Below the pieces are notes generated by a model, which worked only from the letters and a program-made list of their open reading frames with translations, did not search any database and was not told the DNA's origin. DNA of 32,000 nt from Candidatus Heimdallarchaeota archaeon (GTDB taxonomy: Archaea > Asgardarchaeota > Heimdallarchaeia > JABLTI01): positions 1 to 32,000 of the forward strand of contig JAUWKS010000014.1 in assembly GCA_030614005.1 (NCBI GenBank), in the 5' to 3' direction. Each line of letters opens with the position of its first letter. Position 1 is the stretch's first letter. The position numbers and the translations under genes were made by a program. Positions 1 through 32,000 of the stretch are shown here, in pieces.

Positions 1-265
1 AAAGTCCTTTTCTCTGGAGATTGCTGAAAGTATTCCTCGTGCTAACACAAAATTACTTGATCTTCAAGCGTTTATTCTTCTCCATGTCCTATTTGTCCAT
101 ATTTCATGACAGCAGTTGAAGCCCTTTTAAAGGTCAAAAATCAATAAAAATCTCTTAAAACAACTTTTTCTTTCCACATTTTTTCTTTTTTTTCTTTCTA
201 GCTATTTATGAGTAAAACTTTTAATTCCTTGTGTTATTCCTATTCTGCGTCTCCGAGTGATTTAA

Positions 266-1837
266 TTGTCTAAAGAAGATAAGTTATCTAATGAGACTCC
301 TGCATTTGCAGATGAAAGTCCTCTCAATACTCCCCTTGCTGTTTCTATCAATGGTGATTTTAAAGACTCTGGCAAAAAGAGTTCTGAAAAACCTCAGCTA
401 CACACTTCTATTTTAGTGAGTGCAATTGGCATTGGTATGTTTATGAGTGCACTTGACGAATCCATTATCAACGTTAGTTTACCCACTATTGGTGACTACT
501 TCAATGTTGATCAATTGCGTGTTCAGTGGATAGTCTTAGTGTATCTATTGGTTATTGTAGGATTAACTGCCATTGCAGGATATTTAGGTGACCGGTTAAG
601 CACAAAGTTAATTTTTCAAATTGGTATGATTATATTTGCAATTGGTTCTCTTATTTGCGCTCTTTCTAATTCACTAGAAATGTTAGTTTTTGCTCGAGTA
701 ATTCAAGGTATAGGTGCAACAGGTACTTTGGCAAATGGCAATGCTATTGTAGCTAAATTTACTACCGAGGAAAAAAGAGGCTTGTCTATTGGTCTGACAT
801 CTTTGATTTCTGCATTAGGAGTTGTTATTGGTCCTGTTATTGGTGGTATTATTACACGATATCTTCCTTGGCAATATATTTTCTGGATAAATGTTCCAAT
901 AGGCATTGTTGGCATTATTTATGTTCAATTTGCTATTCCTGGTACTCCTCCTTCCGAAAAATCTAGTGCAAAAGCTGATCTACTTGGTTCTGTTCTTTTT
1001 GCATTGTTCATTACTCTCTTTATTCTTGCTCTAGCTCTCTTTGTAGATCCACTTCTCAATCGTCCTATACTCTGGGCAATCTTTTGTTTTTCAATTAGTT
1101 TAGCATTATTAGCTGCCTTTATTCTCTGGGAAAAGAGAACCTCTAATCCTTTCTTAGATTTATCGCTCTTTAAGAATAAGAAATTTACAATTGGAGTTGT
1201 TTGTGCGTTAATTGTCTATATTTCATTGAATTCTGTTGCCTTCCAATTGCCATTTTTCTTACAAGACATGCTCTCTTACACTACGATGAAGATTGGATTA
1301 ATCATCATTGGAGTACCAATTGGTTTAATGATTATGGCACCAATTTCCGGAAAACTATCTAGTAAAATTGATTCTCGATTACTTTCTACAATTGGTTTGG
1401 GTGCTGTTTTAATCTGTTTGATATGCTTAGGTGTATTTCTCTCCCTAACAATGCCACTTTGGTCTTTTATTCTATTAGCTGCTTTTATTGGCTTGGGCAT
1501 AGGCTTGTTTACTTCACCAAATACTAATTCAATTCTTTCCTCATCTCCGAAAGAGAAATTGGGTGTTGTAAGTGGTTTAATAAGCCTTTCTCGGATTGTT
1601 GGTTATAGTATTGGAACTGCTTTATCAACAACTATTTTCACCTTTATTCTTCAATTCTTCCAAAAAACAAATGGTGGTGAGCTAGACGAGGCAATGAACT
1701 ATGTTCCATCAATGAGAATTCTATTCGGTATTCTCTCTTTGTTTGTAGTAATAGCAATTACAATTTCAGCTTTAAGAGGACCAGAAATTCGATCAAATAC
1801 TTCTCCAGAAGTTATCAGTTTTCCTGTTGAAGAATAG
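266..1837 (+). CDS. MFS transporter, DHA2 (14-TM, EmrB/QacA-like) efflux family
   Basis: About 14 hydrophobic segments; LDESIINVSLPTI, motif A-like GYLGDRLSTK, ARVIQGIG and motif C-like IGPVIGGII; TTG start. Confidence 0.9.
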   Translation: MSKEDKLSNETPAFADESPLNTPLAVSINGDFKDSGKKSSEKPQLHTSILVSAIGIGMFMSALDESIINVSLPTIGDYFNVDQLRVQWIVLVYLLVIVGLTAIAGYLGDRLSTKLIFQIGMIIFAIGSLICALSNSLEMLVFARVIQGIGATGTLANGNAIVAKFTTEEKRGLSIGLTSLISALGVVIGPVIGGIITRYLPWQYIFWINVPIGIVGIIYVQFAIPGTPPSEKSSAKADLLGSVLFALFITLFILALALFVDPLLNRPILWAIFCFSISLALLAAFILWEKRTSNPFLDLSLFKNKKFTIGVVCALIVYISLNSVAFQLPFFLQDMLSYTTMKIGLIIIGVPIGLMIMAPISGKLSSKIDSRLLSTIGLGAVLICLICLGVFLSLTMPLWSFILLAAFIGLGIGLFTSPNTNSILSSSPKEKLGVVSGLISLSRIVGYSIGTALSTTIFTFILQFFQKTNGGELDEAMNYVPSMRILFGILSLFVVIAITISALRGPEIRSNTSPEVISFPVEE

Positions 1838-1870
1838 TATTCCCTTATTACTAAATAATTAAATAAACAA

Positions 1871-2962
1871 ATGACGAAGAACTTTCACAAGGTTAGTACA
1901 TTGCCTTACAAGTCAGAGATTCTACTTACAAAGAAGCAAATTGACTCCATATTTCTCTCCCATTTTCCACAAGAAAAAATAGTTGCTATTCAAGAGCTTA
2001 CTCGATCATTCATCAATCCTGTTTACAATGTTACTCTGAATAATTCACAAGACTATATTTTGAAAATCAGCAACCCACGTTGGTCAAATAAACAGAAGAG
2101 AGAACTATTTGCTATGGAATTAGCAAGGAAGAAAACTTCTATTCCTATTCCTGAAGTTTTCATCTCAAGTTTTGATAAATTATTAATTCCATATGATTAT
2201 ATGATACAAGAAAAAATACTAGGTGTTGAATTACGAGCAAATATTAACTCCTCTACTATCTCTGAGAATGAATTGCTAAGTATCATCGAAAAGCTAGGTG
2301 AATATCTAGGAGAATTACATTCAATCAAATTTGATTTCTTCGGAGACTTCACCCACTTGGACGCTGAAATTATTTCACAAGAAAGATCAAAAAGAGATAA
2401 ATTTTGGAACACTCAATTTTTAGATTGGCGTTCTTGCTTCAAAGCCTTTTGTTATGATAATTTGCATTGGGTGGATACTTCCAGCTTTCCACAATATCGA
2501 AAGAAAATAATTTCCAAAATTGAGGATTATTCACAGAAAGTATACAATACTGAATCAGCCTGTTTTGTTCATTCTGACATTCAACCCTCAAATATTTTAA
2601 TTGATGAAAACAAAATTACTGGTATTATTGACTTTGAATGGTCTTTTGCTGGATCTGCTAGTTTCGAGTATGCCTTAGTATTAGCAGGTTTGTGTTTTAG
2701 TTCGTTTCCTTCCCTAGAACAAAGCACGCTCTTTTCTTCTTTTTATGGAACAACGGTAGATGCAATCAAGAAATGTTTTTCACAAGGTTATCAGACAACA
2801 TCAAAGGAATTAATTTCTGAAGAACCGGAAGACTTGACAAATTTCATTTGGCTCCTATTTATGATTGGTTCTTGGAATTGGTCTGTAAAATCTTCGACTG
2901 CTGACGAAGTTCAAGACCTAGAAAAGAGCATTCATAATTTGTTTAAACAACTTATTGAATAA
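1871..2962 (+). CDS. Aminoglycoside phosphotransferase / choline kinase-like (APH) family kinase
   Basis: Brenner-type HSDIQPSNIL followed by GIIDFE, N-lobe YILKI lysine and IPIPEV motif. Confidence 0.8.
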   Translation: MTKNFHKVSTLPYKSEILLTKKQIDSIFLSHFPQEKIVAIQELTRSFINPVYNVTLNNSQDYILKISNPRWSNKQKRELFAMELARKKTSIPIPEVFISSFDKLLIPYDYMIQEKILGVELRANINSSTISENELLSIIEKLGEYLGELHSIKFDFFGDFTHLDAEIISQERSKRDKFWNTQFLDWRSCFKAFCYDNLHWVDTSSFPQYRKKIISKIEDYSQKVYNTESACFVHSDIQPSNILIDENKITGIIDFEWSFAGSASFEYALVLAGLCFSSFPSLEQSTLFSSFYGTTVDAIKKCFSQGYQTTSKELISEEPEDLTNFIWLLFMIGSWNWSVKSSTADEVQDLEKSIHNLFKQLIE

Positions 2963-3064
2963 ACTACTTTTTCTAACATTATAAATAATTTTATATTCCC
3001 TATTATTGAAGGGTTATATCAAGGGGTTATAAACCTCCTAAAACTTTGCCGAAGGACTTCCAAA

Positions 3065-4324
3065 ATGCACCATAGACAAATGAAAACTTTACTGATCATT
3101 GTATCAATTCTAATTCTCCCTTTGAATAATTCTAAATTAACTCACTCTAACAATGTTTCTGGTTACTCTAATTCTCCTAAATTTCAACAGATAATAATTA
3201 ACGCAGGTGCTGATCAAGAACTTATTATCTATACTCATGATAGTTTTTTAGCATGGGGTTTGGATCCCCAGACAACACTAAACGCTGCGTTTTCTGATTG
3301 GGGTGTTGCTAATGATGTTACAATAAACCTCAAACTATTTGGTGGAATGGTTAATGCTCTTAACAGTCTTATTTTTGAGAAAAATGCTCCGGTAGCTGAT
3401 GTTGTTATTGGTCTGGATTCAATAATGGTCAATCGAGCTAAAGACGCTGAAGTTCTAATGCCTTACACGGATGCCAACTTAGAGAATATTTCAACTTCAC
3501 TTATTGCTGCTCTTGACCCAGAAAAGTATCTCTTGCCAATTGATTATGGATTAATTGCTTTAATTTTTGACACTGAATTTATTTCTGCATCAAACTCTCC
3601 TGAATTAGCTGATTTAACTTTTGATAATCTCTTAACCGCTTTTGGCGAGGATTTTGTGGTTCAAGATCCAACTCTAAGTGCAACTGGTATAAACTTCCTT
3701 CTCTATCAAATTATCTTTTACAAAGAAATATTAGATCAAGATTGGAAGGACTGGTGGAGAGCAGCGAAAGGATTAGTAACAATTAGTCGAAGTTGGTCTG
3801 ATTCTTGGAGTCGAGTTTTTAGTGATAAGCAAGATCATATGATGGTTTCTTATGGTACAGATCCTGCCTATAATGCCTTTTTCAATTACAGCTTTGAACA
3901 AAATGCAGCATTAATTAGTAAAGATTCCACAAAATATAGTTGGATGCAAATTGAAGGGATTGGGTTGGTTAACGGTGCAACAAATGTTACTTTAGCAAAA
4001 TCCTATATTGATTTTGCCCTTAGTCCTGCGTTTCAAAATCTTCTTGCATTAAACAATTGGATGTTTCCAGCCAATACTGAAGTTGCATTGCCTCCTAGCT
4101 ATGATTATGCTATAACAGCGGAAAACGTCACAATCTTGAACGATTTTGTTACTCCAGAATATATTGGAGCTAATTATCAAATATGGTTGAATGAATGGGA
4201 ACAATTAATATTCGATACTGGTTTCTGGTGGCTTTGGGTACTCATACCTGCTGTTGTCGCATTAATTGCAATAATTGCTACTGTTGTGATATTTACTCGA
4301 AGTAAGAAATTAGATATTGAATAA
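3065..4324 (+). CDS. thiB: Thiamine-type ABC transporter substrate-binding protein with C-terminal membrane anchor
   Basis: IYTHDSF, ADVVIGLD, DYGLIALIFD, QDPTLSATG, MVSYGTDPAY, QIEG and NWMFPAN match ThiB/TbpA motifs; N-terminal hydrophobic signal and C-terminal TM helix plus basic tail. Confidence 0.8.
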   Translation: MHHRQMKTLLIIVSILILPLNNSKLTHSNNVSGYSNSPKFQQIIINAGADQELIIYTHDSFLAWGLDPQTTLNAAFSDWGVANDVTINLKLFGGMVNALNSLIFEKNAPVADVVIGLDSIMVNRAKDAEVLMPYTDANLENISTSLIAALDPEKYLLPIDYGLIALIFDTEFISASNSPELADLTFDNLLTAFGEDFVVQDPTLSATGINFLLYQIIFYKEILDQDWKDWWRAAKGLVTISRSWSDSWSRVFSDKQDHMMVSYGTDPAYNAFFNYSFEQNAALISKDSTKYSWMQIEGIGLVNGATNVTLAKSYIDFALSPAFQNLLALNNWMFPANTEVALPPSYDYAITAENVTILNDFVTPEYIGANYQIWLNEWEQLIFDTGFWWLWVLIPAVVALIAIIATVVIFTRSKKLDIE

Positions 4325-4332
4325 ATGGAAAT

Positions 4333-4349
4333 TGAAAGTATATCTTTCA
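4333..4349. terminator. Hairpin between convergent thiB-like and TIM-barrel genes
   Basis: TGAAAG-TATAT-CTTTCA inverted repeat in the 30-nt convergent gap. Confidence 0.4.
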
Positions 4350-4354
4350 TTTGC

Positions 4355-5179
4355 TTATTTTTTCCCTGCATTGCGAATTTTTTTTCTCAGTATTGGTCGA
4401 AGTATAGCATATCTTGCTTTTAACTGTAAATAACGAATTTTTGAGAACGGCTTAACACAATGAAGACAAGAATCCATTATACCTTCGAGGTCCAATCCTT
4501 GTGGTTTTATCTCTTGATTTATGACTCCTTTGTATCCAATTCTCTTTAAGAAAAACAAGAAATCGTTAAAGGGCATTTCTCCAAGTCCAAGGGGGAGATG
4601 TACGTCTTCTTCCTTTGTGCTATCTTGTAGATGTACGTAAACGATTTCTTTCACTAATTCTTTTGGTACATCTAGCCAGTTTTTCCAATCAGTTAAGTAT
4701 CTATGAGCAGCATCAATTGTATGTCCAGCTAATTTTTTACCTAAAATATCTTTAGCTTTGAAATAGAAATCCATGAATTCATCATCAGGTTGCCATGGGA
4801 TGTTCTCTAAGACAATTGGAGTATCTATTTTCTGTAAGCGTTCTATTAATAAATCAAAATTAGAATCTGGTGACTCAGGTGGGTGTGATAATGTAAATAG
4901 CATATTCATTTCTTTGTGATGTTCATTTACAAATTCAATTACATTCTCTGCTTTCTTTGCATTCTCTTTTGTTGTGGAGCCTAAATCATATCCTTCTAAA
5001 CCAAAAATTGGCAAATGGAAAGTGGTTGTTAATTTACCCAAATTATCAATAACACCGGCAATATCTGGAATAATCCTTTCATTTACCTCAATATGATCTA
5101 GTTTTATCGCGTGTGCAAACGGAATCAAATTCCCAGCTGTTATTCCCTCATAAGGTTCAATAGTTATTCCAATCTTCAT
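4355..5179 (-). CDS. Sugar phosphate isomerase/epimerase (AP endonuclease 2 / xylose isomerase-like TIM barrel) family protein
   Basis: Metal-binding pattern VLENIP ... TIDAAH ... VHLQDS ... DVHLPLGLG ... INQE. Confidence 0.8.
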   Translation of the reverse strand: MKIGITIEPYEGITAGNLIPFAHAIKLDHIEVNERIIPDIAGVIDNLGKLTTTFHLPIFGLEGYDLGSTTKENAKKAENVIEFVNEHHKEMNMLFTLSHPPESPDSNFDLLIERLQKIDTPIVLENIPWQPDDEFMDFYFKAKDILGKKLAGHTIDAAHRYLTDWKNWLDVPKELVKEIVYVHLQDSTKEEDVHLPLGLGEMPFNDFLFFLKRIGYKGVINQEIKPQGLDLEGIMDSCLHCVKPFSKIRYLQLKARYAILRPILRKKIRNAGKK

Positions 5180-5190
5180 AATGAATAAAA

Positions 5191-5200
5191 ATTGCGCAAT
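5191..5200. promoter_or_regulatory. Perfect palindrome ATTGCGCAAT, candidate operator
   Basis: 10-bp palindrome 11 nt upstream of the start of 4355..5179(-), just downstream of an AT-rich TATA-like run on the minus strand. Confidence 0.3.
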
Positions 5201-5218
5201 AAAAATAAAAGAGTTTTC

Positions 5219-5237
5219 GGTCAGAAATATTCTGACC
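5219..5237. terminator. Hairpin/inverted repeat downstream of the ArsR-like gene
   Basis: GGTCAGAA-ATA-TTCTGACC perfect 8-bp stem 14 nt past the stop of 5252..5878(-); could alternatively be an operator. Confidence 0.45.
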
Positions 5238-5251
5238 TTTTGCTGATTTTT

Positions 5252-5878
5252 TTACAATTTAATAAATTTCATAAGCTCGTTACGAATTTCTTTACAACGT
5301 TCATCATCCGCAGCTAACTGATTAGAAACAAAATTCAGAACATCACGAATTTTATTTTCAGGAATATTACCTTTAATTGCTTTAGCTACTTTTACAACAA
5401 TCCCATGTCGTCGAGAACCATATTCATCTACCAGTTTTTGCGCTTCTTCCAATTCCTTTTTTGAAAGGTTAAAATTAAAACCGTTGTTTACGAAAAACAT
5501 TAGAGGTTCTGTTACATGTCCTTCTTCTCTTTCAATCTCATCGATTGTACTGGCTAATACAAAAGCTGGTGCTGTTCTTTCATAATATGTGATTGATGTT
5601 CTCTTCTTCTTTTCTTCTTTTGCTACTCTAACAAAACCATTTTCTAAAAGAAGATCTAAATGGTGATAACATTTCGGAGCAGATACGCCTAATTTTCTAG
5701 CTATTTCAGGAACAGTTATTTCCTTTCGAATTGTTCCATCTTCATTTTCAATGCCTTCGCGCATTGTTCGTAAAATCTTACGTCTCATGGGATCTACAAG
5801 AATCTTGATTTTTTCTGGATCAGAAACAACTTTTACTATATTGTCTGATACATCATCAATGCTTTTGTTGGGGGACAT
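5252..5878 (-). CDS. ArsR-family winged-helix transcriptional regulator (long form)
   Basis: LVDPMRRKILRTM ... ITVPEIARKLGVSAPKCYHHLDLLLENGFVRV ... YYERTA wHTH pattern. Confidence 0.8.
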   Translation of the reverse strand: MSPNKSIDDVSDNIVKVVSDPEKIKILVDPMRRKILRTMREGIENEDGTIRKEITVPEIARKLGVSAPKCYHHLDLLLENGFVRVAKEEKKKRTSITYYERTAPAFVLASTIDEIEREEGHVTEPLMFFVNNGFNFNLSKKELEEAQKLVDEYGSRRHGIVVKVAKAIKGNIPENKIRDVLNFVSNQLAADDERCKEIRNELMKFIKL

Positions 5879-6044
5879 TAATACTATTCCTTCCTTTTTA
5901 TTGTTAAATATTTTTTTTACTATTCTACTACCACTTTCAAAGATGATATTTCACTATTATATATCTTACTTTAGTAATTAATTTCGATTATTACTCCAAA
6001 ACATTTAAACATTTAATACAATTTAAACGTTTTTTACCTTCTGC

Positions 6045-7064
6045 TCATTTTTGTCGCTTTTTAAGATACTTTACAATAATTTCGACTATATTATCAGGGA
6101 TATTGATTGGTATAACACATCCTGGCGCGATTATTAATCTTCGTCCATTAACAGAATCAATTACTTTTTGAATTGCATTCCTTAGTTTCTCATCTGTAGA
6201 ATTGAGTAAAAATTGTTGTTCTTCAATTCCACCCATTAAAACACCATCAAATTTTGTGAATGCATCTTTAATATCAGGAGGTGTTAATTGATCATGCCAA
6301 TTCAAAGCTTCTGCTGGATAATTTTGTGCTATGAGATTAAACATAATGTTATTTCCGTGGATATGAATTATGTTGAATTTTGCTTTATTCTTGATTGCTT
6401 CTAGAATTTCTAAATCGTTTTTCATACCATATTCTTTGTACTGCTCTTCTGTCAAGAAATCATAAGTTGCTTCTTGTGTTGCGATGAACATACCAATGGC
6501 TCCTTTCTCAATCGATATTTTGGAGAATTCAATCATTGCTTTTGTAATGATTTTTAATCCCTCTTTCAGAGCTGCTGGATTTTCCAGCATTGTTTTCTTT
6601 ACCAATTCTCTATTTTCCACCAATTTTCCTGCAATCATTAGTGGATTGAATATTGTTTCAACAAACGGAGTATCATCCTTCAATCCTTCTCGTATTAAAT
6701 CCAATGCTTTAAGTTGCTCTCCAAACATACCATCATTTACGTCAAGCTCTTCTAAAGTTGCCCAATCATCCATAGTTTTTACTCTATAGCTGGTACAAAA
6801 CGCAGAACCAGATACTTTCTTTTCATCAAAATCTATTTCACATCCCCAATCTGTAACACAATATCTTCCATTTGGACTAACTTTCATAACAAGTGAATCG
6901 AATTTTTCATTATATGCTAGCTGCTTTTTTGCTAATCTATCCGCATACAAGTCATCTATTGGGAAATGCCTCCAAACTGCATGTGGAGTTGTTTCTAGTT
7001 CTTCTCCATTTATTACATCATTTAACAATTCTATTTTGGATTTCTTCATTGTTTCTTCTCTCAA
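6045..7064 (-). CDS. Uroporphyrinogen decarboxylase superfamily (URO-D/MtaA-like) protein
   Basis: About 335-aa TIM barrel with TIFNPL, IIHIHG, LNW, VLMGGI and terminal LIIAPGCVIP motifs of the URO-D/cobamide methyltransferase superfamily. Confidence 0.75.
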   Translation of the reverse strand: MREETMKKSKIELLNDVINGEELETTPHAVWRHFPIDDLYADRLAKKQLAYNEKFDSLVMKVSPNGRYCVTDWGCEIDFDEKKVSGSAFCTSYRVKTMDDWATLEELDVNDGMFGEQLKALDLIREGLKDDTPFVETIFNPLMIAGKLVENRELVKKTMLENPAALKEGLKIITKAMIEFSKISIEKGAIGMFIATQEATYDFLTEEQYKEYGMKNDLEILEAIKNKAKFNIIHIHGNNIMFNLIAQNYPAEALNWHDQLTPPDIKDAFTKFDGVLMGGIEEQQFLLNSTDEKLRNAIQKVIDSVNGRRLIIAPGCVIPINIPDNIVEIIVKYLKKRQK

Positions 7065-7075
7065 AATAATGTCTT

Positions 7076-7510
7076 TTATTGGACTGTTACTTTAATTTTT
7101 TTTGCATTTCCTTTTTCTGCGATTATTGTGTATGTTCCTTTTTCTAAGTCCTTTACTTCAATAACAGTACTAAATGGTTTTAATGCCTGTCCAGACATCG
7201 TCCCTGCTTTTTTTGCTCCTATTACTGATAGGATGATTTCATTTTCTTGGACATTTGCATAATCGTCATCAAGTTTGTATCCTAAATCAGGAAAATTCCC
7301 ACTAACTGAAATCTTCAATATTTCTCCTCCTTTTATTGTGCTTGGAGCAGACATTTTGCTTATCCAAGATGATTTTTTCGTGAAAGCACCTGTCTTCTTT
7401 TCAGGAGTTTTTGAGGAACCACCTTTTCCACTTCTTGGAATTGGTTGCGTTATTTGTTCTTTCGATTGTTTCTTCTCTTTTTTTGAAAACCATTTTTTAA
7501 AAAAGGACAT
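7076..7510 (-). CDS. Hypothetical protein with small beta-sandwich C-terminal domain (PrcB_C-like) and basic N-terminal extension
   Basis: ISVSGNFPDLGYKL ... IILSVIGAKK ... QALKPFSTVIEVKDLEKGTYTI resembles PrcB_C-type domains (recalled pattern); co-oriented with the URO-D gene, 11-nt gap. Confidence 0.45.
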   Translation of the reverse strand: MSFFKKWFSKKEKKQSKEQITQPIPRSGKGGSSKTPEKKTGAFTKKSSWISKMSAPSTIKGGEILKISVSGNFPDLGYKLDDDYANVQENEIILSVIGAKKAGTMSGQALKPFSTVIEVKDLEKGTYTIIAEKGNAKKIKVTVQ

Positions 7511-7681
7511 CTGTATTTTTCACCTAACTTGTGTATCTACGATTCAATTAATATGATTTAAATTTAAGGTTTCTCTTACAAAAAAATACTTGATTTCTGT
7601 TCAAATTTGAGGTAATAATTTACACAAAACTTTAATTTAGATAATTTTCAACAATTCATCAGCAGATATTTCCTCTTAGGT

Positions 7682-9352
7682 TTGATACGAATGCCAGTAA
7701 TAGATATCCCCCTCGCAAAACTCAATAAACTACTTGGTAAAGACCTCACTGTAGATGAGATTGAAGAATATTCTCTACAACTGGGCACCAAAATCGATGA
7801 TAAACGTGAAGATAGCATTAAAATTGAATATGATCCAAATAGACCTGATTTTTGTAGTATTCCTGGTTTTGCTCGAGCATTGAAAGGTATTATTGGCCTT
7901 GAAACTGGTTTACCTAAATATGCATTGAAAGGTAGTGGCATTAAAGTCAAAGTCGAGACATCTGTTGCAAAAGTACGACCAATAATTAAATGCGCCGTAA
8001 TACGGGGAGTCAATTTAGACGCAGATGACATTGCTGACTTAATGCATACACAGGAAACTCTTCATTGGGTTATCGGTAGGGATCGAAAAAAAGTCAGTAT
8101 TGGCATTCATGATATGAAAGATTTAGCCCCTCCCTACAAATACTATGGAGTTAAAGCAGATAGTCATCCATTTGTTCCTCTTGGCGAGAACGTGGAAATG
8201 ACTCCTCAACAAATCTGTAAGGATCATCCGAAAGGGTCTAAATATGCTCATTTAGTTCAACCAGATGGTATTGTTCCTTTTCTAGTGGATAATAATGAAG
8301 GTGTTTTGTCATTCCCTCCTATTATAAATGGGATTTTAACACTTGTAACAGAAAAAACAAAGGATATCTTCATTGATGCTACTGGTACAGATGACCGCGC
8401 AGTCACAAATGCACTTGAAATTCTAACCTCTTCCTTTGCTGAAAATGGTTATCAAGTTGAAACTGTAACTATTGAAATGTCTGATGGACAGAAAATCGCT
8501 ACTCCTACTTTTGCAGCAACTTTAAAACAATTGCATCCAAAATATGTTGCTGAGATTCTAGGTCTAGAATTGACTCGAGATGAACTCATTAAATATCTCT
8601 TGAAAGCTAGATATGGCATTGATAAATCTACCAAAGAAGGAAAAACTATTCCAGTACAAGTTCCTTCCTACAGAGTTGATGTTCTTCATGAAGTCGATCT
8701 CATAGAAGATGTTGCAATAGCTTATGGTTATCATCTAATGGAACCTGAAATCGATGATATTGTTTTCTATGGTTCTCAACATCCTGTATTCAGAATGCAA
8801 AATAAATGCAGAGAAATTCTAATTGGATTGGGGTTCATTGAAATGGTAAGTTATACACTCGTTTCTAGAAACTGGCATTATTCAAAAATGCGAACTGAAG
8901 GAAATCCAATTGAGCTATTAAATCCGGTAAGTAGTGAATTCAATATTTTCCGTGATAGTATAGTTCCTAGTTTAATCAACATTCTACAAAAAAACAAACC
9001 CCATTCTCTTCCACAGAAAATATTCGAAGTAGGAGACATCTCAAGAAGAGATGATTCACTAGAAACAAAAGCCTCTCGAGAGATTTTCTTAAGTGGTGCA
9101 ATTATTCATCCTAAAATGAATTTTGTTGAAATTAAATCAAATGTAGAAGCAATCCTAAAAGCGCTTGGAGTTAAAAAATACAAACTTCAAAGTGCATCTC
9201 ATCCAAGCTTCTTCGATGGTAGATGTGCAAAGATAATGGTTAAAGGTTCAAAGATTGGTATTTTTGGAGAAATACATCCTGAAGTCCTTACAAATTTTGA
9301 GCTTGAAAATCCTGTAGGTGCATTTGAAATCGAAGTAGAGAAACTTTTCTAA
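7682..9352 (+). CDS. pheT: Phenylalanine--tRNA ligase beta subunit (archaeal/eukaryotic type)
   Basis: PNRPDFCS, IGIHD, LSFPPIING, RVDVLHEVDLIEDVAIAYGY, FGEIHPEVL; true start may be the ATG at 7691. Confidence 0.97.
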   Translation: MIRMPVIDIPLAKLNKLLGKDLTVDEIEEYSLQLGTKIDDKREDSIKIEYDPNRPDFCSIPGFARALKGIIGLETGLPKYALKGSGIKVKVETSVAKVRPIIKCAVIRGVNLDADDIADLMHTQETLHWVIGRDRKKVSIGIHDMKDLAPPYKYYGVKADSHPFVPLGENVEMTPQQICKDHPKGSKYAHLVQPDGIVPFLVDNNEGVLSFPPIINGILTLVTEKTKDIFIDATGTDDRAVTNALEILTSSFAENGYQVETVTIEMSDGQKIATPTFAATLKQLHPKYVAEILGLELTRDELIKYLLKARYGIDKSTKEGKTIPVQVPSYRVDVLHEVDLIEDVAIAYGYHLMEPEIDDIVFYGSQHPVFRMQNKCREILIGLGFIEMVSYTLVSRNWHYSKMRTEGNPIELLNPVSSEFNIFRDSIVPSLINILQKNKPHSLPQKIFEVGDISRRDDSLETKASREIFLSGAIIHPKMNFVEIKSNVEAILKALGVKKYKLQSASHPSFFDGRCAKIMVKGSKIGIFGEIHPEVLTNFELENPVGAFEIEVEKLF

Positions 9353-9355
9353 ACG

Positions 9356-9369
9356 AAAAAAATTTTTTT
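9356..9369. terminator. Bidirectional A7-T7 poly-U terminator between convergent pheT and pheS
   Basis: AAAAAAATTTTTTT gives a U7 tract on each strand within the 36-nt convergent gap. Confidence 0.55.
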
Positions 9370-9388
9370 GAAAGCTGATTTCTAACTT

Positions 9389-10915
9389 TCAAAATATTAT
9401 TGGCGTGTTTCTTAGTCTATCAATATTTGTACTGTAGACTTCTCTAATGTCATCAAGGTCAAGTTTTAACATTACCAAACGATCTAGACCTTGTCCCCAA
9501 GCAAGAACTTTTTCTTTTACACCAAACGGCAACGTTACTTCAGGCCTGAATATTCCCGATCCTCCCATTTCAAACCATGTTTTGAATTTATCTACATAAA
9601 TTAGTGTTGACATAGAAGGCTCTGTATACGGATAAAATGAGGGGGTTAATCGTATCTTTTTGAAACCCATTTTTCCATAAAAGGTTTTAATTGTACCCAT
9701 TAAATTCCTTAGCGTTACATTCTTATCAACGATAATTCCTTCAAATTGCATAAATTCAGCTAAATGTTTGAAATCGATAGCTTCATTTCGATATACTCGG
9801 TCGATTGAGAACACTTTTTCAGGGGGGGTCCATTCTTTGTAAGCTTTCGATAGATGTCTTACAGTAGTTGCGGTTGTATGTGTACGTAAAACTAAACGTT
9901 CAGCTTCTGCTAAAGACCACTTGTATCCCCAGCCTTTACTTTTTGTTTTCCAACCATTTTGGTGCGTTTTTGCTACATTATCTACTATCTCTTTTGGAGG
10001 TAAATCTGCTTTATTTGGTTGAGCTAATTTGAAAGTATCATGCATTTCTCTGGCTGGATGATCTTGAGGTTGGAATAAGGCATCAAAGTTCCAAAATTCA
10101 GATTCTACTATTGGTCCTCTGATTTCATGAAAACCCATTTCAAAAAAGATTTCTCGCATCTCATTAACTACTTCAATTATAGGATGTCTTCTTCCAAAAT
10201 AAGTGACTGGAACATCTTCTGTAGGATCATATGCTTTGAATTTCTTTTTGCGCCAACTTCCCGTAATGATCATTTTAGGCGTTAATGTGGTCTCCAATTT
10301 ATCTTGGATTTTCAACCCCTTTTTCAATATTTTTTGTCCTTCACTAGTCAATTTAGCAATGCGTATTCTCTTCTCGTTTACAATTAGTATCTTTCTTTTA
10401 CTGAGATTTTTGATACTTTCTTGCACTTTGGGGTCCTTTAACATCTTTTGAATTTCATTGTTTTTTATTGAGGTTAGAACTTGCTCATCCAAATCTTCAG
10501 TCATCTTTTTTGATTCAACAAAAGTTTTCTTACCTTCCTTTGAGAATTCCACCCAATTTTTGCGACGCAACCATCCAATAGCAATATTAACTAATAATGG
10601 GTCTAAACCAGATTTTTCTTTGAAATCATCTAATAGTATTTTACCTTTCACTTTCTGTAATTCGACAAACACTTGTTTTTCTGGCAAGCCTACTTTCAGA
10701 TAACTCTTTCCCTCTTTTGTCAAGGCTATTTCTTGCTCTGTTTTCTCTATACTATCAAGCAATCCCATTTCGGAAAGTTCGAGAATAGTTTTTGCAACAA
10801 CTACTTGATCTAGTTTTGTAGTTTCCACTAGTTTAGGTTGCGAAATTTCTTTCTCACTTTGAATAAACTTTAGTATTTTTGCTTGATTTGCTGTTACAGC
10901 AGTGGTTGCTGGCAT
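9389..10915 (-). CDS. pheS: Phenylalanine--tRNA ligase alpha subunit (archaeal/eukaryotic long type with N-terminal wHTH domains)
   Basis: FWNFDALFQPQDHPAREMHDTF, LRTHTTA, VYRNEAID, HLAEFMQFEG, FYPYTEPS, GSGIFRPE, WGQGLDRL. Confidence 0.97.
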   Translation of the reverse strand: MPATTAVTANQAKILKFIQSEKEISQPKLVETTKLDQVVVAKTILELSEMGLLDSIEKTEQEIALTKEGKSYLKVGLPEKQVFVELQKVKGKILLDDFKEKSGLDPLLVNIAIGWLRRKNWVEFSKEGKKTFVESKKMTEDLDEQVLTSIKNNEIQKMLKDPKVQESIKNLSKRKILIVNEKRIRIAKLTSEGQKILKKGLKIQDKLETTLTPKMIITGSWRKKKFKAYDPTEDVPVTYFGRRHPIIEVVNEMREIFFEMGFHEIRGPIVESEFWNFDALFQPQDHPAREMHDTFKLAQPNKADLPPKEIVDNVAKTHQNGWKTKSKGWGYKWSLAEAERLVLRTHTTATTVRHLSKAYKEWTPPEKVFSIDRVYRNEAIDFKHLAEFMQFEGIIVDKNVTLRNLMGTIKTFYGKMGFKKIRLTPSFYPYTEPSMSTLIYVDKFKTWFEMGGSGIFRPEVTLPFGVKEKVLAWGQGLDRLVMLKLDLDDIREVYSTNIDRLRNTPIIF

Positions 10916-11060
10916 AGACTCTACCTCATATTCCTAACAATTTTCAAGTTCAATAATTGAAAAATCTTTCCATGAAAATAAATCATTCTGTCCATTTCGG
11001 TGCATACCATTAGATTTAATAAAACGTTTTATTCTATTCCGAGTTATTAGAATAGAACTC

Positions 11061-11603
11061 TTGGTGAACAGTTTGGTCGTAATAACAATTTCAGGTCCTC
11101 ACGGTGCTGGGAAAAGCACTTATGCAAAAGGTATTGCTAAAGCTCTTAATCTCAAGTATGTTTCTTCTGGTGAAATTTTCAGAAGATTAGCGAAAGAAAG
11201 TGGATGTGATCTTGAAAATTTTTCTAAGAAATGTGAAAAAGATAATTCTATTGATAACAAGATTGACCAAATAACTATTGATGAAGCTAAAAAAGGTGAT
11301 GTTGTTTTAGAAGGTCAATTAGCCTCTTGGATGGCTAGCGATTTCTCTGATTTCAATATCTATGTTACTGCATCCCTTGATGTTCGAGTTAAACGCATTG
11401 CCGGTCGTGATAAAGTCGATTTTGCAAAAGCCAAAAGAGAAACTATTGCAAGAACAAGAAGCGCCTTACGACGGTTCAAACGAATGTATAAAATTGACAC
11501 AGAGAAGAGAGAGATATACGATATGATTCTTAGCACTGATCGATTATCTAAACAAAAGTGCATGAATATTCTTATTGCTGCTTGTAAAGAGTTTGTTGAA
11601 TGA
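11061..11603 (+). CDS. cmk: Cytidylate kinase, archaeal type
   Basis: ITISGPHGAGKST P-loop, SSGEIFR, VVLEGQLASW, RIAGRD; canonical position before rpl14e and cbf5. Confidence 0.9.
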   Translation: MVNSLVVITISGPHGAGKSTYAKGIAKALNLKYVSSGEIFRRLAKESGCDLENFSKKCEKDNSIDNKIDQITIDEAKKGDVVLEGQLASWMASDFSDFNIYVTASLDVRVKRIAGRDKVDFAKAKRETIARTRSALRRFKRMYKIDTEKREIYDMILSTDRLSKQKCMNILIAACKEFVE

Positions 11604-11644
11604 TTTTTTTTGCATTTCGTTTTGAAGGGAAAAGTTAAAAACCA

Positions 11645-11652
11645 TTTATAAT
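11645..11652 (+). promoter_or_regulatory. Candidate TATA box for rpl14e
   Basis: TTTATAAT preceded by an A-rich BRE-like run, about 100 nt before the rpl14e start. Confidence 0.35.
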
Positions 11653-11691
11653 TGCTTTTGCTTTAACTCAGAATAGATGCTTATTTAGGCT

Positions 11692-11734
11692 TCCTCGCTA
11701 GGTGACGCGGGGACCAGATTTGAAGCAAAATCTG
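11692..11734 (+). promoter_or_regulatory. Two-hairpin structured 5' leader of rpl14e
   Basis: TCCTCGC-8nt-GCGGGGA (one G-U pair) and CAGATTT-6nt-AAATCTG immediately before the GGAG ribosome-binding site. Confidence 0.4.
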
Positions 11735-11753
11735 TGAAAGGAGTTAACAAACT

Positions 11754-12029
11754 ATGATTGAAATTGGTCGAATAGTAATTAAAACAGCAGGTCGAGAAGC
11801 TTTGAAAAAAGCAGTTGTTGTTGATATAATTGATAAAAATTATATTTTAATTACGGGACCTCCTAGCCTGAGTGGTCTCAAGAGAAGACGAGTAAACATC
11901 GGTCATCTTGAACCAACCAAGAAGAAGGTAGAAATAACCCGTAAGGCAACAGATGCCGACGTACTTGCCGCAGCAAAAGCTGCTGGTCTTGATGCTTTTA
12001 TCAAAGAACGTCTCAAGCTAAACGTATAG
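11754..12029 (+). CDS. rpl14e: 50S ribosomal protein L14e
   Basis: MIEIGRIVIKTAGREA ... VVVDIIDKNYILITGP ... KRRRVNIGHLEPT; SH3-like/KOW L14e pattern. Confidence 0.95.
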   Translation: MIEIGRIVIKTAGREALKKAVVVDIIDKNYILITGPPSLSGLKRRRVNIGHLEPTKKKVEITRKATDADVLAAAKAAGLDAFIKERLKLNV

Positions 12030-12201
12030 TAAACACAAGAGGTTTGATTTTTTATCTTTTCTAAGAAAATCAATCAAACATTTCTTTCCTTTTCTTGAAT
12101 CAAGGAGGAAAGCTTTTATTTTTCTTCTTTTCAAAGGGAATTGTTTTTAGTGAAATAGAATAGATATATCGAATAATTACCCCCATTGGTGTTGGAAAGC
12201 T

Positions 12202-13215
12202 ATGTCATCACAATCTCGAATCTTACCATCAGAAAAAAAGCGAAAACTATTAGTTAAGACAGATGATTTTGAAATAACTAATCATGGTTTGAAACCCGAA
12301 GAACGAGATGTCAAAGAGCTTATTCGGTTAGGGGTTATTAACGTTGATAAGCACCCAAACCCAACTAGCCAAGAGATTGTTGCTACGGTAAAAAGAATTT
12401 TCAATTTACGAAAAGCAGGGCACTCTGGAACACTTGATCCTTCCGTTACTGGCATTCTTCCTATTGCATTGGAAGATGCAACAAAAATTACTGATGCACT
12501 CCTTCCTTCAGGAAAAGAATATATTTGCATTATGCATCTTCATAGTGCGGTGAAGAAGGGTGACCTAAGAGAAATAATCACTCAATTCCATGGAGAAATC
12601 TATCAAAAACCACCTGTTAAATCTTCCGTGAAAAGAGTTCTAAGAATAAGAAAAATCTATTATATTGATCTTATGGAAGTTGCTGGTCAAGATGTTTTAT
12701 TTAAAGTAGGTTGTGAAAAAGGAACCTACATTCGAAAACTTTGTCATGATATTGGCTTAGTTTTAGGTACAGGCGCACATATGAAAGAATTACGCCGAAC
12801 AAAAACAGGACCTTTCAGAGAAGATGAAACATTAGCCTCATTAACTCGAGTCTTTGATGCGTATGAGGTCTGGAAAGAATCTGGTGATGAAGAGGAGCTT
12901 CGGCAAGTTGTTTTGCCAATGGAACGGGGTTTAACTCATTTACCAAAAATAGTTATTCGTGACAATGCTATTGGGGCTATCTGTCATGGTGCAAGTTTGG
13001 CTATGCCTGGAGTAGTTAAAATCGATGACATTATTGAGAAAGATTCTCTTATCCTTTTGGAAAGTTTGAAAGGAGAAGCAATAGCATTAGCAAAAGCTAT
13101 TGAAAGTTCTAAAACTATCTTAAAGGAAAATCATGGTTTAGCTGCCAAAACATCTCGAGTATTAATGGATCGAGATGTCTATCCGAAAGATTGGAAGGAA
13201 TCGGTCAAGAAATGA
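12202..13215 (+). CDS. cbf5: H/ACA RNA-guided pseudouridine synthase Cbf5 (TruB family with PUA domain)
   Basis: GVINVDKHPNPTS, catalytic GHSGTLDP, KEYIC, CEKGTYIRKLCHDIG, MKELRRT, C-terminal PUA (AIGAICHGA) and RVLMDRDVYPK. Confidence 0.97.
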   Translation: MSSQSRILPSEKKRKLLVKTDDFEITNHGLKPEERDVKELIRLGVINVDKHPNPTSQEIVATVKRIFNLRKAGHSGTLDPSVTGILPIALEDATKITDALLPSGKEYICIMHLHSAVKKGDLREIITQFHGEIYQKPPVKSSVKRVLRIRKIYYIDLMEVAGQDVLFKVGCEKGTYIRKLCHDIGLVLGTGAHMKELRRTKTGPFREDETLASLTRVFDAYEVWKESGDEEELRQVVLPMERGLTHLPKIVIRDNAIGAICHGASLAMPGVVKIDDIIEKDSLILLESLKGEAIALAKAIESSKTILKENHGLAAKTSRVLMDRDVYPKDWKESVKK

Positions 13216-13826
13216 CCCCTCATTATTTTTCAGAAAAACCATCCACAACAGGAAAAACTATTCTAATACATACTCATCAATTAGGTAATCGTCTAACTTT
13301 TAAAAGTCAATCAGGAATTTTCGGTTGGATGAAAGTAGATACTGGTAGCGAACTTTTACTAAACAACTTGCTATTACCAAAAAAATCTGATCTAACTATT
13401 TTGGATCTCGGTTGTGGGTATGGATTTTTGGGTATTGCCTTAGCTAAAGCATATCCGCAAAATAATTTTGTGTTGACAGATATCAACAAATTAGCTGTGA
13501 GATTGACCAAAGAAAATTGTAAAACAAATGATGTTCTTCAGAATACTCGAGTGTGTCAAGGCAATCTATATGAACCCGTCAAAAATGACCACTTTGATAT
13601 TATCATCACAAATCCACCTTTGATGGCAGGAAAAAAAATATTAAAGGAAATTATAGTCAGTTCAATTAATCACCTAAAAGAGCAAGGTTCAGTACAGCTT
13701 GTGGTACCAAAGAAGAAAGGATTAATTTCAATGCAAAAAATGTTAGCAAGTGTTTATGGGACGTATCAAGTACTAACTAAAGGATCGGGTTTTTGGATAT
13801 TGAAATCCGAGAAAGCAAAAACTTAA
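13191..13826 (+). CDS. Class I SAM-dependent methyltransferase, RsmC/MTS-like
   Basis: HYFSEKP N-terminus, VDTGSELLL, LDLGCGYGFLG, TDINKLA, IITNPP; likely start is the ATG at 13212 overlapping the cbf5 stop (ATGA). Confidence 0.85.
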   Translation: MEGIGQEMTPHYFSEKPSTTGKTILIHTHQLGNRLTFKSQSGIFGWMKVDTGSELLLNNLLLPKKSDLTILDLGCGYGFLGIALAKAYPQNNFVLTDINKLAVRLTKENCKTNDVLQNTRVCQGNLYEPVKNDHFDIIITNPPLMAGKKILKEIIVSSINHLKEQGSVQLVVPKKKGLISMQKMLASVYGTYQVLTKGSGFWILKSEKAKT

Positions 13827-13900
13827 TTTGTAAAAAGAATTTTTTTTCTAATGGAAAACCTAAAAAAGAGGTAAAAATCCTTAAACATAATCATAAAATT

Positions 13901-14020
13901 GCCGAGGTGGCCTAGCCTGGTAGGGCGATTGCCTGGAATTTTCTATTTCAAGTAATGAGCATATACCGGTAAGCAATTGTGTGAAAGCACGCGCGAGTTC
14001 GAATCTCGTCCTCGGCACCA
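13901..14020 (+). tRNA. trnS-GGA: tRNA-Ser(GGA), type II, with 33-nt intron at 37/38 (13939-13971) and encoded CCA
   Basis: Acceptor stem GCCGAGG/CCTCGGC, anticodon stem ATTGC/GCAAT, loop CT-GGA-A|A after splicing, long variable arm GTGT-GAAA-GCAC, T-arm GCGAG-TTCGAAT-CTCGT, then ACCA. Confidence 0.93.
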
Positions 14021-14153
14021 AAACCCTTTCTCTATATGCCTATTTTTGTACGAATACTTTCAGCTAGCTCCATTCATTGCTTTTTTTAAAACGAATTTAG
14101 GCCTTTTATACAAAAGTTGGAATATATTATTGAGAAATATGAGTTGATAATTT

Positions 14154-14468
14154 ATGGCTGAAAGTGCTATTGTTAAGAATAATAATAACAAAGGATTTAG
14201 AAATAACAACGGAACGAAGATTTGTGATATCATTCACTTTTATAATAAACAGCGTTCTAACAGTTTACAAATATTTGTTGAGGATCCATATCTTAAAAAT
14301 GGGCAATGGCCAACAAGTGGGTCTATTCGTCTTGTGCTTACCAAATTTGGCGAACCAAATCAAGTTAATGCAATTAAATTGACTTTTGCTGAAGCAACTG
14401 AACTTATTTTTCGATTACAAAGTGGTTTACAAGCATCCTTTAGCAAAGAAGTTGCTCTTAGAAAATAA
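14154..14468 (+). CDS. Hypothetical protein (104 aa)
   Basis: Natural-looking ORF with its own intergenic spacer and a downstream hairpin; no recognised family. Confidence 0.7.
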   Translation: MAESAIVKNNNNKGFRNNNGTKICDIIHFYNKQRSNSLQIFVEDPYLKNGQWPTSGSIRLVLTKFGEPNQVNAIKLTFAEATELIFRLQSGLQASFSKEVALRK

Positions 14469-14491
14469 GCTAAAACTTTTCTCTCTTTTTT

Positions 14492-14511
14492 AGAAGGTTT
14501 GTTAACCTTCT
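14492..14511 (+). terminator. Hairpin plus T-tract downstream of the 104-aa ORF
   Basis: AGAAGGTT-TGTT-AACCTTCT 8-bp stem followed within a few nt by a T run. Confidence 0.5.
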
Positions 14512-14628
14512 CAGCTCTTTTTTTGTTGATTTCTCTCTATTTTTGCTTTTCTATAATAGAAAAAGTAGAATAGTTCAAATAATTAAGTTGTTTGCATTAA
14601 TTAGAATAAATGTAAGGAATTAACAATC

Positions 14629-15498
14629 TTGAGAAAATCAAACGGTGGAGTAATCTGGCTAATTTTATCAGGAGCAGCGGTGGGTTTTGCTTTGTCCCTT
14701 ATTCTTGCTTCAATGTTATTTTTACAATATTTGATCCCTATCTTCATTCTCTTAGTAATCGGTGGTCTCATCTGTGCAAGAGTTATTGGAAGAAGTGGTG
14801 GAGAATTCTCCGAAGATACGAAAAACTATGCTCTTATCTTAGAGGGAATTATTTTCGGTATAGTCTTTGATTTGATGCGCTTTAGATATGATTGGTTAAT
14901 TAACATCTTCAAGTTTATCGCCCTTGGAACCTTTTTCATCCTATTTGCAGTTTTTTACAAGCGTAATCTTGACGAATATACAAATGATCATCTTGATGAT
15001 GGACCCTATATGGCAATAATGCGCCCTTCTATTCTTTACATTTTAGCTGGTTGTAATTTTGCTATTGCAATTAACTGCATTGTTGAAGCTTTTATGGGTT
15101 CTTCGTATTTCCTTGTATTGTTACCTTTAATGGTACTTTTTGGAGTTTTATTGATGATTTTCTCAAAAGCCGATTTCGATTTGTTGAGTACGGATTCTGG
15201 TGTTTGGAACCAGCTATTTGCAGGTATTATGTTAGGCTTTGCTTATGATTTAGCACTCTTCAGAGTTATCTTGTCGCAAGATATTGCCAAGTTATTCATT
15301 GTTTGTATGATGTTCCTTGTTACTGCTTTCGTAATTCGAAAGAAGATACCAACGAAGATGGGTATTGGTGGTGTTTCTCTTGATTTAGAGTCCACTAAAT
15401 CTCGTAAGAAAAAAACTACTTCTGCTCGCGAAATCTCTTTCGCTGAGAAAAAACCTCGCAGTAAATCATCAAAATCAACAAGTAAAAAGAGGAGATAA
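14629..15498 (+). CDS. Polytopic membrane protein of unknown function with Lys/Arg/Ser-rich C-terminal tail
   Basis: Roughly 8 hydrophobic segments; tail KSRKKKTTS...KKRR; TTG start. Confidence 0.75.
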   Translation: MRKSNGGVIWLILSGAAVGFALSLILASMLFLQYLIPIFILLVIGGLICARVIGRSGGEFSEDTKNYALILEGIIFGIVFDLMRFRYDWLINIFKFIALGTFFILFAVFYKRNLDEYTNDHLDDGPYMAIMRPSILYILAGCNFAIAINCIVEAFMGSSYFLVLLPLMVLFGVLLMIFSKADFDLLSTDSGVWNQLFAGIMLGFAYDLALFRVILSQDIAKLFIVCMMFLVTAFVIRKKIPTKMGIGGVSLDLESTKSRKKKTTSAREISFAEKKPRSKSSKSTSKKRR

Positions 15499-16914
15499 TT
15501 GTCAATGAGAAGAAACAGCTTGAAGTTTATCATTCTCTTTACCACTTTCTTGGTACCTTTTCTATTTGCTCCTCTTACAGTTGGTTATACTCAAGCCGCA
15601 CCAATCGATGAATATCCAAAATTTGGTTTTAGCTACATTAATGGTATAGCTGGTGCAACTGAATTGGAGGAACCCGGATATCAAAAAGCGGTTGAAATGG
15701 GTGCAACCATCGAACATCGGGAATATAGTTGGTCCTATATTGACTATTCTATTGAACGTGTATATGAATGGAAAAAACTATTCCTTAACAAATTTCCATC
15801 AATGAATGCATCCATAGCCATAGGTGTTATTAGTAATAATTTCAGTGTTCTAACGTCAAAATTCAATTTTACAAGATATACAACTATACCTACCCCTGAA
15901 TCTAATAATACTCGATTTAATGATCCTTTAGTTATAACTACACTCAAAAATTTCACTGACATTGTTCTTGAAGACATTGGTGGATTCAGTTATATCAGCT
16001 TCGGGAACGAAGTTAATGGGTTCTTTGAAACCTATTTTGATTATACAACTAAGACAATGACTAATACTGTTATGCTCGATGATTATGTTAATCTGACAGA
16101 GCAAATGTATGATTATGTTAAAGCGAAGTATCCTTCAGTAAAAGTAATGATGAGTTTTCGCAATCAAATTACTTCAGATCACCTTAATATTGCTGCAATA
16201 ATTGATCGCTTCAATGACTCTTGTGATATATACTCTATGGCTGGTCGAATTTTCACGAATGATTATGGTTTTCTTGAGAACCTCTCAAAGGATGAAGTAC
16301 TTGAACGCTTTACGAATTTCATTGATCTAACTGGCTCCAAGAAATTTGCTATAACAAATATCTATACTATCTCTGATAGCAGTGCAGGTGGATCTGAATT
16401 GTATCAAGCTAATTTCATTCGAACACTGTTTGAACTTGCAAACGACTATTCTGATAAAATGGAGTTCCTCTGTTGGTATCATATTTTTGATTTACCCCGT
16501 GGTTATCTTGGGATGATATTTAGTCCATTCCTTGAAGCTCAACGTTCTCTTGGTTTATTGACAGAATTTGGTGATTACAAGATGTCTTATTTCGCTTGGA
16601 TTGAAGAAATGCAAGCTCTTGGTCGAATACCTAACTATTATACTCCATGGAAGATTGCTCTTTATTCAATAACCTTAACGGCAATAGGAGGATTTTTTGT
16701 ATTCGCTTTTGTAAAGGAAGGTATTGACATCTACAAGACACAGCAACAAAAAGATGCAACCCCTGATCAAATTGATTTTGATAAAAAACCCAAGGAACCT
16801 TCCATAAAGAAGAAAAAAAAGAAGAAAGGCAAATCAAAGGAAACTATCGTCTTTGATGCAAGTTATTCCTATGATGATAGTAAAGAATCAGAAGCAGCTG
16901 AAGAAGAGAAGTAA
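15499..16914 (+). CDS. Secreted, C-terminally anchored glycoside hydrolase clan A-like TIM-barrel protein
   Basis: Signal peptide, SFGNEVN acid/base-type motif, SELYQANF, LCWYHIFD, LGLLT..G..K..Y, C-terminal TM helix and highly charged tail; starts directly after the preceding stop. Confidence 0.6.
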   Translation: MSMRRNSLKFIILFTTFLVPFLFAPLTVGYTQAAPIDEYPKFGFSYINGIAGATELEEPGYQKAVEMGATIEHREYSWSYIDYSIERVYEWKKLFLNKFPSMNASIAIGVISNNFSVLTSKFNFTRYTTIPTPESNNTRFNDPLVITTLKNFTDIVLEDIGGFSYISFGNEVNGFFETYFDYTTKTMTNTVMLDDYVNLTEQMYDYVKAKYPSVKVMMSFRNQITSDHLNIAAIIDRFNDSCDIYSMAGRIFTNDYGFLENLSKDEVLERFTNFIDLTGSKKFAITNIYTISDSSAGGSELYQANFIRTLFELANDYSDKMEFLCWYHIFDLPRGYLGMIFSPFLEAQRSLGLLTEFGDYKMSYFAWIEEMQALGRIPNYYTPWKIALYSITLTAIGGFFVFAFVKEGIDIYKTQQQKDATPDQIDFDKKPKEPSIKKKKKKKGKSKETIVFDASYSYDDSKESEAAEEEK

Positions 16915-16945
16915 TTTTTCCTCTTCATCAAATCTTTTTTATTTT

Positions 16946-17827
16946 TTATTCAGGAAACTCGGTTACTTTCTTCCGAAATTCCTTTTCAGGATAAATGTAT
17001 CCTTGTCGTGGTGGCATACTATTGTAAACTTTTTCAATATCAATAACACCACGTGATCCACTGATTCCTTGAAAAGTTCCTTTTACCAGTAAGGTTTCCA
17101 ATTCAAAATCCATTACAAAAACACCTACTTTTGCTTTCTCTGGAATTCTCTTCAAATCTTCTTTGAATTGAGATAGTGTGAATATAATCGTTTTATTTTC
17201 TATTGCACGTGCCTGAAAACAAGGAATAATAACTGGATAGTTGTCTTTTGGGTCTAAATAAGCGATGAATTTTGGAAAGATGGGTCCATTGAATAATTTC
17301 ATTCCAAATTTGGGCAAACGTTCTTCCAAATTACCTGTTTTATATTTTCTTTTTCCAAATAGATTAGCAACTATTCCTTTGATAATTCCAAATAAATTAA
17401 TGTCTCGAATAGCACTTGCTGCTTTTACTTTATTAAAATACGTTTTATACACTCGCATATAGACATTATATCTCATTAAATCAGTTTGATTAAAATCAAC
17501 AGCATCTTCTGCTTCTGTTGAACAGTAATCATAATCAGCTTTTATTTGTAAGAATTTGAATGGCATTTCAGCAGTCATAAATAGAATTCCTTGTTTAGGA
17601 TTAACTAGGATATTTTTCTTGCTAGATCCTTCTGTAAATTGCCCCCATTTTACTGTTTCTTCATTAACAGCTTTATTACTTGCAATCATAGTTATATGTG
17701 GATCTCCGTCCGAATCTATTGTTGCTACGAACTTTGCCATGATTTCTGGAAAAGTAAATTCTACTGCTTCTTGTGTTAGTTTTGGCATCCATTTCAAATT
17801 ATTTTTTTTCTGCTTCATAACTTTCAC
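16946..17827 (-). CDS. Tandem pyridoxamine 5'-phosphate oxidase-like (FMN-binding split barrel) protein
   Basis: Two similar halves: KFVATIDSDGDPHIT ... KNILVNPKQGILF and KFIAYLDPKDNYPVII ... KRIPEKAKVGVFV. Confidence 0.7.
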   Translation of the reverse strand: MKVMKQKKNNLKWMPKLTQEAVEFTFPEIMAKFVATIDSDGDPHITMIASNKAVNEETVKWGQFTEGSSKKNILVNPKQGILFMTAEMPFKFLQIKADYDYCSTEAEDAVDFNQTDLMRYNVYMRVYKTYFNKVKAASAIRDINLFGIIKGIVANLFGKRKYKTGNLEERLPKFGMKLFNGPIFPKFIAYLDPKDNYPVIIPCFQARAIENKTIIFTLSQFKEDLKRIPEKAKVGVFVMDFELETLLVKGTFQGISGSRGVIDIEKVYNSMPPRQGYIYPEKEFRKKVTEFPE

Positions 17828-17839
17828 CCAATAATTTCT

Positions 17840-18838
17840 TTATTGTTGATTATCTTTAGATTCACTTTGTGTAAGTCCTGACCACTGGACATTTTTTGCT
17901 CCTTCCTCAATTGCTACATCATAAAGGGATTCAATATCTTCTTTTTTCAATAATGGTATGTCTTGTAGAGACCACTGAATGTCCATTCTTTGATATTTGT
18001 CTGTAGCAAGATTATTGAAAGCTAATAAATCCCATCGTTCTATTTTATTCTTCAATTCATTTACAATGAATTTCGCAATTCCTCTTACATTTTCTTCCGT
18101 TGCTGTATATTGAGGGATAATTGGTGTTCGTATCCAAAGTTTTTTTCCATCCTCTCTTAACTTTTGAGCGAGCCAAATACAATTTTGTAGAATTGTTTCA
18201 TTTGGCACTCCAGTAAATACATTATGTTTTGCTGAATCTATTTCTTTCAAGTCATAAAGGAATAAATCTACAAATGGTAGTATTCTTTTGAGGTTCTTTA
18301 GAGAAGTATACCCACAAGTGTCAAAAGCAGTCATTAGACCTTTTTCTTTGCATTGCTTAAGAAATTCAACAACAAAATCAGTTTGCATTGTTGGCTCTCC
18401 TCCGGAAACAGTTACTCCCCCACCTGATTTCTCATAATATACACGATCTTTCTCTACTTCATGAAGCAAATCAGCAACAGACCATTTCAAGCCAAATATT
18501 TGCAAAGCTGTTGAAGGACATTCCTCTACACATTTTCCGCAAATCGAACATTTCTCTCTATCAATTTGTAACCCCTTATCATCGAATTTTAATGCGTTAT
18601 CTGGACATATTTCCACACAAGTTTTACATCCGATACATTTTATTTCAAACCATTGTATCCCTTGTTTAGTAGGGATTGATTCAGGATTATGGCACCAGTC
18701 ACATTTTAGTGGGCATCCTTTCAAGAATATCGATGTTCGTATTCCTGGTCCATCTTCTGTTGATAATTTTTGGATTTCAAGCACTAATCCTTTCAATGAT
18801 GTTTTCTCATCTATTGATGTAGTTGATAGAGTGTTCAC
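17840..18838 (-). CDS. Glycyl-radical enzyme activating enzyme (radical SAM, ferredoxin-insert type)
   Basis: DGPGIRTSIFLKGCPLKCDWCHNPES, two CxxCxxCxxxC motifs, GGVTVSGGEP, DLFLYDLKEID; AAGGAG upstream of the GTG start. Confidence 0.95.
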   Translation of the reverse strand: MNTLSTTSIDEKTSLKGLVLEIQKLSTEDGPGIRTSIFLKGCPLKCDWCHNPESIPTKQGIQWFEIKCIGCKTCVEICPDNALKFDDKGLQIDREKCSICGKCVEECPSTALQIFGLKWSVADLLHEVEKDRVYYEKSGGGVTVSGGEPTMQTDFVVEFLKQCKEKGLMTAFDTCGYTSLKNLKRILPFVDLFLYDLKEIDSAKHNVFTGVPNETILQNCIWLAQKLREDGKKLWIRTPIIPQYTATEENVRGIAKFIVNELKNKIERWDLLAFNNLATDKYQRMDIQWSLQDIPLLKKEDIESLYDVAIEEGAKNVQWSGLTQSESKDNQQ

Positions 18839-18866
18839 CTTGTAAACTCCTTAGACACTGGTATGC

Positions 18867-21389
18867 TTACATTTTGTGAGATTTTCTTGCAATAATTTCA
18901 TCTTGCAATTCTTTGCCAATAGAGGTAAAGTACGCGTTATACCCTGTTACTCTGACAAGTAGATTGCCATAGTTTTCCGGGTGTTGTTGTGCATCTATCA
19001 GCATCTCTGAATCAATAATATTTATTTGTAATGCTGTTCCACCATTTTCCACATATGCTTTAATATAAGCTTTGAATTTCTCTTTGTGTTCCTTGTTTCT
19101 TAGAATATTTGGATTAAATGTTATTGTGTGTGAAGCGCCATTTGGTAGAACATTGATATAGCTTCCATTATCTTCTTTTCCACCGAGGGCAATTCCGACA
19201 GAATTTGCTACTGCCGTTGGTCCTTTTGTATCTGCACCACTTGTTGGACAGATTGCATTCGATAAAAATGTCCCAGCATAGCGCCCATTGGGTGTTGCGA
19301 TAGTATAAAAAGCATCATTTCCAGCCCAGTAATTCCATGAAAGCATTCCTGGTCTAAATTGATAATCTGTTGGAGTTTTATATTTCCATGTTTCTTGTGC
19401 CCAAATATCCATTACTTCTTTTGCAAGAGTATCAGCTTCATCATCGTTGTTCCCGTATTTTGGAGCTTTATTTGCCAGTTTAGCACGTAGTATTTCATAC
19501 TCTTTCTTGCCTTTGAAATCGTTTTCTAGTGCTTCTTTGATCTGCTTGAAAGAATATTCTTTCTTATCGAATACATAATGTTTGATTGCAAGTAAGGAAT
19601 CAACTGTTGTAGCAAACCCAACTCCTTCTATAGTCATAAAAGCATATTTTGGTGGTCCTGCACGGATATCTACTCCTTTTTCTATACAATCATCAACAAG
19701 TATTGAGAGATAGGGTGTTGGCATATATTTTGCTCGAGTAAGTTCTGTTCGATTATAGTCTTCAACAGTGTACTTTATCATAAATTCAATTTGCTTTTTC
19801 CATGCAGCAAAAAACTCTTCCCAATTTTCAAACTTTTCCGGGTCGCCAGTATTAGGACCTAATTTTCTATTTGCTTTTGTTGGACGTTTAAAACCAGGCA
19901 TATTCTTTCCGCCCCATAGAACCAATTCAATGCTTTTAGCAAGATTTGGATTACAATTTACTGTGCCCGATCTATCATTCCCACACATAGTGTTTTCCAA
20001 ACACCCAACACATCCATAATCCCATACTTCATCTTCTGGGATTCCTTCTAGAACTAATCCTGCCATACTACGTTCATCGAAATTGAGAATAAATGGTGCA
20101 CCTTGTGAACGTGTAATCATGTCTAAAATGACCTCATATAATTTATCTGGAGAATTTTTGTGTAAACGGACATTTGGTTTTGGCTCCAATATTGGAGCCC
20201 ATTCATCAAAGACTTCGAGAATCATGTACGTTAAATCATTAGTTACATCTTCACCATTTGGTCCCAATCCAGAAAGAGTCATTAATTGACCAAAACCTGA
20301 TGTTATCCCTTGCATCCCGATTTTTATTTGAGCATCATAAGCTGTATTGCAGTGGAAAACAAACGAACTAAAGATATCTTTAGCAAAATCTCTATCAATG
20401 TTTTTCTCTTTGATTACGTCCTTTTCAAATAATTCTCCTAAGTACTGATCCAATCTACCAAAACTAGTTCCTGGTCCAGGATAGCTTTCTTCGGCCATTA
20501 TTAACATATGAGTTAACCATAACGATTGCATTCCTTGCCAGAATGTTTGCGCTGGTTCCCATGGAACAATTTCAAGATTTTGTGCCATTTGTTCTAATTC
20601 ATCTTGTCGTTGTTTAGAGTTTGATTCTTTAATTAATCTTCGACATTCCTCTGCATATTTCTTAGCTAGATTTCGAGGGATTTCCGCAGAAATCATCATC
20701 GCTCTAAGTTCTTTGCCTTTTGATCCATTTTTCTCTTTTTCAGTTAGAGATTCATACGTTTTCTTTGCTTTCCGGAAGACAAATTTGAATCCTTTTTCAA
20801 TAATTATTTTATAATCGGCTATCAAATGGCCCCCAGTTGCTCCTAGGTTTCCAAAACCATTTTTATGATATTTGAAGGCAGCATGTCGGTTTCGAAGGTT
20901 CTCCTTTTCAAATTGCACATATTCTTTTTCATTTAAGCATTTAGAAAGTTGAGTGTTGAATTGACCACCTGCAATAAGATCATTTGTTGAGATTATTTCT
21001 TGTGGGATATAATTTAGCATAACCTCTTCGAAGAATGTAGACCTTCTCTCTGGTAATGAAAGCTTCCAAAATCCTTCTGGAAGTTTTACATTTTTAGCCA
21101 TTAGTTCAATGGACATGTTATATAGTCCTTTAGTATTTTCACCTATGAAAGCGTAAGTGTCTGGAACAATATAGAAATCGCCCTCATTCCAGATTCGCTC
21201 TCCCCAAGATGCTCCTGTTGAAAAGACCATATATTGATTATTCCATTCACGATCATTTCCTTGAAAATAATAATCTCGAAGCCATTTTGCTCTTGAGGAT
21301 AGGTTATGTGGTTCTGCAACTTTAAATTTTGGACCTGTTACTGGTGTTTTACAACTAGCATTTGTTGGTGGTTTTTTAGATTCTGCCAT
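18867..21389 (-). CDS. Glycyl radical enzyme (PFL-like superfamily, non-canonical), substrate unknown
   Basis: C-terminal glycyl-radical motif NLLVRVTGYNAYF, Cys loop GCVGCLE, SFGRLDQYL, PNVRLH, YGNNDDEAD, TPNGR, KGPTAV; 840 aa. Confidence 0.93.
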   Translation of the reverse strand: MAESKKPPTNASCKTPVTGPKFKVAEPHNLSSRAKWLRDYYFQGNDREWNNQYMVFSTGASWGERIWNEGDFYIVPDTYAFIGENTKGLYNMSIELMAKNVKLPEGFWKLSLPERRSTFFEEVMLNYIPQEIISTNDLIAGGQFNTQLSKCLNEKEYVQFEKENLRNRHAAFKYHKNGFGNLGATGGHLIADYKIIIEKGFKFVFRKAKKTYESLTEKEKNGSKGKELRAMMISAEIPRNLAKKYAEECRRLIKESNSKQRQDELEQMAQNLEIVPWEPAQTFWQGMQSLWLTHMLIMAEESYPGPGTSFGRLDQYLGELFEKDVIKEKNIDRDFAKDIFSSFVFHCNTAYDAQIKIGMQGITSGFGQLMTLSGLGPNGEDVTNDLTYMILEVFDEWAPILEPKPNVRLHKNSPDKLYEVILDMITRSQGAPFILNFDERSMAGLVLEGIPEDEVWDYGCVGCLENTMCGNDRSGTVNCNPNLAKSIELVLWGGKNMPGFKRPTKANRKLGPNTGDPEKFENWEEFFAAWKKQIEFMIKYTVEDYNRTELTRAKYMPTPYLSILVDDCIEKGVDIRAGPPKYAFMTIEGVGFATTVDSLLAIKHYVFDKKEYSFKQIKEALENDFKGKKEYEILRAKLANKAPKYGNNDDEADTLAKEVMDIWAQETWKYKTPTDYQFRPGMLSWNYWAGNDAFYTIATPNGRYAGTFLSNAICPTSGADTKGPTAVANSVGIALGGKEDNGSYINVLPNGASHTITFNPNILRNKEHKEKFKAYIKAYVENGGTALQINIIDSEMLIDAQQHPENYGNLLVRVTGYNAYFTSIGKELQDEIIARKSHKM

Positions 21390-21432
21390 CTTGTGTTAAA
21401 TCCTTTACAATCAATTCTAAGTACAAGAAATA

Positions 21433-21452
21433 GCACCACATTTATCTGGTGC
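21433..21452. promoter_or_regulatory. Inverted repeat upstream of the GRE operon, candidate operator
   Basis: GCACCA-N8-TGGTGC; the spacer reads GATAAATG (TATA-like) on the minus strand, 44 nt upstream of the GRE ATG. Confidence 0.3.
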
Positions 21453-21535
21453 AATTTAATATTGTCGAAAAATAGATAGTTAGATACACATTATAATCTT
21501 TTGATTAAGTTATTAAGAAAAAAAAGGAAATGATA

Positions 21536-22261
21536 TTACCTTCCACCTAAACCAGGGAAGTAATATTTTTTACCTTCAGCGTAGCTGGCATCTACACGAG
21601 CTATACCAGTATCTCTCATTGCTTCTAATGCACGTTCACTTCTTTCTTGATTCCAGCCTGTTTTCATAATTAGCTCTTCTATTGAGATCCAACCTTTCCT
21701 GGTTGATAGGGCTAAGACTTCTTCTTGATCTTCAGAGAGATTCGCGGGAATAAATTCGACTAATTTTACGCCGCCTTTTAATTCTCTTACTTCAGGAATG
21801 ACTTTTGCATCAGATAGTTTCTCGATTGATGTTACAACATCTTTTACGGGGATTATTTTCCCAGGACGTCCTTTATTTACGAGGATAACTACTTCTCCTA
21901 AAGTCATTAGTCCTCCTGTATATTCTTGAACTTCTTTTGCTTTCTCAAGAATCTCAACACCAAGGCGCTCAAAGAAATCGCCTCCGCCTATCTTATCCCA
22001 GAAAGTAGCACTTTCTTTCCATTCATAGACTCCAAGTTCATCTGGCAATCCTAATTCTTGTCTCAGTTCCACTAATTTCTTGTAGGAATCTTCATTACCT
22101 GTTATATCTTTCTTCCATTTCTTTTCAAATTTCTTAAGACGACTTTGAAGTTCTCGTATGTTTTCGAGCATAATTTCTAAATCTTCGATCATTATTTCTG
22201 CTTCTTTAGCTTTGAAAGCTGATTTTATTCTAATCTTCTTTTCAATTTCTCTTAAACCCAT
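21536..22261 (-). CDS. vps22: ESCRT-II subunit Vps22/SNF8-like (EAP30 domain)
   Basis: FFERLGVEILE ... TGGLMTLGEV ... DVVTSIEKL and LSEDQEEVLALSTRKGWISIEELIMKTGWNQERSERALEAM..TG....D...YYFPGL align by eye with the two winged-helix domains of eukaryotic SNF8. Confidence 0.88.
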   Translation of the reverse strand: MGLREIEKKIRIKSAFKAKEAEIMIEDLEIMLENIRELQSRLKKFEKKWKKDITGNEDSYKKLVELRQELGLPDELGVYEWKESATFWDKIGGGDFFERLGVEILEKAKEVQEYTGGLMTLGEVVILVNKGRPGKIIPVKDVVTSIEKLSDAKVIPEVRELKGGVKLVEFIPANLSEDQEEVLALSTRKGWISIEELIMKTGWNQERSERALEAMRDTGIARVDASYAEGKKYYFPGLGGR

Positions 22262-22376
22262 AATGTTTCATTCCTTGGTATGTAGCTTAACTTTGGATAA
22301 TTACTCTATATAACCTTTCTATTTACGATTGAACTAGGTATTAATTGGTAAATAAAATTTTAAACGTTCTCTTATT

Positions 22377-23747
22377 ATGAAGATTAAGGTATTTGTAAGT
22401 TTAGTGGGTCTTGATGAAGTAATGAGCTCGACAAATAGTGCTAATGTTAATGTCCGCGAAGAAGTCATTACAATATTGAAGCAATTTGAAGATTCTTCAC
22501 AAACTTTACGTCAAATTATTCGACAACATCTTAGTGCTCACTCCTTTTCATTTCCTGTTGCAGCAAGAATTCAATCATTAGCTTTAGGTGTTATACAATA
22601 TAAGAATACTATCGATTTTATTCTTAACCGGAGCCGATTCAACATATCATTAAAGGAAATCCCAAAAATGGATTTACTTAGACTTCGATTAGCTCTTTTC
22701 GAAGGTCGTTGGCAAAAAATTTCCACTCAAATACTTGAATCTTTTTTAAAGGAAAAAAAATATCTTAAAATCTTGACAAAAGCGATTAATTTAGACCTCG
22801 TTTCTGCCGTTAAATCAATGAAGTCTGAAGAACAAAAAAGTATTCTCTATTCACATCCCACTTTTCTTGTCCACACACTCACAGAAAAATTAGGTGAAAA
22901 GGAAACAATTTCTTTAATGAAGAAGAATAATAGTTCGTTTACATCATATCTTCGAATAAATCAACTAATATCAAATCCAAATGAAATTCTCTCATCTTTA
23001 ATTGAAAAGAAGATAATTTTAGAGCAAGATAAAGATCTTCCATTTCTCTATGTTATCAAAGATGGTATGAAAGCTTTAATTGATACTAATGCATTCAAAA
23101 CTGGAAAAATATTCATTCAAGACAAAGCAAGTATATTGGCTGTCAAAACACTCGATCCACAACCTGGTGATTTCATTTGGGATGCTTGCGCTGCACCTGG
23201 AATGAAAACACATCTAATCTGGGAATTTATGAAAGGTGAAGGCACTCTAATTGCAAGTGATATACATTATCAACGATTACAAAGCGCACAAAAACGCTTT
23301 CTTAGCTATGGCATCAATCAAGTCGAATGGATTCATACTGATGCAGCAAATGCTTCTATCCCAAATGCTAAAAAAATCCTCATAGATGCTCCTTGTACAT
23401 CTACTGGAATTATTCAAAGCCACCCTTCCTATAAATGGCGTTTGAATAAAAAATGGCTCTTCTCTATTATGACTATTCAAAATAAAATTTTAGATGGGAT
23501 AATTTCTAAATATTTAGATAAGCCTGGTACAGAGATTCTCTATTCTACTTGTTCAGTTTTACCTCACGAGGGTGAAAATCAAATTGATTCCGTTTTAGAT
23601 CGTTATAATGTTGAACTTATGAAAGGACCAAATTTTGGGCAGACAGGATATCCAAATTTCAAATGTTCTAAAGAAGTTCGAAGGTTATTCCCACATACAG
23701 ATAATACAAATGGTTTTTTCATTGCTCATCTAAAAATTAGTGAATAA
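22377..23747 (+). CDS. RsmB/NOL1/NOP2/Sun family RNA m5C methyltransferase with NusB-like N-terminal region
   Basis: IQDKAS, WDACAAPGMKT, LIDAPCTSTG, YSTCSVLPHEGE, TNGFFIAHL; N-terminal GVIQYKNTIDFIL ... LRLALFE. Confidence 0.92.
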   Translation: MKIKVFVSLVGLDEVMSSTNSANVNVREEVITILKQFEDSSQTLRQIIRQHLSAHSFSFPVAARIQSLALGVIQYKNTIDFILNRSRFNISLKEIPKMDLLRLRLALFEGRWQKISTQILESFLKEKKYLKILTKAINLDLVSAVKSMKSEEQKSILYSHPTFLVHTLTEKLGEKETISLMKKNNSSFTSYLRINQLISNPNEILSSLIEKKIILEQDKDLPFLYVIKDGMKALIDTNAFKTGKIFIQDKASILAVKTLDPQPGDFIWDACAAPGMKTHLIWEFMKGEGTLIASDIHYQRLQSAQKRFLSYGINQVEWIHTDAANASIPNAKKILIDAPCTSTGIIQSHPSYKWRLNKKWLFSIMTIQNKILDGIISKYLDKPGTEILYSTCSVLPHEGENQIDSVLDRYNVELMKGPNFGQTGYPNFKCSKEVRRLFPHTDNTNGFFIAHLKISE

Positions 23748-23761
23748 AAAGAAATGAATGA

Positions 23762-23787
23762 AGAAAAGATTTTACTTAATCTTTTCT
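23762..23787. terminator. Hairpin between convergent m5C methyltransferase and 100-aa ORF
   Basis: AGAAAAGATT-TTACTT-AATCTTTTCT perfect 10-bp stem touching the stop of 23786..24088(-). Confidence 0.55.
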
Positions 23788-24088
23788 AAATCGGTGGTTG
23801 CTTGTAATATTTTCTCAACCATTGGTAGATTTTTTCTCGAAGTTTGTTTTCATCTTTATTTTCAAGAGGAAGAGCTTTTTTGTCTATGTAAGTATTATAG
23901 AGGTTTTTCAACACTCCTCGAATTTGCCCAGACAATTGATGCCTCTTTCCAAAAGTCTTCTCAGCTTCAATCAATGCATTATTTAGTTCTTCTAGAACAA
24001 AATCAGAATCTAGGGAAATCTCAAGATAATTTAATATTTCTCGAAAGTGCTTGTATAGATTTCTATAAGCTACTGGATTTCCGCGCAT
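23786..24088 (-). CDS. Hypothetical all-helical protein (100 aa) downstream of vps28
   Basis: AGGAG upstream of the ATG, amphipathic helical periodicity, hairpin at its stop; co-oriented with the ESCRT-I genes. Confidence 0.7.
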   Translation of the reverse strand: MRGNPVAYRNLYKHFREILNYLEISLDSDFVLEELNNALIEAEKTFGKRHQLSGQIRGVLKNLYNTYIDKKALPLENKDENKLREKIYQWLRKYYKQPPI

Positions 24089-24156
24089 GATATTTCTTTT
24101 CTCCTAATTGTTCTGATTTTATTAAAAATATTGGAAAGGGCAATTGCCTTGATTTT

Positions 24157-24798
24157 CTAATCACCTCGTAGTGATCTTCTGAAACTGTTCAACCATCTAA
24201 CGGCTTCAAATTCTAATCGTTTGATTAGACCATCTTCAAGCACCTCATCAGGAGGCTTTGCTTCTAACATTTCTTTCCAATTGTTGATTTCTTTGACAAC
24301 ATCTGATTTAGGTCCAAAACCTGGATAAGCTTTCAATATAGCTTCCATATCATCAAGATTTGGTACGATAAGGTCAATTCGAGCTACACTTCGTAAGCGA
24401 AGTAAATCAATCAATTCAATTGCTCCAGCTACGAAATCAGCTGTTTTTGCTGGGAGATTTTTCATATGTTGGAAGGGCATTGCTACCGTTTCAACATTTT
24501 CTCCTCCAATTGGAATGGGGGCTACTCCTTCAGCAAATCGAAGTTTTTCAGCACCATAGGGATATTTCTGAGCAATTGATTCTCTATCAAGGAACCCATC
24601 AAGATTGAACCCTAATTTTTGCAATTTAAAGCGTGCTTTAAATGCATCTCTAATTAAAGAGCGTAGCTGACGGCGATACATACCTGGATCGAGTATCCCA
24701 TCTGCAAAACTTTGGCTTAAATTATCGATAGTTGCTATACATGAGAATAGCTCTGCTTCAAGTTCAAACTGGGATTTATTTTTTGACGAATAAGACAT
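24157..24798 (-). CDS. vps28: ESCRT-I subunit Vps28-like
   Basis: AELFSCIATIDNLSQSFADGILDPGMY (N-terminal SB hairpin) and ADFVAGAIELIDLLRL ... IVPNLDDM ... WKEML ... DEVLED ... LEFEAVRWLNSF parallel human VPS28 over the full length. Confidence 0.9.
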   Translation of the reverse strand: MSYSSKNKSQFELEAELFSCIATIDNLSQSFADGILDPGMYRRQLRSLIRDAFKARFKLQKLGFNLDGFLDRESIAQKYPYGAEKLRFAEGVAPIPIGGENVETVAMPFQHMKNLPAKTADFVAGAIELIDLLRLRSVARIDLIVPNLDDMEAILKAYPGFGPKSDVVKEINNWKEMLEAKPPDEVLEDGLIKRLEFEAVRWLNSFRRSLRGD

Positions 24799-24811
24799 TT
24801 TTCTTTACCTC

Positions 24812-25564
24812 TTATGATTGCTCCAATTTTTTGCTAGTTATATACATCTCTTTTGTATACCTTCTATAGAGTTTAGAGAAATCTACTGGACTTATTTCTC
24901 CATCTTTAAATTTCTCATCAAGTGTTGATAATAAGTCAGCCAGAGCTACACTTTGTGCTTGTAGCAATATCTTCTCACTCTGTCTACTATCTGAAGGCAA
25001 CAATACATCGAGATTTTCAATTTTGGAAATCTTTTCATCTGAACCTTTTACTACTTCTGCACGAAGTTTTCGTATTTCATCATCTTTCTTACGAATCTTT
25101 TTCTGAAGTTCAGATATTGTTTCATTGATATCCTCGACTTTTCTCCGGGTTGGTGTAGCTACCGTTTCCCGAGTTTGTACCGATGCTTTTTGCCTGGTAA
25201 CTTTACCAGAAGTGATTTTTGGTGGTACTTTCTCGAATAACACCTCTAATGCTTTTATTACCTGGTACACATGCTTATCAGGTTTCCAGTCATGAGTTAT
25301 TTGTAATAATACATTTCCATCTTTTTCGACATTTGGATGAACGATGCTCTTATTTTTAATAATCACGCGTGGTGGGTATATTGGGAATTTTAAGGGAACT
25401 AATACTTCAACAGGAATTTTGGTTTTTCCTTCCGGAGTATTTATTTCAATAGCCCCTTGCCATTTATTCAACCCATCCCCGACTGGGGCAAAACCTTTAG
25501 CATAATTAAACATGAGCTGCATTTCTCGGGCCAATGCTAATTCATTAACTTGATTTTTCGACAA
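24812..25564 (-). CDS. vps23: ESCRT-I subunit Vps23/TSG101-Vps37-like: UEV domain, coiled coil and steadiness box
   Basis: IPVEVLVPLKFPIYPPRV ... HPNVEKDGNVLLQITHDW (E2 fold, Leu at the catalytic Cys position), heptad stretch INETISELQKKIRKKDDEIRKLRAE, C-terminal LADLLSTLDEKFKDGEISPVDF; TTG start with GGAG upstream. Confidence 0.88.
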   Translation of the reverse strand: MSKNQVNELALAREMQLMFNYAKGFAPVGDGLNKWQGAIEINTPEGKTKIPVEVLVPLKFPIYPPRVIIKNKSIVHPNVEKDGNVLLQITHDWKPDKHVYQVIKALEVLFEKVPPKITSGKVTRQKASVQTRETVATPTRRKVEDINETISELQKKIRKKDDEIRKLRAEVVKGSDEKISKIENLDVLLPSDSRQSEKILLQAQSVALADLLSTLDEKFKDGEISPVDFSKLYRRYTKEMYITSKKLEQS

Positions 25565-25743
25565 GGTATTCGATTTCTCCTACAGTTATCTTAGACAATC
25601 TACCATTTAAACATTAACGAATAACATATTAATTAATCTAAAGTCTCTGATAGAGTTTTTTTTAATATCTTTGGAGATTAAAATCCTTTTTAAACTATAT
25701 AAAAGGGTAAAAATCGCTTTTCCGAAATTTGCACAATTATTAT

Positions 25744-25771
25744 AAACAATTCTTGGCAAATGGAATTGTTT
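25744..25771. promoter_or_regulatory. 9-bp inverted repeat in the divergent vps23/oppF intergenic region
   Basis: AAACAATTC-N10-GAATTGTTT, overlapping a TTATAA TATA-like element. Confidence 0.35.
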
Positions 25772-25861
25772 AACAACATTTGTACGATAAATACGTAGTA
25801 AATTACCGATAATGTTAAACCTATCCGAAAAGCAATAAAATTTAGTATCGTAAAAACGAAA

Positions 25862-26962
25862 GTGATCAATATGAGTGAATTTTCATTCGGAGACCGCTTA
25901 AAACAGAAACTCGGTCTTTACAAACCCCCAACAGAGGAAATAGTAGAAGCGGTTGACATTCCTACCGATCCAGAAGTATTAGTTGCTATTAGAAATTTGA
26001 AGAAACACTTCTTGGTAGCCGGTGGAGGATTAATTTTTAACAGGGCTCCTATTTTCCTAAAGGCAGTAGATGGTATTTCTTTTGATGTTAAAAAAGGAGA
26101 AACCGTTGGTGTTGTAGGCGAATCCGGTTGCGGCAAATCAACTGCTGCTAGAGCAATTTTACAATTATTAGAACCAACTTCAGGTCATGTTTTCTTTAGA
26201 ACTGCGGAAGGTGAAATGGTTGATTTAGTTGGACTTGATAAAAGGGAACTTAGAGAAATGAGAAGACAAATGCAAATTGTGTTCCAGGATCCCTCTGCTT
26301 CTCTCAATCCAAGAATGACCGCATTCGATATTATTGCTGAACCTTTAATTATTCACAAAGTAGCTGACGGTGATGAGTTAAAGATTCGAACAATTGAACT
26401 GATGGAAAAAGTAGGTTTAATGATTCACCATGCATTTAGGTTCCCTCACGAATTTTCTGGAGGACAAAAACAACGTGTTGGTATTGCACGTGCTTTAGCA
26501 TTAAATCCAAGCTTTGTTATTCTTGATGAACCTGTATCTGCTCTAGACGTATCAGTAAGAGCTGCAGTGCTTATGTTGTTAAGAAACTTGCAGCGAGAAT
26601 TTAATTTAGCTTACGTTTTCATTGCACATGATTTGTCAGTAATTAGAATGATTTCTGATTACGTATGTGTAATGTATCTCGGCAGATTAGTCGAAATTGG
26701 CTCTGTTACAGATGTTTTTGAAGATATGAGACACCCATATACTCGTGCTCTTATTTCTGCAATTCCAATCCCTGATCCAACAGTTAAACCTGAAAGAATT
26801 TTCCTTGAAGGTGATCCTCCCTCTCCCGTTGCTCCACCCCCCGGATGTAACTTCCATCCACGGTGTCCAATTGCAACCTCTATTTGTACACAAGAGGAAC
26901 CACCAAGAATACAAATTTCAAAAACACACTTTGTTGAGTGTCATCACGTAACTACTAAGTAA
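25862..26962 (+). CDS. oppF: Oligopeptide/dipeptide ABC transporter ATP-binding subunit (OppF/DppF type)
   Basis: Walker A GESGCGKST, QIVFQDP, FPHEFSGGQKQR, Walker B ILDEP, HDL, VMYLG, HPYT and Cys-rich GCNFHPRC ... VECH tail. Confidence 0.93.
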   Translation: MINMSEFSFGDRLKQKLGLYKPPTEEIVEAVDIPTDPEVLVAIRNLKKHFLVAGGGLIFNRAPIFLKAVDGISFDVKKGETVGVVGESGCGKSTAARAILQLLEPTSGHVFFRTAEGEMVDLVGLDKRELREMRRQMQIVFQDPSASLNPRMTAFDIIAEPLIIHKVADGDELKIRTIELMEKVGLMIHHAFRFPHEFSGGQKQRVGIARALALNPSFVILDEPVSALDVSVRAAVLMLLRNLQREFNLAYVFIAHDLSVIRMISDYVCVMYLGRLVEIGSVTDVFEDMRHPYTRALISAIPIPDPTVKPERIFLEGDPPSPVAPPPGCNFHPRCPIATSICTQEEPPRIQISKTHFVECHHVTTK

Positions 26963-26977
26963 ATAAACAATGAAAAT

Positions 26978-26996
26978 AGAGATGTTTTGCATCTCT
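26978..26996 (+). terminator. Hairpin plus T-tract after oppF (convergent gap)
   Basis: AGAGATG-TTTTG-CATCTCT followed directly by TTTT. Confidence 0.55.
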
Positions 26997-27032
26997 TTTT
27001 AGTTTCTTTTTATTTCATCTTTATAACAAATA

Positions 27033-28412
27033 TCAGCTCGGGCTTTTTTGTATTATAGTCATTATTTTCTTTTTCTGCTTCATACCATAAATAGCAAACA
27101 GAATAATCAATGCGATTACAAATGCTATACTAGCGAATACGAAAGACCAAGGATATCCGCCAAAAATTTCTAATGAACTCACAGTTTCTTTGCCTTCTAG
27201 TAAAATACCTTGAACTAATGTTGCTATTGGTTTTATTGCCGTACTAAAAACAAAGAATATTCCCATGAAACTTGCTTCTCGCCCTTTTGGAACAATATCT
27301 GCAGGTAAAGCAATTTGGAGTGTACTAATTAATATGTTACTTACTCCACCGATTATTATTATATAATAAATCGCATTGAAGTCCTTCATCAATGACAATA
27401 ACAAACAGAAAATAGCATAGCTTAAACTTGCAATGATGCTGGCTTTAATTTTCCCTATTCTATTAACAAACCAGATAACTGGTAGAAGAAATATTGCTAT
27501 ATAACCACCCATTAGAATATTGCTTGCTAAGGAGGCTGTTGTTCCCTGAGCAGCGAAACGATTTACTAATGAATCTACAAGTCCTGTTTCAACTAAATGT
27601 GATCCAAACCCCCAAAAGGTATTTACTACTAATAATAAAACCCAAGGCAGCCCTCCATATTTCCAGATAAGTTTTGGAATTTTAGTAACATCACTTAGTT
27701 TAGCATCACTTGGTTCTTTTGGGTTCTCTCGAGGTATTAGAATACATGTTAATACACCTCCAACCGCTAGAGCAAAACCAGTAATTATCCAAATGATCCA
27801 TGAAAAACCACTATCTACTAGCATTGAGAAAACAATTACCGCAATTGCTGCTCCAGCTGCACTAAATATTGTTATTACTACACTCGCAAGAGTTCTTTCT
27901 TTCTTTTTAAAAAGATCGGAGAGAAGCGAAAACCAAGCAGGATAAGCTCCACCTAATAGCAAGTGAGCTATAGTAAAGATGATTGCCAGTAAAACAAAAA
28001 TCGTTATTTTATTATTTACAATCTGGGTTATTAGTGGAATTATTATGAAAAGCACTGCTGCTCCCACACTTCCAAGAAAAATTGATGGTATTCTCTGACC
28101 AAACTTTGAGCGAATTTTATCGTTGATAATTCCACCGAAAATTGCTCCAATACATAGTGCAATAAGTGCAATCGAAAAAAGCACTGAAATTACAATTGAA
28201 CTTTCAAATCCAACATCTTTTAGGATTATTTTAAAATGAACATATTCTGCTGTTGTTACGAAATTATATCCAAAGCTGAATGCTCCAACTGCAAAGAAAT
28301 ATTTGAGTAGTTTTTTTGTTACTGTTATTCTCTCAAATTTCTCTATATTCTCCTCTTGTATCTGATAATTTTCTTGTGCTTCAGCTTTTCTTTCATTCAT
28401 TGAAATGTTCAA
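27033..28412 (-). CDS. MFS transporter (12-TM)
   Basis: About 12 hydrophobic segments; GIINDKIRSKFGQRIP motif A, LLSDLF, VNRIGKIKA repeat motif, LPADIVP. Confidence 0.85.
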   Translation of the reverse strand: MNISMNERKAEAQENYQIQEENIEKFERITVTKKLLKYFFAVGAFSFGYNFVTTAEYVHFKIILKDVGFESSIVISVLFSIALIALCIGAIFGGIINDKIRSKFGQRIPSIFLGSVGAAVLFIIIPLITQIVNNKITIFVLLAIIFTIAHLLLGGAYPAWFSLLSDLFKKKERTLASVVITIFSAAGAAIAVIVFSMLVDSGFSWIIWIITGFALAVGGVLTCILIPRENPKEPSDAKLSDVTKIPKLIWKYGGLPWVLLLVVNTFWGFGSHLVETGLVDSLVNRFAAQGTTASLASNILMGGYIAIFLLPVIWFVNRIGKIKASIIASLSYAIFCLLLSLMKDFNAIYYIIIIGGVSNILISTLQIALPADIVPKGREASFMGIFFVFSTAIKPIATLVQGILLEGKETVSSLEIFGGYPWSFVFASIAFVIALIILFAIYGMKQKKKIMTIIQKSPS

Positions 28413-28582
28413 ACCTTTTCCATTATCCGCTAGTTCTCTGGAAAATTTTTCTTATAAACATAACATTTTTGTCTAGAACTGACTGAATAAATCAAAGAAA
28501 CATACTACAACAAAAAGATAATTAAAGGTTAATTTTCTTAAAGATAAAAAGTAAAAAAACTTCCAATTTTGTTGAGTTAATC

Positions 28583-29038
28583 ATGGCACCTATATCTATA
28601 AATTTCGATTCCTGGGAATGGTGGCTTATAATCGTCATATCAGTCTTGCTTTTAACATTGACGCTATATCTTAGTATGAGGTTTGTCACCGGTCGTAAGA
28701 AATTAACAATTGGTTATTTCTTTAGAATACTTCTTATTTCAATAGTTTTGCTAATTGGTCTTGTTGCTGTTGCGGAAGCTATCGCTCAAGTACTAACTTT
28801 AGGATACCAATTTGCTCCGATGTTTTACATTTTGATGACTATGGGTTTCATTCTAATAATAAGATACTTCCTAACAAACTCTACTGTTATTCCATATCAT
28901 GATGGGTCATCAGATAAATATTGGCAATGGTCAATGTGGGTAACTCTAATATCCATTTTATTATTATTCCTTATAGTTTTCCTTGTTGAACTTATATCTG
29001 GATTAATTGGCGAACCATTGACACTAATAACATTCTAA
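28583..29038 (+). CDS. Small membrane protein of unknown function (about 4 TM)
   Basis: Four hydrophobic segments over 151 aa; own intergenic spacer and downstream hairpin. Confidence 0.7.
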   Translation: MAPISINFDSWEWWLIIVISVLLLTLTLYLSMRFVTGRKKLTIGYFFRILLISIVLLIGLVAVAEAIAQVLTLGYQFAPMFYILMTMGFILIIRYFLTNSTVIPYHDGSSDKYWQWSMWVTLISILLLFLIVFLVELISGLIGEPLTLITF

Positions 29039-29051
29039 GAAACTAACATAG

Positions 29052-29066
29052 AAGGGATTTTCCCTT
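29052..29066 (+). terminator. Hairpin plus T-tract after the small membrane protein gene
   Basis: AAGGGA-TTT-TCCCTT running into a T run. Confidence 0.5.
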
Positions 29067-29182
29067 TTTTCTTTTCTTTCTCTTCAAACAATTTTTTATA
29101 TCCAATTGAGAAATTACTTTTAGAGCTATACAAAACGATTAAAAGTCTCGAAAATGCTATGAAAATTGGAAGGTAATTAAAT

Positions 29183-29602
29183 TTGAGTGACGCAGAAAAC
29201 AATCCAAATACTATTTTGGATGCTACATTACTTGTTTTGGATTCCGGTGAATTACTTTGGTCCCCGAATCGTGGCCATCAAGAAAAATGGGAAAACGATG
29301 TTCTATTCTCAGGGTTAATGGTTGCACTAAATCAAATGTTCTCATCAATATACGGTGACAATATATTTACCATCCAAAGTAAAAATCAAATGTCTATTAT
29401 TGTTATGTATTCCAATCCTGATAATAATTGGCATCTCGTTGCTCGAAGCAGTTATACAGAAAAAACAGCTATTTATGATTTGGTTGAAGAACTAGGTGAA
29501 ACTCTTTCAATAGGTTTGGGTGATACCCTTGCTCAAGATTCAGCAAATCTAGATATGATTGATTATGTTATTGATAATGTTATTAGTTCCTTTTCTGGAT
29601 GA
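29183..29602 (+). CDS. Probable stand-alone longin-like domain protein
   Basis: TLLVLDSGELLW (beta hairpin ending SG), DVLFSGLMVALNQM (helix), IFTIQS ... IIVMY ... WHLVARS (strands), then two helices: the beta-beta-alpha-beta-beta-beta-alpha-alpha longin order. Confidence 0.6.
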   Translation: MSDAENNPNTILDATLLVLDSGELLWSPNRGHQEKWENDVLFSGLMVALNQMFSSIYGDNIFTIQSKNQMSIIVMYSNPDNNWHLVARSSYTEKTAIYDLVEELGETLSIGLGDTLAQDSANLDMIDYVIDNVISSFSG

Positions 29603-29768
29603 AGGGAACTAAATTTCTATTCAATGGGGTCTTTCCCGAAATCATTTTTCTACTTTGGTTCAGTCATAGCTAACAATCCTATAACCAAATAATTTTAAAC
29701 TCAATTCAAATATTAATACTAGAACACGGTGAAATTCTCAATTGTAGCGATTTTATTATAGCAATTGA

Positions 29769-30389
29769 ATGTTAAACTGGAGATCAATGAAAATGTCAGA
29801 AGATCAACCACCAAAAACCCCAGAAGTAGAAATGGAAGAACCAGTAAAAGAAGAAGACACTGCAGAACTTAAGCAAAAGATTTCAGAACTTGAAAAAAAC
29901 TTAGCTGAAATTACTCCCCTAGCAGAAAAAGTAAAACAATTTAAAAATGAAGCTGTCAGTAAGGACGAGAGCATTTCCAAACTAAATGATGAACTCAAAG
30001 AACTCAAATCTACTGATGCAGAAAATAAAGAAAAAGTCAAAGATTTAGAACATCGTCTATCTCAAAAAGAGCTTGAAATTACTCGGTTAGAGGGTTCTGT
30101 TGAAGATTTGAGTATTGCAAAGAAGAAAATTGAAGATCTTCAAAAAGAATATAAAAAACTAGAAGAGGAAATGAGATCATTTAACAAACTCTCTGAAAAT
30201 GAACCTCGATTTATAATTCTAAAGGATCTTGATGAATTTGGCGAAATGCGAATGAATCAAGTTGCTATGAAAGCAGGTGTTGCTCCAGCACAAGCGAAAA
30301 AATGGCTTGAAGAACTTGAGCGTGCAGGTTTAGTTGAAATTCATGGCGAAGGTCGAGACAGCAATCCTCTCGTATCTAAAAAGAAATAA
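29769..30389 (+). CDS. Coiled-coil protein with C-terminal winged-helix domain
   Basis: Long Glu/Lys heptad region (about residues 30-140), then FIILKDLDEFGEMRMNQVAMKAGVAPAQAKKWLEELERAGLVEI; start may be ATG at 29787 or 29793. Confidence 0.7.
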   Translation: MLNWRSMKMSEDQPPKTPEVEMEEPVKEEDTAELKQKISELEKNLAEITPLAEKVKQFKNEAVSKDESISKLNDELKELKSTDAENKEKVKDLEHRLSQKELEITRLEGSVEDLSIAKKKIEDLQKEYKKLEEEMRSFNKLSENEPRFIILKDLDEFGEMRMNQVAMKAGVAPAQAKKWLEELERAGLVEIHGEGRDSNPLVSKKK

Positions 30390-30398
30390 TCTAATCTA

Positions 30399-30420
30399 AA
30401 CTAGAATCTTATTTCTAGTT
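30399..30420 (+). terminator. Hairpin after the coiled-coil/wHTH gene
   Basis: AACTAGAA-TCTTAT-TTCTAGTT 8-bp stem 9 nt after the stop, followed by T-rich sequence. Confidence 0.5.
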
Positions 30421-30601
30421 AATTTCCTTCTTTTTTCTATTTTTAACTTGAAAATAGCTTTTTCTTAAGTTATTCAATTTTTTTTGAACGTTAAATAATC
30501 AGATAAAAGCAATTATTAAGTAGTAATCTTATAATAATCTGTTACTATAATTTAACAAATAGAATTTGAAAGAACCAAATTTGGAGGCAATTCTTTCTTA
30601 G

Positions 30602-32000
30602 ATGAACCCCTTACTTATTTCAAGGAAAAAAGTGATTACTATCACTTCAATTATTATTATATTTCTTACTGGACAAGTTGTCGGAGCCTCCGTTAATCAA
30701 AGTAATGCCTTAAACTATAATGATTATAATTTCTCAGATGAGGATTTAATCAAGCAAATTAAAATAGCAACTACATCACTTACTTCACTTTATAATAAAA
30801 AGGAAGGACTTTTTGTTTGGAATGTGCAGGATCCATATAATCTTTCTAGATTTGGCGATTTAAGTGATTTAACTAATGGTCAGGAATGCTTTGAAGTTTT
30901 AGATGGTCAATTATGGCTTGATGGTTTAGCACAAGATGTATCATTACAATATCTTTTATTGAAGAATTATGTTTCGACCTCTTTGCAATTTGTTGGTTCA
31001 ATGGATGAACATAGGCAATTCAATCGCGAATGGGTTTTCATGACATATGAAATTATTCATTCTCTGTATACTAATGTGGCCAATAGTGATTTCTTATTAA
31101 GCGTTTTAAATGCTCTATCTTCCAATAATGATACATTCGGAGAATTTTGGAATGTATTAATTCGTCCAAAATACAATTCTTTTATTCAAGAAGAAATTTC
31201 TCTATTATGTGATACACTTGTTTTAGGCTCAAAGATTCTTCGAGCAGCTGAATTTATGCCTTACTTTAATTTTTATGAAAAATCTATTCTACTTATATTA
31301 TCTGATCAGATAAGTGATTGGTGGCAAGCTATCAATAAATATGCTCTATATGATCCCGATTTTGCTATTGCAGGTATAGGTTCATCAAAAATTCATAACG
31401 ATTATCGTGGATGGATTGATTGGCGGATATTCAAACAATTAGCTAATAATGGTACTTTTACAACAACAGCTGTTTTTACTCCTGAACATGCAAGCTTACA
31501 GACACTTATTTTTACTTCTCCTCAAATCGCTAATTTATACCTCGAACAAATTGAGAAAGCAAATGCAAAGTATTCCTATGGTTGGAATGCAGAACACCAT
31601 TATTATGATGAAATATCTGATCCCTTAGCTAATGAAATCTATAATGAAATAATAAACTCCTATAATGAACATATTTTCTATGTACGCAATCATGTAATCT
31701 ATGTCTTTAATCCTCAATATAGTGTTAGTTGGTCTCCGTTACCTGAAAGGTTTCAAGGATATTCATATTATTGGGATGATTATTTTGTTGACTCTCAAGG
31801 TTCAGAAAATGACCTGTACGCATATCGTATCGATAACTCTCCTCTAAAAATTACTGGTACACGAACCTATCAAGGTGCAGGCGATATTAGAGGTTTAATG
31901 GATGTTTATAACGTAATTTCCCATTCATTTACTGATGATGATTTTTTGCAAGGTTTTGAAAAAGAAGCTTTCAGAATTTTGGAACAAATATTAAAAGCTC
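30602..32000 (+). CDS. Partial secreted protein of unknown function (runs off the window; not in the supplied ORF track)
   Basis: My manual translation of frame +2 from the ATG at 30602 (MNPLLISRKKVITITSIIIIFLTGQVVGASVNQS...) found no stop up to 32000; signal-peptide-like N-terminus, GGAGG upstream. Confidence 0.8.
   Translation, partial: MNPLLISRKKVITITSIIIIFLTGQVVGASVNQSNALNYNDYNFSDEDLIKQIKIATTSLTSLYNKKEGLFVWNVQDPYNLSRFGDLSDLTNGQECFEVLDGQLWLDGLAQDVSLQYLLLKNYVSTSLQFVGSMDEHRQFNREWVFMTYEIIHSLYTNVANSDFLLSVLNALSSNNDTFGEFWNVLIRPKYNSFIQEEISLLCDTLVLGSKILRAAEFMPYFNFYEKSILLILSDQISDWWQAINKYALYDPDFAIAGIGSSKIHNDYRGWIDWRIFKQLANNGTFTTTAVFTPEHASLQTLIFTSPQIANLYLEQIEKANAKYSYGWNAEHHYYDEISDPLANEIYNEIINSYNEHIFYVRNHVIYVFNPQYSVSWSPLPERFQGYSYYWDDYFVDSQGSENDLYAYRIDNSPLKITGTRTYQGAGDIRGLMDVYNVISHSFTDDDFLQGFEKEAFRILEQILKA

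Follow-up and report, generated by a model that had tools for sequence, protein, structure and literature searches.

We identified in an Asgard archaeal contig three adjacent genes, for an oxygen-sensitive glycyl radical enzyme (GRE), its radical-SAM activase and a tandem split-barrel protein (SB), that very probably form one operon and encode a GRE system of a distinct, uncharacterised clade. We have high confidence that the GRE belongs to an uncharacterised clade with an obligate partner. Because hundreds of anaerobic bacteria and archaea have inherited SB together with the GRE, we propose that the trio marks an undescribed anaerobic reaction and not the pyruvate formate-lyase (PFL) chemistry or hydrocarbon activation under which such genes had been labelled. 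No publication describing a GRE-activase-SB module was found in the literature.

The analysed stretch of DNA, which we call the window, is 32,000 nt long, and all features described here lie on its minus strand. ESCRT-I/II genes in the window and the Asgard names of its relatives identify the host as an Asgard archaeon. The ORF listing places the co-oriented genes for the GRE (840 amino acids [aa]; 18867..21389), the activase (332 aa; 17840..18838) and SB (293 aa; 16946..17827) with intergenic gaps of 28 nt between GRE and activase and 12 nt between activase and SB. These coordinates agree with a preliminary description of the same DNA, which had read the genes as a co-oriented operon with these gaps. 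Its statement that microcompartment, transporter and small-subunit genes are not adjacent is borne out by the neighbouring genes: none for a microcompartment shell, a small subunit or a transporter adjoins the trio in the window, and even the closest MFS and ABC genes lie at a distance of over 4 kb. The true start of SB is more likely the ATG at 17818 (residue 4), because a GGTGA lies just upstream of it and the database form of the protein is 290 aa long; with this start, the activase/SB gap is 21 nt.

The activase matched TIGR02494 with 330.7 bits (cut-off, 174.35) and stayed under the cut-off of all substrate-specific activase equivalogs. It has the CxxxCxxC radical-SAM motif (C42, C46 and C49; 18692..18715; translation G-C-P-L-K-C-D-W-C-H), followed at residues 63 to 113 (18500..18652) by a ferredoxin-like insert with two CxxCxxCxxxCP motifs, where two Fer4 stretches and a Fer4_7 match (residues 67 to 111) are found. 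The two Fer4 motifs and the TIGR02494 match are those of a long activase of the two-cluster insert type, as had been claimed.

Among 399 Asgard genomes, 165 encode both the GRE and SB, 13 SB alone, 17 the GRE alone and 204 neither. The activase, the GRE or both lie within 1.5 kb of SB in 26 of 29 Asgard loci, and the trio is complete in 19 of 21 loci of 20 kb, across which no further neighbour gene is constant. Relatives occur in at least 590 species genomes, among them genomes of Desulfobacterota, Myxococcota and Spirochaetota as well as that of the cultured Asgard archaeon MK-D1, where the trio is adjacent and the SB protein is identical to DSAG12_02702. All five informative cases among the distant SB relatives that we looked up adjoin a GRE, and in 80 fetched loci the GRE adjoining SB is 50 to 56% identical to the one in the window. 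The third gene is kept alongside the GRE across Asgard families and in bacteria, and this linkage identifies it as an obligate genomic partner of the GRE clade in both groups. Neighbours of the trio vary by lineage (acyl-CoA synthetase, PlsC-type acyltransferase, P5C reductase and housekeeping genes), and none of them is a conserved gene for a transporter, a reductase partner or a downstream enzyme that would indicate a pathway. In 15 bacterial loci, an FCD/GntR-type regulator gene lies directly upstream and co-oriented; regulators of this type usually sense carboxylates.

SB was recognised as a tandem split-barrel (PNPOx-like) protein from its model. The full-length model (pLDDT 87.4, pTM 0.85) has an N-terminal split barrel at residues 14 to 150 (17378..17788), which contains most invariant residues and the PNPOx_N segment F-T-E-G-S-S-K-K-N...N-P-K-Q-G; the PNPOx_N match itself is sub-threshold (24.9 bits versus 28.1) and restricted to the N half (residues 18 to 102). 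The C-terminal split barrel (residues 168 to 282; 16982..17326) is more degenerate and was modelled separately, with a pLDDT of 88.8 when folded alone. The N half has as structural neighbours 3in6 (Z 14.8), HupZ (Z 14.6) and an F420 reductase (Z 13.6), and the neighbours of the C half are the same as those of the N half (HupZ, Z 12.3; 2htd, Z 12.0; 3in6, Z 11.4). The two halves align in register in hhalign (E 7.9e-4). Modelling therefore gives both halves the FMN-binding split-barrel fold, in line with the tandem arrangement first proposed, and suggests that SB is a covalent pseudo-dimer of this fold. Flavin binding stays putative because HupZ, the protein closest to it in structure, is no flavoprotein. 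In the C-terminal tail (residues 283 to 293; 16949..16981), K287 and F291 do not vary between Asgard members; the last 20 residues have pLDDT values of 54 to 62, and the tail may serve as a docking motif. The SB family comprises 346 representative clusters.

Both SB halves have the fold of the homodimeric FMN-binding split barrels, which include COG3576 (2htd), Swol_0183 (3in6), HupZ, the Desulfovibrio FMN-binding protein and the F420/FMN-dependent FDOR reductases, with Z scores from 14.8 to 11.4 over 100 to 135 aligned residues. SB differs from these proteins in carrying two barrels of unequal conservation in one chain, at 8 to 22% identity, and we know of no homodimeric member that is linked to a GRE. 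A possible parallel in genomic setting is LssP, a PNPOx-like protein expressed from the limonenylsuccinate synthase operon, whose presence its authors were unable to explain (PMC12583861). LssP is, like SB, a PNPOx-type product of a GRE operon, but the GRE linked to LssP adds fumarate and has beta and gamma subunits (PMC12583861).

As a tentative reading, preferred over the two that follow, SB would be a flavin redox partner of the GRE that processes its product or an intermediate. SB most likely bears a single flavin, bound by the conserved barrel of its N half, and would partner the GRE itself rather than the activase, carrying out a redox step on the product or intermediate. It is unlikely that SB is instead a dedicated flavin electron donor of the activase, reducing its auxiliary and radical-SAM clusters; the preliminary description had named electron supply to the activase as the alternative to handling of the product. 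Flavodoxin reduces the Escherichia coli PFL activase, and the structural neighbours of SB include the small Desulfovibrio FMN-binding protein, a presumed electron carrier (N half, Z 12.3; C half, Z 10.2). The commonest gene order, GRE-activase-SB, also fits a donor, and the 4-nt overlap of activase and SB genes that is common in bacteria suits activase-SB and GRE-SB partnerships equally. However, when the genes are reordered, SB remains beside the GRE while the activase is displaced or missing from the locus, as seen in nine loci, and to our knowledge the other GRE families that use this type of activase do not require a dedicated donor. SB was not found fused to an activase or another redox domain, which argues weakly in the same direction.

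We also consider it doubtful that SB lacks a cofactor and serves the GRE as a structural or protective subunit, much as the small subunits do in benzylsuccinate synthase or 4-hydroxyphenylacetate decarboxylase. Such a role would agree with the tight SB-GRE linkage, with the sub-threshold Pfam score, with a top structural neighbour that lacks flavin and with the faster divergence of SB than of the GRE (about 21 to 36% versus 52 to 56% identity between Asgard and bacterial members); the tail, conserved and of low confidence in the model, is also what a docking peptide might look like. Against this role, the N-terminal barrel holds the PNPOx_N segment and most invariants, as would be expected of a ligand site. 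Both of these enzymes, the first built of alpha, beta and gamma subunits and the second of a large and a small one, resemble the present system in depending on a co-encoded extra protein besides the activase. That extra protein is a small Fe-S subunit in their case and a 290-aa tandem FMN-type barrel here, and their catalytic subunits are much more distant from the GRE than its top PDB matches (143 bits for benzylsuccinate synthase and 126 bits for the decarboxylase).

The GRE has PFL-like (2e-122) and Gly_radical (6.6e-23) domains in Pfam and NCBIfam searches. The thiyl Cys463 (codon 20001..20003), in the loop V-G-C-L-E-N-T, aligned with Cys433 of glycerol dehydratase (GDH, 1r8w) and with the G-C-V-E loop of HypD, and Glu465 (19995-19997) aligned with Glu435 of GDH. 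The radical Gly816 (18942..18944), in R-V-T-G-Y-N-A-Y-F, aligned with the RVAGY loop of HypD, GDH and CutC, and His188 (20826..20828), in G-H-L-I, aligned with G163-H164 of GDH. More than 130 GRE columns are invariant among 47 Asgard and bacterial members, and these include all catalytic motifs: V461, G462, C463, E465, N466 and T467 of the thiyl loop, R813, T815, G816, Y817 and N818 of the glycyl loop, and G187 and H188. The alignments thus identify Gly816, Cys463, Glu465 and His188 as the predicted catalytic set of GRE 1,2-eliminases.

It is nevertheless very improbable that the GRE is a divergent archaeal member of a characterised eliminase class (HypD, glycerol/propanediol dehydratase, CutC, IslA, HpsG/HpfG or PflD/YbiW). 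In favour of such membership are the Cys-x-Glu loop, His188, the automatic name 'trans-4-hydroxy-L-proline dehydratase' of some orthologue entries, and HypD and GDH as the top PDB matches. These matches are near-equidistant, however (HypD, 314 bits; GDH, 309; 9rco, 293; Archaeoglobus PFL2, 286; CutC, 281), and the GRE is roughly as far from HypD as from GDH, CutC, propanediol dehydratase (PD) and IslA. The top curated NCBIfam score, 432.8 bits, is under the TIGR01774 (PFL2-3 subfamily) cut-off of 678, and the GRE is below every equivalog cut-off, scoring about one-third of those for eliminases (HypD [NF043068], 396/1100; HpsG, 366/1000; CutC, 323/1050). The NCBIfam models work in this genome, since a separate, bona fide HypD on contig 75 passes its cut-off (1330.6 bits versus 1100). 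In the tree, SB-linked GREs form a clade (support, 0.945) apart from HypD and other GREs. Orthologue identities are 62 to 80% across Asgard genomes and 50 to 56% in bacteria.

In pairwise alignments, the catalytic residues H164, C433 and E435 of GDH are present in the GRE, but its substrate residues are changed (H281 to P306, S282 to G307, D447 to V477 and Y640 to Leu, with Y339 in a two-residue deletion), as is HypD D278 (to G305). The missed cut-offs and replaced residues put the GRE outside the characterised clusters. The preliminary description of a candidate new GRE class in an Asgard archaeon is therefore supported, although the class extends beyond Asgard archaea and is common among anaerobic bacteria.

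Glycerol dehydratase DhaB1/DhaB2 of Clostridium butyricum (PDB 1r8w/1r9d) and the GRE 1,2-propanediol dehydratase share with this GRE the PFL-like ten-stranded barrel family, the glycyl loop, the thiyl Cys with Glu at +2 and the His164/His188 position, and DhaB2 has the same two-cluster ferredoxin insert as the activase. DhaB1 matches residues 186 to 840 of the GRE. Unlike those systems, the present one has an obligate third split-barrel gene and no adjacent alcohol dehydrogenase or microcompartment genes. HypD (PDB 6vxc/6vxe) shares the G-C-x-E loop and likewise has Arg where the GRE has R679; its usual partner is P5C reductase, not a split-barrel protein.

We give almost no credence to the GRE being a 2-oxoacid (pyruvate) formate-lyase or an alkyl/benzylsuccinate synthase (Ass/Bss), although Imachi et al. 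(2020) credited MK-D1 with 2-oxoacid-formate lyases (PMC7015854), Zhang et al. (2021) termed single-Cys Asgard GREs Ass/Bss (PMC8163825) and orthologues carry the auto-annotation 'pyruvate formate lyase family': the Gly462-Cys463 loop lacks the Cys-Cys pair needed for PFL chemistry, the TIGR01255 score is 95 bits (cut-off, 994), the PDB match to E. coli PFL is confined to the C-terminal 200 residues (63 bits), benzylsuccinate synthase (143 bits) and MasD (202 bits) score below HypD (314 bits), the locus neither leaves space for nor contains ORFs of the beta and gamma subunits that fumarate-adding enzymes have, and a Glu two residues after the Cys is characteristic of eliminases.

In the reaction we propose, the activase would install a radical on Gly816, which would be transferred to Cys463; the resulting thiyl radical would take a hydrogen from a substrate carbon carrying a hydroxyl (or amino) group, and Glu465 and His188 would deprotonate that group, with expulsion of an adjacent leaving group. 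Diol dehydratases use an Asp to protonate the departing hydroxyl; in the GRE clade this position is an invariant Val, and the pocket invariants include D472-R473-S474, R679 and S684-W685-N686-Y687. Because of this Asp-to-Val change and these pocket residues, the substrate is probably a small polar, likely anionic hydroxy compound whose leaving group is not just a hydroxyl; hydroxy acids and alcohols bearing a phosphate or sulfonate would be examples. This assignment is based on replaced and conserved residues in pairwise alignments, not on a ligand-bound structure.

The intergenic region upstream of the GRE (21390..21535) has a T-tract just past the vps22 stop codon, followed by AT-rich, TATA-like stretches, and probably holds the trio's own promoter. 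Two sister genomes have deletion scars at the former site of the trio, which is accessory and dispensable since it has been deleted there.

The open reading frame (ORF) coordinates bore out the preliminary description of three co-oriented genes separated by gaps of 28 and 12 nt, with no microcompartment, small-subunit, or transporter gene adjacent. All three are on the minus strand. The glycyl radical enzyme (GRE) gene (18867-21389, 840 aa) was defined by its ORF and Pfam matches, and the activase gene (17840-18838, 332 aa), which begins 28 nt downstream, by TIGR02494 and Fer4 motifs. The gene for the tandem split-barrel protein (SB; 16946-17827, 293 aa) was assigned from the ORF call, a subthreshold PNPOx_N match, and structural models. 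The likely SB start codon is the ATG at 17818 (residue 4), which is preceded by GGTGA, rather than the GTG at 17827; in its database form, SB has 290 aa. The operon is real, and its clade of GREs is widespread, uncharacterized, and tied to an obligate partner of a new kind.

The EAP30/Vps22, Vps28, and UEV-Vps23 genes just upstream and the Asgard names of all close relatives identify the host as an Asgard archaeon. A search of sequencing runs returned matching DNA from marine-sediment and cold-seep metagenomes, with no RNA run among them. The partial ESCRT-I/II gene set (21536-25564; EAP30/Vps22, Vps28, and a UEV-Vps23-like gene) is interrupted by an RsmB/NOL1-type methyltransferase gene on the opposite strand, and a T-tract follows the vps22 stop codon, ahead of the putative GRE promoter region. 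On the other side, two plus-strand genes convergent with the operon (14629-16914; 289 and 471 aa), neither with a Pfam match, keep the same position across the genus whether the trio is present or not.

The GRE matched PF02901 (PFL-like; 2e-122) and PF01228 (Gly_radical; 6.6e-23) and has the PFL-like barrel, C-terminal glycyl radical domain, thiyl Cys loop, and co-encoded radical-SAM activase that define the superfamily. Its R-V-T-G816-Y segment aligns to RVAGY of trans-4-hydroxy-L-proline dehydratase (HypD), B12-independent glycerol dehydratase (GDH; 1r8w/1r9d), and CutC, and pairwise alignment equates Cys463, Glu465, and His188 with GDH Cys433, E435, and H164. A Glu at position +2 from the thiyl Cys is the general base in GRE 1,2-eliminases. 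The GRE carries this hallmark, a single Cys with Glu at +2, as G-C463-L-E465, which is invariant in 47 family members. The Cys-rich loop (C460, C469, and C479; 19950-20015) was dismissed as a disulfide or metal site: Cys463 is its only conserved cysteine, with Gln at position 469 and Val at position 479 in most family members.

The suggestion that this is a new GRE class stood: the enzyme lies outside the characterized clusters, an assignment based on NCBIfam cutoffs and PDB alignments. It scored below every NCBIfam equivalog cutoff, and the substrate residues of GDH and HypD are replaced. PDB scores were nearly equal for HypD (314 bits), GDH (309), 9rco (293), Archaeoglobus PFL2 (286), and CutC (281) and far lower for the benzylsuccinate synthase TutD (143), HPAD (126), and PFL (63). 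HypD identity was rejected because NF043068 gave 396.4 bits against a cutoff of 1100 and because HypD Asp278, which binds the substrate amine, is Gly305 here. The same genome supplied a positive control, since its other GRE (contig 75, 14163-16514, plus strand; positions 1501-3852 of fetched locus L053) scored 1330.6 bits with the HypD equivalog (cutoff 1100). That enzyme is a bona fide HypD, with HypD-like G-T-S-G-C-V-E-T-G and W-D motifs and its own activase upstream (L002:215-988).

Glycerol or diol dehydratase identity was rejected on similar grounds. TIGR01774 (PFL2-3 subfamily) scored 432.8 bits against 678.2, and in pairwise alignment with GDH, H281 is replaced by P306, S282 by G307, D447 by V477, and Y640 by Leu, and Y339 is deleted. 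In GDH, Asp447 is the general acid, and Ser282, His281, Tyr339, and Tyr640 bind glycerol. Scores also fell below the equivalog cutoffs for CutC (322.6 versus 1050), HpsG and HpfG (366.5 and 361.9, each versus 1000), and the arylacetate decarboxylases (indoleacetate decarboxylase, 262.9 versus 1100; HPAD, 188.7 versus 1150).

Two published readings of these genes are also at odds with the Gly-Cys-x-Glu loop, the family scores, and the lack of small subunits. Single-Cys Asgard GREs have been assigned as alkyl/benzylsuccinate synthases (Zhang et al. 2021, PMC8163825). We found no small beta/gamma subunit ORFs of the Bss/Ass/Mas type in the 28- and 12-nt gaps or the flanks, and the conserved unit in 21 loci consists of the GRE, activase, and SB only, without the beta/gamma Fe-S subunits of X-succinate synthases. 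Relationship to the alpha subunits (BssA/AssA/MasD) was gauged by a PDB search, in which MasD and TutD scored 202 and 143 bits versus 314 for HypD. 2-Oxoacid-formate lyases have been attributed to the cultured Asgard archaeon Prometheoarchaeum syntrophicum MK-D1 (Imachi et al. 2020, PMC7015854). Here, the loop is Gly462-Cys463 without the adjacent Cys-Cys pair of such lyases, and TIGR01255 (PFL) gave 95.2 bits against 994.2. Published Asgard metabolic models count these genes either with the 2-oxoacid formate-lyases or with the succinate synthases that activate alkanes or aromatics; the active-site loop contradicts both, and reassignment affects the physiology inferred for archaeal relatives of eukaryotes.

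The activase scored 330.7 bits with TIGR02494 (subfamily cutoff, 174.35). Its CxxxCxxC motif (C42/C46/C49) and two extra CxxCxxCxxxCP (Fer4) motifs at residues 63 to 113 are those of the ferredoxin-insert GRE activases of that subfamily.

An AlphaFold model of SB built from 36 homologues (pLDDT, 87.4; pTM, 0.85) placed residues 7 to 144 closest to Swol_0183 (3in6; Z, 14.8), HupZ (14.6), 2htd (13.9), and an F420 reductase (13.6). The C-terminal half folded alone (pLDDT, 88.8) had the same neighbors as the N-terminal half (HupZ, 12.3; 2htd, 12.0; 3in6, 11.4), and the halves align in register (hhalign E value, 7.9e-4). SB is thus modeled as a tandem split barrel, with the FMN-binding split-barrel fold predicted in both halves. 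PNPOx_N matched the N-terminal half only, at 24.9 bits, under the gathering score of 28.1. Most invariant SB residues are in this half and include the PNPOx_N-matching segment F-T-E-G-S-S-K-K...N-P-K-Q-G, whose sequence hints at a candidate phosphate site; flavin binding by SB is plausible. The C-terminal tail is conserved yet modeled with low confidence. We searched for SB in longer, fused proteins and found no example, which is weak evidence. Complex prediction with GRE residues 123 to 840 and SB residues 12 to 293 scored 0.00 in two runs; with 47-row alignments, a trimmed GRE, and no controls, this has no bearing on binding either way.

The Asgard and bacterial loci surveyed bore out conservation of the SB gene alongside the GRE. 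The activase and/or GRE gene lay within 1.5 kb of SB at 26 of 29 Asgard loci, and all three genes were present in 19 of 21 loci of 20 kb, a set that includes a distant subfamily with GREs of ∼800 aa and SB proteins only 21 to 30% identical. No other gene was conserved throughout these 21 loci. A hand comparison of two phylum-wide searches across 399 Asgard genomes found both genes in 165, SB only in 13, the GRE clade only in 17, and neither in 204, with most discordances in fragmented assemblies. Related genomes among the 399 are not independent, but the pattern is still seen across at least 12 GTDB families. Gene orders vary (GRE-activase-SB, GRE-SB-x-activase, and SB with the GRE alone), and SB stays beside the GRE where the activase relocates. 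The three genes are adjacent in MK-D1, whose SB is identical to DSAG12_02702. One single-contig Asgard genome (G186; locus L038, C1:1170200-1190199) has SB with a short, 262-aa activase ORF and no GRE of this clade beside SB or elsewhere in the genome at an E value of ≤1e-150; the module there may be decaying.

Beyond the Asgard archaea, the SB profile matched 346 representative clusters among 1.8 billion proteins, most of them full-length with both domains, and a GRE directly adjoined SB in all five informative distant contexts, usually with an activase. When one genome per species was scanned, at least 590 genomes encoded a relative, and their hosts range over Syntrophales, Smithellaceae, Desulfatibacillum alkenivorans DSM 16219, Myxococcota, Spirochaetota, Binatia, and Gemmatimonadota, among others. 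Across the 80 fetched loci, the adjoining GRE was 50 to 56% identical to the window's enzyme. The window's GRE has every motif that defines the module (GH[LI]IP, SYPG[PA]G.S.GR, VGCLENT..G.DRSGTV, LSWNY, and RVTGYNA) and an adjoining SB gene. In a tree rooted on the HypD of the window's own genome, the SB-linked GREs formed one clade (support, 0.945), and the window's Asgard subfamily grouped as sister to the bacterial clade that was sampled (support, 1.0). This topology hints at inter-domain transfer, sampling and rooting being too limited to give its direction.

An FCD/GntR regulator gene lay directly upstream in 15 bacterial loci. The other recurrent bacterial neighbors were an acyl-CoA synthetase (9 loci), a PlsC-type acyltransferase (5 loci), and, at a distance of a few genes, a P5C reductase (6 loci); none of the four, the regulator included, is universal. 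Glycerol genes were absent from the recurrent neighbors in about 110 loci. At several Desulfobacterota loci (L083, L108, L129, and L134), a second, dissimilar GRE (∼30 to 32% identical; ∼790 to 830 aa) directly adjoins the trio, and the second GRE at L108 has its own activase. In one bacterial context (marine contigs L055/L056), genes for a family III CoA-transferase and a molybdopterin oxidoreductase precede the trio, genes for multihaem cytochrome and NrfD are nearby, and there is a 4-nt overlap between activase and SB.

GREs perform some of the hardest reactions in anaerobic metabolism. To our knowledge, each newly assigned GRE clade has revealed a new pathway, for choline, hydroxyproline, isethionate, sulfoquinovose products, or anhydro-sugars. 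With a relative in at least 590 species genomes from Desulfobacterota, Myxococcota, Spirochaetota, Binatia, and Asgard archaea, the SB-linked clade is large; it is also highly conserved, and it occurs in cultured MK-D1 and D. alkenivorans DSM 16219, so it is directly testable.

The GRE has all parts for activation and thiyl-radical hydrogen abstraction and keeps the general base Glu and His188; it would be of the 1,2-eliminase type, with OH or NH2 on the substrate carbon. In the clade, an invariant Val replaces the Asp that protonates the leaving hydroxyl, and the pocket invariants are D472-R473-S474, R679, and S-W-N-Y. These residues favor a substrate that would be small, polar, and probably anionic, with a leaving group better than hydroxyl, and the bacterial regulator, of a carboxylate-sensing type, is consistent with such a substrate. 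The Asgard and bacterial GREs of the family share more than 130 invariant alignment columns, which argues for one substrate throughout the clade.

For SB, we tentatively favor a role in which it would serve the GRE reaction as a flavin redox partner because gene order holds SB with the GRE and because the N-terminal barrel resembles a ligand site. A bolder version of this role, in which SB would be a flavin-bearing catalytic partner exchanging electrons with the GRE substrate radical or product, is rather doubtful. It would imply a net redox transformation unlike that of any known GRE, such as one in which a common small metabolite reductively loses a hydroxyl, phosphate, or amino group. If true, this would be a widespread, unrecognized step in the anaerobic carbon turnover of sediments, cultured Asgard archaea included. 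That SB donates electrons to the activase, as the preliminary description had offered as one option, is unlikely, since SB stays with the GRE when gene order changes. A cofactor-free subunit is equally improbable because the N-terminal barrel looks like a ligand site.

SB is a kind of partner without precedent described for any GRE; a search of mostly open-access literature found no paper on a GRE with a split-barrel partner. The only literature parallel for a PNPOx-like protein in a GRE operon is LssP, which is encoded by the limonenylsuccinate synthase operon and expressed, its role left unexplained by its authors (PMC12583861). LssP may represent another instance in which a split-barrel protein travels with a GRE.

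The trio is flanked by the 471-aa gene and vps22 in the window's genome and in the same-genus genome G089. Two closer relatives (flank DNA identity, 84 to 88%) have deletions at exactly this site, in a comparison that covered 16941-21508. G087 (L146) is missing 17087-21403 and retains only the last 47 SB codons, and G081 (L148) retains only a 110-nt SB remnant (17216-17325) and a 50-nt GRE remnant (21284-21333). The two deletions are independent. We rejected a recent insertion of the trio within the genus in favor of recurrent loss because these two sister genomes keep SB and GRE fragments at the same site. In at least five other genomes of this genus, the flanking genes are adjacent and the trio is absent, and together with the deletions, these genomes indicate that the module is accessory and is repeatedly being lost.
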